A DNA stretch of 64,000 nucleotides from UHGV virus genome UHGV-0171999, one strand, 5' to 3'. This stretch comes from a virus. The notes below the pieces were generated by a model. It searched no databases and had not been told where the DNA came from. It worked only from the letters and a program-made list of their open reading frames with translations. Every line of letters begins with the position of its first letter. Position 1 is the first letter of the stretch. This document shows, in pieces, positions 1-64,000 of this stretch. The position numbers and the translations under genes were made by a program.

Positions 1-16
1 CATTTTTCATAAAGTT

Positions 17-46
17 GTTTACAAGCTGAAGTAAAAATGTTATAGT
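17..46 (+). promoter_or_regulatory. T4-type early promoter (-35 GTTTAC, 18-bp spacer, -10 TATAGT)
   Basis: GTTTAC at 17-22 and TATAGT at 41-46 upstream of the first ORF; same architecture recurs more than ten times in the window. Confidence 0.55.
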
Positions 47-76
47 ATAAGTAGTTAACCCGTCCGTGAGAAAAAT

Positions 77-823
77 ATGAAACTGTCTAAAAATCAAATT
101 CGTAAAATTACACGTCGTCTAGAGCATACTCAGGCATCAGCTAAAAGACGTTCTAAAGATTTTAACTTAGACTTCAATTACATTAAGAACATTTTAGATC
201 AGAAAGTTTGCGCTTACTCGGGAGAACCTTTTGATAATCGTATTGAAGGAGAGAAATTATCATTAGAACGTTTTGATAATAACGTTGGATACATTAAAGG
301 GAATGTTATTGCAGTAAAGAAAAAGTATAATACATTTCGTTCTGATTATACTTTAGAAGAGTTGATTGAAAAGCGTGATTTATTTGCTTTGCGAATTGGT
401 CGTTCATCTGCGAAAAAAGTTCATAAACTAAATTTAGATGAAAAGAAATGGGCTAAAATCAAAAAGACTTATAATCAAATTAAAGCTATACAGAAAAAAC
501 GTGAAAACCGAATTGAACACATTTCTCAGCTTTCTAAATCAAAACAAACTTCTGACGTTAAGCTAACGATTATAGCACTTAAAGCTCGTATTGATGGTTC
601 TCGTATAGCAGAAGGCGCTGAAGTTGTTAAATTGAACGTTCTTCTTAAAGGCTCGGATTGGAAAACTGTGAAAAAGTTGTCAGAAGCAGAAATGCAATAT
701 GATATGTGTGATAAAATTATTCAAGGTGTAGAGCGGTATCAAAACTTGTCTTTTATTGATAAACTTAAACTGAAAAGAGGATACCCGCTAAATTGTTCAA
801 TTTTTAAACTTATCCGAGGATAA
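77..823 (+). CDS. srd: early protein, 248 aa, position and size consistent with Srd
   Basis: Sits upstream of the dda.1 position and dda as in T4 gene order; assigned by synteny and length only, no motif check. Confidence 0.45.
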   Translation: MKLSKNQIRKITRRLEHTQASAKRRSKDFNLDFNYIKNILDQKVCAYSGEPFDNRIEGEKLSLERFDNNVGYIKGNVIAVKKKYNTFRSDYTLEELIEKRDLFALRIGRSSAKKVHKLNLDEKKWAKIKKTYNQIKAIQKKRENRIEHISQLSKSKQTSDVKLTIIALKARIDGSRIAEGAEVVKLNVLLKGSDWKTVKKLSEAEMQYDMCDKIIQGVERYQNLSFIDKLKLKRGYPLNCSIFKLIRG

Positions 824-824
824 T

Positions 825-1136
825 ATGTTTTATGTATATGCGATAGTGTATAGAGATAAAGATGGATTTGCGGTGCCTGTTCCTCTTGATGAACATCGCC
901 CTGCTGTATTTTTTGAAAGGGAGATTGCTGATAAAGTATTTACAACTCTTAAAGAGCAGTATCGACTAGCTTTAGGTATGGGAATTCCGAGATTAGTTGA
1001 GACTCCACGCAAGTTTTGGTTTAATAAAATAGAAGTTAAACATGTTAAGCCTGATGTAGACACGCAAAGATTATATCGGCGAATTTTAGATACTGGGCGT
1101 ATTGTTAGTATACCAATTGCAGGGAATTTACGATGA
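825..1136 (+). CDS. hypothetical early protein, 103 aa (dda.1 position)
   Basis: ORF with ATGA stop/start overlap to dda; synteny only. Confidence 0.5.
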   Translation: MFYVYAIVYRDKDGFAVPVPLDEHRPAVFFEREIADKVFTTLKEQYRLALGMGIPRLVETPRKFWFNKIEVKHVKPDVDTQRLYRRILDTGRIVSIPIAGNLR

Positions 1137-2452
1137 CATTTGATGATTTGACAGAAGGCCAGAAAAATGCCTTTAACATCGTTATGAGGGCTATTAAAGA
1201 AAAGAAACATCATGTAACTATTAATGGACCTGCTGGTACTGGTAAGACTACTCTTACTAAGTTCATCATTGAAGCCTTAATATCTACGGGTGAAACTGGC
1301 ATTATTTTAGCAGCTCCTACACATGCAGCTAAAAAGATTCTTTCAAAACTATCAGGGAAAGAAGCGAGTACTATTCACAGTATTCTCAAAATTAACCCAG
1401 TAACATACGAAGAAAACGTTCTTTTTGAACAAAAAGAAGTACCGGATTTAGCTAAATGCAGAGTATTAATCTGCGACGAAGTGTCAATGTATGATAGAAA
1501 GCTATTTAAAATTCTGCTTTCAACTATTCCACCTTGGTGTACTATAATTGGAATAGGCGATAATAAGCAAATTAGACCTGTTGACCCAGGAGAAAACACT
1601 GCTTATATCAGTCCATTCTTTACGCACAAAGATTTTTATCAGTGTGAACTCACCGAAGTTAAACGTAGCAATGCTCCTATTATTGATGTAGCTACTGATG
1701 TTCGCAACGGTAAGTGGATTTATGATAAAGTTGTTGACGGGCATGGAGTACGTGGATTTACTGGTGATACCGCTTTACGCGATTTTATGGTAAATTATTT
1801 TTCAATCGTAAAATCACTAGATGATTTGTTTGAAAATCGTGTAATGGCATTTACGAATAAATCTGTTGATAAGTTAAATAGCATTATTCGTAAAAAGATT
1901 TTTGAAACTGATAAAGATTTTATCGTTGGTGAAATTATTGTAATGCAGGAACCATTAATTAAAACATATAAAATTGATGGAAAGCCTGTGTCAGAAATTA
2001 TTTTTAATAACGGACAATTAGTTCGTATTATAGAAGCAGAGTATACATCAACGTTTGTTAAAGCTCGTGGTGTTTCTGGAGAATATCTAATTCGTCATTG
2101 GGATTTAACAGTAGAAACTTACGGCGATGATGAATATTATCGTGAAAAGATTAAAATAATTTCATCTGATGAAGAGCTGTATAAGTTTAACTTATTTTTA
2201 GGTAAAACGGCAGAAACTTATAAAAATTGGAATAAAGGTGGAAAAGCTCCGTGGAGTGATTTTTGGGATGCTAAATCACAGTTTAGTAAAGTGAAAGCAC
2301 TTCCTGCATCAACATTCCATAAAGCTCAGGGCATGTCTGTAGACCGTGCTTTCATCTATACGCCTTGTATTCATTATGCAGATGCTGAACTAGCTCAGCA
2401 GCTTCTTTATGTTGGTGTCACTCGTGGTCGTTATGATGTGTTTTACGTGTGA
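1133..2452 (+). CDS. dda: Dda DNA helicase (SF1B), 439 aa
   Basis: Walker A GPAGTGKT, Walker B-like LICDEVSM, C-terminal VGVTRGR motif; length and N-terminus match T4 Dda. Confidence 0.97.
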   Translation: MTFDDLTEGQKNAFNIVMRAIKEKKHHVTINGPAGTGKTTLTKFIIEALISTGETGIILAAPTHAAKKILSKLSGKEASTIHSILKINPVTYEENVLFEQKEVPDLAKCRVLICDEVSMYDRKLFKILLSTIPPWCTIIGIGDNKQIRPVDPGENTAYISPFFTHKDFYQCELTEVKRSNAPIIDVATDVRNGKWIYDKVVDGHGVRGFTGDTALRDFMVNYFSIVKSLDDLFENRVMAFTNKSVDKLNSIIRKKIFETDKDFIVGEIIVMQEPLIKTYKIDGKPVSEIIFNNGQLVRIIEAEYTSTFVKARGVSGEYLIRHWDLTVETYGDDEYYREKIKIISSDEELYKFNLFLGKTAETYKNWNKGGKAPWSDFWDAKSQFSKVKALPASTFHKAQGMSVDRAFIYTPCIHYADAELAQQLLYVGVTRGRYDVFYV

Positions 2453-2458
2453 GGATAT

Positions 2459-2719
2459 ATGATTAACATCAATTCAAAATATTTAAATCGTCTAATAGAT
2501 GGTATAAAGAAGCATACTGATAAGCAAGATAACCTCAGTGTTATGGTAACAGGAGCTGAGCTCCTTTATAAGCTTAATCTTATAAGTGATACTATACTAG
2601 CAATTAAACGAATTGAAAAACAATCATATCATAGTAATACAGACACGGTAATTACATTAGATGAAAGTGTCTGTAAATTACTAATTAAATTTAAGGAAGC
2701 TATTCGTGGAAATAACTAA
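2459..2719 (+). CDS. hypothetical early protein, 86 aa
   Basis: ORF in the dda-dexA interval, same strand and tightly packed. Confidence 0.45.
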   Translation: MININSKYLNRLIDGIKKHTDKQDNLSVMVTGAELLYKLNLISDTILAIKRIEKQSYHSNTDTVITLDESVCKLLIKFKEAIRGNN

Positions 2720-2951
2720 AGATCAGTTTTATCTGCTTCAAGATAAAGTGAGCGAAATTTATGAAATAGCTTATAGTAAAAATCGCAAAAACGTGAAAAT
2801 TGAATCAGGCAAGTTAATGCTTCAATTGGAAGAAATTGAACGAGATTTAATTGCGTTAGAATTCTTTTGTGGTGAAGTGAAAACTGTTACAATCAGTGAT
2901 TATGTTTTAGGTGAAATTAGCCATCTTTATAAGGCGGTTATTAATGATTGA
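2706..2951 (+). CDS. hypothetical early protein, 81 aa
   Basis: ORF in the dda-dexA interval. Confidence 0.45.
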   Translation: MEITKDQFYLLQDKVSEIYEIAYSKNRKNVKIESGKLMLQLEEIERDLIALEFFCGEVKTVTISDYVLGEISHLYKAVIND

Positions 2952-3153
2952 ATTAAGTTTGCATCAGTTTAAATCTCTTATGGCAAATGTTAAAGTTGTC
3001 ATTCAAGAAAATTCAGGACCTGATAATGTTACTATTCGCGAAAAAGCTTCAAAGATAGTATACAGTCTTGAAGAGATACAAAAAGATATTGAATCTATGG
3101 CAAATTTATTGATGAGCCCATTAATAAAGTTTATATCCAAGATTATACTGTAG
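2911..3153 (+). CDS. hypothetical early protein, 80 aa
   Basis: ORF in the dda-dexA interval; overlaps the previous ORF, so the true start may be internal. Confidence 0.4.
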   Translation: MKLAIFIRRLLMIELSLHQFKSLMANVKVVIQENSGPDNVTIREKASKIVYSLEEIQKDIESMANLLMSPLIKFISKIIL

Positions 3154-3184
3154 GTCAAATTCGCGATTTAGCGAGGAAAATTTA

Positions 3185-3868
3185 ATGTTTGATTTTATTA
3201 TAGATTTTGAAACAATGGGAAGCGGTGAAAAGGCAGCTGTTATTGATTTGGCTGTTATTGCCTTTGACCCTAATCCAGAAGTAGTTGAATCATTTGATGA
3301 ATTAGTTTCACGCGGCATTAAAATCAAATTTGATTTAAAAAGTCAAAAAGGACATCGTCTTTTTACTAAAAGCACTATCGAATGGTGGAAAAATCAGTCT
3401 CCTGAAGCTCGAAAAAATATTGCACCGTCAGATGAAGATGTAAGCACTATTGATGGTATTGCGAAATTTAATGATTACATCAATGCACATAACATCGATC
3501 CTTGGAAATCTCAAGGCTGGTGTCGTGGAATGTCGTTTGATTTTCCAATTTTAGTTGATCTCATTCGCGATATTCAACGTCTTAATGGCGTTTCTGAGAA
3601 TGAGCTTGACACATTTAAGTTAGAACCATGTAAATTCTGGAATCAGCGTGATATTCGTACCAGAATTGAAGCACTTCTGCTTGTTCGCGATATGACCACG
3701 TGTCCTCTTCCAAAGGGAACTTTAGATGGATTCGTTGCACATGATTCTATTCATGACTGTGCGAAAGACATCCTGATGATGAAGTATGCTTTGCGGTATG
3801 CTATGGGTCTTGAAGATGCTCCGTCAGAGGAAGAGTGCGATCCTCTATCTCTTCCAACAAAACGATAA
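3185..3868 (+). CDS. dexA: exonuclease A (DexA), 227 aa
   Basis: Length, N-terminus MFDFIIDFET and acidic exonuclease motifs match T4 DexA; position after dda. Confidence 0.92.
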   Translation: MFDFIIDFETMGSGEKAAVIDLAVIAFDPNPEVVESFDELVSRGIKIKFDLKSQKGHRLFTKSTIEWWKNQSPEARKNIAPSDEDVSTIDGIAKFNDYINAHNIDPWKSQGWCRGMSFDFPILVDLIRDIQRLNGVSENELDTFKLEPCKFWNQRDIRTRIEALLLVRDMTTCPLPKGTLDGFVAHDSIHDCAKDILMMKYALRYAMGLEDAPSEEECDPLSLPTKR

Positions 3869-3874
3869 AAAGTT

Positions 3875-3906
3875 GTTTACTTCCTCGGTTAGTTGTGGTA
3901 TTATAA
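3875..3906 (+). promoter_or_regulatory. T4-type early promoter
   Basis: GTTTAC at 3875-3880 followed about 18 bp later by TGn TATTAT-like -10; directly after dexA stop. Confidence 0.5.
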
Positions 3907-3931
3907 CACCATAGCTACTGAGGATAATAAA

Positions 3932-4444
3932 ATGAAAATTTATCGTGTTGAATCATCGTTTAGCGCATTAAATGATGATAGTGGTATAGTGAAAATTAGG
4001 CAAGAGTTATGTGTTCAATCAACTCCTTATCGTGGATTTGATTCTATGAAAACTCGAACTTGGCTAAAATTTTGCGGTATTAATTCATCGTCATTTCATC
4101 ATCATAGCGATAATTATGAAAGCCATGAAAGTATTCCTATTCCACATGATGATAAGTTATTAGTTGAAAATGCTAATGATGCTATTAAAACTAAATGGAA
4201 TAAAGATTATTCGCAATTTGAAAATTATATTCCATTGTGGCTTATTGCATTATATCATTTTGCTTTCGCTAGTGAATATGATATGATGAGATGGTTCACC
4301 CGAGAAGAGCGTGAAGACTTAAAAGATCGTGGAATGTACATTGCGATTTATGAAGTTCCTGAAGATGAAGTTATCATTGGCGGGCACCAAGTAATGTTCC
4401 GCAAATCCCATGCTGAACTTATAGATTTTATTGAAATGAGATAA
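3932..4444 (+). CDS. hypothetical early protein, 170 aa
   Basis: ATG at 3932 preceded by GAGGA; the ORF-track start at 3893 lies inside the promoter. Confidence 0.55.
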   Translation: MKIYRVESSFSALNDDSGIVKIRQELCVQSTPYRGFDSMKTRTWLKFCGINSSSFHHHSDNYESHESIPIPHDDKLLVENANDAIKTKWNKDYSQFENYIPLWLIALYHFAFASEYDMMRWFTREEREDLKDRGMYIAIYEVPEDEVIIGGHQVMFRKSHAELIDFIEMR

Positions 4445-4446
4445 TT

Positions 4447-4989
4447 ATGAAATTTAATTATAATCCTGAATACACCCCAAATCCGGTAGCTAAACTGATT
4501 GATTTTGATGCTGTAAGCGCTTATGTATGTCCTGTTAAACCATTAGAAATTAAGGAAACCTTTATGACTGCTCGGACCATCGAAATTGGCAAAACCTACA
4601 AACTGGTTGAAACTGAAATTAAAACTACTGAACTAGATTTGAGTTATAAAGCATTGGTCAATGCTTTTGGTGAAGGCGAGTTTGTGGTTAAAAGTTTTTC
4701 AAAAAGTAATTGGTATGATAAGAATAAAGCTTATGTGATTCGGGCACATCGCTTAGATAATGATGAAGTAATTAAAACTATAGTCTTTGAAGCAGAGCTT
4801 ATCCTCTTCCAAGAATGCGATCCTACTGACCTTTTGACTCGTGCTGTAGCTATTAAGACTCCATTTATTTCGGTCTGTGGTTGGGTAACAGACCAGTGGA
4901 TTGAAGATGGTGTTGAACTTCTGAACGTTGTTCATGCAGGTGATTTTAGCGTAGTACCTCGTAGTGCAGTGGTAGCTATTTTGAATTAA
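4447..4989 (+). CDS. hypothetical early protein, 180 aa, C-terminal region similar to MotB
   Basis: C-terminal TDQWIEDGVELLNVV closely matches MotB TDQWVEDGVKLYNVV. Confidence 0.55.
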   Translation: MKFNYNPEYTPNPVAKLIDFDAVSAYVCPVKPLEIKETFMTARTIEIGKTYKLVETEIKTTELDLSYKALVNAFGEGEFVVKSFSKSNWYDKNKAYVIRAHRLDNDEVIKTIVFEAELILFQECDPTDLLTRAVAIKTPFISVCGWVTDQWIEDGVELLNVVHAGDFSVVPRSAVVAILN

Positions 4990-5065
4990 TAGTTTACAAA
5001 CTCTTGGGACCAGAGTATAATGGTCCTGTGGAGTATAAAATCTTTTTAACAAGTGAGAGATAACT

Positions 5066-5554
5066 ATGATTATTAATATTGGTGAAATTGCTCGTGTATC
5101 TGATAAATCCCGTTCTAAAGCAGCAGGAAAATTGGTCGAAATTGTAAGCATTCAGCTCAAACACGGCGTTAAAGATGAAGATTCTGAAGTAAAAGTGCGT
5201 ATCATTCCTAAAGATGGAAAGTCTAAACCTCAGTTTGGCTATGTTCGTGCGAAATTTCTTGAATCTGCGTTTTTGAAAGCTGTTCCTGCTAAAGGAATTG
5301 AAACGATTGATACTTCGCATGTAGGTGTAGACTTTAAGTGGAAACTCGGTCAGGCTATTAAGTTCATTGCTCCTTGTGAATTTAAATTTATCAAAGATGA
5401 TGGTGTGGCTGTTTATACTCGCGCTATGTGCGCATACATTACCGATCAGTGGGTAGAAGACGGTGTTAAGCTGTATAATGTGGTATTTTTAGGAACATAC
5501 AAAGTCATTCCTGAAAGCTGGATTAAACATTACAGCAAAGCTCTCTATGCATAA
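5066..5554 (+). CDS. motB: MotB, 162 aa
   Basis: Length and position (between dexA and gene 39) match T4 MotB. Confidence 0.8.
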   Translation: MIINIGEIARVSDKSRSKAAGKLVEIVSIQLKHGVKDEDSEVKVRIIPKDGKSKPQFGYVRAKFLESAFLKAVPAKGIETIDTSHVGVDFKWKLGQAIKFIAPCEFKFIKDDGVAVYTRAMCAYITDQWVEDGVKLYNVVFLGTYKVIPESWIKHYSKALYA

Positions 5555-5651
5555 AGTTTAAATTTTTTTCATAAAACTATATACATCAGTAGTTGATTAT
5601 GGTACTATATCAATATCAACTACTGATACAGAAAACAACTTGGAGAATAAA

Positions 5652-5921
5652 ATGGAAAACTTAATTATCATCGAACAATCTTTCAACGATTATGGTATGG
5701 CTTATGGTTATCGTGCGATAATGGAAGATTCTCGTGGATGTGTTATCGATATTGCTGAATGTAAAGATTTACTGCAGCTTTTGAAGATTGTTCGTAAAAA
5801 TTGGGATTGTGAAAACATTAAAGCTCGTGTTGTAACGGAAGAAGAAACTGTTTTTCATGATGTAAAATTCGCCAAAGGTGCTGCTACTCTTCTGAAACGC
5901 ATCGCTCCACTGTTCAATTAA
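5652..5921 (+). CDS. hypothetical early protein, 89 aa
   Basis: ATG at 5652 after GGAGAATAAA; preceded by an early-promoter-like element. Confidence 0.5.
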   Translation: MENLIIIEQSFNDYGMAYGYRAIMEDSRGCVIDIAECKDLLQLLKIVRKNWDCENIKARVVTEEETVFHDVKFAKGAATLLKRIAPLFN

Positions 5922-5934
5922 TGAGGAAATTGTA

Positions 5935-6150
5935 ATGAAACGTAAAATTGTTCAGAACTGCACTAATGACGAATTTGAAGATGTATTATTTGATCCAGAT
6001 TTGGTAGTAGTTCAAAAGGAACATACCGTTAAGTTTACTCACTTAACTTCGGTTTATGTTTATGAAAAGGTTGGTGATAAACAGCCAATTTACGGTGTAT
6101 TTCGCGAAATTACTGAAGACGGTACAACTTACTGGAAGGAAATTTATTAA
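5935..6150 (+). CDS. hypothetical early protein, 71 aa (size and position fit T4 cef, unverified)
   Basis: ORF with SD GAGGAAA; assignment by synteny only. Confidence 0.45.
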
Positions 6151-6569
6151 TGGCTATTAGATTTGAAGTTAATAAATGGTATCAATTTAAAAATAAACAA
6201 GCTCAAAAAAATTTTATTAAAGATCATACTGATAACGGAATCTATGCACGACGTTTAGGTATGCATCCTTTTAAAATTTTAGATGCTGACCATCTTGGTC
6301 GTCCTACTAAAATTATGTCATTTACTGGCACAATTGGATATGCAAAACATGGTGATATCCTTGACGAAAACTTTATTTGGCTCTCTACTAACGAAGCTGA
6401 GTTCTTTGATGAAGTAGAAAATCCATATCAGGCAGCTGAAGAGCAAGAGCAGGAAGAGCAAGAACAAATAGAAGATTTCACAGAATTCCCGGTAATGAAA
6501 GTTACTATTGAAAATAATGAACAGGCATGGTCCTTGTATCAGATGTTGAAAGCACATTTTAAGGAATAA
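6150..6569 (+). CDS. hypothetical early protein, 139 aa, acidic [10 protein letters not shown] tract (position fits goF/comC-alpha, unverified)
   Basis: ATGA overlap with the previous ORF; acidic low-complexity C-terminal region. Confidence 0.45.
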
Positions 6570-6571
6570 TT

Positions 6572-6748
6572 ATGCCAATGTATGATTATAAATGCCAATC
6601 CGAAGATTGTGGGCATGAATATGAAAAAATTAAAAAGATTTCTGAACGAGAAAATGATGTTTGCCCTAAATGTCATCGTTTGTCTACTCGTCGGCCTTCT
6701 GCTCCTAAGCATGTGAATGGTGGTTTTTACGACTTACTTAAAGGGTAA
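6572..6748 (+). CDS. small zinc-ribbon protein, 58 aa
   Basis: Two Cys pairs (CQSEDC and CPKC); SD AAGGAA 7 nt upstream; below the ORF-track size cutoff. Confidence 0.5.
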   Translation: MPMYDYKCQSEDCGHEYEKIKKISERENDVCPKCHRLSTRRPSAPKHVNGGFYDLLKG

Positions 6749-6750
6749 TT

Positions 6751-7122
6751 ATGTTTAAAATCGGTAAGAAATATCGTATTCGCGAAGGTGAAGAACAGAA
6801 ATATCTACTTTCTGCTAGTAATAGGAATAGTTCTATTAATGCTGTAATATTGACTAACGAATTTATCGTTGAAGATATGAAAGGTCATAATGTTACAATG
6901 ATTAGTACAGCATCTGGAAATGATGGAAAAATTCTTCATAGTTGTCAGAGTAATGTTCTAATTTATGATGAAGAATTTGACTTCTTCAAAGAAGTTTCCG
7001 AAGATTTTAATTTTGAATGCACTATCACTATGAAATCTGGTGACCCTCTTTCTTTTACAGTTAAAGATGAAAGAAGTCGCTTGAGAATTATTAGTCTTCT
7101 TCAAGCCATTAAATTTGAGTGA
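6751..7122 (+). CDS. hypothetical early protein, 123 aa
   Basis: ORF immediately after the zinc-ribbon gene. Confidence 0.45.
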   Translation: MFKIGKKYRIREGEEQKYLLSASNRNSSINAVILTNEFIVEDMKGHNVTMISTASGNDGKILHSCQSNVLIYDEEFDFFKEVSEDFNFECTITMKSGDPLSFTVKDERSRLRIISLLQAIKFE

Positions 7123-7387
7123 AATTATGAAATATATTAATCGTTCTATCGCAGCATTAGTATTAGCAGTGTCTTTAGCAGGATGTACTGATGCTGATAA
7201 TGCAACCAAAGTTTTGTCTTCAAGCGGTTTTACTAATATTGAAATCACTGGATACAATTGGTTCGGTTGCTCTGAAAATGATTTCCAACATACTGGATTT
7301 CGTGCTATTGGACCTACCGGGCAGAAAGTAGAAGGAACCGTATGTTCTGGTCTATTCTTCAAGGATTCGACTATCCGTTTTAAATAA
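7115..7387 (+). CDS. putative small lipoprotein, about 86-90 aa
   Basis: Hydrophobic signal IAALVLAVSLAGC with lipobox-like LAGC. Confidence 0.5.
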   Translation: MSEIMKYINRSIAALVLAVSLAGCTDADNATKVLSSSGFTNIEITGYNWFGCSENDFQHTGFRAIGPTGQKVEGTVCSGLFFKDSTIRFK

Positions 7388-7410
7388 AAGGCCTTCGGGC
7401 CTTTAGCTTT
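7387..7410 (+). terminator. GC hairpin with UUCG loop (AAAGGCCTTCGGGCCTTT), terminator or RNA stabiliser
   Basis: Perfect 7-bp stem with TTCG tetraloop directly after a stop codon; identical hairpin at 54450. Confidence 0.5.
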
Positions 7411-7456
7411 ATGATTACCGGAGTATAATATTCCCGAAACCAAACGAGGATAAGTG

Positions 7457-9274
7457 ATGATTAAGAATGAAATTAAAATTCTGAGCGATATTGAACATAT
7501 CAAAAAGCGTAGCGGCATGTATATTGGCTCTTCTGCTAATGAAATGCATGAGCGCTTTCTGTTTGGTAAATGGGAAAGTGTTCAGTATGTACCTGGTCTT
7601 GTTAAGCTTATTGATGAAATTATCGATAACTCAGTAGATGAAGGTATTCGTACTAAGTTTAAATTCGCAAATAAAATTAATGTTACTATTAAAAACAATC
7701 AAGTAACAGTTGAAGATAACGGTCGCGGTATTCCACAAGCGATGGTTAAAACACCTACTGGTGAAGAAATTCCTGGTCCTGTTGCTGCCTGGACTATTCC
7801 AAAAGCAGGCGGTAACTTTGGTGATGACAAAGAACGCGTCACTGGCGGTATGAATGGTGTTGGTTCTAGTTTGACAAATATTTTTTCTGTGATGTTTGTC
7901 GGTGAAACTGGCGATGGTCAAAATAATATTGTAGTTCGTTGTTCAAATGGCATGGAAAATAAATCCTGGGAAGATATTCCTGGAAAATGGAAAGGAACCC
8001 GTGTTACTTTCATTCCCGATTTTATGTCATTTGAAACTAATGAGCTGTCCCAAGTTTATCTTGACATTACACTAGATCGTCTCCAGACACTTGCTGTTGT
8101 TTATCCTGATATTCAATTTACCTTTAATGGTAAAAAGGTTCAGGGCAATTTTAAGAAATATGCACGCCAATATGATGAACATGCTATTGTTCAAGAACAA
8201 GAAAATTGTTCTATTGCAGTTGGTCGTTCACCGGATGGTTTTCGTCAATTAACTTATGTGAATAACATTCACACTAAGAATGGTGGCCATCACATTGACT
8301 GTGTTATGGATGATATTTGTGAAGACCTTATTCCACAAATCAAACGTAAGTTCAAAATTGATGTAACTAAAGCACGTGTTAAAGAATGTTTGACTATCGT
8401 CATGTTTGTTCGTGATATGAAAAACATGCGATTTGATTCTCAAACTAAAGAACGACTTACTTCTCCATTTGGTGAAATCCGTAGTCATATTCAGCTTGAT
8501 GCTAAAAAGATTTCACGTGCTATTCTAAATAATGAAGCTATTTTGATGCCAATTATTGAAGCTGCCTTGGCTCGTAAATTGGCAGCAGAAAAAGCAGCTG
8601 AAACCAAAGCAGCTAAAAAGGCTTCTAAAGCTAAGGTTCATAAACATATTAAAGCGAATCTTTGCGGTAAAGATGCTGACACTACTCTTTTCTTGACTGA
8701 GGGTGATTCTGCTATCGGATATCTTATTGATGTTCGTGATAAAGAACTTCATGGTGGTTATCCATTGCGTGGTAAAGTTCTTAACAGTTGGGGTATGTCT
8801 TATGCTGATATGCTTAAAAACAAAGAACTGTTTGATATTTGCGCAATCACTGGATTAGTTCTTGGTGAAAAGGCTGAAAACTTGAATTATCATAATATTG
8901 CTATTATGACTGATGCTGACCACGATGGTCTAGGAAGCATTTATCCTTCTCTGCTCGGATTTTTCAGTAATTGGCCAGAACTGTTTGAACAAGGAAGAAT
9001 TCGCTTTGTCAAAACTCCTGTAATCATCGCTCAGGTCGGTAAAAAACAAGAATGGTTTTATACAGTCGCTGAATATGAGAGTGCCAAAGATGCTCTACCT
9101 AAACATAGCATCCGTTATATTAAGGGACTTGGCTCTTTGGAAAAATCTGAATATCGTGAGATGATTCAAAATCCAGTATATGATGTTGTTAAACTTCCTG
9201 AGAATTGGAAAGAGCTTTTTGAAATGCTCATGGGAGATAATGCTGACCTTCGTAAAGAATGGATGAGTCAGTAG
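7457..9274 (+). CDS. 39: DNA topoisomerase II large subunit (GyrB-like ATPase plus TOPRIM), single fused gene 39, 605 aa
   Basis: GHKL N-box IDEIIDNSVDEG, GMNGVGSS, TOPRIM TEGDSA; one continuous ORF rather than a 39/60 split. Confidence 0.93.
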   Translation: MIKNEIKILSDIEHIKKRSGMYIGSSANEMHERFLFGKWESVQYVPGLVKLIDEIIDNSVDEGIRTKFKFANKINVTIKNNQVTVEDNGRGIPQAMVKTPTGEEIPGPVAAWTIPKAGGNFGDDKERVTGGMNGVGSSLTNIFSVMFVGETGDGQNNIVVRCSNGMENKSWEDIPGKWKGTRVTFIPDFMSFETNELSQVYLDITLDRLQTLAVVYPDIQFTFNGKKVQGNFKKYARQYDEHAIVQEQENCSIAVGRSPDGFRQLTYVNNIHTKNGGHHIDCVMDDICEDLIPQIKRKFKIDVTKARVKECLTIVMFVRDMKNMRFDSQTKERLTSPFGEIRSHIQLDAKKISRAILNNEAILMPIIEAALARKLAAEKAAETKAAKKASKAKVHKHIKANLCGKDADTTLFLTEGDSAIGYLIDVRDKELHGGYPLRGKVLNSWGMSYADMLKNKELFDICAITGLVLGEKAENLNYHNIAIMTDADHDGLGSIYPSLLGFFSNWPELFEQGRIRFVKTPVIIAQVGKKQEWFYTVAEYESAKDALPKHSIRYIKGLGSLEKSEYREMIQNPVYDVVKLPENWKELFEMLMGDNADLRKEWMSQ

Positions 9275-9303
9275 TTTACTTTACCACAAGGATGTGGTAT
9301 AAT
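9274..9303 (+). promoter_or_regulatory. T4-type early promoter
   Basis: GTTTAC 9274-9279, 18-bp spacer, TGTGGTATAAT extended -10 at 9293-9303. Confidence 0.6.
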
Positions 9304-9328
9304 TAATTGGGCAAATGAGGATATTGAA

Positions 9329-9532
9329 ATGAAATCATATAGAGTAAATTTAGAACTTTTTGATAAAGCAGTTCACCGAGAATATAGAATCATTCAACGC
9401 TTTTTCGATATGGGAGAAGCCGAAGAGTTTAAAAACCGCTTTAAGGATATTAGAGATAAAATCCAATCCGACACCGCAACTAAAGATGAACTACTAGAAG
9501 TTGCTGAAGTTATTAAACGCAATATGAATTAA
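9329..9532 (+). CDS. hypothetical early protein, 67 aa
   Basis: ATG after GAGGATATTGAA; lies between gene 39 and rIIA. Confidence 0.5.
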
Positions 9533-9542
9533 TGAGGAAATT

Positions 9543-11720
9543 ATGATTATCACCACTGAAAAAGAAACAATTCTTGGTAATGGTTCTAAATCAAAAGCAT
9601 TTAGCATCACAGCGTCTCCTAAAGTATTTAAAATTCTGTCATCTGATTTGTATACAAACAAGATTCGCGCAGTAGTCCGTGAATTGATTACTAATATGAT
9701 TGATGCCCATGCTCTCAATGGAAATCCTGAAAAATTTATCATTCAAGTTCCAGGACGATTAGATCCGCGATTTGTTTGCCGAGATTTTGGTCCGGGTATG
9801 AGCGATTTTGATATTCAAGGTGATGATAATTCTCCTGGGTTGTATAATTCATACTTTAGTTCATCTAAAGCCGAATCTAACGATTTCATTGGTGGATTTG
9901 GTTTAGGTTCTAAATCTCCGTTTAGTTATACTGATACATTTAGTATTACTTCATATCATAAAGGTGAAATTCGCGGTTATGTAGCTTACATGGATGGTGA
10001 TGGTCCGCAGATTAAACCTACATTCGTAAAAGAAATGGGTCCAAACGATAAAACTGGTATTGAAATCGTAGTTCCAGTTGAAGAAAAAGACTTTAGAAAC
10101 TTTGCTTATGAAGTTTCTTATATCATGCGACCATTCAAAGATTTGGCTATCATTAATGGTCTTGACCGTGAAATTGATTATTTTCCGGATTTTGATGACT
10201 ATTACGGTGTAAATCCAGAAAGATACTGGCCAGATCGTGGTGGATTGTACGCTATCTATGGTGGTATTGTTTATCCTATTGACGGTGTTATTAGAGACCG
10301 TAACTGGTTAAGTATCCGCAATGAAGTGAATTACATTAAGTTTCCAATGGGTTCACTTGATATTGCTCCATCACGCGAAGCTCTTTCACTAGATGATCGT
10401 ACTCGTAAAAATATTATTGAGCGCGTTAAAGAGCTTAGTGAGAAGGCATTCAATGAAGATGTAAAACGATTTAAAGAATCTACATCTCCTCGTCACACAT
10501 ACCGTGAATTGATGAAGATGGGATATTCTGCTCGAGATTATATGATTAGTAATTCAGTCAAATTCACGACTAAAAATCTGTCATATAAAAAGATGCAAAG
10601 CATGTTTGAACCTGACAGTAAGTTATGCAATGCAGGGGTTGTGTATGAAGTAAATCTTGACCCTCGACTGAAACGCATTAAGCAAAGCCATGAAACTTCA
10701 GCCGTTGCATCAAGCTATCGTCTGTTTGGTATTAATACAACAAAAATTAATATCGTTATTGATAATATTAAAAATCGTGTTAATATTGTCCGTGGATTAG
10801 CACGTGCATTAGATGATAGTGAATTTAATAACACCTTAAATATTCATCATAATGAGCGTCTTCTGTTTATTAATCCAGAAGTAGAATCGCAGATTGATTT
10901 ACTTCCTGATATTATGGCAATGTTTGAAAGTGATGAAGTTAACATTCATTATTTGTCAGAAATTGAAGCTTTAGTTAAAAGCTATATTCCAAAGGTAGTA
11001 AAAAGTAAAGCTCCTCGTCCTAAAACTGCTACAGCATTTAAGTTTGAAATTAAAGACGGTCGCTGGGAAAAAGAGGAACTGTTTACGCTCACATCAGAAG
11101 CAGATGAAATTACTGGTTATGTAGCATACATGCATCGTTCTGATATTTTTTCTATGGATGGTACTACATCACTTTGTCATCCATCTATGAATATTTTGAT
11201 TCGTATGGCTAATCTTATTGGCATTAATGAATTTTATGTTATTCGTCCGCTTTTGCAGAAAAAGGTAAAAGAGCTTGGTCAGTGCCAATGTATTTTTGAA
11301 ACTTTGCGTGATTTATATGTAGATGCTTTTGATGATGTAGATTATGATAAGTACGTAGGTTATTCAAGTTCAGCTAAACGATATATTGATAAAATTATCA
11401 AATATCCTGAACTAGATTTTATGATGAAGTACTTCAGTGTAGATGAAGTTTCCGAAGAATACACACGACTTGCTAATATGGTTAGTTCATTACAGGGTGT
11501 ATATTTCAACGGTGGAAAAGGTACCATCGGTCATGACATCTGGACAGTAACTAATCTTTTTGATGTATTATCAAATAATGCTTCAAAAAACAGTGATAAA
11601 ATGGTTGCTGAGTTTACCAAGAAATTCCGTATTGTTTCCGACTTCATCGGTTATCGCAACTCTTTAAGTGATGATGAAGTTTCCCAAATCGCTAAAACTA
11701 TGAAGGCCCTTGCGGCCTAA
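9543..11720 (+). CDS. rIIA: rIIA membrane-associated protein, 725 aa
   Basis: Length matches T4 rIIA; N-terminal GHKL-like motif ELITNMIDA; followed directly by rIIB. Confidence 0.93.
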
Positions 11721-11731
11721 TAAGGAAAATT

Positions 11732-12670
11732 ATGTACAATATTAAATGCCTGACCAAAAACGAACAAGCTGAAATTGTCAAACTGTATTCAAGTGGTAAT
11801 TATACCCAACAGGAATTGGCTTATTGGAAAGATGTATCGGTTGACACAATCCGTCGTGTTTTGAAAAATGCTGAAGAAGCTAAACGCTCTAAAGTTACTA
11901 TTAGCGGTGATATTACAGTTAAAGTTAATAGCGATGCAGTTATTTCTCCAGTTGCTAAATCTGACATTATTTGGAATGCATCTAAAAAATTCATTTCGAT
12001 TACTGTTGATGGTGTAACTTATAACGCAACTCCTAATACTCATTCAAACTTCCAGGAAATTCTTAATCTGCTTGTTGCAGATAAATTGGAAGAAGCTGCA
12101 CAAAAAATTAATGTTCGTCGCGCTGTTGAAAAATATATTTCCGGTGATGTTCGAATTGAAGGTGGAAGTTTGTTCTATCAAAATATTGAATTGCGGTCTG
12201 GTTTAGTTGATCGTATTCTCGATTCGATGGAAAAAGGCGAAAACTTTGAATTTTATTTTCCGTTCTTGGAAAATCTGTTGGAAAACCCGAGCCAAAAGGC
12301 GGTATCTCGACTCTTTGATTTCTTGGTAGCAAACGATATTGAAATTACGGAAGATGGTTACTTCTATGCTTGGAAAGTAGTTCGTAGCAATTACTTTGAC
12401 TGTCACTCAAATACCTTTGATAACAGTCCTGGTAAAGTAGTTAAAATGCCACGTACTCGTGTGAATGACGATGATACACAAACTTGTTCTCGTGGTCTGC
12501 ATGTGTGTTCTAAATCTTATATTCGTCACTTTGGTAGTTCAACCAGTCGAGTTGTAAAAGTTAAAGTGCATCCACGCGATGTAGTATCAATTCCGATTGA
12601 TTACAACGATGCTAAAATGCGTACCTGCCAATACGAAGTAGTTGAAGACGTTACTGAACAATTTAAATAA
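11732..12670 (+). CDS. rIIB: rIIB protein, 312 aa
   Basis: Length and N-terminus MYNIKCLTKNEQAEI match T4 rIIB; 11 nt after rIIA. Confidence 0.93.
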   Translation: MYNIKCLTKNEQAEIVKLYSSGNYTQQELAYWKDVSVDTIRRVLKNAEEAKRSKVTISGDITVKVNSDAVISPVAKSDIIWNASKKFISITVDGVTYNATPNTHSNFQEILNLLVADKLEEAAQKINVRRAVEKYISGDVRIEGGSLFYQNIELRSGLVDRILDSMEKGENFEFYFPFLENLLENPSQKAVSRLFDFLVANDIEITEDGYFYAWKVVRSNYFDCHSNTFDNSPGKVVKMPRTRVNDDDTQTCSRGLHVCSKSYIRHFGSSTSRVVKVKVHPRDVVSIPIDYNDAKMRTCQYEVVEDVTEQFK

Positions 12671-12698
12671 GGGCTTCGGCCCTTAACTAAGGAAAATT

Positions 12699-12893
12699 AT
12701 GTTAGGTTATCAAGCACGAGTAAAAGAAGAATACGATCAATTAATGCTCAAAATTAATGCACTGAGCAAATTTTTAGAAAGCACAAAGTTTCTAACGATT
12801 AATGAAGTTGAGCAAGAACTGCTGCTTTCACAGTTCATCTCAATGAAATCTTACGCAGATTGTTTAGAGAAAAGAATTGCACAATTCAAATAA
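12699..12893 (+). CDS. hypothetical protein, 64 aa
   Basis: ORF with SD AAGGAAA, flanked by two GC hairpins. Confidence 0.45.
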   Translation: MLGYQARVKEEYDQLMLKINALSKFLESTKFLTINEVEQELLLSQFISMKSYADCLEKRIAQFK

Positions 12894-12897
12894 AGTA

Positions 12898-12917
12898 AAG
12901 GGCTTCGGCCCTTTTGT
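12898..12917 (+). terminator. rho-independent terminator (GGGCTTCGGCCC hairpin plus T-tract)
   Basis: AAGGGCTTCGGCCCTTTTGTTTT directly after the stop codon. Confidence 0.6.
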
Positions 12918-12979
12918 TTTAAGGGAAACTATGATTTATTATATTAACATCAGTGATTCCGACGTAAAAGGAAAGTTTA

Positions 12980-13537
12980 ATGCAGAAAACGAATCCGGGT
13001 TTACAGAGACTATTTCAGATTCCGACATTTACCCTATCGAACAATGACTTGACTAGTGAAATGAAGGTCAAAATTGCTGATACAGCAAGATACTCTTTAA
13101 AACAAAACCCGAACCAGGATAAAGCAGAAGTTATTGAAAGATGTCGTATCGCGGTGTACGCAGAGTTTTTTGTAGCAGATTGGCTAAGCGGGTATGTTAA
13201 CAAAGGCCAAGAGGATGTTAATGACCCGTATACATACGCATGGGATGTATTGGCGCATCCAAGATATTGCGGGCTTCGTGTAGAAGTTAAGACACACCAA
13301 ACTGACTCACGTTGGATTTCGGTAACAACCGGATGCAGCGGAGAGTATCCATACGGTTCTGGAATAAATCTGGGGCCCATTCTGAATCACCAAGTCGCTG
13401 ACTGTATAATTATATTCAACACTAAAGAAATTCATCCAGGTGTCATCCAGTACACTCCGAAGTTCATCGGTGATAGAGAAGACCTTCGTAAGGTTGTAAG
13501 AAAAAGCAACTATAACGGATGGTATCTTTCTATTTAA
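12980..13537 (+). CDS. denB: endonuclease IV (DenB), 185 aa
   Basis: Length and position after rIIB match T4 DenB. Confidence 0.85.
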   Translation: MQKTNPGLQRLFQIPTFTLSNNDLTSEMKVKIADTARYSLKQNPNQDKAEVIERCRIAVYAEFFVADWLSGYVNKGQEDVNDPYTYAWDVLAHPRYCGLRVEVKTHQTDSRWISVTTGCSGEYPYGSGINLGPILNHQVADCIIIFNTKEIHPGVIQYTPKFIGDREDLRKVVRKSNYNGWYLSI

Positions 13538-13555
13538 AAAATTTTTCACAAAACT

Positions 13556-13586
13556 GTTTACATACCACAAGGACTGTGGTACTATA
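13556..13586 (+). promoter_or_regulatory. T4-type early promoter with A/T-rich UP element
   Basis: AAAAAATTTTTCACAAAACTGTTTAC then TGTGGTACTATAC; shares a 27-nt block with the motA promoter at 17422. Confidence 0.6.
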
Positions 13587-13619
13587 CAACTATCAACTGA
13601 TGCGGATTTGGAGAATAAA

Positions 13620-13826
13620 ATGTTTACTACAGCTGAATTAAAACGAGCAAAAGCTAAGAAAGGACAAGGAAAATATAAAGCTGAATTAGTTAAAGAACTT
13701 CAGTTTGCTGAGGCTGAATTGAATTCAATGATTATTCAAAATGCTCCAGAAACTGAAATTGCTCTTAAACGTATTGCGAATAAGTGTCTTCGTGATGCAA
13801 TCGTTGATCTTTTAGCGGATTATTGA
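13620..13826 (+). CDS. hypothetical early protein, 68 aa
   Basis: ATG after GGAGAATAAA. Confidence 0.5.
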   Translation: MFTTAELKRAKAKKGQGKYKAELVKELQFAEAELNSMIIQNAPETEIALKRIANKCLRDAIVDLLADY

Positions 13827-14095
13827 GTAAAATGAAATTTAAATTTTATTACGCTAAACATAAAATAACTGATGAGTTTGTGTCAGTTGAATATTCTAGC
13901 GATGATGAAGGTATGATTTATACTCGCTTAGGATTATCGCATTGGGAGTCTGATACGCCTTATTTTTCAACTCCTGAAGAAATTACACGCTTAGTTAATG
14001 GTCATATGAATGACCACTGGTGTGTAATTCTTTCAGATAGTCTTAAAGCGGCTATTAATAGTAATGAAATGAAAATCGCTGAGATTGAACTATGA
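13823..14095 (+). CDS. hypothetical early protein, 90 aa
   Basis: ATGA overlap with the previous ORF. Confidence 0.5.
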   Translation: MSKMKFKFYYAKHKITDEFVSVEYSSDDEGMIYTRLGLSHWESDTPYFSTPEEITRLVNGHMNDHWCVILSDSLKAAINSNEMKIAEIEL

Positions 14096-14178
14096 GTTCA
14101 TTGTGGTGGTGTTTTATTTGGTTAATTAGTATTCCATTAATTTGTTTAACATTTACTTTTGTGATGAGGTTATTATGA
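14092..14178 (+). CDS. tiny hydrophobic peptide, 28 aa
   Basis: MSSLWWCFIWLISIPLICLTFTFVMRLL; ATGA overlap with upstream ORF; single predicted TM helix. Confidence 0.35.
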   Translation: MSSLWWCFIWLISIPLICLTFTFVMRLL

Positions 14179-14273
14179 AAATTTTGAATTCTGTACTTAT
14201 TGCTTGTGCATGGTGGGTTGCGCAAGTTTCAGCAGTAGTAGTTGGTATTCACATTTATTACGAATATTTTTAA
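14175..14273 (+). CDS. tiny hydrophobic peptide, 32 aa
   Basis: MKILNSVLIACAWWVAQVSAVVVGIHIYYEYF; overlapping start. Confidence 0.35.
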   Translation: MKILNSVLIACAWWVAQVSAVVVGIHIYYEYF

Positions 14274-14280
14274 AAAAGTT

Positions 14281-14310
14281 GTTTACAAGACTGTTCCTCT
14301 GTGGTATTAT
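14281..14310 (+). promoter_or_regulatory. T4-type early promoter
   Basis: GTTTAC 14281-14286, 18-bp spacer, TGGTATTAT. Confidence 0.55.
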
Positions 14311-14338
14311 TACACTATCAACTACGGAGGAACAGAAA

Positions 14339-14452
14339 ATGAAAAAGATTGTTAAAGCTATATGGAATGTAGTTATAATATTAGTAGTTTTGAGTATATT
14401 CCCAATCGTTTTAATGATTGATGTATTAAACGCTTACTTTGGATTTATGTGA
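14339..14452 (+). CDS. small membrane peptide, 37 aa
   Basis: ATG after GGAGGAACAGAAA; hydrophobic core IWNVVIILVVLSIFPIVLMI. Confidence 0.45.
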   Translation: MKKIVKAIWNVVIILVVLSIFPIVLMIDVLNAYFGFM

Positions 14453-14459
14453 GGAAAAT

Positions 14460-14657
14460 ATGAAGCGTAAACGCAGTGCTTTTACATTTATGGAATGGTT
14501 TTTCGATAATATTTTTCCAGCTTTATTCATTTTCATGCTGATTTTTGCCTTGGGTTCAGTTGTGGTTGGAATCTATTTGATGGCAGTTGTCGGAATGGAT
14601 ATTCACCAAAATGGTTTGAAATCTGTGGTTGAAACAATTTGGAATGGCGTAAAATGA
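14460..14657 (+). CDS. small membrane protein, 65 aa
   Basis: ATG after GAGGAAAAT; hydrophobic FPALFIFMLIFALGSVVVGIYLMAVVG. Confidence 0.5.
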   Translation: MKRKRSAFTFMEWFFDNIFPALFIFMLIFALGSVVVGIYLMAVVGMDIHQNGLKSVVETIWNGVK

Positions 14658-14764
14658 TGAATTTGCTGAGCGGTTGGTTTTATATTCTTGTATTTTACAT
14701 TGGCGCAAATATCCCATATTGGATGGGATGGTCAACAACTGCATTTGGATTTTATACCCCCTGA
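14654..14764 (+). CDS. tiny hydrophobic peptide, 36 aa
   Basis: ATGATGA overlap with previous ORF; aromatic-rich hydrophobic sequence. Confidence 0.35.
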   Translation: MMNLLSGWFYILVFYIGANIPYWMGWSTTAFGFYTP

Positions 14765-14772
14765 GGTGAATT

Positions 14773-14988
14773 ATGAAAATTTTTAAAGATGTAAAAGTTG
14801 GCGAAATTTTTTGCTTAGATAATGGTGATCAGTTAATTCGTATTTCACCTCTTAAGAGCACTAGCGAGAAAATGACAGTTAACGCTACTTTAGCAAATAA
14901 CAGTAATGAACGTTTCTGTATTGAAAATGATACTGAAACTTATACCGTAGAAGAGTTCTGGGAATTGAGCGTCGACTGCGACGATTAA
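14773..14988 (+). CDS. hypothetical early protein, 71 aa
   Basis: ATG after GAGGTGAATT. Confidence 0.5.
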   Translation: MKIFKDVKVGEIFCLDNGDQLIRISPLKSTSEKMTVNATLANNSNERFCIENDTETYTVEEFWELSVDCDD

Positions 14989-15048
14989 TTTATCGGCCGT
15001 ATGTATTCATGCGGCCTTGGAGTAGAAAATAATTTAGAGGAAATTAAA

Positions 15049-15504
15049 ATGAAATATATGACTGTTACTGATCTGAATAATGCAGGGGCAACTGTTATTG
15101 GTACAATCAAGGGCGGTGAATGGGTTTTTGGAAATCCGCATAAAGACATTTTGTCTAACCCTGGATTTTACTTTTTAGTGAGTAAATTTGGTGGTCCATT
15201 TGATAGTCCGTGTGTATCTGCGCGATTTTATGTAGGTAATCAGCGCTCTAAGCAAGGGTTCAGTGCAGTTCTAAGTCATATTCGTCAGCGTCGGTCTCAG
15301 CTTGCGCGTACTATTGCAAATAACAATGTTCCATACACGGTATTTTATTTGCCTGCTTCTAAGATGAAACCTCTGACGACTGGATTCGGAAAAGGTCAGT
15401 TAGCTCTGGCGTTTACTCGTAATCATCATTCTGAGTATCAAACACTTGAAGAAATGAACCGTATGTTGGCTGATAATTTTAAATTTGTTTTGCAGGCATA
15501 TTAA
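15049..15504 (+). CDS. ndd: nucleoid disruption protein Ndd, 151 aa
   Basis: ATG at 15049 after GAGGAAATTAAA gives a 151-aa product matching T4 Ndd length. Confidence 0.85.
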
Positions 15505-15584
15505 TGAGCAATTTCCATAACGAACATGTGATGCAGTTCTATCGTAACAATCTTAAAACTAAAGGCGTCTTCGGACGCCAGTGA
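15504..15584 (+). CDS. stp: Stp peptide, 26 aa
   Basis: [26 protein letters not shown], 26 codons, TAATG overlap with ndd stop; matches the T4 Stp peptide as I recall it. Confidence 0.8.
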
Positions 15585-15591
15585 GGAAAAT

Positions 15592-15750
15592 ATGAATATC
15601 GCAAAATTATTAGGAGTTATTTCATTTATTTGTTGGATAGTAGCATGTGTTTTAACTATCTGTATCGATGCTAGCAGTGTGTTTTCACAAGCTTTAGCCC
15701 AGGGTATGTGTGCATATTTAACATTTGTGTTGTTATCTACTAATGATTAA
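15592..15750 (+). CDS. ac: Ac (acriflavine sensitivity) small membrane protein, 52 aa
   Basis: Hydrophobic 52-aa ORF in the position of T4 ac between stp and gene 52. Confidence 0.65.
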   Translation: MNIAKLLGVISFICWIVACVLTICIDASSVFSQALAQGMCAYLTFVLLSTND

Positions 15751-15883
15751 GAAAATCTTGGGCTATTCATTAGCCCTTGCTACTTTATTAGTAGCACTAT
15801 ATTATGGAGTAATGTTCGGATTAATTCAAGTCGTGCTTTTCATTTCTGATGTTATTATGGCACTACATTCACTAGTATGGTAA
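15743..15883 (+). CDS. small membrane peptide, 46 aa
   Basis: Hydrophobic ORF overlapping the ac stop, ending 4 nt before gene 52. Confidence 0.4.
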   Translation: MIKKILGYSLALATLLVALYYGVMFGLIQVVLFISDVIMALHSLVW

Positions 15884-15887
15884 ATTT

Positions 15888-17216
15888 ATGCAACTGAATA
15901 ATCGCGATTTAAAAAGTATCATTGATAATGAAGCATTGGCTTATGCTATGTACACGGTTGAAAATCGTGCTATTCCAAATATGATTGATGGATTTAAGCC
16001 AGTTCAACGATTTGTTATTGCTCGAGCTCTTGATTTGGCACGAGGAAATAAAGATAAGTTTCACAAACTCGCTTCTATTGCAGGTGGTGTAGCGGACCTT
16101 GGATATCATCATGGTGAAAACTCTGCGCAAGACGCAGGCGCTTTGATGGCTAATACTTGGAATAATAACTTTCCTTTGTTAGATGGTCAAGGAAACTTTG
16201 GTTCTCGTACCGTTCAAAAAGCAGCGGCAAGTCGTTATATTTTTGCTCGTGTAAGTAAAAATTTCTATAGCGTATATAAAGATACTGAATATGCTCCGGT
16301 ACATCAAGATAAAGAACACATTCCGCCTGCTTTCTATTTGCCTATTATTCCTACCGTTCTTCTTAATGGTGTTTCCGGTATTGCAACTGGTTATGCAACT
16401 TACATTCTTCCTCATAGTGTTTCTTCTGTCAAGAAAGCTGTATTGCAAGCTCTTCAAGGAAAGAAAGTAACTAAACCGAAGGTAGAATTCCCAGAATTTC
16501 GTGGTGAAGTCGTTGAAATTGATGGACAGTATGAAATTCGTGGAACATATAAGTTTACTTCACGAACTCAAATGCATATCACTGAGATTCCGTATAAGTA
16601 TGATCGTGAAACTTATGTGAGTAAAATCTTAGACCCACTTGAAGATAAAGGCTTCATTACATGGGATGATGCTTGCGGTGAGCACGGTTTTGGATTCAAA
16701 GTTAAATTCCGCAAAGAATATTCTTTGAGCGATAATGAAGAAGAACGTCATGCAAAAATTATGAAAGACTTCGGATTGATTGAGCGTCGTTCTCAGAATA
16801 TTACGGTTATTAATGAGAAAGGAAAGCTACAAGTTTACGATAACGTAGTTGATTTAATTAAAGACTTCGTTGAAGTTCGTAAAACTTATGTCCAAAAACG
16901 AATTGATAACAAAATCAAAGAAACTGAGTCAGCTTTTCGTTTAGCCTTTGCCAAGGCGCATTTCATTAAGAAAGTAATTTCAGGTGAAATTGTTGTACAA
17001 GGTAAAACTCGTAAAGAACTGACTGAAGAACTTTCTAAAATCGATATGTATTCTTCTTATGTTGATAAACTAGTTGGAATGAATATTTTTCATATGACTT
17101 CCGATGAAGCAAAGAAACTTGCTGAAGAAGCTAAAGCTAAAAAAGAAGAAAACGAATATTGGAAAACTACTGATATAGTTACTGAATACACCAAAGATTT
17201 AGAGGAAATCAAATGA
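15888..17216 (+). CDS. 52: DNA topoisomerase II medium subunit (GyrA-like), 442 aa
   Basis: Length matches T4 gp52; GyrA-like N-terminal motifs (PNMIDGFKPVQR). Confidence 0.93.
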   Translation: MQLNNRDLKSIIDNEALAYAMYTVENRAIPNMIDGFKPVQRFVIARALDLARGNKDKFHKLASIAGGVADLGYHHGENSAQDAGALMANTWNNNFPLLDGQGNFGSRTVQKAAASRYIFARVSKNFYSVYKDTEYAPVHQDKEHIPPAFYLPIIPTVLLNGVSGIATGYATYILPHSVSSVKKAVLQALQGKKVTKPKVEFPEFRGEVVEIDGQYEIRGTYKFTSRTQMHITEIPYKYDRETYVSKILDPLEDKGFITWDDACGEHGFGFKVKFRKEYSLSDNEEERHAKIMKDFGLIERRSQNITVINEKGKLQVYDNVVDLIKDFVEVRKTYVQKRIDNKIKETESAFRLAFAKAHFIKKVISGEIVVQGKTRKELTEELSKIDMYSSYVDKLVGMNIFHMTSDEAKKLAEEAKAKKEENEYWKTTDIVTEYTKDLEEIK

Positions 17217-17362
17217 GTCCATTCATTGGTATTACAAGCGCTGCATTAGTATCTGGTGGCATTTTACTGGCGGGTTTAGGTGTTGTTCCAGCCGTAGCAG
17301 GAGGTCTTCTTGCGTTCGGCATTCAACGTGTTATCATGACAGTTATCACAGTCATGCAGTAA
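17213..17362 (+). CDS. small hydrophobic protein, 49 aa
   Basis: ATGA overlap with gene 52; Gly/Ala-rich hydrophobic sequence; followed by a terminator. Confidence 0.4.
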   Translation: MSPFIGITSAALVSGGILLAGLGVVPAVAGGLLAFGIQRVIMTVITVMQ

Positions 17363-17366
17363 TTTT

Positions 17367-17396
17367 GGGGAGAGCCTCGGCTCTCCCCTTTTTTAT
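17367..17396 (+). terminator. rho-independent terminator
   Basis: GGGGAGAGCCTCGGCTCTCCCC hairpin followed by TTTTTTATTTT. Confidence 0.75.
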
Positions 17397-17421
17397 TTTA
17401 AAATTTTTTTTTCACAAAACG

Positions 17422-17451
17422 GTTTACAACCAAAGCATACTGTGGTACTAT
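17422..17451 (+). promoter_or_regulatory. T4-type early promoter upstream of motA
   Basis: GTTTAC 17422-17427, 18-bp spacer, TGTGGTACTAT; upstream A/T tract. Confidence 0.6.
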
Positions 17452-17492
17452 ACAACTATCAACTGCTGATACAGAATTACGGAGATTAGAAA

Positions 17493-18128
17493 ATGTCTAA
17501 AGTAACTTACATCATCAAAGCTTCTAACGATGTTCTGAATGAAAAAACTGCTGCGATTTTAATTACCATTGCTAAGAAAGATTTCATTACAGCTGCAGAA
17601 GTTCGTGAGGTGCATTCAGATTTAGGTAACGCAGTAGTTAATAGTAATATTGGGGTATTGATTAAAAAAGGCCTGGTGGAGAAATCTGGTGATGGATTAA
17701 TCATTACTGGTGAAGCTCAGGATATTATTTCAAACGCAGCAACTTTATACGCGCAGGAAAATGCTCCTGAACTGCTGAAAAAACGAGCAACTCGTAAAGC
17801 TCGCGAAATTACTTCTGATATGGAAGAAGATAAAGACTTCATGTTAAAACTTTTAGATGAAAATGGATTTGTTCTTAAAAAAGTTGAAACTTATCGTAGT
17901 AACTATCTCGCTATTTTAGAAAAACGCACTCACGGAATTCGCAATTTTGAAATTAACAACAACGGAAATATGCGAATTTTTGGATACAAAATGATGGAAC
18001 ATCATATTCAGAAATTTACTGACATTGGTATGTCATGCAAAATCGCTAAAAATGGTAATGTGTATCTTGACATTAAACGCTCGGCAGAAAACATTGAAGC
18101 TGTAATCACCGTAGCATCTGAACTGTGA
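17493..18128 (+). CDS. motA: MotA middle-transcription activator, 211 aa
   Basis: Length matches T4 MotA; located between gene 52 and asiA. Confidence 0.9.
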   Translation: MSKVTYIIKASNDVLNEKTAAILITIAKKDFITAAEVREVHSDLGNAVVNSNIGVLIKKGLVEKSGDGLIITGEAQDIISNAATLYAQENAPELLKKRATRKAREITSDMEEDKDFMLKLLDENGFVLKKVETYRSNYLAILEKRTHGIRNFEINNNGNMRIFGYKMMEHHIQKFTDIGMSCKIAKNGNVYLDIKRSAENIEAVITVASEL

Positions 18129-18138
18129 GGAATAAATA

Positions 18139-18468
18139 ATGAACAAGTTAGAAATTATCAATGAACTTCGTCGTTGTGCAGAACCCACTCAAGAGGGGTG
18201 GGACATCTGGTACCATGGAGCTTATCTTGGAACTATCGTAAAGATTAAGACTGGTAAATACATGATTATTCGTGAAAGTAAAGATGCTCCAGTAGGTATT
18301 CGCAATAATTTCATGGCAGCGATAAGCTCCTTTACAGATGCAGCTTACGAAATTTACCTTGCTGATTATAAAGAATTCCAGGAATCTCAACCGGTTATTC
18401 GCTCAATTGGTGTTAACAAAGCTCAACAGAAAACTTTGTGGCAACGTATTAAAGGATGGTTTAAATGA
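18139..18468 (+). CDS. hypothetical early protein, 109 aa
   Basis: ATG after GAGGAATAAATA. Confidence 0.5.
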
Positions 18469-18926
18469 ATCCATTTATTAATCGTTTAAAAATGCTGAAT
18501 GTTCCTTTATCTCGTGAAACTCCAGAAAGTCTTGCTGAAAAATTTAAAGCACATGGTTATAAATGCACAGAAGAAGATATTCTGAAAGAAGTTCCTGAAA
18601 TCTGTTGGCAGACTGCGTATTGGGACGAAAACCAAAAGTATCAACGACGAATTGTTTGCGCAGCCAACCGTTTTAAATTAAAGGATGGACGAACTCTTGT
18701 TATTCCAGGTGCTCGTCATTATTCTAAAGATATGGCCGAAGTTTTAGATGTAGTTAAACCTCAATTAGTTACTCAACAAGTTTGTGATGATGACCAAGGG
18801 TTTATTGACCAATATAGTAATTATTGGACACGTGAAGAAGCAATGATTATTGCAACTTACGCTGGACAAGTACGTATTGAACGCGGCGGTAGTGAAAAAG
18901 AACTTTACTCTGAGGACCTTTACTAA
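18465..18926 (+). CDS. hypothetical early protein, 153 aa
   Basis: ATGA overlap with previous ORF; no motif recognised. Confidence 0.5.
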
Positions 18927-19222
18927 TGAATATTAAAAAGTTTCAAATTGATGGAATTATGAATCAAATCCAGGCACTGGAATATGCCAATAAAATGATG
19001 TCAACTAATTGGGGAATTTATGCCAATGAACCGGGATTTAAGTTCTGCAATATGGAATTCACTAAAAAGCTCGTAGGAAAAGATTATGTATGTCCATTTA
19101 GTTCCCCAATAAATGGAATGCTAAAGCCTGCTTTACGCGATCTTTATATTGCGATGAACGAAGAGATGATAAAAGAGCTAAAACGTCAACTGAAGGTGAT
19201 TCAATTTGGCCAGGGAAATTAA
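18926..19222 (+). CDS. hypothetical early protein, 98 aa
   Basis: TAATG overlap with previous ORF. Confidence 0.5.
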   Translation: MNIKKFQIDGIMNQIQALEYANKMMSTNWGIYANEPGFKFCNMEFTKKLVGKDYVCPFSSPINGMLKPALRDLYIAMNEEMIKELKRQLKVIQFGQGN

Positions 19223-19424
19223 TTCAAAATCCGATTATTTCAATTCTCTCAATGATAAAGATAAAAATCTAATACGGCATTTTATTGTTGAGATGGGATA
19301 TACTGACACACGTGATTTAAGAGAACATATATTTGAATGTGGCGTAGCTAAAAAGTTTTCATTCACATGCAAATGTTTAAGAGAGGTAATTCAGCACTAT
19401 GAACAATTTAGTCGCAAAACATAA
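19206..19424 (+). CDS. hypothetical early protein, 72 aa
   Basis: ORF overlapping previous stop; Cys-containing; start uncertain. Confidence 0.35.
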   Translation: MAREINSKSDYFNSLNDKDKNLIRHFIVEMGYTDTRDLREHIFECGVAKKFSFTCKCLREVIQHYEQFSRKT

Positions 19425-19507
19425 TTTTAATAAAGCTTCTGTTCATAAAGATAAGAAGAAAGCGTTCAAAGAATCTAATCGCAAACAGAAACATAAGGGG
19501 AAGGTCT

Positions 19508-19786
19508 ATGATTATTGATTCTCAATCTGTGGTTCAATATACAATCAAAATTGATATTCTAGAAAAGCTATATAAGTTTCTACCAAATTTATACCACTCA
19601 ATTGTCGATGAATTAGTTGAAGAACTACATCTTGAAAATAATGATTTCTTAATTGGAACTTATAAAGACCTCTCAAAAGCAGGATATTTTTACGTAATTC
19701 CAGCTCCAGGAAAAAGTATTGATGATGTATTAAAAACTATAATGATTTATGTCCATGATTACGAAATTGAAGATTATTTCGAATGA
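19508..19786 (+). CDS. arn: anti-restriction nuclease Arn, 92 aa
   Basis: Length 92 aa, acidic composition, position next to asiA as in T4. Confidence 0.75.
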   Translation: MIIDSQSVVQYTIKIDILEKLYKFLPNLYHSIVDELVEELHLENNDFLIGTYKDLSKAGYFYVIPAPGKSIDDVLKTIMIYVHDYEIEDYFE

Positions 19787-19935
19787 GTCATAATCTTGAA
19801 ATGGTAATCGAGCATAATGTAGCTCAGGAACGTGAGTCGTTCAAGGAATTCGTAGAAAAAATTTTTGAAGAAAATAACACAGACCAGTTTACAAATCAAG
19901 CGTCCGATGATATTATAACAAAGTCAACTAATTGA
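19783..19935 (+). CDS. hypothetical acidic peptide, 50 aa
   Basis: ATGA overlap with arn stop; ends 12 nt before asiA. Confidence 0.4.
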   Translation: MSHNLEMVIEHNVAQERESFKEFVEKIFEENNTDQFTNQASDDIITKSTN

Positions 19936-19947
19936 GTGGTATAGTTA

Positions 19948-20220
19948 ATGAATAAAAATATTGATACAGTTCGTGAAATTATTACTGTTGCGTCTATTTT
20001 GATTAAATTTTCCAGAGAAGATATTGTTGAGAATCGTGCTAATTTTATTGCATTTCTGAATGAGATTGGAGTAACGCATGAAGGTAGAAAGTTAAATCAG
20101 AATTCATTCCGTAAAATTGTTTCTGAATTAACTCAAGAAGATAAGAAAACCCTCATCGACGAATTCAACGAGGGTTTTGAGGGTGTATATCGATATCTAG
20201 AGATGTATACAAACAAATAA
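19948..20220 (+). CDS. asiA: anti-sigma-70 factor AsiA, 90 aa
   Basis: Length and N-terminus MNKNIDTVREIITVASILIKF match T4 AsiA. Confidence 0.95.
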   Translation: MNKNIDTVREIITVASILIKFSREDIVENRANFIAFLNEIGVTHEGRKLNQNSFRKIVSELTQEDKKTLIDEFNEGFEGVYRYLEMYTNK

Positions 20221-20877
20221 TTATTTAGCCCTTCCTAATATTCTGGCCGCCTGAGAACATATTGATTCAAGGCGGTCATTACTTATATGATCATTTCTAT
20301 ACCAGTACATGGTTATTGTTCCAGCATAGATATTATCCAAATTAAAATATGGACAACTGTACATGTAATTTATTTCGGGAGTAGGCTTTTTGGTTGGTAA
20401 AAAAGCAAATTTTGAGTCGGAATAATAATGACGTCCATTTAAATGAACTGCATATTCATCCATAGTTTTATCAACAGGATATCCTCCAAGTGATTTTTCA
20501 CTTATTGTTGAAGGTAATTTTCCTTCATATGCTATAATATCAACAAAATAGTTTAAGTTTTTAGGGCGGAAAGAATACACCGCACTAAAGTCTGCCTCAG
20601 ATGATATATGAACTATCTGGAGTTGTTCCAGGGCGACAGATTCAAAGCGTGCATTTCTTTCCTTTTCAATAATTTCACTGTATGTTTCATACTTTGATTG
20701 CTTATAGTACTCAAAGAAACTATCTCCCCTATACCAAACAATCGCCATTATAAACAAAAGAATTACGACAGCTACCCGGGAAGCAAGAACCTTCCCGGTA
20801 GCGTTATCTTTGAACAAGCGATCTAGAACACCAAACAGAATATCAGAGGGCGAAAATGATATTCTAGGTGCTGCCAT
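20221..20877 (-). CDS. t: holin T, 218 aa
   Basis: Length, single TM segment VAVVILLFIMAIVWY and large periplasmic domain match T4 holin; directly follows gene 38. Confidence 0.93.
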   Translation of the reverse strand: MAAPRISFSPSDILFGVLDRLFKDNATGKVLASRVAVVILLFIMAIVWYRGDSFFEYYKQSKYETYSEIIEKERNARFESVALEQLQIVHISSEADFSAVYSFRPKNLNYFVDIIAYEGKLPSTISEKSLGGYPVDKTMDEYAVHLNGRHYYSDSKFAFLPTKKPTPEINYMYSCPYFNLDNIYAGTITMYWYRNDHISNDRLESICSQAARILGRAK

Positions 20878-20894
20878 AGACCCTCCTTTTAAGA

Positions 20895-20902
20895 TATTTA
20901 TA
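20895..20902 (-). promoter_or_regulatory. T4 late promoter TATAAATA
   Basis: TATAAATA on the - strand 18 nt upstream of the t start codon, overlapping the gene 38 stop. Confidence 0.6.
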
Positions 20903-21449
20903 CGTAATGCTTGAATAGACGCTTATACCAAGGCTTCTGTTCTTTTTCAGGCCATGCAGGAAATTCACCACCTAAATGTTCATGTTTTTCTAAAAGAGCA
21001 AAGAACCGTTTAAGATTTCGGTGATAGAATTTTTCTTTTTTATTCGCGACAGAAGCTTCAATCATATTATTTAAAACTTGGAACTCTCTATATAATTCTT
21101 CAATTTTTCTATTACGAATTAAAACACATTTATATGTTTCGTCTTCTTTCCAGCCATCATCTGTCCATATATCAAACTCGCCAGGTTTATCGAAAGTTAT
21201 ACCGACCGGGCTTCCTATGTCAGTTATTAAGATTTCTTCTTTATTAAAAGTCCAAGCCCGTTTACCGCGATGGTCTTCTTCATAAATCCAATCCTGAGTG
21301 CGTTCATCAAATACAATTGCGTATCCTTCTTTAGGATCCAAAGGTTTTTTATTTGTTGAATGAGCAGGAAGACCAAGACCTTTAATCGGTTTGTAATTTT
21401 CTTCTTTGTAAAATTCTTTCGTGTCAAAATAATAATGATAGATTTTCAT
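20898..21449 (-). CDS. 38: tail fibre assembly chaperone gp38 (T4-type), 183 aa
   Basis: 183-aa protein lacking the Gly-rich adhesin segments of T2-type gp38; downstream of gene 37. Confidence 0.88.
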   Translation of the reverse strand: MKIYHYYFDTKEFYKEENYKPIKGLGLPAHSTNKKPLDPKEGYAIVFDERTQDWIYEEDHRGKRAWTFNKEEILITDIGSPVGITFDKPGEFDIWTDDGWKEDETYKCVLIRNRKIEELYREFQVLNNMIEASVANKKEKFYHRNLKRFFALLEKHEHLGGEFPAWPEKEQKPWYKRLFKHYV

Positions 21450-21455
21450 ATTAGA

Positions 21456-21471
21456 AGGGGCCGAAGCCCCT
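21456..21471 (-). terminator. GC hairpin between genes 37 and 38
   Basis: AGGGGCCGAAGCCCCT palindromic hairpin in the 26-bp intergenic gap. Confidence 0.4.
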
Positions 21472-21475
21472 CTCC

Positions 21476-24400
21476 TTATGCTAAACGAACGATATAGTTA
21501 AAAGCAATGTTTTTAACTGTGTTTTCTGTATTACCTGTACTATTTACAGTAATCGTATGGCCATGAGCAGCAATAGAAAACGTGTGAGTATGTGAACCTA
21601 TAGCCACTGTATGGTTATGTGTACCGATATCAGTATAGTGACTATGTTCTGGAGCGACTGATGTAGTACCTGACCACGTGTGTGAGTGTAAACCATCCTC
21701 GTTCGTCCATGCCGTTGCTGACTGACCGGAATTGGATGCTGCAAATCTACCGGACTGAACGTTAGAGTTGTTACCAAGTGAAGCAGTGTGTGCGTGCCTA
21801 CCGTCAGTACTCGTTGTACCGGATACTGTATGAATATGTGCACCAGCGGTGTTAGTATGTTTACGGCCTAGATCTGTTGTACTAACAGTTTTAGTCCCTA
21901 AATCAGTAGCGCTTGTAGTACCAGACAAAGCAGTAGTGGATGCTGAAGCAATATGGGTATGGGACTTAATACCATCAGCTTCAGCACTCAACACTGTGCG
22001 ACCGCTCGGTTTACCCTTAATAGTCTGCCCTCGCATATCAGGAATAACGCCACTAGGATACGCAGCAGCTAGCTTTGGATATGCAGACTTATCAAAGGTC
22101 TGGCCTTCCATTAAAGCAAATCCATCTGGAATTGAATCTCTCGGCCATGGAATCGGAGCACCGACAGGATAAGGTATCTGAGCATCTGAATACATCTTAT
22201 ACACTTGTCCAAGTATATGGTCCGCAGGTAATTCTTCTACTGGTGATTGAGATGCACCATTAAGACCGATTATCGAAATATTACTAGTGTTATCCGTAGT
22301 ATCATATTCGACTATAAGTTTGTTTGAAAAAGTACCTGAGTATAGATAAATATCGTAGTCGTCACCAGAAGTATTAACTGTTGCTATATTAGTAAATCCG
22401 CTGCTTGTACGACCCCATAAGGTGGCATTAATAGCTTTAGGGCTATTATTACCAGTCCTAAGAACTATTTCAGTAATTGTGGCCTGTTCAGGTGTATTAG
22501 CATTATACCCATTTCCACCGATAATTTTGAAACTTGCAGTAGATGTAGATTGTGGCATTGTTACAGTAGCGAATTTGTACCAGTACTGGCCTACTACTTT
22601 ACTAGCACCAGTCCAAGTGCCAACATTAACTTTGCGGTTTAATGTTGTATTCAGGTTAGAAAAATTGTCAGAACCACCGGTGATATTACCGTCAGTTCCT
22701 AGTTTGACATTTCCAACTTTAAGAGGTTTAGTGATTGATACTAAATTATTGCTTATAACAAGACCATGTCCATTATATTGACTATAAAGCGATAAATCAT
22801 TTCCAGCGCCACCAAGACCAACATACCAAGATCTAGTTCCATCTCTAGAACCCAGTAAATAATTAGCAGAAGATGAAGGAGAATCTAGAGTAAGCACTGC
22901 ATTAGGTGAATTAATAGTTACTGGACATATCATTTTAATAGTTTTAAGACTATTACTTACTTGTAATAATCCTGTACCAGATCCAGAATCTCCTAAATGA
23001 ACATCATGCGACATTTTAACTGTGCCGGTGTTCAGTTCTATTATCAATGGTCTAAGATTACTTATACCGCCCGATTCTCCGGCACCTTTAGGAGTCGGGA
23101 TAATATAAAAATTACTTTCTGAGCGACGGAAAATAGCACCGTATTCAGCATTCCAAATTCTTAATGCATCTGCTGTTCCACCAATTTTTACTTGGCCTGT
23201 AATGGAAGAACCACCTTGGACAAACAAACCGTTAGACATGGTAACATTGCCACCAAAAGAACCTGTACCAGAGGCACTTATATTTCCAAGCCCGACAATA
23301 TGTCCAGTTTCTACAGTACCATTAAATTTAAAATTAATAGGACCTACTGTTTGACCTGACGCAGGATTAGTACGTTGAGCGTAGAAATAATAACCTTGTC
23401 CGTCAGCTACTTCAAAAACTGTTTCACGATTACGATCGCCAGATGCGTTAAATGAATTACCCCACGCTTTAACAGTTACATAGCTTTTATTCTGACCAGC
23501 ACGAGTACCGCCTTCCCAAAGTATTTGTTTAGTACCATCAATACCTGAAGCTGCTTTAAAAATTAGAGAAGCGTTAGTTCCATCACTATTAAAATATAAT
23601 CCATTGTTAAGCTTTAATGTTTGAACAGAAGCGACGGTACCATCAGCACGCAAACTTAATGTATTTGAACCAGTTTTAATATCTAAAATACCCGGCTCAA
23701 CAATTAAACCTTCAGCCATTCCGACAGCCATACGACCCGTGCCACGGAAATAGTGATACATTTTAGAATTGCTGCTATAACCAATATGAGTCTGACCATC
23801 GCCGTTATTATTACCATCAATATCTGTGCGTGCAGTAAACATTGCTTGGTTGTTATTTGGGAAATCCCAAGTAGAACCGGAATCTCGACTATAACCAACC
23901 ATCAATTTTTTAGTACTATTAATACCATTATTCAAAATGGTAGCGGTTGAAATACCATTAGCCATTAGGTCAATAACGCCAGTACGAACCCATTTAAGTC
24001 CAGAAGCATTATCGCCAAGAGCTAAATACCTATCTCCCATTACCCCGGTATTTCCATAATCGCTTGACGGGTATCCTTCAGTCACAGTACCAATGGCCAA
24101 GCTATTGCGGATAATCATTCTACCGTCATTACGAATACCGTATAGTTTAAATAACGGTGTATTACCAGTCCACCAAGAAACTTCATCAGCTAGCCCAGTC
24201 TGAGCTGTACAAATTTCATGGTAAATAGTTCCACCTGATTTAGCGCGAACTTTACGAAGATAGTTTACTCCGTTAGTTTCACCGGTTCCAGGATAAACAT
24301 AGTTGACTAAAGATTGAGAATCATATTGTCCAAAGGCTTTAGAATCATGATTAATTAAATTAACACTAATAGTTGGTGTACTAATAGAAGTTAAAGCAGT

Positions 24401-24922
24401 TAATTTGCGTGCCTGGAAGATACCACCATCAGTAGAAATGAAATGAAATTCTGAATTTTGAGCTCCCGCAGCGGTTCCTTGGCGAACACGCATTGTAATT
24501 ACGCCTTCATTTTCAGACTGCGGTTTTGAATATAAAACGCCACGTTCTGAGCCATTTGTATTTTCAAACCAAAGATGGGCATTTGCAGTATCATTTATTG
24601 CTCTTGTATAAAATGAACCGGATATTGATCTGAATACTGTAGCAGAAACAATATTACTTGCCGTAATAAAGCCACTTGTAGAAAAATTTCCAAAGTTGTT
24701 TATTGGTCCATTGACGCGTAAAGTTCCATCAATAGTTACATTTCCATCAATTTGACCGCCTTTAGCAATACCTAGATCAATGATATTTCCTGAATCATCT
24801 TTAGTAAAAATTGTTCTATCTTTTAAGTTTATAGCCAATTCACCTTCGGCTAATACTGAAGCAGCAGGACGTGCACCTGCGGTTTTGCTTCTTTTAAATT
24901 GTATTTGTTTTAAAGTAGCCAT
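21476..24922 (-). CDS. 37: long tail fibre distal subunit gp37, 1148 aa
   Basis: Conserved N-terminus [21 protein letters not shown]; C-terminal HxH repeats (HTHT, HNHT, HGHT); longer than the 1026 aa I recall for T4. Confidence 0.92.
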
Positions 24923-24930
24923 AAGTCCTC

Positions 24931-25596
24931 TTAATAATAGCCGAAATCTTGAACAGAATCCTTAATTACGATTTGGTCAAATCGCGGAACGTGAGAAGGT
25001 TGAGATGCAGGATTCTGTGAGAAAAAGTTTGGTGCGGTTAAGTTTCCAATCATAGTGTCACCAGATCGTAACACTCTAGAGTTTGCATTTGCCGTAACAG
25101 TATTTATTGCTCCATCAACATAGTCCTTTCTAGTAAGGTCATTCACTGCTATAGGAGCAGCCGCATCACTTCTTACTTGACCAGCCGCCGACACAACACC
25201 CTTTGTGCTAATATCACCATTACGTGTGTTAATTACCACAGTTCGGGCTGCTGAACCCTGTGATGATTTAAAACCAATACCATACCATGAAACAATATCA
25301 ATATTTGCTGTAGCAAAAGTAGCTGCATCGCCATTACCTGGATAAATACCACACGGGTTTGTATTGTTTACAGCATATGGTACTTGAACACCAGCATTAA
25401 ATGTTACCTTTGACGCAAAAGTACCACCATTAGCTTTAGAAACGAAATCGTTATCAACAGCTTGTGGTTTATTGTATTCTGAATATATTTTAAATGATTT
25501 ATAGAGTACATCGTCACCGGCCGGATTCAATGGAAAATTTCCTTGATGCCAAATGACAGAGCCTCCGGTTGTTGAACCTACTTTTAAATCAGCCAT
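24931..25596 (-). CDS. 36: long tail fibre distal connector gp36, 221 aa
   Basis: Length and position between genes 35 and 37. Confidence 0.9.
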
Positions 25597-25619
25597 TGTA
25601 TGCCCCTTTATTTTAATAG

Positions 25620-25627
25620 TATTTATA
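25620..25627 (-). promoter_or_regulatory. T4 late promoter TATAAATA upstream of gene 36
   Basis: TATAAATA on the - strand 24 nt upstream of the gene 36 start; preceded by a hairpin at 25635-25654. Confidence 0.6.
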
Positions 25628-25658
25628 AAGAAAAAGGGAACCCGAAGGCTCCCTCAAT

Positions 25659-26774
25659 TTATACTTCTCTAAATTCTTGCCCAAACACTTTACCAGTTTT
25701 AGACGATGCTTGCGTAGGAAGTACCATTATATCCGGAGGTGAAGCAGATTCACAGATATAATTAACTCGAATACCGTTGACGCCAAATTCAGCAGGTTTT
25801 GAAATACCTCCATTTCTTGACACTTCAGAAAAACTTAAATTTCTCATGCCACCTTGACCGGCCTGTGCAGTTCTCTGTGCGTATATCGTAAATCCGACAG
25901 CGTTTTCTGGAACAACTACATAATCTTCCTTTAATTCCCAAGACCCAGCTTGTCCGGTAAACTCAGCTTGTGTTGAAGAAATATATCCATTCGATGCATT
26001 ATAAAAACGGATAGATATATTTGTAGTTCCAAGCGCAAGTAAATCAGCATCAGCATATAACTGAGCTTTAAGATAAAGAACATCACCAGGAATTAAATTA
26101 TAATCAGAGAGTTTACTTATAGCAGCTGAAGTTGGTAGACGTGCAATTTCGTTATTAGTTCCACCGACTGCTGACATAAATTGCTCAACGCTTTCGTATG
26201 TTCTTTTAGGAAATCCCGTAGCTCCAACGTCTTCTAAACTGTCAAATACAACATCTAAAATAGTTTGATAATCATCTGTGCTTTTTCTATTACTTAGTTT
26301 AACATGCTCTAATGCAATAGCTCTTTTAGAAGAAGTGTAAAAAGCAGCATACGATACGTCGAATCTTGACAATATAGAATCAGATGGAAAAGCAGACGTT
26401 CCTGCGGTTCTCAACCAAGATACTACTTCAGGAGGAAAATTAACCTTTCCGCTAGTTAATATAGCAACAAGTCTATTATTTGCCAAAGAATTCATGAAAC
26501 TAACAAAAGCAGCTGATGTAGTATCATTTGAAGTCGAAAAAGCATATGACTTACTATCAACTAATGCTCCGGTGGAAGGGTCAAAAACTCTTAGATGAAG
26601 TCCTGCGCTAAATGTTTGACTTCCAACAGGATTATCCTGAAATTTAACGTATGGTCCTGCCGTAGAAAGCGGGCAAGAACCCGCTATACTTATTTTATAT
26701 CTTACTGAATTACTTTCCGATAAAAATGGCGTTTGGACATATCCTTGTCCAAACTCTGCCATAAATTTTTCCAT
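25659..26774 (-). CDS. 35: long tail fibre hinge protein gp35, 371 aa
   Basis: Length and position between genes 34 and 36. Confidence 0.9.
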   Translation of the reverse strand: MEKFMAEFGQGYVQTPFLSESNSVRYKISIAGSCPLSTAGPYVKFQDNPVGSQTFSAGLHLRVFDPSTGALVDSKSYAFSTSNDTTSAAFVSFMNSLANNRLVAILTSGKVNFPPEVVSWLRTAGTSAFPSDSILSRFDVSYAAFYTSSKRAIALEHVKLSNRKSTDDYQTILDVVFDSLEDVGATGFPKRTYESVEQFMSAVGGTNNEIARLPTSAAISKLSDYNLIPGDVLYLKAQLYADADLLALGTTNISIRFYNASNGYISSTQAEFTGQAGSWELKEDYVVVPENAVGFTIYAQRTAQAGQGGMRNLSFSEVSRNGGISKPAEFGVNGIRVNYICESASPPDIMVLPTQASSKTGKVFGQEFREV

Positions 26775-26782
26775 AATACCTC

Positions 26783-29700
26783 TTATTCAACCCATTCAAA
26801 TTTAACCGTTTTATTCACTGGGTCAGGAATAATGCGAACATTACCAATTCGTAAGAAATCACGAATAGTAAGATTTCCCATTGTAGCATTATCAGATGGT
26901 AAAGCACCGATATCAGATGGTTGTGGAGGGTTACCTCCATCAAATACCTGAACAAAACTTGACCAAGAATTTTTGGTTTTCTGCCATGTACGTGTCCAGC
27001 GAGTGGTACGTGCTTCTGGGGTCGTTGGATAAGTAATCCAATCTTGGTAAAGCGAATCAAGTGTGTTACCAAACTGAGTCAATGTACCAGGAGATTTAAC
27101 TTCTTCACCACGTTCTAAGTACGGAAGTCCAGTCACTTCATTAGTTTTTTCAACCATTTTAAAATAACCTGGGAACTGGTTATAAGTAGCTGAATCATTA
27201 ATGTCAATTGACCAGAATCCTACAGTATCAGATGTTGGCGCACGGGTATATAAATCAGATGTTTTAGTACCTTGAGAACGAATTCTCGAGTTAACTGTTA
27301 AACCACCTGAATTTATAGTAGCACCTTTGGCAATGATTAAGCTTTCACCAATCGTTACTTGACCAGATGCATTATTAATAGCTAAAGGACGTAATCCATT
27401 AAATCCACCAGTCTGATCACCCGATGCAGTAAGCATAAAATAGGTGTTAGCAGCATCATTGCGAATAAAGAATCCATAATCGCCATTTATTGCTCTGAAA
27501 GCATTTGCAGACTTGCTGATGAATTCACCATTGGCTGTAACTGAACTACCAAATGTTGCAACGCCGTTCGCATTCAAAGAACCCGAAGCATTAACATTTA
27601 TTGGCATTACAGTACCATTGATACTAAACGTTATATTCCCAGCTTTATTGCGTTGAGAATAAAAGTGATTAGACGTTTCATCACCAACTTCAAATACAGT
27701 AGAACGTGTTGTATCTGAACCGCCACCAAACTGATTTCCCCAAACTCTGATAGTCATCGTCTGTACTGGGTTAGTTCCAGTCTGAGGTCCTTTCTCAAAA
27801 ATCAGACGAGTTGCCGTTCCAGTATTAGAAATAGTTAATGTGCTGTTTGCCGAAACTGAACCACCAAATGTAGCAGTACTAGATGATACAAGAGGGGCAC
27901 TCAGATTCGTTTGTTGGGTTAAGGTTAGTGAACCATTAACTGTCTGTGCAATATCCCTACGAATGAACTGGGATGAATCTAGACCATCCAATAAATTTGT
28001 ATCAGCAGCTTTTGCTTTTAACGGCAAATAATTTGCTAATACACGGTTTAATTCATATGGTGATACTGCATAGCTATTTTTCTCGTATAACTCTAAGTTC
28101 TGTGTAGAACCAACTGTATCATTACCGACGAATGTAATTGAACCAGATGAAGTTTTAACAAAACCTCTTATCGCCGTAGTAGCAGCCCATGTTGGTTCAG
28201 ACTGGACAATCCATTTTAAATTTTTTGGAGATATAGCAGTATTTGCTGACGTTCCAGCCACAGTTTCAGACTGAGTTGCAACTTTAATAACACCTTCTTG
28301 CGATTCGGTAGATTTAGTACCTAAAAGCTTTTTAGGAGTTATTAAAACATTATCTAATGTTCCTGCAGCAGCTTCAACTTGTGTAGCTACACGAAGTGTA
28401 CCACGCTGTGTCTCATTTGCTTCAAGAATATTAAGGGTATAATGGTCCCAGAGAGTTCCTGATTCAACTAATCCAGATAGAGCAACAACAGAAGTACGAT
28501 CAGTACTATTAAATCTAGTTTTAATTTTTAATGGTGTAGAGATACGAGTATCGTCGACGCCTGCGTCGAATTCAACTTGCGTAGCAATTTCAGCTATACC
28601 ACTTAAACTTTCAGTTGCTCTACGGTCATTTAAAGTTTTAGGAGTGACTGCACGAGTATAATCAGTTCCTGTATTAACTTCACTTTGCGTAGCAATTTCA
28701 ATTAAACCAATTCTTCCATCAGTTGATGTCTTTTTATGTAACGTTTCTGGCGTTACAACCGCATTTGCCCATCCTTCTTGGCTTTGTCCAGCAATTACTT
28801 CGCTTTCAACTGCTAAAATTACTGCACCTTGTTGCGTTGGAGTAGCTTTATACTGATCCAGTGCTTTAGGCGAAACAACTAAATTATTAGTGTTTTTATT
28901 ATAAACGTTTGTACCATTTAATTCACGGCTAGAAGCTGGAGTAGCACCTGCAGTAGATACAAAAGTTACAATACCAGATAATGATTCAGAACCCTGACGA
29001 GCTTGAAGCTTTTTAGGAGTGATGATTGTAGTATCATCAGTACCTGCATTAGTTTCCTGTTGCGTAGCAATTTCAGCAACACCTCTACGAGTTTCTGTAG
29101 CAGTTCTTTCATTCAGCTTTTTAGGAGTGATGATAATATCATCAGCAAAAGAGAATGTGGTGTTCTGATTCACTTGAGCAGTAGTTGCTATTCTTGCGAT
29201 ACCTCTACGAGTTTCTGTAGCAGTACGATTAGCTAATGTTTCTGGTGTAATTGCTAATTCTTTTTGCGGAGAATTTTCTAAATCAGCATTTGCTTGAGCT
29301 TGTGTAGCTAAAGCAATTACACCTAATCTTGCTCTAGTAGAATCATTTAAAGAATCAACTCTTTCTACGGTTGGAACGTTTTGCTGTACAACCCAATATT
29401 TTCCATCAGAATCTTCAATATAAGCAAGCTTTAAAACTGGTACATAATTAGTTTCACCATTAAAAACTAATTCTTGGACTGTAACCCATTCAGCTTCAGG
29501 TGGATATTCTGAACGTTTTGGGAATTGCAGCAATTGAACTGAAGAAGCAATTTTATCTTCACCGGCAGCTTTGATTTTAACTGTTTGTCCTTTTCTCATG
29601 TAATTCATGGAAATTTTAACAGTATCACCAACAGAAATATTAGTTGGAAGCTGAAGTTCAATCGTTTGAGTTGTTCCATTATTTGCACCAAATACCATAA

Positions 29701-30652
29701 CTTCTTCATTTGGACGAATGTTTGAATTAGTCGTTATGATACGTAAACGTGCTTTACTGTCCCCGTCAAACAATCTCCACAATTTTTCATTATCATCATA
29801 CATCAAGAAACCGTCAATTGATGTACGGCCTTCAATAGAATGAGTTCCATCTTCTTGTATTGAAGTAGTTTCATCGTATGTAGTAACAATTGTATGATAA
29901 AGTGGATTTAATTTGTCCAAATCGACGAAATTAATAATATCGCCGTGATTGGCAAATCTCGGAAGTTTAATATTAATCGGTGCAGCAGAAGTAAATCTAC
30001 GTACGATAAAATCATTAGATTGCGCTTGATAAGTATTTGCTGGTGTTACAACTACAGCTTCTCTACTATAATCAGCAACATACATTTGCCACAGACGATT
30101 ACTAAAAATTAAAACTAACTGTGACTTTGGATGAGTCATTAGTACTGAACGTACTTGCTGACCTCTGAAGTTTACAATACTTTGCACTGGAGCTACAATT
30201 AAAACTTGGTTAACTCCAGGTTTTCCTCCAATGTCTTGGAGAACGATAGTATCACCGTCAATTGGAGTAGATGGTAAAGTAAATGTAATATCATTACCAG
30301 CTGCAGTGTTAACCGAAATAGCTTCACCGGATTTTAATTGATATGAACCAGATGAGACTGTAATCCAGTTAGCATCGGTACGTAATGCTCTCCAGCGTCC
30401 GCTATTAAAAGCTCCTGCCGGTTTTGGAATATCATTTATAGCAGCCCAAAAGCGGTTATCATAAATGATTACAAAATCTTTTAAATATCCACGAGTTGGA
30501 TCATATTGCTGAACTGTGTTTTCTTGAATTAGGTAATCAACGTTAACACCGTCAGTTCCTACGGTACGATCAGCTAAAGCTACGTTGATTATTTTATCGC
30601 CACCTGCGTCCAGACCATCTTCTGCTCTGAACTTTCTTTTAATCTCGGCCAT
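26783..30652 (-). CDS. 34: long tail fibre proximal subunit gp34, 1289 aa
   Basis: Length matches T4 gp34; internal repeated ATQ-containing fibrous motifs. Confidence 0.95.
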   Translation of the reverse strand: MAEIKRKFRAEDGLDAGGDKIINVALADRTVGTDGVNVDYLIQENTVQQYDPTRGYLKDFVIIYDNRFWAAINDIPKPAGAFNSGRWRALRTDANWITVSSGSYQLKSGEAISVNTAAGNDITFTLPSTPIDGDTIVLQDIGGKPGVNQVLIVAPVQSIVNFRGQQVRSVLMTHPKSQLVLIFSNRLWQMYVADYSREAVVVTPANTYQAQSNDFIVRRFTSAAPINIKLPRFANHGDIINFVDLDKLNPLYHTIVTTYDETTSIQEDGTHSIEGRTSIDGFLMYDDNEKLWRLFDGDSKARLRIITTNSNIRPNEEVMVFGANNGTTQTIELQLPTNISVGDTVKISMNYMRKGQTVKIKAAGEDKIASSVQLLQFPKRSEYPPEAEWVTVQELVFNGETNYVPVLKLAYIEDSDGKYWVVQQNVPTVERVDSLNDSTRARLGVIALATQAQANADLENSPQKELAITPETLANRTATETRRGIARIATTAQVNQNTTFSFADDIIITPKKLNERTATETRRGVAEIATQQETNAGTDDTTIITPKKLQARQGSESLSGIVTFVSTAGATPASSRELNGTNVYNKNTNNLVVSPKALDQYKATPTQQGAVILAVESEVIAGQSQEGWANAVVTPETLHKKTSTDGRIGLIEIATQSEVNTGTDYTRAVTPKTLNDRRATESLSGIAEIATQVEFDAGVDDTRISTPLKIKTRFNSTDRTSVVALSGLVESGTLWDHYTLNILEANETQRGTLRVATQVEAAAGTLDNVLITPKKLLGTKSTESQEGVIKVATQSETVAGTSANTAISPKNLKWIVQSEPTWAATTAIRGFVKTSSGSITFVGNDTVGSTQNLELYEKNSYAVSPYELNRVLANYLPLKAKAADTNLLDGLDSSQFIRRDIAQTVNGSLTLTQQTNLSAPLVSSSTATFGGSVSANSTLTISNTGTATRLIFEKGPQTGTNPVQTMTIRVWGNQFGGGSDTTRSTVFEVGDETSNHFYSQRNKAGNITFSINGTVMPINVNASGSLNANGVATFGSSVTANGEFISKSANAFRAINGDYGFFIRNDAANTYFMLTASGDQTGGFNGLRPLAINNASGQVTIGESLIIAKGATINSGGLTVNSRIRSQGTKTSDLYTRAPTSDTVGFWSIDINDSATYNQFPGYFKMVEKTNEVTGLPYLERGEEVKSPGTLTQFGNTLDSLYQDWITYPTTPEARTTRWTRTWQKTKNSWSSFVQVFDGGNPPQPSDIGALPSDNATMGNLTIRDFLRIGNVRIIPDPVNKTVKFEWVE
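29081..29224 (-). repeat. in-frame coding direct repeat inside gene 34
   Basis: 24-nt string ACCTCTACGAGTTTCTGTAGCAGT occurs at 29081-29104 and 29201-29224, exactly 120 bp apart. Confidence 0.8.
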
Positions 30653-30686
30653 TCTCCCGGGCTCCTATTGTGTTTTCAATAATAAG

Positions 30687-30694
30687 TATTTATA
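30687..30694 (-). promoter_or_regulatory. T4 late promoter TATAAATA upstream of gene 34
   Basis: TATAAATA on the - strand about 35 nt upstream of the gene 34 start. Confidence 0.65.
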
Positions 30695-30756
30695 CTTGTT
30701 TACTTTAAGATTCGGATGGTATATAATAGAAATCTCACTAATTGAACGAGGTTCAT

Positions 30757-31674
30757 ATGGATTTAGAAATGATGCTGGATGAAGATTACAAAGAAGGAAT
30801 CTGCTTAATTGACTTTAGTCAAATTGCGCTTTCAACTGCTTTGGTAAACTTCCCAGATAAAGAAAAAATTAATTTATCAATGGTTCGTCATTTGATATTG
30901 AACTCAATTAAGTTTAATGTCAAAAAAGCAAAAACTCTTGGATACACTAAAATTGTATTGTGTATTGATAACGCGAAATCTGGATACTGGCGTCGTGATT
31001 TCGCTTATTATTATAAGAAAAACCGTGGAAAAGCGCGAGAAGAATCTACTTGGGACTGGGAAGGTTATTTTGAATCCAGTCATAAAGTTATAGATGAATT
31101 GAAAGCTTATATGCCATACATCGTTATGGATATTGATAAGTATGAAGCAGATGACCATATTGCTGTTCTTGTTAAAAAGTTCTCTTTAGAAGGACACAAG
31201 ATTTTAATCATTTCATCGGATGGTGACTTTACTCAACTTCACAAATACCCAAATGTTAAGCAATGGTCACCGATGCACAAGAAATGGGTTAAAATTAAAA
31301 GCGGTTCTGCTGAAATTGACTGTATGACTAAAATCCTTAAAGGTGACAAAAAGGATAACGTTGCTTCAGTTAAAGTACGATCTGACTTTTGGTTTACCAG
31401 AGTTGAAGGTGAACGAACTCCTTCAATGAAAACCTCTATTGTTGAAGCTATTGCTAATGACCGTGAGCAAGCTAAGGTGCTTCTCACTGAATCTGAATAT
31501 AATCGATATAAAGAAAATTTAGTTCTAATTGATTTTGATTATATTCCTGATAATATTGCTTCAAACATTGTGAATTACTATAATTCATATAAATTACCAC
31601 CGCGTGGCAAAATTTATTCATATTTTGTAAAAGCGGGTCTTTCTAAATTAACTAATAGCATTAATGAATTTTGA
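30757..31674 (+). CDS. rnh: RNase H (5'-3' exonuclease, FEN family), 305 aa
   Basis: ATG at 30757 after GAGG gives 305 aa starting MDLEMMLDEDYKEG as in T4 RNase H. Confidence 0.93.
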   Translation: MDLEMMLDEDYKEGICLIDFSQIALSTALVNFPDKEKINLSMVRHLILNSIKFNVKKAKTLGYTKIVLCIDNAKSGYWRRDFAYYYKKNRGKAREESTWDWEGYFESSHKVIDELKAYMPYIVMDIDKYEADDHIAVLVKKFSLEGHKILIISSDGDFTQLHKYPNVKQWSPMHKKWVKIKSGSAEIDCMTKILKGDKKDNVASVKVRSDFWFTRVEGERTPSMKTSIVEAIANDREQAKVLLTESEYNRYKENLVLIDFDYIPDNIASNIVNYYNSYKLPPRGKIYSYFVKAGLSKLTNSINEF

Positions 31675-31682
31675 GGTGAATA

Positions 31683-31952
31683 ATGGCTAAAAAAGAAATG
31701 GTTGAATTTGATGAAGCTATCCATGGCGAAGACTTGGCTAAATTTATTAAAGAAGCGTCTGATCATAAACTGAAAATTTCCGGTTATAATGAATTGATTA
31801 AAGATATTCGAATTCGTGCCAAAGATGAACTTGGCGTTGATGGTAAGATGTTTAATCGTCTATTAGCTTTGTATCATAAAGATAACCGTGATGTGTTTGA
31901 AGCTGAAACTGAAGAGGTAGTTGAACTTTATGACACAGTTTTCTCTAAATGA
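31683..31952 (+). CDS. dsbA: dsDNA-binding protein DsbA, 89 aa
   Basis: Length and position between rnh and gene 33. Confidence 0.85.
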   Translation: MAKKEMVEFDEAIHGEDLAKFIKEASDHKLKISGYNELIKDIRIRAKDELGVDGKMFNRLLALYHKDNRDVFEAETEEVVELYDTVFSK

Positions 31953-32268
31953 TATTCGTCCGGTCGATGAGACCGGTCTTTCAGAAAAAGAACTTTCAAT
32001 TAAGAAAGAAAAGGATGAAATAGCAAAGCTTCTTGACCGCCAAGAAAATGGATTTATTATTGAAAAAATGGTAGAAGAGTTTGGAATGAGTTATCTTGAA
32101 GCTACGACAGCATTCTTGGAAGAAAATTCTATTCCTGAAACTCAATTTGCTAAATTTATTCCTTCGGGTATAATTGAAAAAATTCAGTCAGAAGCTATTG
32201 ACGAAAATCTTTTACGTCCTTCTGTTGTTCGTTGTGAAAAAACTAATACATTAGATTTTCTACTATGA
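31930..32268 (+). CDS. 33: late transcription co-activator gp33, 112 aa
   Basis: ATG at 31930 gives 112 aa, the T4 gp33 length; precedes gene 59. Confidence 0.88.
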   Translation: MTQFSLNDIRPVDETGLSEKELSIKKEKDEIAKLLDRQENGFIIEKMVEEFGMSYLEATTAFLEENSIPETQFAKFIPSGIIEKIQSEAIDENLLRPSVVRCEKTNTLDFLL

Positions 32269-32918
32269 TTAAACTCCGCATGCCTGCTGGTGGTGAAAGA
32301 TACATTGATGGTAAATCAGTTTATAAATTATACTTAATGATAAAACAACATATGAATGGAAAGTATGATGTAATTAAGTATAATTGGTGCATGCGGGTGT
32401 CTGATGCCGCTTATCAAAAGCGAAGGGATAAGTATTTTTTCCAGAAGTTATCAGAAAAATATAAATTAAAGGAACTTGCTTTAATCTTTATAAGCAATTT
32501 GGTTGCTAACCAAGATGCTTGGATTGGTGACATCTCTGACGCTGATGCACTTGTGTTTTATCGTGAATATATCGGACGCTTAAAGCAAATTAAATTTAAG
32601 TTTGAAGAAGATATTCGCAACATTTATTATTTTAGTAAAAAAGTTGAAGTTTCTGCTTTTAAAGAAATCTTTGAGTATAATCCAAAAGTTCAATCAAGTT
32701 ATATTTTTAAACTACTTCAATCGAATATAATTTCGTTTGAGACGTTTATCTTGCTTGATTCATTTTTAAATATAATCGATAAACATGATGAACAGACTGA
32801 TAATTTAGTCTGGAATAATTATTCTATAAAGTTAAAGGCTTATAGAAAAATTTTAAATATTGATTCACAGAAAGCCAAAAGTGTTTTTATTGAAACTGTG
32901 AAATCTTGTAAGTATTAA
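32265..32918 (+). CDS. 59: helicase loader gp59, 217 aa
   Basis: Length and position immediately upstream of gene 32. Confidence 0.92.
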   Translation: MIKLRMPAGGERYIDGKSVYKLYLMIKQHMNGKYDVIKYNWCMRVSDAAYQKRRDKYFFQKLSEKYKLKELALIFISNLVANQDAWIGDISDADALVFYREYIGRLKQIKFKFEEDIRNIYYFSKKVEVSAFKEIFEYNPKVQSSYIFKLLQSNIISFETFILLDSFLNIIDKHDEQTDNLVWNNYSIKLKAYRKILNIDSQKAKSVFIETVKSCKY

Positions 32919-32926
32919 TTGCTTAT

Positions 32927-32934
32927 TATAAATA
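32927..32934 (+). promoter_or_regulatory. T4 late promoter TATAAATA upstream of gene 32
   Basis: TATAAATA at 32927-32934 in the 59-32 intergenic region. Confidence 0.6.
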
Positions 32935-32949
32935 GATTATAATTATCTC

Positions 32950-33016
32950 ACTGACCAGCTATGAGGTCATACATCGTCATAGCACCAACTGTTAATTAAA
33001 TTAAAAGGAAATAAAA
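32950..33016 (+). promoter_or_regulatory. gene 32 autoregulatory translational operator (H-type pseudoknot plus A/U-rich site)
   Basis: TGACC-AGCTATGA-GGTCA-TACATCG-TCATAGC forms two interleaved stems, followed by unstructured AT-rich leader to the start codon. Confidence 0.8.
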
Positions 33017-33925
33017 ATGTTTAAACGTAAATCTACTGCTGAACTCGCTGCACAAATGGCTAAACTGGCTGGAAATAAAGGTGGTTTTTCTTCTGAAGAT
33101 AAAGGCGAGTGGAAACTGAAACTCGACAATGCGGGTAACGGTCAAGCAGTAATTCGTTTTCTTCCGTCTAAAAATGATGAACAAGCACCGTTCGCAATTC
33201 TTGTAAATCACGGTTTCAAGAAAAACGGTAAATGGTATATCGAAAATTGTTCATCTACCCACGGTGATTACGATTCTTGCCCAGTATGTCAGTACATCAA
33301 TAAAAATGATTTGTACAACACTGACAATAAAGAGTACGGTCTTGTTAAACGTAAAACTTCTTACTGGGCTAACATTCTTGTAGTAAAAGACCCAGCTGCT
33401 CCAGAAAATGAAGGTAAAGTATTTAAATACCGTTTCGGTAAGAAAATCTGGGATAAAATCAACGCGATGATTGCAGTTGATGTTGAAATGGGTGAAACTC
33501 CGGTTGATGTAACTTGTCCGTGGGAAGGTGCTAACTTTGTACTGAAAGTTAAACAAGTTTCTGGTTTTAGTAACTACGACGAATCTAAATTCCTGAATCA
33601 ATCTGCGATTCCAAACATTGATGATGAATCTTTCCAGAAAGAACTGTTCGAACAAATGGTTGACCTTTCTGAAATGACTTCTAAAGATAAATTCAAATCG
33701 TTTGAAGAACTGAGCACTAAGTTCAGTCAAGTTATGGGAACTGCTGCTATGGGTGGTGCCGCAGCGACTGCTGCTAAGAAAGCCGATAAAGTTGCTGATG
33801 ACTTGGATGCATTCAATGTTGATGACTTCAAAACAAAAACTGAAGATGATTTTATGAGCTCAAGCTCTGGCAGTTCATCTAGTGCTGATGACACGGACCT
33901 GGATGACCTTTTGAATGATCTTTAA
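33017..33925 (+). CDS. 32: ssDNA-binding protein gp32, 302 aa
   Basis: Zn-binding Cys/His cluster (C..H...C..C), acidic Ser/Asp-rich C-terminal tail. Confidence 0.95.
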
Positions 33926-33946
33926 TAGATTATATTACTAATTAAT

Positions 33947-33972
33947 TGGGGACCCTAGAGGTCCCCTTTTTT
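33947..33972 (+). terminator. rho-independent terminator after gene 32
   Basis: GGGGACCCTAGAGGTCCCC hairpin followed by TTTTTTATTT. Confidence 0.75.
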
Positions 33973-33996
33973 ATTTCAAAATTTTTTCACAAAGTT

Positions 33997-34026
33997 GTTT
34001 ACATCCCTGTTCTTCTATGGTATTAT
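33997..34026 (+). promoter_or_regulatory. T4-type early promoter
   Basis: GTTTAC 33997-34002, 18-bp spacer, TGGTATTAT. Confidence 0.6.
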
Positions 34027-34069
34027 ATAACTATTGGCAATACTGCTGATGATTAAAGAGGAAAATAAT

Positions 34070-34300
34070 ATGGCTAAAGTTGATATTGACATCGTTGATT
34101 TTGAATATATTGAAGAAATTATTCGTAATCGTTATCCTGAACTTAGTATCACAAGTATTCACGATGATCCCAATTATTGCAATTTTTCTATTGTCATTGA
34201 AGGTCCTCTTGAAGACCTCACCCGCTTTATGGCTAATGAATATTGTGATGGCATGGATTCTGAAGACGCAGAATTTTACATGGGACTGATTGAACAGTAA
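34070..34300 (+). CDS. hypothetical acidic protein, 76 aa
   Basis: ATG at 34070 after GAGGAAAATAAT; ORF-track start at 34034 lies in the leader. Confidence 0.5.
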
Positions 34301-34344
34301 TTATCAAGGGGCTATCAAGCCCCTATTAAAATGAGGAAAACGCA

Positions 34345-34725
34345 ATGTATACTGGTCGAAAGTATGAACTTGTTCCAAGACTTATTGATACATTTATTAA
34401 TTATAGCCCACGTTCTAATTCATCAATAGTTAAAGCTATTCGAGATAATGGCGGATGGTTTGAAGTTAAAGAAGTTTCCGTCGCTAATGGATATAAAGCA
34501 GTAAAACATATTGAATGTGCTAATGGAAAGCATTTTTACCTCAAAGATAGACTTTTAGAAATTTGCGAAGATGAATTTCATTGTTTCCGCGAGTATAAAG
34601 AACCGACTTCTGAAGAAGATGAAGTCGAAGACAAGGTTTCTGGCGTAACAAAAATTCACTGCATTGTTGACGAAAACAATGTAGATGAAATCATTGAACT
34701 TTTGCGAAAAACTTTCAAAAAGTAG
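34345..34725 (+). CDS. hypothetical protein, 126 aa
   Basis: ATG after GAGGAAAACGCA. Confidence 0.5.
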   Translation: MYTGRKYELVPRLIDTFINYSPRSNSSIVKAIRDNGGWFEVKEVSVANGYKAVKHIECANGKHFYLKDRLLEICEDEFHCFREYKEPTSEEDEVEDKVSGVTKIHCIVDENNVDEIIELLRKTFKK

Positions 34726-34754
34726 TTTACAGAAGGGTAGTAGTGTGATACTAT
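34725..34754 (+). promoter_or_regulatory. T4-type early promoter
   Basis: GTTTAC 34725-34730, 18-bp spacer, TACTAT -10. Confidence 0.5.
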
Positions 34755-34779
34755 TACCCTATCAACTAAGGAGAATAAA

Positions 34780-35022
34780 ATGAGATTACAACGTCAGAGC
34801 ATTAAAGATTCAGAAGTTAAAGGTAAATGGTATTTTAATATCATCGGTAAAGATTCTGAACTTGTTGAAAAAGCTGAACGTCTTTTGCGTGATATGGGAT
34901 GGGAAGATGAATGCGATGGATGCCCTCTTTATGAGGATGGAGAAAGCGCAGGATTCTGGATTTATCATTCTGACGTCGATCAGTTTAAAGCTGATTGGAA
35001 AATTGTGAAAAAGTCTGTTTAA
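34780..35022 (+). CDS. hypothetical protein, 80 aa
   Basis: ATG after AGGAGAATAAA. Confidence 0.5.
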   Translation: MRLQRQSIKDSEVKGKWYFNIIGKDSELVEKAERLLRDMGWEDECDGCPLYEDGESAGFWIYHSDVDQFKADWKIVKKSV

Positions 35023-35032
35023 GGAAAATAAT

Positions 35033-35862
<830 letters not shown>

Positions 35863-35882
35863 AATAACACGTGGCGGAAAAT

Positions 35883-36230
35883 ATGAATTTTAATTATTAC
35901 CCTATTCTATTAGAAAAAGACGCGAAACAACCAAAATGGCAGGGTCCTCAGTTTATTAAAGGCGTCTATCAATTAGTAGTTCCTAAAGACAAGATTTATA
36001 GCAGTTGTTTCACTGAATCCGCTTGTAGTATTTTTGGTAATAGTTCTCCGTATTGGAATTTTGATATAAAACTAGATAGAAATATCGATATTTGGTTGAA
36101 AGCTATGGATATTGGTAATATCACGTTTGATGAGAATAATTATCATATTATTGGTCGATTTTCTAAGCGCGGTAAAGAATTATATTTCACGCCTGAAATC
36201 GAAAGAAAATTTGATGCTAAACCGTATTGA
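35883..36230 (+). CDS. hypothetical protein, 115 aa, inserted between frd and td
   Basis: Continuous ORF with ATG at 35883 filling a ~410-bp gap where T4 frd and td overlap; no recognisable motif. Confidence 0.5.
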   Translation: MNFNYYPILLEKDAKQPKWQGPQFIKGVYQLVVPKDKIYSSCFTESACSIFGNSSPYWNFDIKLDRNIDIWLKAMDIGNITFDENNYHIIGRFSKRGKELYFTPEIERKFDAKPY

Positions 36231-36274
36231 TTATTAGCTTCATAAAATGTATTATAATTTATATAAGGTACTAA

Positions 36275-37135
36275 ATGAAACAATACCAAGATTTAATTAA
36301 AGACATTTTTGAAAATGGTTATGAAACCGATGACCGAACAGGCACAGGAACAATTGCTTTGTTCGGTACTAAATTACGCTGGGATTTAACTAAAGGTTTT
36401 CCTGCAGTAACAACTAAGAAGCTCGCCTGGAATGCATGCATTGCTGAGCTTCTATGGTTTATTTCCGGTTCTACCAATGTTAATGATTTACGTCTTCGCA
36501 CTCATGGTAGTCTTATTCAAGGTAAAACTATTTGGGACGATAACTATGAAAACCAGGCTAAAGACCTAGGATATCATAGTGGTGAACTTGGTCCTATATA
36601 CGGTAAACAATGGCGTGATTTCGGTGGTGTGGATCAATTAGTTGAAACTATTGATCGTATTAAAAAATTACCAACTGATCGACGTCAAATCGTTTCAGCA
36701 TGGAATCCAGCTGAAATCAATCAAATGGCATTACCGCCCTGTCATATGTTCTATCAGTTTAATGTGCGTAATGGTTATCTTGATTTACAATGGTACCAAA
36801 GAAGTGTAGATGTTTTCTTGGGCTTGCCATTCAACATTGCCTCGTACGCTGCCTTGACGCATATTGTGGCTAAGATGTGTAATCTTATTCCCGGAGATTT
36901 GATATTTTCTGGTGGTAATACTCATATCTATATGAATCACGTAGAACAATGTAAAGAAATTTTGCGTCGTGAACCTATGGATTTATGCGAATTACAATTA
37001 AAATTTCCAGATGAATTTGATGAATGGAACACAGAATCGCAGGTATTTTGGTTGAGTCAATTCGCAAAGCCGCATAATTTTGTTCTTAACAACTACGTAT
37101 CTCACCCGCCAATTAAAGGAAAAATGGCGGTGTAA
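36275..37135 (+). CDS. td: thymidylate synthase, 286 aa, uninterrupted
   Basis: Active-site region ALPPCH, 286-aa continuous ORF; no intron. Confidence 0.95.
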
Positions 37136-37143
37136 TTTTATTA

Positions 37144-37419
37144 TTGCGAGGATATATGATTTTACGATTTAAAGATACTTCTGGTGTAGTTCTTTTTACA
37201 CTTCCTAATCCAAGTGAGTTAGAAGTTCCAGGACCAGAACAGCCTATTACCATTTATGGTAAAAAATACTATACTCATAAAATGACTCGTGAGTATTTTG
37301 ATAATAAAATTTCTACAGTTAAAACTTCTTCAGATTGTTATTATGATATTACTGTTTTAACGGAAAAACAATATGACGAATTATCGCCGCGTGGGCCGTC
37401 TATGCCAGGTAGTGAATAA
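37144..37419 (+). CDS. hypothetical protein, 91 aa
   Basis: ORF between td and nrdA. Confidence 0.45.
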
Positions 37420-37699
37420 ATATAAATCCGACTTTGATGTTAATATTCACCGTGGTACATTTTGGGGGAATTACGTCGGTAAAGATGCTGGCAGCCGGGA
37501 GGCTGCCATTGAATTATTCAAAAAAGATTTTATACGTCGAATTAAATCCGGAGAAATAACTAAAGCACATTTAGAGCCTTTACGTGGAATGAGGCTAGGA
37601 TGCACATGTAAACCAAAGCCGTGTCATGGTGATATAATAGCTCATATAGTTAACCGATTGTTTAAAGACGATTTTCAAGTTGAGGACTTATGCAATTAA
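37373..37699 (+). CDS. hypothetical protein, 108 aa
   Basis: ORF overlapping neighbours; Cys/His cluster [11 protein letters not shown]; start uncertain. Confidence 0.4.
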
Positions 37700-39954
37700 T
37701 TAATGTTATCAAAAGTAGTGGTGTTTCTCAGAGCTTTGACCCGCAAAAAATTATTAAAGTTTTATCTTGGGCAGCTGAAGGAACATCTGTAGATCCTTAT
37801 GAATTATATGAAAATATTAAATCATATCTCCGTGATGGAATGACCACTGATGACATTCAAACCATTGTAATTAAGGCTGCTGCGAATTCTATTTCAGTTG
37901 AAGAGCCTGATTACCAATATGTAGCTGCACGCTGTTTAATGTTTGCTCTTCGTAAGCATGTTTACGGGCAGTATGAACCACGTTCATTTATTGACCATAT
38001 TTCTTACTGTGTAAATGAAGGTAAATATGACCCTGAATTGTTGTCAAAATATTCTGCTGAAGAAATTACATTTTTAGAATCAAAAATTAAGCACGAGCGG
38101 GATATGGAATTTACTTATTCCGGGGCGATGCAATTAAAAGAAAAATATCTCGTTAAAGATAAAACCACTGGTCAAATTTATGAAACTCCGCAGTTTGCAT
38201 TTATGACTATTGGAATGGCATTGCATCAAGATGAACCTGTTGATAGACTAAAACACGTTATTCGTTTTTATGAAGCGGTATCTACTCGACAGATTTCATT
38301 GCCAACTCCTATTATGGCTGGATGTCGTACTCCAACTCGGCAATTTAGTTCATGCGTTGTTATTGAAGCAGGTGATTCGCTGAAGTCTATCAATAAGGCT
38401 TCTGCTTCAATTGTTGAATATATCTCCAAACGAGCTGGAATCGGCATTAACGTTGGTATGATTCGTGCCGAAGGTTCTAAGATTGGCACAGGTGAAGTGC
38501 GTCATACTGGTGTTATTCCTTTTTGGAAACATTTTCAGACTGCTGTTAAATCATGCTCACAGGGTGGAATTCGTGGCGGCGCTGCTACTGCTTATTATCC
38601 TATTTGGCATTTGGAAGTTGAAAATCTTCTCGTTTTGAAAAATAACAAAGGTGTAGAAGAAAACCGTATTCGTCATATGGATTATGGCGTTCAACTGAAT
38701 GACCTAATGATGGAACGATTCGGAAAGAATGATTACATTACTTTGTTCAGTCCGCATGAAATGGGTGGCGAACTTTATTATTCTTATTTTAAAGACCAAG
38801 ACCGATTCCGTGAATTGTACGAAGCCGCAGAAAAAGACCCTAATATTCGTAAAAAGCGTATTAAAGCCCGTGAACTGTTTGAATTGCTCATGACTGAACG
38901 CTCAGGAACAGCAAGGATTTATGTGCAGTTCATTGATAATACGAATAACTATACTCCGTTTATTCGTGAAAAGGCACCTATTCGTCAAAGTAACTTGTGC
39001 TGTGAAATTGCTATTCCAACAAATGACGTGAATAGTCCTGATGCTGAAATTGGATTGTGTACGTTATCTGCATTTGTGTTAGATAACTTCGATTGGCAAG
39101 ATCAAGATAAAATCAACGAATTAGCAGAAGTTCAAGTTCGTGCTCTTGATAATCTTTTGGATTACCAAGGATATCCAGTTCCTGAAGCAGAAAAAGCTAA
39201 AAAGCGTCGAAATCTTGGTGTAGGTGTTACTAACTATGCAGCTTGGCTAGCAAGTAACTTTGCTTCTTATGAAGATGCTAACGATTTAACACATGAACTA
39301 TTTGAGAGATTACAGTATGGACTCATCAAAGCATCCATTAAGCTCGCCAAAGAAAAAGGACCTTGCGAATATTATTCAGACACTCGTTGGTCTCGAGGCG
39401 AATTACCTATCGACTGGTACAATAAAAAGATTGACCAAATCGCAGCTCCAAAATACGTTTGTGACTGGTCGTCGCTGCGGGAAGACCTTAAGCTCTTTGG
39501 CATCCGTAATAGCACATTATCAGCACTTATGCCATGTGAGTCATCTTCCCAAGTTTCTAACAGTACAAACGGTATCGAGCCTCCACGTGGACCAGTCTCT
39601 GTTAAAGAATCAAAAGAGGGCTCCTTTAATCAAGTCGTGCCCAATATTGAGCATAACATAGACCTATATGATTATACATGGAAATTAGCTAAGAAAGGTA
39701 ATAAACCTTATCTTACGCAGGTAGCTATTATGTTGAAATGGGTATGTCAATCAGCTTCAGCGAATACATATTATGACCCGCAGATTTTTCCAAAAGGAAA
39801 GGTTCCAATGTCAGTAATGATTGATGACATGTTATACGGATGGTATTATGGCATTAAAAATTTCTATTATCATAATACCCGTGATGGTTCTGGTACTGAT
39901 GATTATGAAATAGAAACTCCAAAAGCTGAAGATTGCGCAGCGTGTAAATTGTAA
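37690..39954 (+). CDS. nrdA: aerobic ribonucleotide reductase large subunit, 754 aa
   Basis: Length matches T4 NrdA; class I RNR motifs including C-terminal redox Cys pair (CAAC). Confidence 0.95.
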   Translation: MQLINVIKSSGVSQSFDPQKIIKVLSWAAEGTSVDPYELYENIKSYLRDGMTTDDIQTIVIKAAANSISVEEPDYQYVAARCLMFALRKHVYGQYEPRSFIDHISYCVNEGKYDPELLSKYSAEEITFLESKIKHERDMEFTYSGAMQLKEKYLVKDKTTGQIYETPQFAFMTIGMALHQDEPVDRLKHVIRFYEAVSTRQISLPTPIMAGCRTPTRQFSSCVVIEAGDSLKSINKASASIVEYISKRAGIGINVGMIRAEGSKIGTGEVRHTGVIPFWKHFQTAVKSCSQGGIRGGAATAYYPIWHLEVENLLVLKNNKGVEENRIRHMDYGVQLNDLMMERFGKNDYITLFSPHEMGGELYYSYFKDQDRFRELYEAAEKDPNIRKKRIKARELFELLMTERSGTARIYVQFIDNTNNYTPFIREKAPIRQSNLCCEIAIPTNDVNSPDAEIGLCTLSAFVLDNFDWQDQDKINELAEVQVRALDNLLDYQGYPVPEAEKAKKRRNLGVGVTNYAAWLASNFASYEDANDLTHELFERLQYGLIKASIKLAKEKGPCEYYSDTRWSRGELPIDWYNKKIDQIAAPKYVCDWSSLREDLKLFGIRNSTLSALMPCESSSQVSNSTNGIEPPRGPVSVKESKEGSFNQVVPNIEHNIDLYDYTWKLAKKGNKPYLTQVAIMLKWVCQSASANTYYDPQIFPKGKVPMSVMIDDMLYGWYYGIKNFYYHNTRDGSGTDDYEIETPKAEDCAACKL

Positions 39955-40595
39955 TGAATTATCAAAAAATCTATAACGACCTAATTTCCCGAGCTCAGGC
40001 TCGGGAATCTTTATCAGAATATAAAGAGACACATCATATAATCCCTAAATGTATGGGAGGTTCTGATGATAAAGAAAATTTAGTTGAATTAACAGGTAGA
40101 GAGCATTTTATAGCTCATTGGCTTTTATGCAAAATATATGACACGCCAGGATTAAAGAAAGCTTTTGGTTTAATGTGCTTGACTGGTAAAAATCGCTCAT
40201 ATAAAATTTCTTCTCAACTATACGAATTAGGTAGACGACGTTTATCTGAAGCTGCCATAGGACGTGAAGTTTCTATAGAAACCAGAGAAAAGATAAGTAG
40301 AGCTCTTAAAGGAAGGAAATTTACCAAAGAGCATTTAGCTCGCATGAGAAAACCTAAAACCGAAGAAGCTAAAAAGAATATAGCTGCTGCTAAAGTCGGC
40401 GTGCTTAATCCGATGTATGGTACAATCTCTCCGACAAGAGATGTTCCTCATACTAAAGAAACTCGTGATTTGATTTCTTTGAGAACTAAGCAAGGTACAG
40501 AGTATCCGCCTTGTCCGCATTGTGGCAAGAAAGTTAATAAAGGCAATGCTTTAAGATGGCATTATGATAAATGTAAATTTAAGGATTCTAAATGA
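39954..40595 (+). CDS. HNH homing endonuclease (MobE-like), 213 aa
   Basis: HNH motif HHIIPKCMGGSDDKENLVELTGREHFIAH, then repeated basic helix motifs (NUMOD-like) and C-terminal CPHC; overlaps nrdA stop and nrdB start. Confidence 0.7.
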   Translation: MNYQKIYNDLISRAQARESLSEYKETHHIIPKCMGGSDDKENLVELTGREHFIAHWLLCKIYDTPGLKKAFGLMCLTGKNRSYKISSQLYELGRRRLSEAAIGREVSIETREKISRALKGRKFTKEHLARMRKPKTEEAKKNIAAAKVGVLNPMYGTISPTRDVPHTKETRDLISLRTKQGTEYPPCPHCGKKVNKGNALRWHYDKCKFKDSK

Positions 40596-41770
40596 GTACA
40601 GTTTTTAATACATCCCCTGTTAATATTTTAACTGAGCCGATGTTTTTTGGTTCTGGATTGGGTTTAGCTCGATATGATATTCAACGACATAGAGTATTTG
40701 AAGAACTTATTGAGAAATCTTTATCATTTTTCTGGCGTCCTGAAGAAGTAAACTTAATGATGGATGCTGCGCAATTTAACAAGCTTCCTCAGTATCAGCA
40801 AGATATTTTTACTAATAACCTGAAGTATCAATCACTTTTGGATAGCATTCAGGGTCGTGCACCGTCTGCTGTACTTATGTCATTAATTTCAGACCCAAGC
40901 CTTGATACATGGGTTGCTACGTGGACTTTTAGTGAAACTATTCACAGCCGTTCATATACACATATCATGCGAAATCTTTATACTGATCCATCGAAGGTAT
41001 TTGATGAAATTGTATTAGATGAAGCTATTATGAAACGTGCTGAATCCATTGGACGTTATTATGATGATGTTCTGATTAAAACCCGTGAATGGGAAAATGC
41101 TAAAGAATTTGTAGAACTAGCTAAAGAATCTCCTGATGCTGATTTTCGTTTAAATCGAGCTATTAAACAAGAAGCCGAAGCTAAACGTGCTTTAATGAAA
41201 TCTCTTTACCTCTGCTTGCATGTAATCAACGCATTGGAAGCTATTCGTTTTTATGTATCTTTCGCATGTACCTTTAACTTCCATAAGAACATGGAAATCA
41301 TGGAAGGTAATGCCAAGATTATGAAGTTCATTGCTCGTGATGAACAGCTTCACCTTAAAGGCACTCAATATATTATTCGTCAACTTCAACTTGGCACTGA
41401 TGGTGATGAATGGGTTAAAATTGCTCAAGAGTGTGAACAAGAAGCAGTTGATATTTTCATGGAAGTTAACCGTCAAGAAAAAGACTGGGCAGTTCATTTA
41501 TTTAAAGATGGTGATGTTCCTGGATTAAATACAAATAGCATGTGGAGCTTTATTGATTACTTAACTGTATCTCGTATGAAGCAGTGCGGTCTTCCGTGCC
41601 CAATTACCGATGCTCCGGTTAAACATCCGTATCCTTGGATTCGTGAATATCTTAATTCTGATAATGTTCAATCCGCGCCACAAGAAGTAGAACTGTCATC
41701 TTACCTTGTTGCACAGATTGATAATGATGTTGATGATAAAGTTATGATGAGTTTTAAAAAATATTTTTAA
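40592..41770 (+). CDS. nrdB: aerobic ribonucleotide reductase small subunit, 392 aa, uninterrupted
   Basis: Diiron/tyrosyl-radical R2 fold signatures; continuous ORF, no intron. Confidence 0.93.
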   Translation: MSTVFNTSPVNILTEPMFFGSGLGLARYDIQRHRVFEELIEKSLSFFWRPEEVNLMMDAAQFNKLPQYQQDIFTNNLKYQSLLDSIQGRAPSAVLMSLISDPSLDTWVATWTFSETIHSRSYTHIMRNLYTDPSKVFDEIVLDEAIMKRAESIGRYYDDVLIKTREWENAKEFVELAKESPDADFRLNRAIKQEAEAKRALMKSLYLCLHVINALEAIRFYVSFACTFNFHKNMEIMEGNAKIMKFIARDEQLHLKGTQYIIRQLQLGTDGDEWVKIAQECEQEAVDIFMEVNRQEKDWAVHLFKDGDVPGLNTNSMWSFIDYLTVSRMKQCGLPCPITDAPVKHPYPWIREYLNSDNVQSAPQEVELSSYLVAQIDNDVDDKVMMSFKKYF

Positions 41771-41775
41771 GGAGT

Positions 41776-41792
41776 GGGCCGCAAGGCCCGTT
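41776..41792 (+). terminator. GC hairpin with GNRA loop plus U-rich tail
   Basis: GGGCCGCAAGGCCC followed by GTTTTATT between nrdB stop and denA start. Confidence 0.45.
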
Positions 41793-41797
41793 TTATT

Positions 41798-43385
<1,588 letters not shown>

Positions 43386-43388
43386 GCT

Positions 43389-43418
43389 GTTTACAAGTCC
43401 CTCGTGTTGTGTTATAGT
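43389..43418 (+). promoter_or_regulatory. T4-type early promoter upstream of alc
   Basis: GTTTAC 43389-43394, 18-bp spacer, TATAGT 43413-43418. Confidence 0.6.
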
Positions 43419-43442
43419 AGACTTACTGACATAACATGAGGA
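43389..43442 (+). repeat. 54-bp promoter/leader cassette, copy A
   Basis: 53 of 54 nt identical to 58658-58711, including -35, spacer, -10, leader hairpin and SD. Confidence 0.9.
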
Positions 43443-43449
43443 CTTTATG

Positions 43450-43953
43450 ATGGATTTACAGCTTATTACTACTGAGATGGTCGTTGAAGCATACGGTGAT
43501 ACTACAGATGGGATTTCTGTATTTAAAGGAAATCGTCGAGTTGGATATATCACCGATCTTAAGAAAGATTTAGCTAAGCAAGTCAAGCGGAAAACGACCA
43601 TTAAAGAATATCGAAATCGTCGTCTTGAGCAAGCCCGTGATATGCTTCCTGATGCGGTTGAAGAGATGAAAGTCTTTTTAGAAAATCAACTCGCTAAGTA
43701 TGAGTGCGAAGTATTCATTAATCAGACTCAACCTAATGTTCATATCAATAACTGTAAATGCTATATCATCGTTAATCCTTTGACGGGAAAACATCGTCTT
43801 GGAATTAGTAATCCAAATCGTAGCGCGTCGGATATAGCAGAAGATGTTGAGGCATGCTTTAAAATTTCTAAATCTCCGGCTGAACATCATATTTTAATTA
43901 ACGGTCTTTCTCAAGACGATATTATAGAGGTTATTAAAACTTTATGCAATTAA
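43450..43953 (+). CDS. alc: Alc (blocks host transcription on cytosine DNA), 167 aa
   Basis: Second ATG at 43450 has better SD spacing and gives the T4 Alc length of 167 aa; position after rnlA. Confidence 0.85.
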   Translation: MDLQLITTEMVVEAYGDTTDGISVFKGNRRVGYITDLKKDLAKQVKRKTTIKEYRNRRLEQARDMLPDAVEEMKVFLENQLAKYECEVFINQTQPNVHINNCKCYIIVNPLTGKHRLGISNPNRSASDIAEDVEACFKISKSPAEHHILINGLSQDDIIEVIKTLCN

Positions 43954-44297
43954 GTAATACGACAGCAGGCTTGCTATTAATTGTAATTGCATTAGGCGGA
44001 ACTTCTTTAATTTTAAAAAATAAAATTGAAAGATTAGAAACGTCTGTTGTAGAAATTACAAAAACGGCCAATGAAAACGCTTTAGCATTAGATAATTTGC
44101 GAATTCAGTATAATTATATTGATGCGATGAATAATAAAAATCGTGAGGCAATTGCTGCTATTGAGCGTGAAAATGAAAAACTGCGCAAAGACGCAAAGAA
44201 GGCGGATGTGGTGGCTCATAAGCCAGGATTGGTTGAAAAACAAATCAACAACTCCTTCAACAAGTTCGCAGAAGACATCCAGGACCTTTCTAAATGA
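43944..44297 (+). CDS. hypothetical membrane-anchored coiled-coil protein, 117 aa
   Basis: N-terminal TM segment GLLLIVIALGG followed by coiled-coil-like region. Confidence 0.5.
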   Translation: MQLSNTTAGLLLIVIALGGTSLILKNKIERLETSVVEITKTANENALALDNLRIQYNYIDAMNNKNREAIAAIERENEKLRKDAKKADVVAHKPGLVEKQINNSFNKFAEDIQDLSK

Positions 44298-44593
44298 TTA
44301 AACTATCAGCAGTAATATTATCTATTGGTCTTCTAGTTGGTTGTTCGACAAAGCCTCTAGAAGTAAAGAAAGAAACAGTTCATCCTAATTGGCCAGTACA
44401 AATAAAGTCATACGATGAAGCTAAACTTTCTTGGCAAGTTAAAGTTATTGATGGTAAAGCTTGGGTTGGTATGCCATTTGAAGATTCCCAGGAATTTCGC
44501 ATTTGGCTTAATGATGTAAAACGATATGTACATGATCAGAAAACTATGATATGTTATTATCGTCAAGAGCTAAAAGAGGATAAATGTAAATGA
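44294..44593 (+). CDS. putative lipoprotein, 99 aa
   Basis: Signal peptide with lipobox LLVGCS. Confidence 0.55.
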   Translation: MIKLSAVILSIGLLVGCSTKPLEVKKETVHPNWPVQIKSYDEAKLSWQVKVIDGKAWVGMPFEDSQEFRIWLNDVKRYVHDQKTMICYYRQELKEDKCK

Positions 44594-44817
44594 TTTCATG
44601 GCATCAATTTGAACATCTCAAAGGATTGATTTATGAATCCGAGATGGCTGCAATGATTTATGGACGCCAGATTCAACGATTAGAATCTTTACCTCCAACT
44701 AATGATGTTTTATTAGCTCAATCTCGGGCTAATCTTAAAAATGAATACCAAAATAAGTGGGGTAAAGCATCTAAAGACCTGCATGATTATATTCAATCAT
44801 TGGTTGAGAAAAAATAA
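44590..44817 (+). CDS. hypothetical protein, 75 aa
   Basis: ATGA overlap with previous ORF. Confidence 0.45.
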   Translation: MISWHQFEHLKGLIYESEMAAMIYGRQIQRLESLPPTNDVLLAQSRANLKNEYQNKWGKASKDLHDYIQSLVEKK

Positions 44818-45995
<1,178 letters not shown>

Positions 45996-46042
45996 CGTCG
46001 TATTGGTGTTGAATGTTGGCAAGTTGCTTCGGGAGACTTTTA

Positions 46043-46240
46043 ATGGCGTGGCATCATGAAACTTGGTCTATTGTTATTGTAAATAGTGGTTTAGTTGGTA
46101 CTAGTAATGGGCAATTTTGTGTATTCACTAGTGAAATCAGAGCTTGGGAGGAATGCCTTAAATTAAGAGAAAAGAATCCTGATATTGAACTAACAGTAAA
46201 GAAAACTAAACTACCTTTACCATGGAAAACTTATGAATAA
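46043..46240 (+). CDS. hypothetical protein, 65 aa
   Basis: ATG at 46043 overlapping the extended pseT frame stop (TAATG). Confidence 0.45.
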   Translation: MAWHHETWSIVIVNSGLVGTSNGQFCVFTSEIRAWEECLKLREKNPDIELTVKKTKLPLPWKTYE

Positions 46241-46433
46241 CATAGAAAAGATTTATCGACTTTGTGATAAAATTGAAAAAGAAAAGAAATATCTATTTTG
46301 TTTATGGCCTATTGTTAATGGAAGAGTAGGCTTAGATGTTCTTGATTATGAAACAGAAGACAAAGTAGATGGCTCAATTTTTGATAATGCTTTAGATGTT
46401 ATTGATTGGCTTGAAGAAAATTATGTGAGGTAA
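46233..46433 (+). CDS. hypothetical protein, 66 aa
   Basis: ORF in the pseT-cd interval. Confidence 0.45.
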   Translation: MNNIEKIYRLCDKIEKEKKYLFCLWPIVNGRVGLDVLDYETEDKVDGSIFDNALDVIDWLEENYVR

Positions 46434-46435
46434 AT

Positions 46436-46711
46436 ATGTTTCCGACTTATTCTAAAATCGTAGAAGTAGTGTTTAGCCAAATTATCGCTAATAACATGTT
46501 TGAAAAGCTTGATAATGCAGCTGAACTTCGAATCCACGCTCAAGTGACTCATGTATTGAACGCTTTGCTTCCAGACCAGGTTGATTCTATCGCCATCACG
46601 CTGTATCCAGGCTCCGCGCATATCATTGTCGTATTCGGTCTTGATGCTGAGCTAGTCATCAAAGGCGATATTCGCTTTGAATCACAGACATCAGAATTCA
46701 AAGCAATTTAA
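46436..46711 (+). CDS. hypothetical protein, 91 aa
   Basis: ORF in the pseT-cd interval. Confidence 0.45.
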   Translation: MFPTYSKIVEVVFSQIIANNMFEKLDNAAELRIHAQVTHVLNALLPDQVDSIAITLYPGSAHIIVVFGLDAELVIKGDIRFESQTSEFKAI

Positions 46712-46713
46712 TA

Positions 46714-46743
46714 GTTTACTTTACGGTAGAGTTGTGATATTAT
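46714..46743 (+). promoter_or_regulatory. T4-type early promoter
   Basis: GTTTAC 46714-46719, 18-bp spacer, TATTAT. Confidence 0.55.
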
Positions 46744-46772
46744 GGCTCTACCAAACAAATGAGGAAATTGAA

Positions 46773-47009
46773 ATGCTAAGTGAAAAACCAATTACTGTTA
46801 AAGAATTCCAAGAAAAAGTTAAACTATTTGCGCAGGAATTAGTAAATAAGGTTTCTGAACGATTTCCAGAAACATCGGTTCGTGTTATTACCGAAACTCC
46901 TCGTTCAGTATTAGTAATTGTGAATCCAGGTGATGGTGATCAAATAACACATCTTAAACTGGATTTTGATGGATTAGTTGAAGCACAAAGGGTGTATGGC
47001 GTACTATGA
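46773..47009 (+). CDS. hypothetical protein, 78 aa
   Basis: ATG at 46773 after GAGGAAATTGAA; ORF-track start at 46677 runs through the promoter. Confidence 0.5.
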   Translation: MLSEKPITVKEFQEKVKLFAQELVNKVSERFPETSVRVITETPRSVLVIVNPGDGDQITHLKLDFDGLVEAQRVYGVL

Positions 47010-47344
47010 TGAATTTAACTGATATAATTGATAATTGTCTTGAAAATGATACTGGCGATCATAGAGCGCTTGATTCTGAAACAGCACAGTTCATTAGAAT
47101 AACTTTAATGAATGATACTCTAGTGAATAGTATTCATCCTTCTGTGTATGATGCTATTATTGTGACGAAGTATCCGGTTGAGCTTCACAAAAAGATGGTT
47201 GGCGCAATTTTTATTGATAAGAAAAACCGCTTTAAAGATGGGCAGAATATAATTAGTTCTGTTATTAAAAGTATAACTAAACTTCGTCACGAAATTTATC
47301 GTGTTGAAACTGCTAAATCTGCTTATCTGGTGATTATGAAATGA
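47006..47344 (+). CDS. hypothetical protein, 112 aa
   Basis: ATGA overlaps on both sides. Confidence 0.5.
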   Translation: MMNLTDIIDNCLENDTGDHRALDSETAQFIRITLMNDTLVNSIHPSVYDAIIVTKYPVELHKKMVGAIFIDKKNRFKDGQNIISSVIKSITKLRHEIYRVETAKSAYLVIMK

Positions 47345-47922
47345 AAGCGAGTACAGTACTTCAAATTGCATATTTAGTATCACAAGAATCAAAATGTTGC
47401 TCCTGGAAGGTAGGAGCGGTAATTGAAAAGAATGGACGTATTATTTCTACCGGATATAATGGTTCACCTGCCGGGGGTGTGAATTGCTGCGATTATGCTG
47501 CTGAGCAAGGTTGGTTGCTGAATAAGCCTAAACATACTATCATTCAAGGTCATAAGCCTGAATGCGTATCATTTGGTTCAACTGATCGTTTTGTTTTGGC
47601 GAAAGAACACCGCAGTGCTCATTCTGAATGGTCGTCTAAAAATGAAATTCATGCTGAACTAAATGCAATTTTGTTTGCTGCACGAAATGGTTCTTCAATT
47701 GAAGGTGCTACTATGTATGTAACACTTTCTCCTTGCCCAGATTGTGCAAAAGCAATAGCTCAATCTGGAATTAAAAAGCTGGTTTATTGCGAAACATACG
47801 ATAAAAATAAACCTGGCTGGGATGATATTCTGCGAAATGCGGGTATTGAAGTGTTTAATGTTCCTAAGAAAAACTTGAATAAGTTAAATTGGGAAAATAT
47901 CAACGAATTCTGTGGTGAATAA
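47341..47922 (+). CDS. cd: dCMP deaminase, 193 aa
   Basis: Zn-binding deaminase motifs HAELNA and PCPDC; length matches T4 Cd. Confidence 0.93.
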   Translation: MKASTVLQIAYLVSQESKCCSWKVGAVIEKNGRIISTGYNGSPAGGVNCCDYAAEQGWLLNKPKHTIIQGHKPECVSFGSTDRFVLAKEHRSAHSEWSSKNEIHAELNAILFAARNGSSIEGATMYVTLSPCPDCAKAIAQSGIKKLVYCETYDKNKPGWDDILRNAGIEVFNVPKKNLNKLNWENINEFCGE

Positions 47923-48158
47923 TGAAATTTCGTTTGGTACAGCTCACAGCAATTAGTTCTTATTCTAACGAGAACATTTCATTTGCTGTAGAGTATAAGA
48001 AATATTTTTTCTCTAAATGGAAACAGTATTATAAGTCAGAATGGGTTTGTATTGATAAGCCGTATAGTTGGAAATCTGATTTAGAAAAATGCCAAAAATT
48101 ACTTTCCACTCTTAAAGAACGTGGAACAACCCATATTAAAACTGTAATAGGTAAATAA
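47922..48158 (+). CDS. hypothetical protein, 78 aa
   Basis: ORF between cd and gene 31. Confidence 0.45.
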   Translation: MKFRLVQLTAISSYSNENISFAVEYKKYFFSKWKQYYKSEWVCIDKPYSWKSDLEKCQKLLSTLKERGTTHIKTVIGK

Positions 48159-48467
48159 ATGAAACTGACGACTGAACAAAAAGTAGCAATTCGTGAAATT
48201 TTGAAAACTAAATTGTCCATGGGTATTTCAAATGTAGTTTTTGAAAAGTCTGATGGTACTATTCGTACTATGAAAGGCACTCGTGATGCAGACTTTATGC
48301 CAACCATGCAAACTGGTAAATTGACTGAATCTGCTCGGAAAGAATCTACTGATATGATTCCGGTATTTGATGTTGAGCTTGGTGCATGGCGAGGTTTTTC
48401 TATTGACAAATTGATTTCCGTTAATGGTATGAAAGTTGAGCACTTGCTTCAATTTATTGGTAAATAA
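48159..48467 (+). CDS. hypothetical protein, 102 aa
   Basis: ORF between cd and gene 31. Confidence 0.45.
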   Translation: MKLTTEQKVAIREILKTKLSMGISNVVFEKSDGTIRTMKGTRDADFMPTMQTGKLTESARKESTDMIPVFDVELGAWRGFSIDKLISVNGMKVEHLLQFIGK

Positions 48468-48500
48468 ATGCTTTAAGAATTATTTGTTATTATTAATTCA
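48453..48500 (+). promoter_or_regulatory. candidate MotA-dependent middle promoter for gene 31
   Basis: MotA-box-like TTGCTTCA (48453-48460) and ATGCTTTA (48468-48475) with AT-rich -10 candidates downstream. Confidence 0.35.
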
Positions 48501-48523
48501 TCTGTTAACAAAAAGGAAAAACG

Positions 48524-48859
48524 ATGTCTGAAGTACAACAGCTACCAATTCGTGCTGTCGGTGAATATGTGATTTTAGTTTCTGAACCTGCACAAGCTGG
48601 TGATGAAGAAGTTACAGAATCAGGACTTATTATCGGTAAACGTGTTCAAGGTGAAGTTCCTGAACTGTGTGTAATTCACTCTGTTGGTCCTGATGTTCCT
48701 GAAGGTTTCTGTGAAGTTGGTGATTTGACTTCTCTTCCAGTTGGTCAAATTCGAAACGTTCCACATCCTTTTGTAGCTCTGGGTCTTAAGCAGCCAAAAG
48801 AAATTAAACAAAAATTTGTTACCTGTCACTATAAAGCTATTCCGTGTCTTTATAAGTGA
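48524..48859 (+). CDS. 31: co-chaperonin gp31 (GroES-like), 111 aa
   Basis: Length and N-terminus [18 protein letters not shown] match T4 gp31. Confidence 0.9.
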
Positions 48860-48867
48860 TATAAATA
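48860..48867 (+). promoter_or_regulatory. T4 late promoter TATAAATA upstream of rIII
   Basis: TATAAATA immediately after the gene 31 stop. Confidence 0.5.
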
Positions 48868-48985
48868 ATAATATGAATTGAGTTTCAATTCTATGTGGTA
48901 GTCTACAACTGAGAGATCTGTCGAAAGAAGATGAAATTCAGAAGAACGTGACTACCGAGTTTTAATCTCTAACGAGAATTTTTAA

Positions 48986-49234
48986 ATGATTAAACAATTA
49001 CAACACGCTCTTGAACTGCAACGAAACGCATGGAATAATGGTCACGAAAACTATGGCGCATCTATTGATGTTGAAGCCGAAGCTCTTGAAATCCTGCGTT
49101 ATTTCAAACATCTGAATCCTGCTCAAACTGCATTAGCTGCTGAGCTTCAGGAAAAAGATGAACTTAAATATGCTAAGCCTCTGGCTTCTGCCGCACGAAA
49201 AGCAGTTCGTCACTTTGTGGTAACACTGAAGTAA
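48986..49234 (+). CDS. rIII: lysis inhibition accessory protein rIII, 82 aa
   Basis: Length and position after gene 31 match T4 rIII. Confidence 0.85.
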   Translation: MIKQLQHALELQRNAWNNGHENYGASIDVEAEALEILRYFKHLNPAQTALAAELQEKDELKYAKPLASAARKAVRHFVVTLK

Positions 49235-49428
49235 TTTATTGGAGAGTCACTGCCTTAGTGTGAAGTTAAAACGAGGAGCCGTCGAACTTTGTTTTACGGT
49301 GTACCTCTTGAATGTTGACGAGGTTTATGGTTATCCTGTCGGTAAATATTCAAAACCTAAGTACCCCTTGAGGGCTTTCGCAGGCAATGCCAATAAGTCC
49401 TGCATTTTCATTTAAAAGAGAATTTATA

Positions 49429-49605
49429 ATGGCAAAACAAGCTAAAGCAAAGAAAGCAGTTGAAAAGAAAGTTGGTGATTCTAAACGCGCTGGTTACAAG
49501 CGTGGGTCGAACTCTCGTATCAATCAAACTGTTGAGAAGATCATGCGCCGAGCACGTGCGGTTCTTCGAGATGATGCTTCTCGTTTTGGTAAGCAGAAAG
49601 CATAA
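49429..49605 (+). CDS. small basic protein, 58 aa
   Basis: ATG at 49429 after AAAGAGAA; Lys/Arg-rich; followed by a terminator. Confidence 0.45.
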   Translation: MAKQAKAKKAVEKKVGDSKRAGYKRGSNSRINQTVEKIMRRARAVLRDDASRFGKQKA

Positions 49606-49609
49606 GTTG

Positions 49610-49637
49610 AGGACTCCTTCGGGAGTCCTTTTTTTAT
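49610..49637 (+). terminator. rho-independent terminator
   Basis: AGGACTCCTTCGGGAGTCCT hairpin followed by TTTTTTTATTTT. Confidence 0.75.
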
Positions 49638-49659
49638 TTTCCAAAGATTGCACAAAGTT

Positions 49660-49689
49660 GTTTACAGTATGGTTCCTTTGTGATAGTAT
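49660..49689 (+). promoter_or_regulatory. T4-type early promoter
   Basis: GTTTAC 49660-49665, 18-bp spacer, TAGTAT. Confidence 0.55.
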
Positions 49690-49716
49690 TATCTTACACA
49701 AACAAAGGAGAATAAA

Positions 49717-50085
49717 ATGAAAATCAATCTTAACTCATACATCAAAGGTAAAGATCACGACGGCTATAAAGCTATCGAAACTAAAGAACTTCAGTGGCAC
49801 TTATACAAAGAACAATTTGAATTTGTAGGTTGCATGACTCCTGAAGGTCCTTCTGATGATTTCTCTTGGAAAATAATGTTAACTAACTTTTTTACTGGAG
49901 ATACATACGAATTAAAAACTTTGATTCTTGGTAAAATTCGCTGTGAGACTTATGAAGATAAAGAAACTGGTTACTCTGAAGATGTTACGTGGTATCAAAA
50001 TGGTCGTATTACCGCTGACCTCTTGATTGAAAAAATGAAAGCCAAAGGTGAATTAAATTTAGATAATTGGATTAAAGTTGCATAA
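49717..50085 (+). CDS. hypothetical protein, 122 aa
   Basis: ATG after AGGAGAATAAA; first gene of the rIII-to-ligase small-ORF block. Confidence 0.5.
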   Translation: MKINLNSYIKGKDHDGYKAIETKELQWHLYKEQFEFVGCMTPEGPSDDFSWKIMLTNFFTGDTYELKTLILGKIRCETYEDKETGYSEDVTWYQNGRITADLLIEKMKAKGELNLDNWIKVA

Positions 50086-50089
50086 AATA

Positions 50090-50119
50090 GTTTACTTTGG
50101 TACAGGATATGATATTATA
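50090..50119 (+). promoter_or_regulatory. T4-type early promoter
   Basis: GTTTAC 50090-50095, 18-bp spacer, TATTAT. Confidence 0.55.
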
Positions 50120-50155
50120 TACCTGTACCGCAATTAAACATCTCGGAGAATAAAA

Positions 50156-50521
50156 ATGAACTACATCAACTTTGAACGTAAATATGTTTCTAATGGTATT
50201 GCAGGTTCTATTGATACTATCTGCCTTTGGAAACATCAAAATGGATCAGTATGCGAAATTGAACAGTATATGACTCCTAACTACGTTTATATGCGATTTG
50301 AAAATGGCATCACGGTTTCAATCACAATGGAAGGTTCCAACTTCAAAATCGCTCTGGATGATGATTTTCGTCAACGTGATTTAGGGACTCATCCTTGCTG
50401 GAATGGCGTTAATCGCAAGCTTTTAGTTAAAACTTGGATTCGTCATATTCTGAGTAACAGAGCTAAACCTGAGCATCTTGAAGCGATCTTTGATGTAGTT
50501 CTTAATGAATTTGATATTTAA
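50156..50521 (+). CDS. hypothetical protein, 121 aa
   Basis: ATG after GGAGAATAAAA. Confidence 0.5.
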   Translation: MNYINFERKYVSNGIAGSIDTICLWKHQNGSVCEIEQYMTPNYVYMRFENGITVSITMEGSNFKIALDDDFRQRDLGTHPCWNGVNRKLLVKTWIRHILSNRAKPEHLEAIFDVVLNEFDI

Positions 50522-50562
50522 AATAAAATTAGGGGCTTCGGCCCCTTACTGAGGAAAATACT

Positions 50563-50850
50563 ATGTTTATGACTACTTATTTTGATACTCGTAAAAACTT
50601 CTGCGAAGTGGTTTTCTCTAAGGCGCCTAAAGACCTTCCTGCTCATTTGCAACCTACTAGCGAATCGATTAAAAACTACGTTAATGTAGTATGTCCTTTA
50701 GAGTTCCGTACTGTAAATGGGCGCGATACTTTAGCTATCACTAAACTCAATCGTGAAATTGACATTGATCCTTCAATTGCGCGTGAAATTAACATTTCTG
50801 ATATTGGCGGCGGTAATGTTAAATCGCACGGTTTTCAGATGAGGTTCTAA
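50563..50850 (+). CDS. hypothetical protein, 95 aa
   Basis: ATG after GAGGAAAATACT; preceded by GGGGCTTCGGCCCC hairpin at 50532-50545. Confidence 0.5.
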   Translation: MFMTTYFDTRKNFCEVVFSKAPKDLPAHLQPTSESIKNYVNVVCPLEFRTVNGRDTLAITKLNREIDIDPSIAREINISDIGGGNVKSHGFQMRF

Positions 50851-51047
50851 TGAAATTCTTTTTAGGTCAAACTGTTGAATTAAAGGGAGTTGGTATACCT
50901 GGATTAATTTCTAAGGTTCTACCTCCATTTAAATGGAGTGGTATTCAAATAAAAGAGGCTTATATTGTTTCCTGGGTAGATGGAAATGAAGACCTTCGTA
51001 TGGGTGATGAATTATCTCCTATTTACGGATTAAAGGAATTAGTATGA
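50850..51047 (+). CDS. hypothetical protein, 65 aa
   Basis: TAATG overlap with previous ORF. Confidence 0.45.
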   Translation: MKFFLGQTVELKGVGIPGLISKVLPPFKWSGIQIKEAYIVSWVDGNEDLRMGDELSPIYGLKELV

Positions 51048-51250
51048 ATATAATTAATAAGATTTTTGGAATTCAGTACATTAAGGTCACATATAAAGTA
51101 ACAGATAAAAATCCATATACTGATGAACATGAAGAACCGAAAGTTGAGTCTATTATATTAGAAAAGGACCCTAACTGGCCAGTTGAATTTCGTCTTCCTT
51201 GCTATGGTCATTGGGCTGATGTTGAAATTATAAGTATTGAAAATGTCTGA
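51044..51250 (+). CDS. hypothetical protein, 68 aa
   Basis: ATGA overlap. Confidence 0.45.
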   Translation: MNIINKIFGIQYIKVTYKVTDKNPYTDEHEEPKVESIILEKDPNWPVEFRLPCYGHWADVEIISIENV

Positions 51251-51701
51251 GCTAGAGATAAGAAGCAATTTTAAATGGCCATCATGTGCATTAAGTAATT
51301 TCGCCCAATGGCCTTTCGTTATGGATGGCATTCAATTTGGAGGTCTCGAAGGATTCCTTCAAGGATGTAAGGTGAAAAATGTTGAACAGCAAAGACGTAT
51401 ATTTGGGTTATCCGGGCTTGCCGCCCAACAAGCTGGACGAGCTTATGCTAGAGCTCAGGACCGTGGGACCCTCTTCTGGCTCGGAGTTCCGTTTTCAAGA
51501 TACTCCCCAGCATGGAAAGAATTATACACAAATGCATATTTTGAAGCAGCGTTCCAAAACAGGGGCTTTCGCGATGCATTACAAGCCTCGAAAGGAAAAG
51601 TTTTGAAGCACAGCATGGCTAGTGGTCTAACAAAAGATGATACAATACTAACCGAAGCTGAATTTATTGATGTGTTAAACCTATTAAGAGACTCTCTATG
51701 A
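51237..51701 (+). CDS. NADAR/YbiA-like (DUF1768) protein, 154 aa (T4 30.3 position)
   Basis: Motifs LSNF, PF.MDG..F...E.F.Q..K and AGRAYA resemble the NADAR/YbiA family. Confidence 0.6.
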   Translation: MKMSELEIRSNFKWPSCALSNFAQWPFVMDGIQFGGLEGFLQGCKVKNVEQQRRIFGLSGLAAQQAGRAYARAQDRGTLFWLGVPFSRYSPAWKELYTNAYFEAAFQNRGFRDALQASKGKVLKHSMASGLTKDDTILTEAEFIDVLNLLRDSL

Positions 51702-52537
51702 AGCCTACTATTTTAACTGATATTGATGGAGTATGTTTAAGCTGGCAATCAGGTCTTCCTTATTTTGCTCAGAAATATAATCTTCCGTTAGAACATATTT
51801 TAAAAATGATCCAAGATGAGAAATTTATTTCTCCAGGTAAACTATTTAAATGCGATGAAGAACTTGGTGTCAAGTTAATTGAAAAATACAATCGATCAGA
51901 TTTTATTCGTTACTTGTCTCCATATAAAGATGCCCTGTGTGTAATTAACAAACTAAAAGAAGATTATAATTTTGTAGCTGTTACAGCATTGGGTGATTCT
52001 ATTGACGCTCTGTTGAATCGTCAATTTAATTTGAATGCTCTTTTTCCTGGTGCCTTCTCAGAAGTAATGATGTGTGGTCATGATTCTTCAAAAGAAGAGT
52101 TGTTTAAAAAGGCAAAAGAGAAATATAACGTAATTTGTTATATTGACGATCTCGCTCACCACTGCGATCATGCGAGTGAAATATTAAATGTTCCTGTTTA
52201 TTGGATGGCTCGAGGAGAGCGTGACAATATTCCAAAAACCGCTCAGCGAGTTTATACATGGAATGATGTAGAAAATAAGCTTTTTTCACCAAAGGAAAAT
52301 AAAGAAAGTTTTGATAGTGAAAAAGCTATAAAAGATTTAATTGAGAAGATGATTAAAAATGATTCTTTTCGTTGGAACACTACCTGGAGAACTCCTGGAT
52401 TTAATCCTTATAATCATCTATATCATCCATATCAGACACATCCGTTTCAGACATGGAACTATATTAAACCTGGTGGAATAGAGTATTTGTATAATAGACC
52501 TACTTGTGGTGATAATATTTTCCAAGGAGCATTCTAA
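51698..52537 (+). CDS. HAD-superfamily phosphatase-like protein, 279 aa (T4 30.2 position)
   Basis: N-terminal DIDGV motif typical of HAD motif I; ATGA overlap with neighbours. Confidence 0.6.
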   Translation: MKPTILTDIDGVCLSWQSGLPYFAQKYNLPLEHILKMIQDEKFISPGKLFKCDEELGVKLIEKYNRSDFIRYLSPYKDALCVINKLKEDYNFVAVTALGDSIDALLNRQFNLNALFPGAFSEVMMCGHDSSKEELFKKAKEKYNVICYIDDLAHHCDHASEILNVPVYWMARGERDNIPKTAQRVYTWNDVENKLFSPKENKESFDSEKAIKDLIEKMIKNDSFRWNTTWRTPGFNPYNHLYHPYQTHPFQTWNYIKPGGIEYLYNRPTCGDNIFQGAF

Positions 52538-52806
52538 TGTTTGTCGTTCACACTATTTATGAAAATGAAGGTAATACTACACGTGATTACGGTCACGTAA
52601 ATCAATTTTTTAGATGCAATCCAGAATTCCGAGCTCAAAAAGACGAACGAATTTTTAAAAAATGTGTAGAGCAAGGTTTCATTTACGTCAAGCACTGGAT
52701 GCAAGGAAATAAAGTTAGAACTACATATCATAAGTCTTTGCCTGAGCTTAATGATGAATTGATTTATAATAGAGCTGTAAATCAAACTCTGAAGGATGAA
52801 CAATGA
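52537..52806 (+). CDS. hypothetical protein, 89 aa
   Basis: Overlapping ORF directly upstream of DNA ligase. Confidence 0.45.
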   Translation: MFVVHTIYENEGNTTRDYGHVNQFFRCNPEFRAQKDERIFKKCVEQGFIYVKHWMQGNKVRTTYHKSLPELNDELIYNRAVNQTLKDEQ

Positions 52807-54266
52807 TTCTTAAAATTCTGAATGAAATAGCATCTATTGGACCAACTAAGCAGAAGCAAGCAATTCTGGAAAAGAATAAAGATAATGAATTGCTTAAACG
52901 AGTGTATCGTCTGACTTATTCTCGCGGGTTACAGTATTATATCAAGAAATGGCCTAAACCTGGTATTGCTACCCAGAGTTTTGGAATGCTGACTATTACC
53001 GATATGCTTGACTTCATTGAATTCACGTTAGCTACTCGGAAATTAACTGGCAATGCAGCAATTGAGGAATTGACTGGATATATCACCGATGGTAAAAAGG
53101 ATGATGTTGAAGTTTTGCGTCGAGTGATGATGCGAGACCTTGAATGCGGTGCTTCAGTATCTATTGCAAACAAAGTTTGGCCAGGTTTAATTCCTGAACA
53201 ACCTCAAATGCTGGCAAGTTCTTATGATGAAAAAGGCATTAATAAGAATATCAAGTTTCCAGCCTTTGCGCAGTTAAAAGCAGATGGAGCTCGTTGTTTT
53301 GCTGAAGTTCGAGGTGATGAATTAGATGATGTTCGTCTTTTATCACGAGCTGGCAATGAATATCTAGGATTAGATCTTCTTAAGGAAGAATTAATCAAAA
53401 TGACTGCTGAAGCCCGCCAGATTCATCCAGAAGGTGTGTTAATTGATGGCGAATTGGTATACCATGAGCAAGTTAAAAAGGAACCAGAAGGCCTAGATTT
53501 TCTTTTTGATGCTTATCCTGAAATTAGTAAAGCCAAAGAATTCGCCGAAGTAGCGGAATCTCGTACTACTTCTAATGGAATTGCCAATAAATCTTTAAAG
53601 GGAACTATTTCAGAAAAAGAAGCTCAATGCATGAAGTTTCAGGTCTGGGATTATGTCCCGTTAGTAGAAATATACGGTCTTCCGACGTTTCGTTTAAAAT
53701 ATGATGTACGTTTTTCTAAACTAGAACAAATGACATCAGGATATGATAAAGTAATTTTAATTGAAAACCAGGTAGTAAATAACCTAGATGAAGCTAAGGT
53801 AATTTATAAAAAGTATATTGACCAAGGTCTTGAAGGTATTATTCTCAAAAATACCGATGGATTATGGGAAAATGCTCGTTCAAAAAATCTTTATAAATTT
53901 AAAGAAGTAATTGATGTTGATTTAAAAATTGTAGGAATTTATCCTCACCGTAAAGACCCTACTAAAGCAGGTGGATTTATTCTTGAATCAGAGTGTGGAA
54001 AAATTAAAGTAAATGCCGGTTCAGGTTTAAAAGATAAAGCTGGTGTAAAATCACATGAACTTGACCGTACTCGCATTATGGAAAACCAAAATTATTATAT
54101 TGGAAAAATTCTAGAGTGCGAATGCAATGGTTGGTTAAAATCTGATGGCCGCACTGATTACGTTAAATTATTTCTTCCAATTGCGATTCGTTTACGTGAA
54201 GATAAAACTAAAGCTAATACATTCGAGGATGTATTTGGTGATTTTCATGAGGTAACTGGTCTATGA
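52803..54266 (+). CDS. 30: ATP-dependent DNA ligase, 487 aa
   Basis: Adenylation motif KADGAR; length matches T4 gp30. Confidence 0.95.
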   Translation: MILKILNEIASIGPTKQKQAILEKNKDNELLKRVYRLTYSRGLQYYIKKWPKPGIATQSFGMLTITDMLDFIEFTLATRKLTGNAAIEELTGYITDGKKDDVEVLRRVMMRDLECGASVSIANKVWPGLIPEQPQMLASSYDEKGINKNIKFPAFAQLKADGARCFAEVRGDELDDVRLLSRAGNEYLGLDLLKEELIKMTAEARQIHPEGVLIDGELVYHEQVKKEPEGLDFLFDAYPEISKAKEFAEVAESRTTSNGIANKSLKGTISEKEAQCMKFQVWDYVPLVEIYGLPTFRLKYDVRFSKLEQMTSGYDKVILIENQVVNNLDEAKVIYKKYIDQGLEGIILKNTDGLWENARSKNLYKFKEVIDVDLKIVGIYPHRKDPTKAGGFILESECGKIKVNAGSGLKDKAGVKSHELDRTRIMENQNYYIGKILECECNGWLKSDGRTDYVKLFLPIAIRLREDKTKANTFEDVFGDFHEVTGL

Positions 54267-54451
54267 AAGCTTACTTAGAAACAATTGTCGTGGCTCAAAA
54301 AGAAGGTGGAGATGTTTCTACTTCTGTATCGCAAATCGTTCTCGAATTTGTAGATGCATATGCTTATAATAAATTCACAGAAACATTTGATGCCTATGAA
54401 AAAGGACCAAAGTTTGAAATATACCGCACTCTCTTACCAATAGATTATTAA
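54263..54451 (+). CDS. hypothetical acidic protein, 62 aa
   Basis: ATGA overlap with ligase stop; followed by a hairpin. Confidence 0.45.
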   Translation: MKAYLETIVVAQKEGGDVSTSVSQIVLEFVDAYAYNKFTETFDAYEKGPKFEIYRTLLPIDY

Positions 54452-54467
54452 AGGCCTTCGGGCCTTT
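54450..54467 (+). terminator. GC hairpin with UUCG loop (AAAGGCCTTCGGGCCTTT)
   Basis: Identical hairpin sequence to 7387-7404; sits between early block and the late promoter. Confidence 0.5.
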
Positions 54468-54472
54468 AATTT

Positions 54473-54480
54473 TATAAATA
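54473..54480 (+). promoter_or_regulatory. T4 late promoter TATAAATA upstream of the Alt-family genes
   Basis: TATAAATA 24 nt upstream of the first Alt-like start codon. Confidence 0.6.
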
Positions 54481-54503
54481 GAATAAACACTAGAGAGGAT
54501 ATG

Positions 54504-56597
54504 ATGGAACTCATTACAGAATTATTTGACGAAGATACTACTCTTCCGATTACAAACTTAAATCCAAAGAAGAAAATACCGCAAATTTTTTCAGTTCATG
54601 TTGATGACGCAATTGAACAACCAGGCTTTCGTTTATGTACCTATACATCTGGAGGTGATACTAATCGCGATTTAAAGATGGGCGATAAAATGATGCATAT
54701 TGTTCCTTTTACATTAACTGCTAAAGGCTCAATTGCTAAATTAAAAGGTCTCGGTCCAAGCCCAATTAATTACATCAATTCAGTTTTTACTGTTGCAATG
54801 CAAACAATGCGTCAATATAAAATTGATGCCTGTATGCTTCGTATTCTTAAGTCTAAAACTGCTGGCCAAGCTCGTCAAATTCAAGTTATTGCTGATAGAC
54901 TTATCCGTAGTCGTTCAGGCGGCAGATACGTCCTTCTTAAGGAACTCTGGGACTATGATAAAAAGTATGCATATATTCTTATACATCGCAAAAATGTATC
55001 ACTAGAAGACATTCCAGGAGTTCCAGAAATTAGTACCGAGCTCTTTACTAAAGTTGAATCGAAAGTCGGTGATGTTTATATCAATAAAGATACCGGAGCT
55101 CAAGTAACTAAAAATGAGGCAATTGCAGCATCTATTGCGCAAGAAAATGATAAACGTTCTGACCAAGCTGTAATCGTTAAAGTTAAAATTTCCCGTAGAG
55201 CAATTGCACAAAGTCAATCGTTAGAATCTTCTAGATTTGAAAGTGAATTATTCCAGAAGTATGAATCTACCGCAGCTAATTTCAATAAACCTGCTACCGC
55301 TCCTTTAATTCCCGAAGCAGAAGAAATGAAGCTTGGAATTAATTCATTAGCTTCTAAAACTAAGGCAGCAAAAATCATTGCCGAAGGAACTGCAGATGAA
55401 CTTCACTATGATTATAAATTCTTTTCAAAAAGTGAGGTTAATGAAGTTTCTGAAAAAATTAAAGATGTAATTCTTAATGCGATTAAAAATGAACCGACTA
55501 CTTCAATAAAATGTTTAGAGAAATACGCAGCAGCTGTTAATCAACTCTTTGAAGAATATAAAGATAATTGGCTTGATAAACATAATAAAACACGTAAAGG
55601 ACAGCCAGATGAAGTCTGGGAAGAAATAACTAAAAATTCCTGGAACGCAGCAAAAACTAAATTCATCAAAAGAATGATTTACAGCTTTTCTGGAATTGGT
55701 GCAGGTCCAATGATTGATATTACTATTGCCCGCGATGGTTCTAAATATACTCCATCACAAAAGCGCGGCATTAGAGAGTATTGTGGTTCAGGATATACTG
55801 ACATCAATAATCTTCTTTTAGGACGCTACAATCCAGAACGATATGATGTAATGAGTGAAAAAGAAATTGAATCTGCTATAAATAACTTAGATTCAGCTTT
55901 TGAAAATGGTGACCGTATACCAGAAGGCATTACAGTTTATCGTGCTCAAAGCATGACTGCTCCTATATACGAAGCACTAGTTAAAAATAAAGTGTTCTAT
56001 TTCAGAAATTTTGTATCTACTTCTTTAACTCCTATCATTTTTGGACGTTTTGGAATTACACATGCTGGTATTGGTCTTTTAGAACCAGAAGCTCGTAATG
56101 AATTAACAGTTGATAAAAATGAAGAAGGAATAACTATTAATCCAAGCGAAATAAGAGCGTATAAAGAAAATCCTGAATACGTTAAAGTTCAAATAGGATG
56201 GGCAATTGATGGAGCTCATAAAGTTAATGTTGTATATCCAGGAAGTCTCGGAATAGCAACAGAAGCTGAAGTAATTCTACCACGCGGATTGATGGTCAAA
56301 GTCAATAAAATAACTGATGCTTCTAATAATGATGGAACAACATCTAATAATACAAAACTCATTCAAGCTGAAGTTATGACTACGGAAGAACTCACCGAAT
56401 CAGTCATTTATGACGGTGACCGTCTAATGGAAACTGGTGAAGTAGTTGCAATGACAGGTGATATTGAAATAGAAGACAGAGTTGACTTTGCATCATTTGT
56501 TTCATCAAATGTTAAACAAAAAGTAGAATCATCTCTTGGAATTATTGCATCTTGCATAGATATTACAAACATTCCTTACAAGTTCGTTCAAGGATAA
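54504..56597 (+). CDS. Alt-family ADP-ribosyltransferase paralog, 697 aa
   Basis: N-terminal ~230 aa highly similar to the downstream copy; C-terminal ART-like motifs (YRAQ, FVSTSL, EAEVILPRG). Confidence 0.8.
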   Translation: MELITELFDEDTTLPITNLNPKKKIPQIFSVHVDDAIEQPGFRLCTYTSGGDTNRDLKMGDKMMHIVPFTLTAKGSIAKLKGLGPSPINYINSVFTVAMQTMRQYKIDACMLRILKSKTAGQARQIQVIADRLIRSRSGGRYVLLKELWDYDKKYAYILIHRKNVSLEDIPGVPEISTELFTKVESKVGDVYINKDTGAQVTKNEAIAASIAQENDKRSDQAVIVKVKISRRAIAQSQSLESSRFESELFQKYESTAANFNKPATAPLIPEAEEMKLGINSLASKTKAAKIIAEGTADELHYDYKFFSKSEVNEVSEKIKDVILNAIKNEPTTSIKCLEKYAAAVNQLFEEYKDNWLDKHNKTRKGQPDEVWEEITKNSWNAAKTKFIKRMIYSFSGIGAGPMIDITIARDGSKYTPSQKRGIREYCGSGYTDINNLLLGRYNPERYDVMSEKEIESAINNLDSAFENGDRIPEGITVYRAQSMTAPIYEALVKNKVFYFRNFVSTSLTPIIFGRFGITHAGIGLLEPEARNELTVDKNEEGITINPSEIRAYKENPEYVKVQIGWAIDGAHKVNVVYPGSLGIATEAEVILPRGLMVKVNKITDASNNDGTTSNNTKLIQAEVMTTEELTESVIYDGDRLMETGEVVAMTGDIEIEDRVDFASFVSSNVKQKVESSLGIIASCIDITNIPYKFVQG

Positions 56598-56600
56598 ATC

Positions 56601-58658
56601 ATGGAACTTATTACAGAATTATTTGACGGCGCTTCGGCGCCGGTTGTTAACTTAAATCCGAAGCATAAAATACCTCAAATTTTTGCTATTCAAGCAGGCG
56701 AAGAAAGTGTGCTTCCTGGATTTAGATTTTGTACATACACCTCCGGTGGTGATACAAATAAAAACGTTAAACCAGGCGATAAAATGATGCATATCGTAAT
56801 GATAGGTGTCAACGAAAAATTATCATTAGTCAAACTTAAAAACTTGGGTGGAAATCCAATTGGTGTCATTAATGCGGTTTTTGATACTGCTCTTCAAACA
56901 ATGAAACAGTATAAAATTGACGCATGCCTATTCCGCGTACTAAAAAGTAAAACAAATGGCGCAGCTCGTCAAATGCAAGTTATTGCTGACCGTTTAGTAC
57001 GTACTAAAGGAGCAGGTCGATATGTTCTTTTAAAGGAAATCTGGGACTATGATAAAAAGTATGCATATATTATGGTTTACCGTAAAAATGCTAATTTAGA
57101 AGACATTCCAGGTGTACCTCCTATTTCAACAGAGCTATTCACAAAAGTTGAATCAAAGGTCGGTGATGTTTATGTAGACGTTAAAACAGGTAATGCTGTT
57201 CCTAAAGCTGTCGCAGTTGCTGCTTCTATTGCTTTGGAAAATGATAAACGTACTGATCAAGCGGTTATTCAGAAAACTAAAATCAGTCGTCGATTAGCAG
57301 CACAAGCTCAATATTCTACTGTCGATGCTTCGCTCCAGGGTGATAGCTTCGCTGCCAAGAAATATCAAGAGTTTGAATCTAAAGTTCCGGTATATAAAGC
57401 AGAAGGACCAATGAACTCTGGTGTTATTCAGATTGGTTCCAACTTCAGCAAAGGAGCTATCGGTGGTATGAGAAGTGCTTCTCGTTTTAAATCTAACGAT
57501 TATGAACTAGAAAGCTTCCGAAATCATATTGCATTGGCCCATGCGCGTTTACGTGACCCATCTATCAAGCTGCAGAGCGATATAACATATCAAGGTTCTC
57601 AAGAATATTTAAAGAATAAAGAATTCTTTGATTATAAAACTGATAAAATTTTAAGCGATCTTGCTGACATTAATATTTCTAATAGCTTTGATGTTATTAA
57701 GAAAATTGTCAATGATTTAGTTAAAGGTTCTAAAGCCACGCCAGATGAAAAGGTAGCTATTGTTCAATTTGTCATGAATGGCATTTATAAATTGATTAAT
57801 GAGTCTGCTTCTCAAGCGTATGAATATGCAAGTACTGAAGTACCCCCAAAAGGATTAACTCAGGCTGAGTCCGATGTAATTGAAGATTATTGTGCAGATT
57901 CATATGTTGAAATGAACTCGTTCCTTTTGGGTAAACCAGATTCTACCCGTGAAGAATACATGGAACGAGCTATTAAACACATCGAGACAATGGATTCTGC
58001 CTTTGCCAAAGGATCAGTTCTTCCTCCAGGAACTACACTTTACCGTGGGCAAGAAGTTACCTTTAAAACTTTACGTCATAATATTGAAAATAAAATGTTC
58101 TATTTCAAGAACTTCGTATCCACATCGCTTAAACCAAATATCTTCGGTGAGTATGGTAAAAACTATATGGCTCTAGATGATTCCGGAACAGTATTTTCTG
58201 GTGAAGGAGAAGGTTCAGTTGATGCTGAAGATTTAATGCATATGGGTAGTCATTCTGCATATGCTAATGAAGATGCTGAAACTAGCGTAGGTATGGTAAT
58301 AAAAGGAGCTGAGCGAATTAAAGTTATCGTTCCAGGTCATTTATCAGGATTTCCATCAGAAGCTGAAGTTATTTTACCACGTGGAATTTTGCTGAAGATT
58401 AATAAAGTGAGCACGTATATGATGAAAGAAACTGCTTATAACAAGTATTTAATCGAAGGCACAATCGTTCCTCCTTCTGAACAATTAGAAGAATCGGTAT
58501 ATGATGGTGATCATCTAATGGAAACTGGTGAAGTTCGTCCAATGGCTGGATTTAATCAATTCCTTGTAGAAGAATCAAAAGAAGAGGAAAACGAAGTTTC
58601 TCAAATCTTGGCTTCTTTGGTTAACATCAACGGAATGTCTAAAAAGTTCAAGATGTAG
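56601..58658 (+). CDS. alt: Alt ADP-ribosyltransferase (virion-packaged), 685 aa
   Basis: Alt-family N-terminus MELITELFD; ART motifs LYRGQ, FVSTSL, EAEVILPRG; adjacent to gene 54 as in T4. Confidence 0.8.
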   Translation: MELITELFDGASAPVVNLNPKHKIPQIFAIQAGEESVLPGFRFCTYTSGGDTNKNVKPGDKMMHIVMIGVNEKLSLVKLKNLGGNPIGVINAVFDTALQTMKQYKIDACLFRVLKSKTNGAARQMQVIADRLVRTKGAGRYVLLKEIWDYDKKYAYIMVYRKNANLEDIPGVPPISTELFTKVESKVGDVYVDVKTGNAVPKAVAVAASIALENDKRTDQAVIQKTKISRRLAAQAQYSTVDASLQGDSFAAKKYQEFESKVPVYKAEGPMNSGVIQIGSNFSKGAIGGMRSASRFKSNDYELESFRNHIALAHARLRDPSIKLQSDITYQGSQEYLKNKEFFDYKTDKILSDLADINISNSFDVIKKIVNDLVKGSKATPDEKVAIVQFVMNGIYKLINESASQAYEYASTEVPPKGLTQAESDVIEDYCADSYVEMNSFLLGKPDSTREEYMERAIKHIETMDSAFAKGSVLPPGTTLYRGQEVTFKTLRHNIENKMFYFKNFVSTSLKPNIFGEYGKNYMALDDSGTVFSGEGEGSVDAEDLMHMGSHSAYANEDAETSVGMVIKGAERIKVIVPGHLSGFPSEAEVILPRGILLKINKVSTYMMKETAYNKYLIEGTIVPPSEQLEESVYDGDHLMETGEVRPMAGFNQFLVEESKEEENEVSQILASLVNINGMSKKFKM

Positions 58659-58687
58659 TTTACAAGTCTCTCGTGTTGTGTTATAGT
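58658..58687 (+). promoter_or_regulatory. T4-type early promoter
   Basis: GTTTAC 58658-58663 overlapping alt stop, 18-bp spacer, TATAGT 58682-58687. Confidence 0.6.
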
Positions 58688-58711
58688 AGACTTACTGACA
58701 TAACATGAGGA
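58658..58711 (+). repeat. 54-bp promoter/leader cassette, copy B
   Basis: 53 of 54 nt identical to 43389-43442. Confidence 0.9.
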
Positions 58712-58718
58712 ACACAAA

Positions 58719-59009
58719 ATGAAATCTTCTTTGCGCTTTTTAGGTCAAGAACTTGTAGTTGAAGGCGTTATTCCTGTTGATAACGCTTTTAATGAAGCAG
58801 TTTATGATGAATTCATTAAAATTTTCGGAACCGATAAAAAGTTTGGAATTTTTCCTTCTGAAAATTTTTCAAAGCCAGAACAGACTGAAAGTATTTTCCA
58901 AGGTGTAGTAACAGGTAAATTTGAGTCAGAAGCTCCGGTAAAAATTGAAGTTTATATTGAAGACAGTTTAGTTGCTTCAGTTGCTGCTTTTATTTCATTC
59001 CGTAAATAA
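58719..59009 (+). CDS. hypothetical protein, 96 aa
   Basis: ATG after GAGGAACACAAA; convergent with gene 54. Confidence 0.5.
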   Translation: MKSSLRFLGQELVVEGVIPVDNAFNEAVYDEFIKIFGTDKKFGIFPSENFSKPEQTESIFQGVVTGKFESEAPVKIEVYIEDSLVASVAAFISFRK

Positions 59010-59015
59010 AAATAT

Positions 59016-59033
59016 GGGGACCTTTCGGTCCCC
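59016..59033. terminator. bidirectional GC hairpin between convergent genes
   Basis: GGGGACCTTTCGGTCCCC between the 96-aa ORF (+) and gene 54 (-). Confidence 0.55.
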
Positions 59034-59037
59034 ATTG

Positions 59038-60003
59038 TTATATTGCTCCTAATATTTTACTTTGCGAGTTGACAATTCCCGTCATAGTATTAATGTTTGA
59101 AATGCTTCCTGCAGTTCCTCCTAATCTACTAAGTCGTGAAAGCGAATTAGATAATCCAGTAACACCTCCACTATTTCCGAGAACGCTTTGAATGCCATTT
59201 ATAGCAGCAGATTCAAGCCACTCAAGCGCAGCTTGTCTATCAACTGACCCAGCCTGCATGACTCTATACGCAAAAGTAACATCAAATGTAGTTATTTGGT
59301 TATCTCCATCGTATGATAACTCAGGAGCGCTCACTGACACTGGAATGCATCCGGTGAACATCACCGCAGTATGAGGTAATCCATTACGAGCATGAAGATT
59401 AACCTGAATATCTGCCTCGACATCTTGTGGCAAAGCACGCAATCCAGTTACTGGGTCTTGAACAGAGTTAACCCAGTCTTGCATTGCACGATAGTTACAA
59501 GCTTCTGAATCCATTCTAAATGAAATAACCAAAGGGTCTAATTCTCTCCCAGTTATACGAATATTAGGAGAATTATAGTTCCAGTCAGTTTCATAGGATA
59601 ATCTATTCTCTGGCATTTTTACAGAATATATCATCAATCCAGATGAGTTATATGCCATGTTAAAGAAGTCAATTAAATATGTACCAACTGTAAATGAGCC
59701 CAATAAACTTTGAACTGTACGTTGACTCATGGCACCAATAAGATATTTACTAACTCCTGATTTTCTTATCAGTTTTTGTGTGCCAGCAGTAATTAGCGTG
59801 GTAATTCCCTGATTAATATCGCCTTGAGTCAATCCTAACCAATCTGAATTTAGGCCCAAGTTATTATAAGAAAAGTTGCTAATTGAACTTATCAACGAAG
59901 AGCTTTTAGTTGATGGAGTTGTGGCAAAAACGCAGCTAAACATATTATTACGTTGGAAATCTGCGTTTATTGCTTGATTATTAAATTCCTCTAAAGAATA
60001 CAT
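59038..60003 (-). CDS. 54: baseplate tail-tube initiator gp54, 321 aa
   Basis: Length and order 54-48-29-28-27 match the T4 baseplate module. Confidence 0.88.
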   Translation of the reverse strand: MYSLEEFNNQAINADFQRNNMFSCVFATTPSTKSSSLISSISNFSYNNLGLNSDWLGLTQGDINQGITTLITAGTQKLIRKSGVSKYLIGAMSQRTVQSLLGSFTVGTYLIDFFNMAYNSSGLMIYSVKMPENRLSYETDWNYNSPNIRITGRELDPLVISFRMDSEACNYRAMQDWVNSVQDPVTGLRALPQDVEADIQVNLHARNGLPHTAVMFTGCIPVSVSAPELSYDGDNQITTFDVTFAYRVMQAGSVDRQAALEWLESAAINGIQSVLGNSGGVTGLSNSLSRLSRLGGTAGSISNINTMTGIVNSQSKILGAI

Positions 60004-61097
60004 TAAAAAGTCCCCGCATATAAAGAAGCACGGTTTAACGTGATAATTTCTCTCATAGTAATCTCAAGAGTAAATGTACTAGGGAGGTTTGGAGCAATAG
60101 CTAATCCGTTAAAGTTACCATTAGGTGTTTTATCAAATCTGATGCTCTGTATTTGGCATGGACCAAATATTTCAGTTTTTCCATCAAACTTAGATGTTGC
60201 ACCAAAGTTTTTCACCATCCAAATTGTCGGGTTTGAAACTACTAGAACGTTAGTTAAACTCGATGTCATTTTCTCAAATAGTGTTTTATTTTTAGCTGCG
60301 TCTTCCGGAGATAAAGGTTCAATTAACGTAGAACGATACCAATCATCCAAATACCCCTTTATTTCAGCAGCATATTGAGATTTGCCCGTTTTACCATAAG
60401 AAAAATAGTTAAAATATTGATAGATATTGATAATAGCCATCAAATCTTCTGTTGAGCGTGGAGTCAAATCCCATGTAAACACTTTAGTTCTATTCTCAGC
60501 ACCACCATACATACTTCTGGCTGTCGTATAAATCTGTTCATTATTATCAGCCATTATACCCTGTGTTATACTTTCCAGTGCCCCAAATACTGCAGTTGAA
60601 GCAATATTACTTAACACGCCAGTAGCAGTACCTCCGCCTCTGCTGATAAGACTTTCTTGAACATCGTTAAATCTATGTGATGATGTATCAACATCAGATT
60701 TAGATCTCGGTAAAAGAATGTTTGCGACAGGAGCTTTACTTATTGTTCCTGAATTATTGTTTGATATTAATCCATTTGATAGTTTTGATACTGTACTACT
60801 AATAGTGTTTCTAGCTGTACTTAAAATACTCGAAGATGAAGAAGAGTAGTTAGATCTCATCGATCTAAGACTTCCAGAATCCCTAGATGACATATTGTAT
60901 GCAGTAAATAATAATCCATTCTTATATAGATCTGTTACCTGGAAGTCCCCTGTAGTGTCATTACCACTAGCACGCCCAGTTGGAAACTGGGCAGTGTATG
61001 TTTTAGTTGCTACTTCTGATTTAGTACTCTGTCCGGCTGAAATTTTCTCACCGGACTTTTTAATTAAATCAGCAGTTATTTCTTTAACAATTGCCAT
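60003..61097 (-). CDS. 48: baseplate tail-tube junction protein gp48, 364 aa
   Basis: Length matches T4 gp48; between genes 54 and 29. Confidence 0.88.
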   Translation of the reverse strand: MAIVKEITADLIKKSGEKISAGQSTKSEVATKTYTAQFPTGRASGNDTTGDFQVTDLYKNGLLFTAYNMSSRDSGSLRSMRSNYSSSSSSILSTARNTISSTVSKLSNGLISNNNSGTISKAPVANILLPRSKSDVDTSSHRFNDVQESLISRGGGTATGVLSNIASTAVFGALESITQGIMADNNEQIYTTARSMYGGAENRTKVFTWDLTPRSTEDLMAIINIYQYFNYFSYGKTGKSQYAAEIKGYLDDWYRSTLIEPLSPEDAAKNKTLFEKMTSSLTNVLVVSNPTIWMVKNFGATSKFDGKTEIFGPCQIQSIRFDKTPNGNFNGLAIAPNLPSTFTLEITMREIITLNRASLYAGTF

Positions 61098-61105
61098 ATT
61101 ATTCC

Positions 61106-62878
61106 TTAATTAACTCCAGTCGCATCAAATACACCAGGAGCAGTCGTGCTCGTTACGGGTGTCATATTATGAACGACAGTATTTTTCTTAACAACATTAT
61201 TAGTATTATTGATCGAAGGAGATGCTTGTTGAACAGGAGCTTGCTGTGCTTTATTCTTTTCTATTACCTGGACTTGTTTTGCTTCTGGCGATTTAGCAGA
61301 AGTTTGAGGTTTGGCATTAGGCTGATTTTTCTTGAGCTCTTGATAAGTAGCATCAATTTTAGAAAATCTAGCAGCAAGTTCTTTTTTAACTGCCGGTGAA
61401 TTATTTAAATCCGGGTCATCCATTCGTTTTTTAAGGTCTTCATAGGCAGCTTCAACTGATTTAACTGTTGAGTCTTTACTCATATCAGCTGAATCAGCAT
61501 ATTTTTCAAAACGAATCATCGCGGCACGGGCTTCATTAGCCTTCATTAAAGCATTTTTTCTTTCTTCTGGTGAAAGTTGCTTTAATTTTTCTTCTTCTGC
61601 TGCACGTTCTTCGTCGGTAGTTAGTGCTTCTTTATTATCAACGCCACGAATCCAGTTAGATGCACGAGTTTTCCAATTAGCAATTTTATCTAATCCTTTT
61701 GCTATCGGACCAAGGTCTCCGTTCATTCGTTTATCTTGATAATTTGCAACTTTTTCCTGGTCTTCTTTATTGAGAGATGCTCCAGTAGAATTTTGGAAAT
61801 TTTCTAGTGCTCTTCCTTCTACTTCATCAGCAGTATCCTTCATGCCAGGAATGACTCGAAGAATTGCAGCAGATAATTTAGCCATTCCAAGCTGAATAAG
61901 TTCTCCTAAATTATAAAGAACCTTTCCAAGCCCTTCTACAATAGCTACCGTCAAACCGCCCCAATCTCCCTCTTCCCAGAATTTTTTAATTTCATCAATA
62001 GAACTAAAGATGCTCTGTAATAAAGGACCCCATGTTCCGGTTTCGCTAGAGAATTTAGTAAAGTTTGAACTAAACAAATCCCAAGCCTGCGAAAATTTAT
62101 TTGACCAATATTTGAAATGAACCATCAACAGATCTATTCCGACAACAACAGCCAATATCATTGCAGTCATTTTAGCAGCTTCAATAGCAGCACTGACAGT
62201 ATACTTAAATAGCATGCTTGATATTTTATCAGTAATTGAAATAGATTTCTTAAATCCGAAATCAACAGTCTCTGTTAATTTATCTAAAGCTTGAGATAAT
62301 TTTAAGTTAAATGCGTCCTTTTTCTGTTTTTCTTCTGGCGATTCTTGTTTAGGTTCAACTGGCTGAGGAGTAGGGAAAAAATCAGCATCAGGATCATTAT
62401 TAACTGCTTCAGGAGCCGGTAATAAAGGACCCACAGATTCAGCTGTATCGTCCTCAACAACTTTAACAGGAATAGCGCTTTCAACCGTGGCTAAACTAGT
62501 TCCTGTTTGTTGAATTCCGGCTGTTTGGATTTTTTGCTCGAGTAAACTTGTTAATTTATCTAATTTGCTCCCGAGCGATTCACCGATTTCTTTATTAATA
62601 TTATTGCCAATTTCAACAGTTTCAGCAATTAACTCAGAACCAGCAGTAGTATCACTCACTGCGCTTTCTACGTTGTCAATTGCTCCAATTATTTCATTCG
62701 ATTTTTCTTCAACAGTTTGAGCAATTAATTCAGAAGCAGCTTGAGCATCATCCAATTTCGTAGATATATCGTTAAGTCCAGATAAAGTGTTGGAAGCGGA
62801 TTTAGCCGCTTCCTGTGTTGGTTTATTATCTGAAATAACTTTTCTACGCATCGTTTGCATTTCTTGTGGCTTTTTCAT
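61106..62878 (-). CDS. 29: baseplate hub subunit / tail length determinator gp29, 590 aa
   Basis: Length matches T4 gp29; extended helical Ala/Glu/Lys-rich region. Confidence 0.88.
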   Translation of the reverse strand: MKKPQEMQTMRRKVISDNKPTQEAAKSASNTLSGLNDISTKLDDAQAASELIAQTVEEKSNEIIGAIDNVESAVSDTTAGSELIAETVEIGNNINKEIGESLGSKLDKLTSLLEQKIQTAGIQQTGTSLATVESAIPVKVVEDDTAESVGPLLPAPEAVNNDPDADFFPTPQPVEPKQESPEEKQKKDAFNLKLSQALDKLTETVDFGFKKSISITDKISSMLFKYTVSAAIEAAKMTAMILAVVVGIDLLMVHFKYWSNKFSQAWDLFSSNFTKFSSETGTWGPLLQSIFSSIDEIKKFWEEGDWGGLTVAIVEGLGKVLYNLGELIQLGMAKLSAAILRVIPGMKDTADEVEGRALENFQNSTGASLNKEDQEKVANYQDKRMNGDLGPIAKGLDKIANWKTRASNWIRGVDNKEALTTDEERAAEEEKLKQLSPEERKNALMKANEARAAMIRFEKYADSADMSKDSTVKSVEAAYEDLKKRMDDPDLNNSPAVKKELAARFSKIDATYQELKKNQPNAKPQTSAKSPEAKQVQVIEKNKAQQAPVQQASPSINNTNNVVKKNTVVHNMTPVTSTTAPGVFDATGVN

Positions 62879-63408
62879 TCAAATAATCCAATAATATTGC
62901 CAATTCCGGTTATTGGACCATTAGGGCCAGGAATTGCTAAAGTTGTAAAAATATCATTTGCCCATTTTAAAACGAATGCTGGCATCTCAAGAAAATTAAT
63001 TTCTTTAACTTCATCATTGACCTTAAGCAAGCATTTGGATAACATATCGCTCACCGTTAAAAATTGTTCAAATTTTCCAGGAGGTCTAAAATAAAATGTA
63101 TTTCCTTGGTATTGAAATTCTAATCTTTGGCATACATAAACATCATTAATGTCATAAGTATAACCATCTATTTCTTTACGAGATTTAATCTTTCCATTAA
63201 ATTCCAATAAATGAATGGAAACGAAATCAACTTCTGCCGGTGATAAATTCGGACAAATAGAATCAATAAGAAGTTTTAAATTTTCATCAGGACCTTTAAC
63301 ATCTTTTAAAATGTTATAATGTTTAAGACCCATTTTAGGAATAGAAACTTCTTTATTGCTTATTGGAAGAACTACTTTCTTCAGTGGTAGTATCAGATTT
63401 AAATTCAT
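62875..63408 (-). CDS. 28: baseplate hub distal subunit gp28, 177 aa
   Basis: Length matches T4 gp28; ORF overlaps the gene 27 3' end, so the true start may be internal. Confidence 0.8.
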
Positions 63409-64000
63409 TTTTAACCTTAACTGGGTCTATTGTTTCCAGTTTCGTTGCATTAGTGAACATATATAGATGTGTTACTGAATTATTATTGGATAATTCATGG
63501 ATAACTTCATCAACGTAAAATTCTGTTTTAAATTGGTTTTTACTATCATTAAAAATAATTTTAACGCCAGGAGTCAAGTTAAAATTACCGACAGTAGAAC
63601 ATTTAGCATAGCCGTCATATTGCGCCATAGTTTGAAGACGAATAGCTTCTTCATATCCGTTCCTATAAGTCATTTCAGAATAAGCACCTGACCTTGACAC
63701 TACAATAGAGTTTTCGCCCTTTCCTGTAGTAATCATTGGCAATGAAGAATCTAAAAATGAATGCGCATAGATAGTAGCATTTTTCATTGGGTCACGTTTG
63801 TGAGGATTCGATTTAGTCAACCAAACGAAATCATATGCTAATGGATATTTTAATTCTTGGATGAATTGACCTATTAAAGATGGCTCACCGACAATCATTG
63901 GATATGGTTCTTGATTTATCATCATATCATAGTCCATCATGTTAACTCCCATGATGTCTTGCCACACAAATACAAATTTGTCACTTCCTACAGCTAGAGC
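63353..64000 (-). CDS. 27: baseplate hub subunit gp27, C-terminal part (5' end outside window)
   Basis: Frame stays open to the window edge with no stop; position upstream of gene 28. Confidence 0.8.

Follow-up and report, generated by a model that had tools for sequence, protein, structure and literature searches.

A T4-like phage carries an orthologue of the anti-DarTG1 enzyme AdfN in a putative operon with a predicted NT5C-like phosphatase

Introduction

Gene 30.3 of bacteriophage T4 encodes AdfN, a NADAR DNA ADP-ribosylglycohydrolase that counters the host system DarTG1 (Johannesman et al., Nat Commun 2025, PMC11825919). Deletion of adfN makes T4 and T2 sensitive to DarTG1, ectopic adfN rescues RB69, the E36A and K43A substitutions impair the T4 protein and purified AdfN by itself strips ADP-ribose from DNA (PMC11825919). 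In vitro, AdfN hydrolyses G-ADPr and not T-ADPr. The gene is dispensable without DarTG1 and necessary for growth on DarTG1 hosts, and in a Tn-seq analysis of T4 on DarTG1 insertions in 30.3 dropped 150-fold (log2FC -7.25; HIDEN-SEQ preprint). In uninfected E. coli, however, T4 AdfN is unable to neutralise DarT1, and it rescues non-T-even phages only weakly, which argues that a further T-even factor is needed for its full activity and that the mechanism as described is incomplete.

NADAR proteins share a catalytic Glu and Lys on an E-x-F-x-Q-x-x-K helix (E43 in PnNADAR; E36 and K43 in T4). The catalytic position at the last strand varies by clade, being Glu in YbiA, Asp in DarG1/BC4488 and His in phage NADARs, and DarG1 represents the clade closest to the phage family.

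In T4, adfN is followed by gene 30.2, for which a literature search with 'gp30.2' retrieved no paper. Gene 30.2 is non-essential on K-12, and neither there nor on DarTG1 nor in the comparison of LB with M9 does its product show a phenotype. Here we analyse a related locus in a window of viral DNA (the whole stretch of 64,000 nucleotides). A sequence-only reading of this window had singled out a 154-aa open reading frame as a NADAR/YbiA-like protein, overlapping a 279-aa HAD-like phosphatase, and had proposed that the two act together to remove a nucleotide-derived modification.

Results

At 95-97% identity to many Tequatrovirus genomes, the window belongs to the T4-like phages. Its gene order in the block under study, 30.4-30.3-30.2-30.1-30, is that of T4, with gene 30 encoding the DNA ligase, and the two genes singled out correspond to 30.3 and 30.2. 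All five lie on the plus strand. Gene 30.4 (51044..51250; 68 aa, phrog_2042) overlaps the ATG of adfN (51243..51701) by 8 nt (ATGTCTGA). The adfN stop in turn lies on the start of gene 30.2 (51698..52537) in a 4-nt ATGA (51698..51701), read directly from the sequence, in which the ATG of gp30.2 occupies 51698-51700 and the TGA of gp30.3 occupies 51699-51701. Gene 30.2 overlaps gene 30.1 (52537..52806; DUF3045, PF11243 at 5.6e-63) by 1 nt in TAATG, and, to judge by the ORF coordinates, 30.1 shares 4 nt with gene 30, the ATP-dependent DNA ligase gene (52803..54266; product 99% identical to T4 ligase by tblastn). Since every junction from 30.4 to 30 is an overlap, we read these genes as a single translationally coupled operon. 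The ATGA overlap between the 154-aa and 279-aa frames had been pointed out before, and we find it at the identical position in 12/12 related loci, despite differing flanking bases. The frames of the block had also been described as promoter-driven. This finds no support, as a scan for sigma-70-like promoters returned 19 sites, at chance level and without enrichment (20.9 +/- 4.1 expected). An internal frame annotated in T4 as 30.3' (51379-51606) is probably not a gene, its start codon being lost or a stop falling inside it in relatives. Further downstream in the window, at 2.8-6.9 kb, are two genes for Alt-like ADP-ribosyltransferases.

Gene 30.3 almost certainly starts at the ATG at 51243, giving 152 aa, rather than at the TTG at 51237 of the ORF list (154 aa), because T4 annotates 30.3 as 459 nt and because the published E36/K43 numbering fits the ATG start only. 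The product is identical to T4 gp30.3 at 147/152 positions (97%, BLASTP). None of the five substitutions relative to T4 (K11R, A67S, F104I, R107K and M125I) affects a catalytic residue. The protein is full length with an intact C-terminal helix; loss of that helix is what inactivates the RB69 allele. The apparent end at residue 144 in many tblastn matches is an artefact seen with T4 as well, since BLASTP and translation give 152 aa. Most database records still name gp30.3 'hypothetical protein'.

The signature on which the NADAR call had been based (LSNF, DG..F...E.F.Q..K and GR in the frame 51237-51701) is present in full: in 152-aa numbering it comprises A-L-S-N-F at aa 16-20, D28-G29..F32...E36.F38.Q40..K43 and G65-R66. 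Profile searches gave a divided answer. gp30.3 matches PF08010 (Phage_30_3) at 5.9e-69, and 14/35 members of its family match the NADAR profile PF08719 (best 1.5e-7), but gp30.3 itself has no direct match to PF08719 at E <= 0.1. Likewise, gp30.2 itself matches no Pfam or NCBIfam profile for HAD or NT5C, and single-sequence searches of the PDB with either protein were non-significant (E about 1). As direct Pfam matches are absent, the NADAR and HAD assignments have to be built on family profiles, transitive matches and structure. For gp30.3, a family profile searched against the PDB finds YbiA (2b3w, E = 0.0013) as its sole significant match, with the Glu and Lys aligned. An AF2 model, for which the alignment was built without the T4 sequence, shows the NADAR alpha+beta fold, in which small beta-hairpins surround a helical core (pLDDT 94.6, pTM 0.89). 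In Foldseek searches of the PDB its top three matches, 2b3w (6e-5), 8bau and 8bat, are all NADAR structures, and the rest have E > 3. The NADAR/YbiA assignment therefore stands on PF08010, the transitive PF08719 matches and these three structures.

In 35 homologues of gp30.3 none of E36, K43 and H123 varies, so that the catalytic residues hold in an alignment. The codons of Glu36 (GAA, 51348..51350) and Lys43 (AAG, 51369..51371) specify residues that align with 'SEHYFQAQK' of YbiA, and His123 (51609..51611) adjoins the last beta-strand of the model (residues 120-122). gp30.3, a minimal protein of the NADAR fold, is a member of the phage NADAR (AdfN) subfamily, which H123 marks. Its mode of action would be that of T4 AdfN. 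The host toxin DarT1 would ADP-ribosylate guanine in phage DNA and block replication, and AdfN would hydrolyse the ADP-ribose-guanine linkage through Glu36 and Lys43, with His123 in place of the family's third catalytic acid. Release of the ADP-ribose would restore unmodified DNA and permit growth on DarTG1 hosts. The anti-DarTG1 activity was demonstrated with the T4 protein, which is 97% identical, and from this similarity we infer it for the copy in the window.

Gene 30.2 encodes 279 aa. By sequence and model, aa 1-~196 form a HAD phosphatase core that bears a C1 helical cap, and the remainder is a disordered tail. The protein is 97% identical to T4 gp30.2 and matches phrog_420 at 2e-92. The DIDGV motif noticed from the sequence lies at residues 8-12 and contributes HAD motif I, D8-I-D10 (51719..51727), with the predicted nucleophile and general acid/base Asp, both invariant in two alignments (A1 and A4). 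Motif II is Thr96 (51983..51985; conserved in >= 90% of sequences, Ser in two), motif III the invariant Lys132 (52091..52093), and motif IV D150-D151 (52145..52150), the putative Mg2+ ligands, of which D151 is invariant in A4 and both are conserved in >= 90% of A1. D8, D10, K132 and D151 are invariant even in relatives at 22-38% identity. A second Asp two residues past the nucleophile separates HAD phosphatases from dehalogenases, and D10 matches it. The model has pLDDT >90 over aa 1-195, a Rossmannoid core and cap helices at residues 16-72. Foldseek returned 105 PDB matches at E <= 1e-3; all 50 listed belong to the HAD superfamily, and among the matches listed the best TM and rmsd are those of cdN, mdN and 3bwv. 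The four conserved motifs and the fold of the model thus indicate that gp30.2 is a genuine HAD phosphatase, and the HAD call is borne out at the level of fold and motif.

Relatives of gp30.2 extend this picture. PF00702 is matched by 8/32 and 7/44 proteins in two relative sets, PF13419 is matched too, and PF06941 (NT5C) is matched by 4/32 close and 14/44 distant relatives (best 6e-10). The family profile finds 3bwv at 3.3e-5 and 2jao at 0.017, as well as pyrimidine and XMP nucleotidases. W16, conserved in >= 90%, aligns with a Phe of cdN eight residues past the nucleophile. By fold and profile neighbours, the nearest relatives are NT5C-type 5'(3')-deoxyribonucleotidases. gp30.2 would accordingly be classed as an Mg2+-dependent HAD phosphomonoesterase of the NT5C clade with a closed C1 helical cap, and its substrate, to guess from the fold neighbours, is most likely a (deoxy)nucleoside monophosphate or another small phosphoester of that kind. 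We know of no need for a dNMP phosphatase in T4-like phages. A nutritional phenotype, considered for a putative nucleotidase, is discounted by the neutrality of 30.2 in LB versus M9 and its non-essentiality on K-12.

The tail of gp30.2 (~80 residues) is disordered and hypervariable, with pLDDT <50 over aa 239-279. It contains a short conserved motif, G-G-I-E-Y-L-Y-N-R-P-T (52472..52504, plus strand), which recurs as 'G[IVL]EY[LW]..[QR]PT' in 19/100 homologue clusters, where it follows linkers that cannot be aligned; in other clades the tail is different or absent. The stretch I-E-Y-L-Y may resemble the T4 sliding-clamp-binding motif, L-D-F-L-F/L, which is C-terminal, although the tail motif stops short of the very end of gp30.2. 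Conceivably, gp30.2 is a counter-defence nucleotidase in its own right, with a hypervariable tail that follows a partner in the host.

Discussion

We consider it very likely that the first gene of the pair is the AdfN orthologue that counters DarTG1, and that gp30.2 is a separate, NT5C-like phosphatase which shares its operon and not its pathway. The cooperation that had been proposed would consist of two steps, with AdfN freeing ADP-ribose or a derivative and gp30.2 dephosphorylating the product or the DNA, both being needed against an ADP-ribosylating defence. The genes do travel together to some extent. Their ATGA coupling is kept throughout the close relatives, a NADAR gene within 10 kb of gp30.2 (35/72 loci) is always upstream, on the same strand and <= 1.5 kb away, the two are each present in about 1,500 phage records and their counts per host genus are nearly the same, and AdfN depends on a further T-even factor. 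Against this, a NADAR gene directly adjoins gp30.2 in only 18/72 loci (25%), about 59/80 NADAR loci lack a gp30.2 gene in the 10 kb to either side, and in at least 7 Straboviridae genomes adfN and 30.2 are about 55 kb apart. NADAR chemistry yields intact DNA and free ADP-ribose, with no phosphoester left to remove, and AdfN de-ADP-ribosylates DNA when purified alone. The weightiest evidence comes from Tn-seq of T4 on DarTG1, in which 30.2, with 71 insertion sites, is neutral (log2FC -0.12, p = 0.61) under the selection that so strongly depletes 30.3. This neutrality largely refutes the two-step pathway, which we regard as highly improbable, and the claim that the two proteins together remove a nucleotide-derived modification is unsupported in view of the same result, the independent action of AdfN and the separated genes. 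On the 30.2 row of HIDEN-SEQ Data S6 we also reject gp30.2 as the T-even factor of AdfN. The conserved coupling leaves room for a stoichiometric, non-essential relationship, which pooled Tn-seq might miss.

The gene to which gp30.2 is most consistently linked is the ligase. In 62/72 gp30.2 loci (86%) a ligase gene of the same strand begins no more than 700 nt downstream, and in 70/72 it lies within 10 kb, with homologues down to about 40% identity. gp30.2 could in this light be a DNA-end 3'-phosphatase that, like the HAD domain of T4 polynucleotide kinase, heals nicks for the downstream ligase; a weak match to phrog_415 'polynucleotide kinase' (E = 0.002) and PNK-phosphatase-like phage proteins among its viral fold matches point the same way. 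Adjacency alone is weak evidence, however, in genomes as strongly syntenic as those of T4-like phages, and both the profile and the best structural neighbours of gp30.2 are nucleotidases, not Pnkp. Moreover, in the model roughly 60 residues between motifs I and II form a helical C1 cap. In the HAD classification reported by Burroughs et al. in 2006, a cap goes with small-molecule substrates, and members with no cap (C0), such as Pnkp, act on macromolecules. A role in end healing is therefore unlikely, and a small-molecule NT5C-like phosphatase is the reading that we prefer for gp30.2.

For AdfN itself, DarTG1 could be one target among several, the main substrates being soluble signals derived from ADP-ribose, G-ADPr on RNA or lesions left by further guanine ADP-ribosyltransferases. 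NADARs do remove RNA G-ADPr as well, AdfN is poorly active outside T-even infection, and the Alt-like genes lie close by. Alt-type enzymes, though, act on arginine in proteins, a residue that is not known as a NADAR substrate. The genetics, with adfN necessary on DarTG1 and dispensable otherwise, and the direct de-ADP-ribosylation of DNA by T4 AdfN likewise speak against other main substrates, which we hold to be quite unlikely; the idea is tenable only as an additional role next to the anti-DarTG1 function.

A candidate for the T-even factor on which AdfN depends is gp30.4 rather than the HAD protein. Besides 30.3, gene 30.4 is the only DarTG1-sensitive gene of the block in T4, its insertions being depleted on DarTG1 (log2FC -1.79, padj 0.014; HIDEN-SEQ preprint). 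This depletion, the 8-nt overlap with adfN and the restriction of 30.4 to close T-even relatives, in which it always abuts adfN, together suggest a potentiating function, even if we rate it as rather improbable. Insertions just upstream of the essential ligase gene are tolerated, and this makes it less likely that polarity is strong in general. We nevertheless deem it likelier that insertions in 30.4 may simply lower the coupled translation of adfN, since no Shine-Dalgarno sequence of its own is evident for adfN.

The NADAR reading and the anti-DarTG1 role are already known from work published in 2024-2025. The proposal that the NADAR protein counters a host ADP-ribosylating defence is met by its T4 orthologue (PMC11825919; HIDEN-SEQ preprint), and the hydrolysis and knockout experiments suggested for DarTG-type hosts are already in print for T4 AdfN (PMC11825919). 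adfN is a textbook-ready case of a lytic phage with an orphan antitoxin-like enzyme, on which an independent Tn-seq screen agrees, and its recovery in a relative of T4 adds annotation only. What the present analysis adds is a clear negative for the overlapping HAD gene as a partner of AdfN, gp30.4 as a concrete candidate for the T-even factor, and a predicted family-level class for gp30.2, that of an NT5C-like nucleotide phosphatase tied to the ligase locus and with swappable C-terminal tails.

The copy in the window agrees with T4 AdfN in length, in E36, K43 and H123, in its C-terminal helix and in its neighbours and overlaps, and is its orthologue; it differs in five non-catalytic substitutions, and its activity is deduced from that of T4. 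DarG1, the NADAR antitoxin of DarTG1 (Schuller et al., Mol Cell 2023, PMC11543638; PDB 8bat), has the same fold and guanine-ADPr hydrolase chemistry. In contrast to DarG1, AdfN is without the N-terminal extension, carries His in place of the catalytic Asp and is an orphan with no adjacent DarT, and it cannot replace DarG1 in uninfected cells. E. coli YbiA (2b3w), the founding member of NADAR/DUF1768, is the best structural match to AdfN (E = 6e-5, TM 0.67), and its FSNF and E..FQ..K motifs align with those of AdfN, whereas its last-strand position is Glu, its function is the housekeeping cleavage of riboflavin intermediates and its identity to AdfN is ~18%. With the NT5C enzymes cdN and mdN (PF06941) and with 3bwv of S. 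epidermidis, gp30.2 shares the HAD core, a small helical cap, DxDGV, the aromatic residue eight positions past the nucleophile and transitive Pfam matches; it falls below the PF06941 threshold, however, is about 16-20% identical to them and has the additional ~80-residue disordered tail. The NT5C family also includes Dtm of phage PBS1 (Adv Sci 2025, PMC12697855), which dephosphorylates a mononucleotide, dTMP, to shape the dNTP pool. Dtm serves the synthesis of dU-DNA, whereas T4-like phages make hmC DNA, and as an NT5C-like HAD protein of a phage it provides the best functional analogy for gp30.2.

Gene order and start sites in the 30.4-30 region

The window is a T4-like (Tequatrovirus) genome. 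Several hundred records of Escherichia and Shigella phages match region 49700-52810 at 95-97% identity, and the gene order on the + strand is that of T4: 31, rIII, 30.9 through 30.4, 30.3, 30.2, 30.1 and 30 (DNA ligase). The 154- and 279-aa ORFs flagged in the sequence-only reading are genes 30.3 and 30.2, each 97% identical to the T4 protein, and every motif quoted for them is present. The 154-aa ORF exists, but its start at TTG 51237 is not favoured: the true start is almost certainly ATG 51243 (152 aa), because the T4 protein has 152 aa and the published residue numbering requires the ATG. The ATGA overlap of 30.3 and 30.2 is real (51698-51701). Successive genes along 30.4-30.3-30.2-30.1-30 share 8, 4, 1 and 4 nt, and the five form a single tightly coupled operon; the overlap of 30.1 with 30 is inferred from ORF coordinates, whereas the other three were read from the sequence. 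The description of the surrounding ORFs as promoter-driven did not hold up, with 19 promoter-like sites observed and 20.9 ± 4.1 expected.

Just 5' of gene 30.8, at 49609-49689 (+), lies a strong hairpin that resembles a terminator (GAGGACTCC-TTCG-GGAGTCCTT with a T-run), followed after about 30 nt by a promoter-like TTTACA-17-TAGTAT with an extended -10 TG; together they probably mark the start of a transcription unit. The ORF annotated in T4 as 30.3' (75 aa, 51379-51606, +), inside gene 30.3 in another frame, is intact in the window. It is unlikely to be a true gene, given that in relatives it has lost its start codon or gained an internal stop beside an intact 30.3.

gp30.3 is a NADAR protein with a published anti-DarT role

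The Pfam NADAR family (PF08719) does not match gp30.3 of the window directly; PF08010 ("Phage_30_3") does, at 5.9e-69, and PF08719 matches 14 of 35 diverse family members (best 1.5e-7). The sole PDB match of the family profile is E. coli YbiA (2b3w, E = 0.0013), in which LSNF aligns with FSNF and E..F.Q..K with E..FQ..K. An AlphaFold2 model built from 35 homologues (pLDDT 94.6) has as its only credible PDB neighbours the three solved NADARs: YbiA, a Phytophthora NADAR with ADP-ribose bound and a Geobacter NADAR of the DarG1 type. E36, K43 and H123 are invariant in homologues down to 35% identity, and in the literature the phage NADAR subfamily is marked by a His at the last-strand position. 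The family call stands.

The proposed role against ADP-ribosylation is likewise right, and already known. Johannesman et al. (Nat Commun 2025, PMC11825919) gave T4 30.3 the new name "anti-DarT factor NADAR" (adfN). In their work, T4 and T2 that lack adfN no longer plaque on hosts with the DarTG1 toxin-antitoxin defence, and RB69, in which a frameshift alters adfN 15 residues from its end, is rescued by expressed adfN. E36A and K43A impair the protein, and purified AdfN strips ADP-ribose off DNA that DarT1 has modified. Earlier in vitro work had shown that T4 gp30.3 cleaves guanosine-ADPr, not thymidine-ADPr. HIDEN-SEQ, a transposon screen in T4 carried out independently and described in a preprint, saw 30.3 insertions lost on DarTG1 (Data S6; log2 fold change -7.25, a drop of about 150-fold). 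The window allele is full length with the same C-terminus as that of T4, and should therefore be active.

In many of the close gp30.3 clusters (e.g., P0104-P0107, P0113-P0118, P0145) the protein is shortened, to 86-126 aa, or joined to an adjacent ORF, with PF06919, PF06019 or PF11097 present as well. This suggests that adfN, as in RB69, has undergone frameshift or recombination in quite a few T4-like phages. Phages with a broken adfN are predicted to be sensitive to DarTG1.

gp30.2 is a HAD phosphatase, probably nucleotidase-like

Pfam and NCBIfam scans gave no direct match for gp30.2, and the profile evidence comes from relatives: Pfam NT5C matches 14 of 44 distant ones (best 6e-10). The protein falls in phrog_420, with homologues in about 1,450 phage records and 1,514 clusters of a large protein library (50% identity, E <= 1e-3). 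The HAD reading is borne out by the four motifs kept in the family (D8xD10, T96, K132, D150-D151) and by the model, which is confident over residues 1-195 and shows a Rossmannoid core that is interrupted after motif I by a cap made of helices (residues 16-72). It has 105 PDB matches at E <= 1e-3; all 50 listed belong to the HAD superfamily, and among these the best TM-scores and rmsd are those of the 5'(3')-deoxyribonucleotidases cdN and mdN and of the deoxyribonucleotidase-like 3bwv. The family profile finds 3bwv at 3.3e-5, followed by pyrimidine and XMP nucleotidases; W16 aligns with the Phe after motif I of cdN, and the neighbours of gp30.2 beyond its own family in a viral structure library are mostly labelled 5' nucleotidase. 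Under the accepted classification of HAD enzymes, a protein that combines a C1 cap with an Asp at nucleophile+2 would be expected to dephosphorylate small molecules.

While the HAD core is conserved, the last approximately 80 residues (197-279; 52286-52534, +) are predicted to be disordered and are hypervariable. The window phage belongs to a class ending in the conserved motif G-I-E-Y-L-x-x-x-P-T ("GTGIEYLxxQPT", 19 of 100 clusters). Other classes end in "...LRAYY", "...PDYVLLNKVTANDSD" or "...CSPGGTALLGMASLPIITG", and some clades have unrelated tails or none (forms of about 200 aa). The tails look like swappable interaction modules.

A partnership of AdfN and gp30.2 is not supported

The suggestion that the NADAR and HAD proteins act jointly is not supported. 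In the screen in which 30.3 insertions were lost, 30.2 was neutral on DarTG1 (71 insertion sites, log2 -0.12, p = 0.61; HIDEN-SEQ Data S6). T4 Tn-seq shows 30.2 to be non-essential on K-12 (72/72 sites hit) and neutral in LB versus M9. Moreover, AdfN needs no partner in vitro (PMC11825919). The reaction that it catalyses yields no phosphoester for a phosphatase to act on. The ATGA junction is kept in 12/12 close relatives. The constant neighbour of gp30.2 is the ligase, not the NADAR. Among 72 loci with adequate flanks, the ligase lies within 10 kb in 70 and starts less than 700 nt downstream in 62; NADAR lies within 10 kb in just 35 and abuts in just 18. About 59 of 80 NADAR loci lack gp30.2 within 10 kb, and in at least seven genomes the two are about 55 kb apart. 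Since the loci are not phylogenetically independent, these counts describe a pattern and are no test. That gp30.2 is a DNA-end phosphatase aiding the ligase we regard as quite unlikely, as both its helical cap and its nucleotidase affinities speak against it.

T4 AdfN leaves uninfected E. coli open to DarT1 and rescues phages other than T-evens only weakly, for which reason the authors postulated an additional T-even factor. The obvious candidate, gp30.2, is excluded as a required partner by the Tn-seq data. Upstream, gene 30.4 (51044-51250, +; 68 aa, no known family), whose stop overlaps the adfN ATG by 8 nt, was the sole other gene of the block to lose insertions significantly on DarTG1 (log2FC -1.79, padj 0.014; HIDEN-SEQ Data S6). 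Only the close T-even clade has this gene, which abuts adfN every time, and its C-terminus is conserved (RLPxYGHWADVEIIS). As no Shine-Dalgarno sequence is evident for adfN itself, the loss of coupled translation, i.e. a polar effect on adfN, is the simpler explanation for this depletion. Against it stand the argument of the HIDEN-SEQ authors that polar effects are not widespread, and the insertions tolerated in 30.1 (T4 Tn-seq), directly 5' of the essential ligase in the same operon. That gp30.4 itself potentiates AdfN seems unlikely, and is nevertheless a lead.

Comparison with known systems

The window has, a short way downstream of the ligase and alt.1, two tandem Alt-like ADP-ribosyltransferase genes (PF03496; 54501-56597, 698 aa, and 56601-58658, 685 aa; both +), whose products are 40% identical. 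The inspected stretch of the T4 record has a single alt at this position, and of the two copies in the window the first looks like an additional paralogue that has diverged. The residual value of our analysis lies in the gp30.4 lead, in the negative result on gp30.2 as a partner of AdfN and in the classification of gp30.2, whose closest characterised phage analogue is Dtm of PBS1, a dTMP phosphatase of the NT5C family.

Follow-up and report, generated by a model that had tools for sequence, protein, structure and literature searches.

The window analysed here is the whole 64,000-nucleotide stretch of viral genome UHGV-0171999, in which the locus of interest has the order lig - alt.1 - terminator - late promoter - alt (altA type) - second alt (altB type) - alt.-3 - bidirectional terminator - genes 54 and 48 (Table 1). 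The two alt genes, referred to here as copy 1 and copy 2, had been described in a first-pass annotation as adjacent open reading frames of 697 and 685 aa lying 3 nt apart, and our analysis confirms both the lengths and the spacing. Both copies keep the slot between lig/alt.1 and alt.-3/gene 54, the early-gene orientation and the position behind the late promoter. Two ATG codons are available to copy 1: the first, at 54501, gives 698 aa, and the second, at 54504, gives 697 aa beginning MELITELFD. In T4 and relatives the annotation uses the second ATG, which here lies 5 nt past a GAGG at 54495-54498.

Table 1. Features of the alt locus, in positions of the window.
Feature	Position	Strand	Basis or remark
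DNA ligase gp30	52803-54266		upstream of alt.1
alt.1, 62 aa	54263-54451	+	directly upstream of alt pair; Pfam PF24647 Phage_blade, 102.7 bits; Alt.1 in T4 and T2 annotation
Hairpin AAAGGCCTTCGGGCCTTT then AATTTT, G+C-rich, terminator-like	54450-54467	+	read from sequence
T4 late-promoter consensus TATAAATA	54473-54480	+	placement conserved; late promoter in SA20RB annotation
Copy 1, alt (altA-type, T2-type allele), 697 aa	54504-56597	+	ORF and homology
Copy 1 N domain	54504-55217	+
Copy 1 ART domain	about 55635-56384	+
Copy 1 codons R480; STS505-507; E587-x-E589	55941-55943; 56016-56024; 56262-56270	+
Copy 2 Shine-Dalgarno AAGGA	56590-56594	+	within last copy 1 codons, 6 nt ahead of ATG
Copy 2, altB-type, 685 aa	56601-58658	+	called alt.-2 in RB14 and ime09
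Copy 2 N domain	56601-57314	+
Left 9-bp direct repeat CTAAAAAGT	56940-56948	+	T4-type deletion junction
Copy 2 ART domain	about 57840-58460	+
Copy 2 codons R482; STS507-509; E587-x-E589	58044-58046; 58119-58127; 58359-58367	+
Right 9-bp direct repeat CTAAAAAGT	58639-58647	+
Sigma-70 / T4-early-like promoter TTTACA-17-TATAGT	58659-58687	+	predicted; upstream of alt.-3
alt.-3, 96 aa, DUF5498	58719-59009	+	ORF and Pfam; last gene of rightward unit
Bidirectional terminator hairpin, alt.-3 / converging gene 54	59014-59035	.	scan; annotated in G50, SA20RB and fPS-90

Both proteins had been assigned to the Alt family of ADP-ribosyltransferases (ARTs), and profile searches support this assignment. PF03496 (ADPrib_exo_Tox) matches copy 1 with 129.3 bits and copy 2 with 72.8 bits (cutoff 23.4 bits), and both copies match phrog_802 ('Alt-like RNA polymerase ADP-ribosyltransferase') end to end, over positions 2-674 of 674 (907 and 849 bits, respectively); homologues carry the precomputed domain PF26846 besides PF03496. 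Each protein has four parts: a conserved alpha/beta N domain of about 238 aa, a variable helical middle, the ART domain, and a short, conserved tail containing YDGDxLMETGE followed by a disordered C-terminus. Pairwise alignment, proposed with the first-pass annotation as a check, establishes the paralogy far beyond chance (40% identity over 718 columns, E 2e-158, BLASTP). Identity is 68% over the first 238 aa, where both proteins start MELITELFD, and falls to 20% in the middle and 37% in the ART domain, which bears out the earlier description of a shared N-terminal module joined to a diverged remainder. The shared motifs quoted in that description are all present, except that 'GGRYVLLKE' reads AGRYVLLKE in copy 2.

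The catalytic-type motifs are likewise kept in both copies, as YR479-480 / STS505-507 / E587-A-E589 in copy 1 and YR481-482 / STS507-509 / E587-A-E589 in copy 2. Among 20 homologues, down to 42% identity, R482, S507, S509, E587 and E589 of copy 2 are invariant and T508 nearly so. The TVYR and EAEVILPRG of copy 1 align with TVYR and EYEVLLNHG of CDTa, and Iota Ia is among the listed matches. An AF2 model of copy 2 has a mean pLDDT of 73, with most 10-residue blocks of the ART domain at about 70-90 and the insert lower; its top Foldseek matches are Vis, Certhrax, C3, CDTa, Iota and VIP2 (TM to target about 0.6, E down to 4e-7). The modelled structure thus has a C3/Vis/CDTa/Iota/VIP2-like ART fold with an NAD-binding core. 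Judged by their sequences, both copies are intact paralogues of T4 Alt, that is, multidomain mono-ADP-ribosyltransferases of the R-S-E (Alt/VIP2, C3-like) clade, and their Glu-x-Glu predicts arginine specificity.

The hairpin AAAGGCCTTCGGGCCTTT is unchanged in T4, T2, G50 and JS10 and is an annotated terminator in G50, SA20RB and fPS-90; a simple terminator scan of the window did not pick it up. It is terminator-like and probably ends the upstream early/middle unit. Directly after it, 23 nt (54481-54503) ahead of the copy 1 start codon, stands the octamer TATAAATA, which the first-pass annotation had read as a late promoter. The octamer is present and its placement is conserved in T4, T2 and G50, with CATAAATA at the same place in JS10, but by itself it is not enriched in the AT-rich window (7 observed against 9.07 expected from shuffles). 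Its weight here therefore rests on position and not on octamer count, and on that ground it probably functions as a late promoter. Transcriptome and proteome data place T4 alt among the late genes (PMC9697503), and the head carries the protein it encodes (PMC9697503, PMC9958956).

The 3-nt gap between the copy 1 stop and the copy 2 ATG (56598-56600) recurs identically in G50, T2 and JS10. Together with the Shine-Dalgarno sequence inside the end of copy 1, it suggests that the two genes are co-transcribed; the placement of that Shine-Dalgarno sequence makes translational coupling possible as well. As the gap is so short and a scan of the + strand between the two copies gave no terminator-like site, a single promoter at 54473 probably serves both alt genes. 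A second TATAAATA lies within copy 1 at 55877, overlapping the codons of a conserved A-I-N-N motif, and may provide an internal late start for copy 2. In the predicted alt.-3 promoter a G precedes the -35 hexamer and TG precedes the -10 hexamer, and its sequence is kept across the T4 deletion junction described below.

We found 541 phage records that match the locus, 283 of which cover at least 80% of it and are mostly annotated as two Alt-like ARTs. Full-length orthologues of copy 2 at 90% amino-acid identity or above are present in 402 phage records, including T2 and RB14. Both alt genes occur in about 400 of the Tequatrovirus records that match (about 540 in all), where the usual annotation reads "Alt-like RNA polymerase ADP-ribosyltransferase (x2)". 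The second alt of T2, RB14 and ime09 (annotated 'alt.-2' or 'Alt-like') and the pair named alta / altb in Dhakavirus JS10 stand in the same order, lig-alt.1-A-B-alt.-3-54-48. The name alta is also used in SP18. The two-gene layout is thus what most T4-like coliphages normally have and what their annotation already shows; T4 is the exception, and the present locus is an ordinary Tequatrovirus alt locus in its complete two-gene form. Alt duplications were reported before (Nolan et al. 2006). The first-pass annotation had named an arrangement standard in all close relatives as grounds for withdrawing its claim; as the arrangement is standard and annotated in most of them, the tandem pair is not a discovery, and with hundreds of annotated genomes and named genes in JS10 it matters little as one.

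The first-pass annotation had left open whether T4 carries one or two full-length copies; T4 has one full-length alt and a decayed remnant of the second (alt.-1/alt.-2). In the T4 lineage 1,699 bp are gone between the two CTAAAAAGT repeats, so that in T4, AV121 and fPS-90 position 56948 is joined directly to 58648 and a 348-nt remnant of copy 2 is all that is retained. A 1-nt deletion near window position 56760 shifts the frame and divides the T4 remnant into two ORFs. This remnant corresponds to copy 2 codons 1-116 at about 95% nucleotide identity, and its two profiles (phrog_23015 and phrog_15247) score 138 and 131 bits against copy 2 and 78 and 70 bits against copy 1. The T4 record describes alt.-1/alt.-2 as 'a duplication of the first part of gene alt'; these alignments show it to be what is left of a full-length paralogue and not a partial duplication. 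In phage sutha only the last ~117 nt of copy 2 remain. Copy 2 thus went missing in at least two independent events, the T4-type and the sutha-type deletion, so phages can do without it under some conditions at least.

Where copy 2 is present, it is under purifying selection: dN/dS against T2 is 0.048 for copy 2 and 0.043 for copy 1, compared with 0.086 for gp54 and 0.065 for gp48. Copy 1 is 98% identical to T2 alt and 72% identical to T4 Alt (NP_049811, 682 aa), and copy 2 is 44% identical to T4 Alt overall. T4 Alt shares with copy 1 the locus, the promoter and terminator context, the R-S-E ART family, all of the N-terminal 238 aa (100% identity, compared with 68% for copy 2) and most of the C-terminal tail (93%), but differs from this T2-type allele in the middle (33% identity) and the ART domain (65%). 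The ART domain of JS10 altA, in contrast, is 93% identical to that of copy 1; JS10 altB is the counterpart of copy 2 (56%), and cross comparisons give 35-37%. The catalytic modules of copy 1 and altA, and of copy 2 and altB, are accordingly orthologous as judged by these identities. The N domains behave differently, being 66-68% identical within a genome (66% for JS10 altA and altB, 68% for copy 1 and copy 2) but only 42-47% identical between orthologues of the two genera, which suggests gene conversion or lineage-specific co-evolution of the N domain. By these comparisons the locus is a mosaic in which the N domain follows the phage lineage and the catalytic module does not. Four homologues of the N domain have no detectable ART domain.

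We consider it probable that this complete two-gene alt locus yields two products that work by one mechanism. Both genes would be transcribed late from the promoter at 54473, and copy 2, given its spacing and Shine-Dalgarno sequence, would be read from the same mRNA as copy 1. The shared N-terminal module would send both proteins to the prohead core, and the prohead protease gp21 would cut the N-terminus after a conserved (I/L)-x-Glu6. Both proteins would then be injected together with the DNA and would ADP-ribosylate arginines of host proteins; given the divergence in the middle region and the ART domain, their substrate sets would differ. E6 is invariant and position 4 is I or L (ITE here, LNE in JS10); both copies begin MELITE|LFD, a motif that fits the gp21 trimming of gpAlt. 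In T4, gpAlt is found in the prohead core, trimmed N-terminally by gp21 and injected with the DNA (PMC9958956); T4 Alt ADP-ribosylates RNA polymerase alpha Arg265 among other host proteins, the biochemistry being confined to the T4 allele (PMC2988021). Late expression, head packaging, trimming, injection and Arg265 targeting are thus carried over by analogy from the T4 Alt literature, and for copy 2 we infer packaging, injection and a distinct target range.

Copy 2 might instead be an active ART redundant with copy 1, acting on the same targets (e.g. RNA polymerase alpha Arg265) and contributing dosage or backup only. The two copies do share family, catalytic residues and ExE, copy 2 is dispensable in T4 and sutha, and T4 ARTs already overlap, Alt and ModA both modifying alpha Arg265 (PMC2988021). 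We nevertheless regard redundancy as unlikely, as ART domains 37% and middle regions 20% identical speak against it, and purifying selection equally strong on both copies, in about 400 genomes, is not easily explained by it. In C3/Iota-type ARTs the stretch before ExE (ARTT loop) contributes to substrate choice, and these residues differ here, reading GIATEAE in copy 1, GFPSEAE in copy 2 and APSNEME in T4 Alt.

We see still less reason to suppose that copy 2 is made late and left unpackaged, acting in the producing cell, for instance late in infection on proteins of the host or the phage, or to counter a defence system. T4 escape mutations against CmdTAC lie in the neighbouring alt.-3 (PMC11618068), so the locus may hold counter-defence functions acting in the cell, and the literature we searched yielded no proteomic data for copy 2, no functional study of a second alt enzyme and no direct evidence that copy 2 is in virions, injected or enzymatically active. 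On the other hand, copy 2 has the whole N-terminal domain found in the head protein Alt, at an identity above that of between-genus orthologues, and its (I/L)-x-E6 matches the gp21 trim site of gpAlt. From the way alt.-1/alt.-2 are annotated in T4, one might take copy 2 for a duplicate in decay or without activity, a reading to which the remnants in T4, AV121, fPS-90 and sutha lend some colour; it is contradicted by an intact ORF with all catalytic residues, by the dN/dS value and by the 402 full-length records, and we give it almost no credence.

Returning to two packaged enzymes with different substrates, we offer a wider reading tentatively, as possible but somewhat short of probable. The altB-type gene would encode a second head-packaged, injected, arginine-specific ART with targets unlike those of Alt, present in about three quarters of Tequatroviruses including T2 and lost from T4 by a 9-bp microhomology deletion; the N domain would be a detachable module for head delivery that stays in step with the phage lineage, with catalytic cassettes swapped between genera and, in a few phages, non-ART cargo. 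If so, the loss in T4 would account for the gene never having been studied. The T4 reference is atypical in that its alt.-1/alt.-2 is debris of a full-length paralogue, and the sole biochemically studied Alt, that of T4, differs substantially in its catalytic module from the allele of T2 and this phage. Carrying T4 Alt biology (RNA polymerase alpha Arg265, MazF) over to other T-even phages therefore needs caution.

Among other known systems, T4 ModA and ModB are small, at about 200 aa, and to our knowledge have no Alt-type N-terminal domain. Like Alt, they belong to the Alt/VIP2 R-S-E clade of phage ARTs that modify host proteins (PMC5512222, PMC2988021), but both are early products, and neither is injected from the head as Alt is. 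C3 exoenzyme, Vis, Iota Ia, CDTa, C2-I and VIP2 share the ART fold (Foldseek probability 1.0) and the Y-R, S-T-S and E-x-E motifs; they differ from the Alt proteins in sequence (14-20% identity), in lacking the large insert between STS and ExE, and in delivery, which is by binary toxin pore or secretion and not by a phage head. The Alt N domain, which we take as a probable packaging module, has no strong match among solved structures; it is not MuF by sequence and has no MuF Pfam match. The MuF-fused ARTs and polyvalent phage proteins nevertheless resemble the Alt pair in combining a head-associated N-terminal module with an exchangeable effector that enters with the DNA (Iyer et al. 2017; PMC9503650).

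The window is a segment of a Tequatrovirus (T4-like) genome in which two alt genes, copy 1 (altA-type) and copy 2 (altB-type), lie side by side. The first-pass annotation had read them as adjacent Alt-family paralogues, and this was borne out by BLASTP of the two proteins (40% identity, E 2e-158); all the motifs it had quoted are there. Both copies consist of an N domain, a variable middle region, an ADP-ribosyltransferase (ART) domain and a tail; identity between them is 68% over residues 1-238 and falls to 20% in the middle region, with 37% for the ART domain and 38% for the tail. The gap between the genes is 3 nt, and the Shine-Dalgarno sequence of copy 2 (AAGGA) lies within the final codons of copy 1, 6 nt 5' of the copy 2 ATG.

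Features of the alt locus in the window, and JS10 genes used for comparison
Feature	Position	Strand	Basis or remark
DNA ligase gp30	52803-54266	+	ORF
alt.1	54263-54451	+	ORF; Pfam Phage_blade
G+C-rich hairpin	54450-54467	+	sequence
TATAAATA late-promoter motif	54473-54480	+	sequence
Copy 1, 697 aa	54504-56597	+	ORF, counted from second ATG
N domain of copy 1	54504-55217		compared with JS10
Copy 2, 685 aa	56601-58658	+	ORF
N domain of copy 2	56601-57314		compared with JS10
alt.-3	58719-59009	+	ORF; DUF5498
Bidirectional terminator	59014-59035		after alt.-3
Baseplate genes 54 and 48			converging on alt.-3 side
JS10 alt genes (sequence L009)	1413-3497, 3501-5624		N domains compared

Both proteins match PHROG 802 ('Alt-like RNA polymerase ADP-ribosyltransferase') end to end and score well over threshold against Pfam ADPrib_exo_Tox (129 bits for copy 1, 73 for copy 2); a search of NCBIfam assigned none of the four query proteins to a family. 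In precomputed domain lists PF26846 appears as a second Pfam family on Alt homologues, presumably covering their N-terminal domain. In 20 aligned homologues (identity down to 42%), the invariant positions include the Arg of Y-R, the Ser pair of S-T-S and the Glu pair of E-x-E; the Thr between the two Ser is nearly invariant. The catalytic residues are kept in both copies, as had been claimed; a check for a copy lacking them found that neither does. A PDB sequence search with copy 1 gave weak matches only, all to binary-toxin ARTs, with Iota Ia among the matches listed; its TVYR and EAEVILPRG align with TVYR and EYEVLLNHG of CDTa. The same search with copy 2 gave nothing at E ≤0.01, and no solved Alt structure was found with either copy. 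When copy 2 was modelled with AlphaFold (mean pLDDT 73), the best structural matches of its ART domain were Vis, C3, CDTa, Iota and VIP2. In this ART clade, E-x-E instead of Q-x-E marks arginine as the predicted acceptor. Arginine is accordingly the acceptor predicted for both copies, consistent with the Arg265 target of Alt. The residues before ExE read GIATEAE in copy 1, GFPSEAE in copy 2 and APSNEME in T4 Alt.

The tail of copy 2 carries a motif, YDGD(H/R)LMETGE (58494-58535; residues 632-645), with a matching part in copy 1; its Y, D, G, D, E, G and E are invariant in the homologue alignment. The C-terminus after this motif is modelled as disordered, pLDDT being below 50 from residue 629. 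Since L-M-E in the tail resembles the cleavage motif of the prohead protease gp21, C-terminal processing by gp21 is conceivable, as pure inference.

T4 has one full alt gene (682 aa) followed by the small ORFs alt.-1 (61 aa) and alt.-2 (67 aa), which the T4 record describes as the initial part of alt, duplicated long ago. The DNA of alt.-1 and alt.-2 matches the opening 348 nt of copy 2 at ~95% identity, and their PHROG families score copy 2 above copy 1. The T4 junction falls within a 9-bp direct repeat, CTAAAAAGT, found in the window at 56940-56948 and 58639-58647; position 56948 is fused directly to 58648, so 1,699 bp are missing in T4. Past the junction the frame enters the alt.-3 promoter region, which gives alt.-2 its odd C-terminus, and T4 has additionally lost one nucleotide near 56760 (AAATAAAAAC to AAAT-AAAAC), splitting the remnant in two. 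Exactly the same junction is found in AV121 and fPS-90. These sequences indicate that alt.-1 and alt.-2 arose by microhomology deletion of a full copy 2, which refines the description in the T4 record. Escherichia phage sutha (PV245934; 2925-5128) has lost copy 2 independently: its deletion, from ~56594 to ~58531, starts in the last codons of copy 1 and spares only 38 codons at the 3' end of copy 2, which form an ORF. With at least two losses, copy 2 is to some degree dispensable. Where it is present, its dN/dS against T2 is 0.048 (copy 1, 0.043; virion genes 54 and 48, 0.086 and 0.065, respectively), a value showing that copy 2 is being maintained and has not become a pseudogene.

The two copies are not the product of a recent duplication within the UHGV-0171999 phage: they share only ~69% nucleotide identity even in the N domain, and each has an orthologue in another genus, represented by altA and altB of Dhakavirus JS10. 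The catalytic modules of the two genera pair off as orthologues in gene order (copy 2 is 56% identical to altB, copy 1 pairs with altA), and cross comparisons give 35-37%. The N domains follow the reverse pattern, as paralogues within a genome are 66-68% identical (68% here, 66% in JS10) and N domains between genera 42-47%, irrespective of the pair compared. This suggests gene conversion, or co-evolution of the N domains with a lineage-specific partner. Copy 1 is itself a mosaic relative to T4 Alt, to which it is identical over the N domain (100%) and close in the tail (93%), with identity dropping to 33% in the middle and 65% in the ART domain. To JS10 altA, the ART domain of copy 1 shows 93% identity, far above the 63-65% protein identity of gp54 and gp48 between this phage and JS10; at the DNA level, identity to JS10 is 77.5% over most of copy 1 versus ~66% for genes 54 and 48. 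This excess points to movement of the catalytic module of copy 1 between genera, or to the T4 allele being an import. Copy 1 is the T2-type alt allele. The most economical reading of these comparisons would combine an old duplication, N domains that were homogenised or co-evolved within each lineage, and exchange of enzymatic cassettes.

T4 Alt is expressed late (PMC9697503) and is present at ~40 copies in the prohead core (T4 literature); a small N-terminal peptide is cut off by gp21, and the protein enters the host with the injected DNA (PMC9958956), where it ADP-ribosylates Arg265 of RNA polymerase alpha and other proteins (PMC2988021). Both copies start MELITE-LFD, with Glu6 invariant and Ile or Leu two residues earlier (LNE in JS10). 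A site of this type fits the gp21 cleavage consensus of T4 head maturation, which makes MELITE-LFD a candidate gp21 site in both copies. Given the shared N domain, the conserved placement of the late promoter, the 3-nt gap, the internal Shine-Dalgarno sequence and the lack of an intervening terminator, we infer that copy 2 would be co-expressed with copy 1 and packaged, gp21-trimmed and injected like Alt. The divergent middle, the stretch inserted between STS and ExE, and the residues just ahead of ExE suggest that it would modify a set of host proteins different from that of Alt.

The window shows no enrichment of the late-promoter motif TATAAATA, so the case for the promoter rests on position and conservation; its placement ahead of copy 1 is conserved in relatives. 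A second exact occurrence within copy 1 (55877-55884) carries a late-promoter annotation in phage SA20RB. This occurrence is probably an incidental by-product of coding, because it falls on the codons of the conserved A-I-N-N in AINNLDSAF and, though exact in T2 and AV121, is inexact in G50, T4 and fPS-90. No terminator was found between copies 1 and 2 in a scan of the + strand. Copy 2 and alt.-3 are separated by 60 nt, within which lies a good candidate promoter of the T4-early or sigma-70 type (G-TTTACA, 17 nt, TG-n-TATAGT; 58659-58687), which is still present past the T4 deletion junction; with such a promoter, alt.-3 may be expressed early besides late read-through. In T4, alt.-3 is the gene where CmdTAC-escape mutations arise (PMC11618068).

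Modelled alone, the N domain gives a confident alpha/beta fold (pLDDT 84.8). A fold search of predicted viral structures (BFVD) matched Alt homologues and, more weakly (TM ~0.5), the N-terminal parts of large proteins from other myoviruses; these are uncharacterised, and zeta-toxin, deaminase or ParB domains are annotated on some of them. To see whether the N domain is often fused to other effectors, its profile was searched against 1.84 billion representatives, which returned only 74 proteins, nearly all ART-containing; the weaker matches that we sampled were of both kinds, with and without an ART. Among them, four N-domain proteins of 347-1142 aa (P0182, P0184, P0187 and P0188) have no detectable ART in their remaining 200-900 residues. 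These matches make a thin case that the N domain may be a separable, general delivery module.

New from this analysis are the origin of T4 alt.-1 and alt.-2, the selection on copy 2, the cassette-like mosaicism and the status of the T4 enzyme, which is the one studied and is not the common allele. For the function, proteomic detection or name of copy 2, literature searches yielded only a 2006 remark on duplication and database names; in that paper, Nolan et al. list paralogous duplications beside alt in T4, RB49 and 44RR. The first-pass annotation named, as counting against its reading, an arrangement that is the annotated norm at alt in all close relatives; this proved true of most of them. 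By megablast the locus matched 541 phage records, of which 283 cover at least 80% of it at 90-97% identity and usually carry the annotation 'Alt-like RNA polymerase ADP-ribosyltransferase (x2)'. Copy 2 is full-length in 402 of the 541, a remnant only in ~96 and without detectable DNA in ~43. T2 has the same pair of 697 and 685 aa, RB14 has a full-length copy 2 labelled alt.-2, and the gene context of alta and altb in JS10 is identical, the 3-nt gap included. The pair was correctly read yet is ordinary, the complete form of a known and widely annotated locus.
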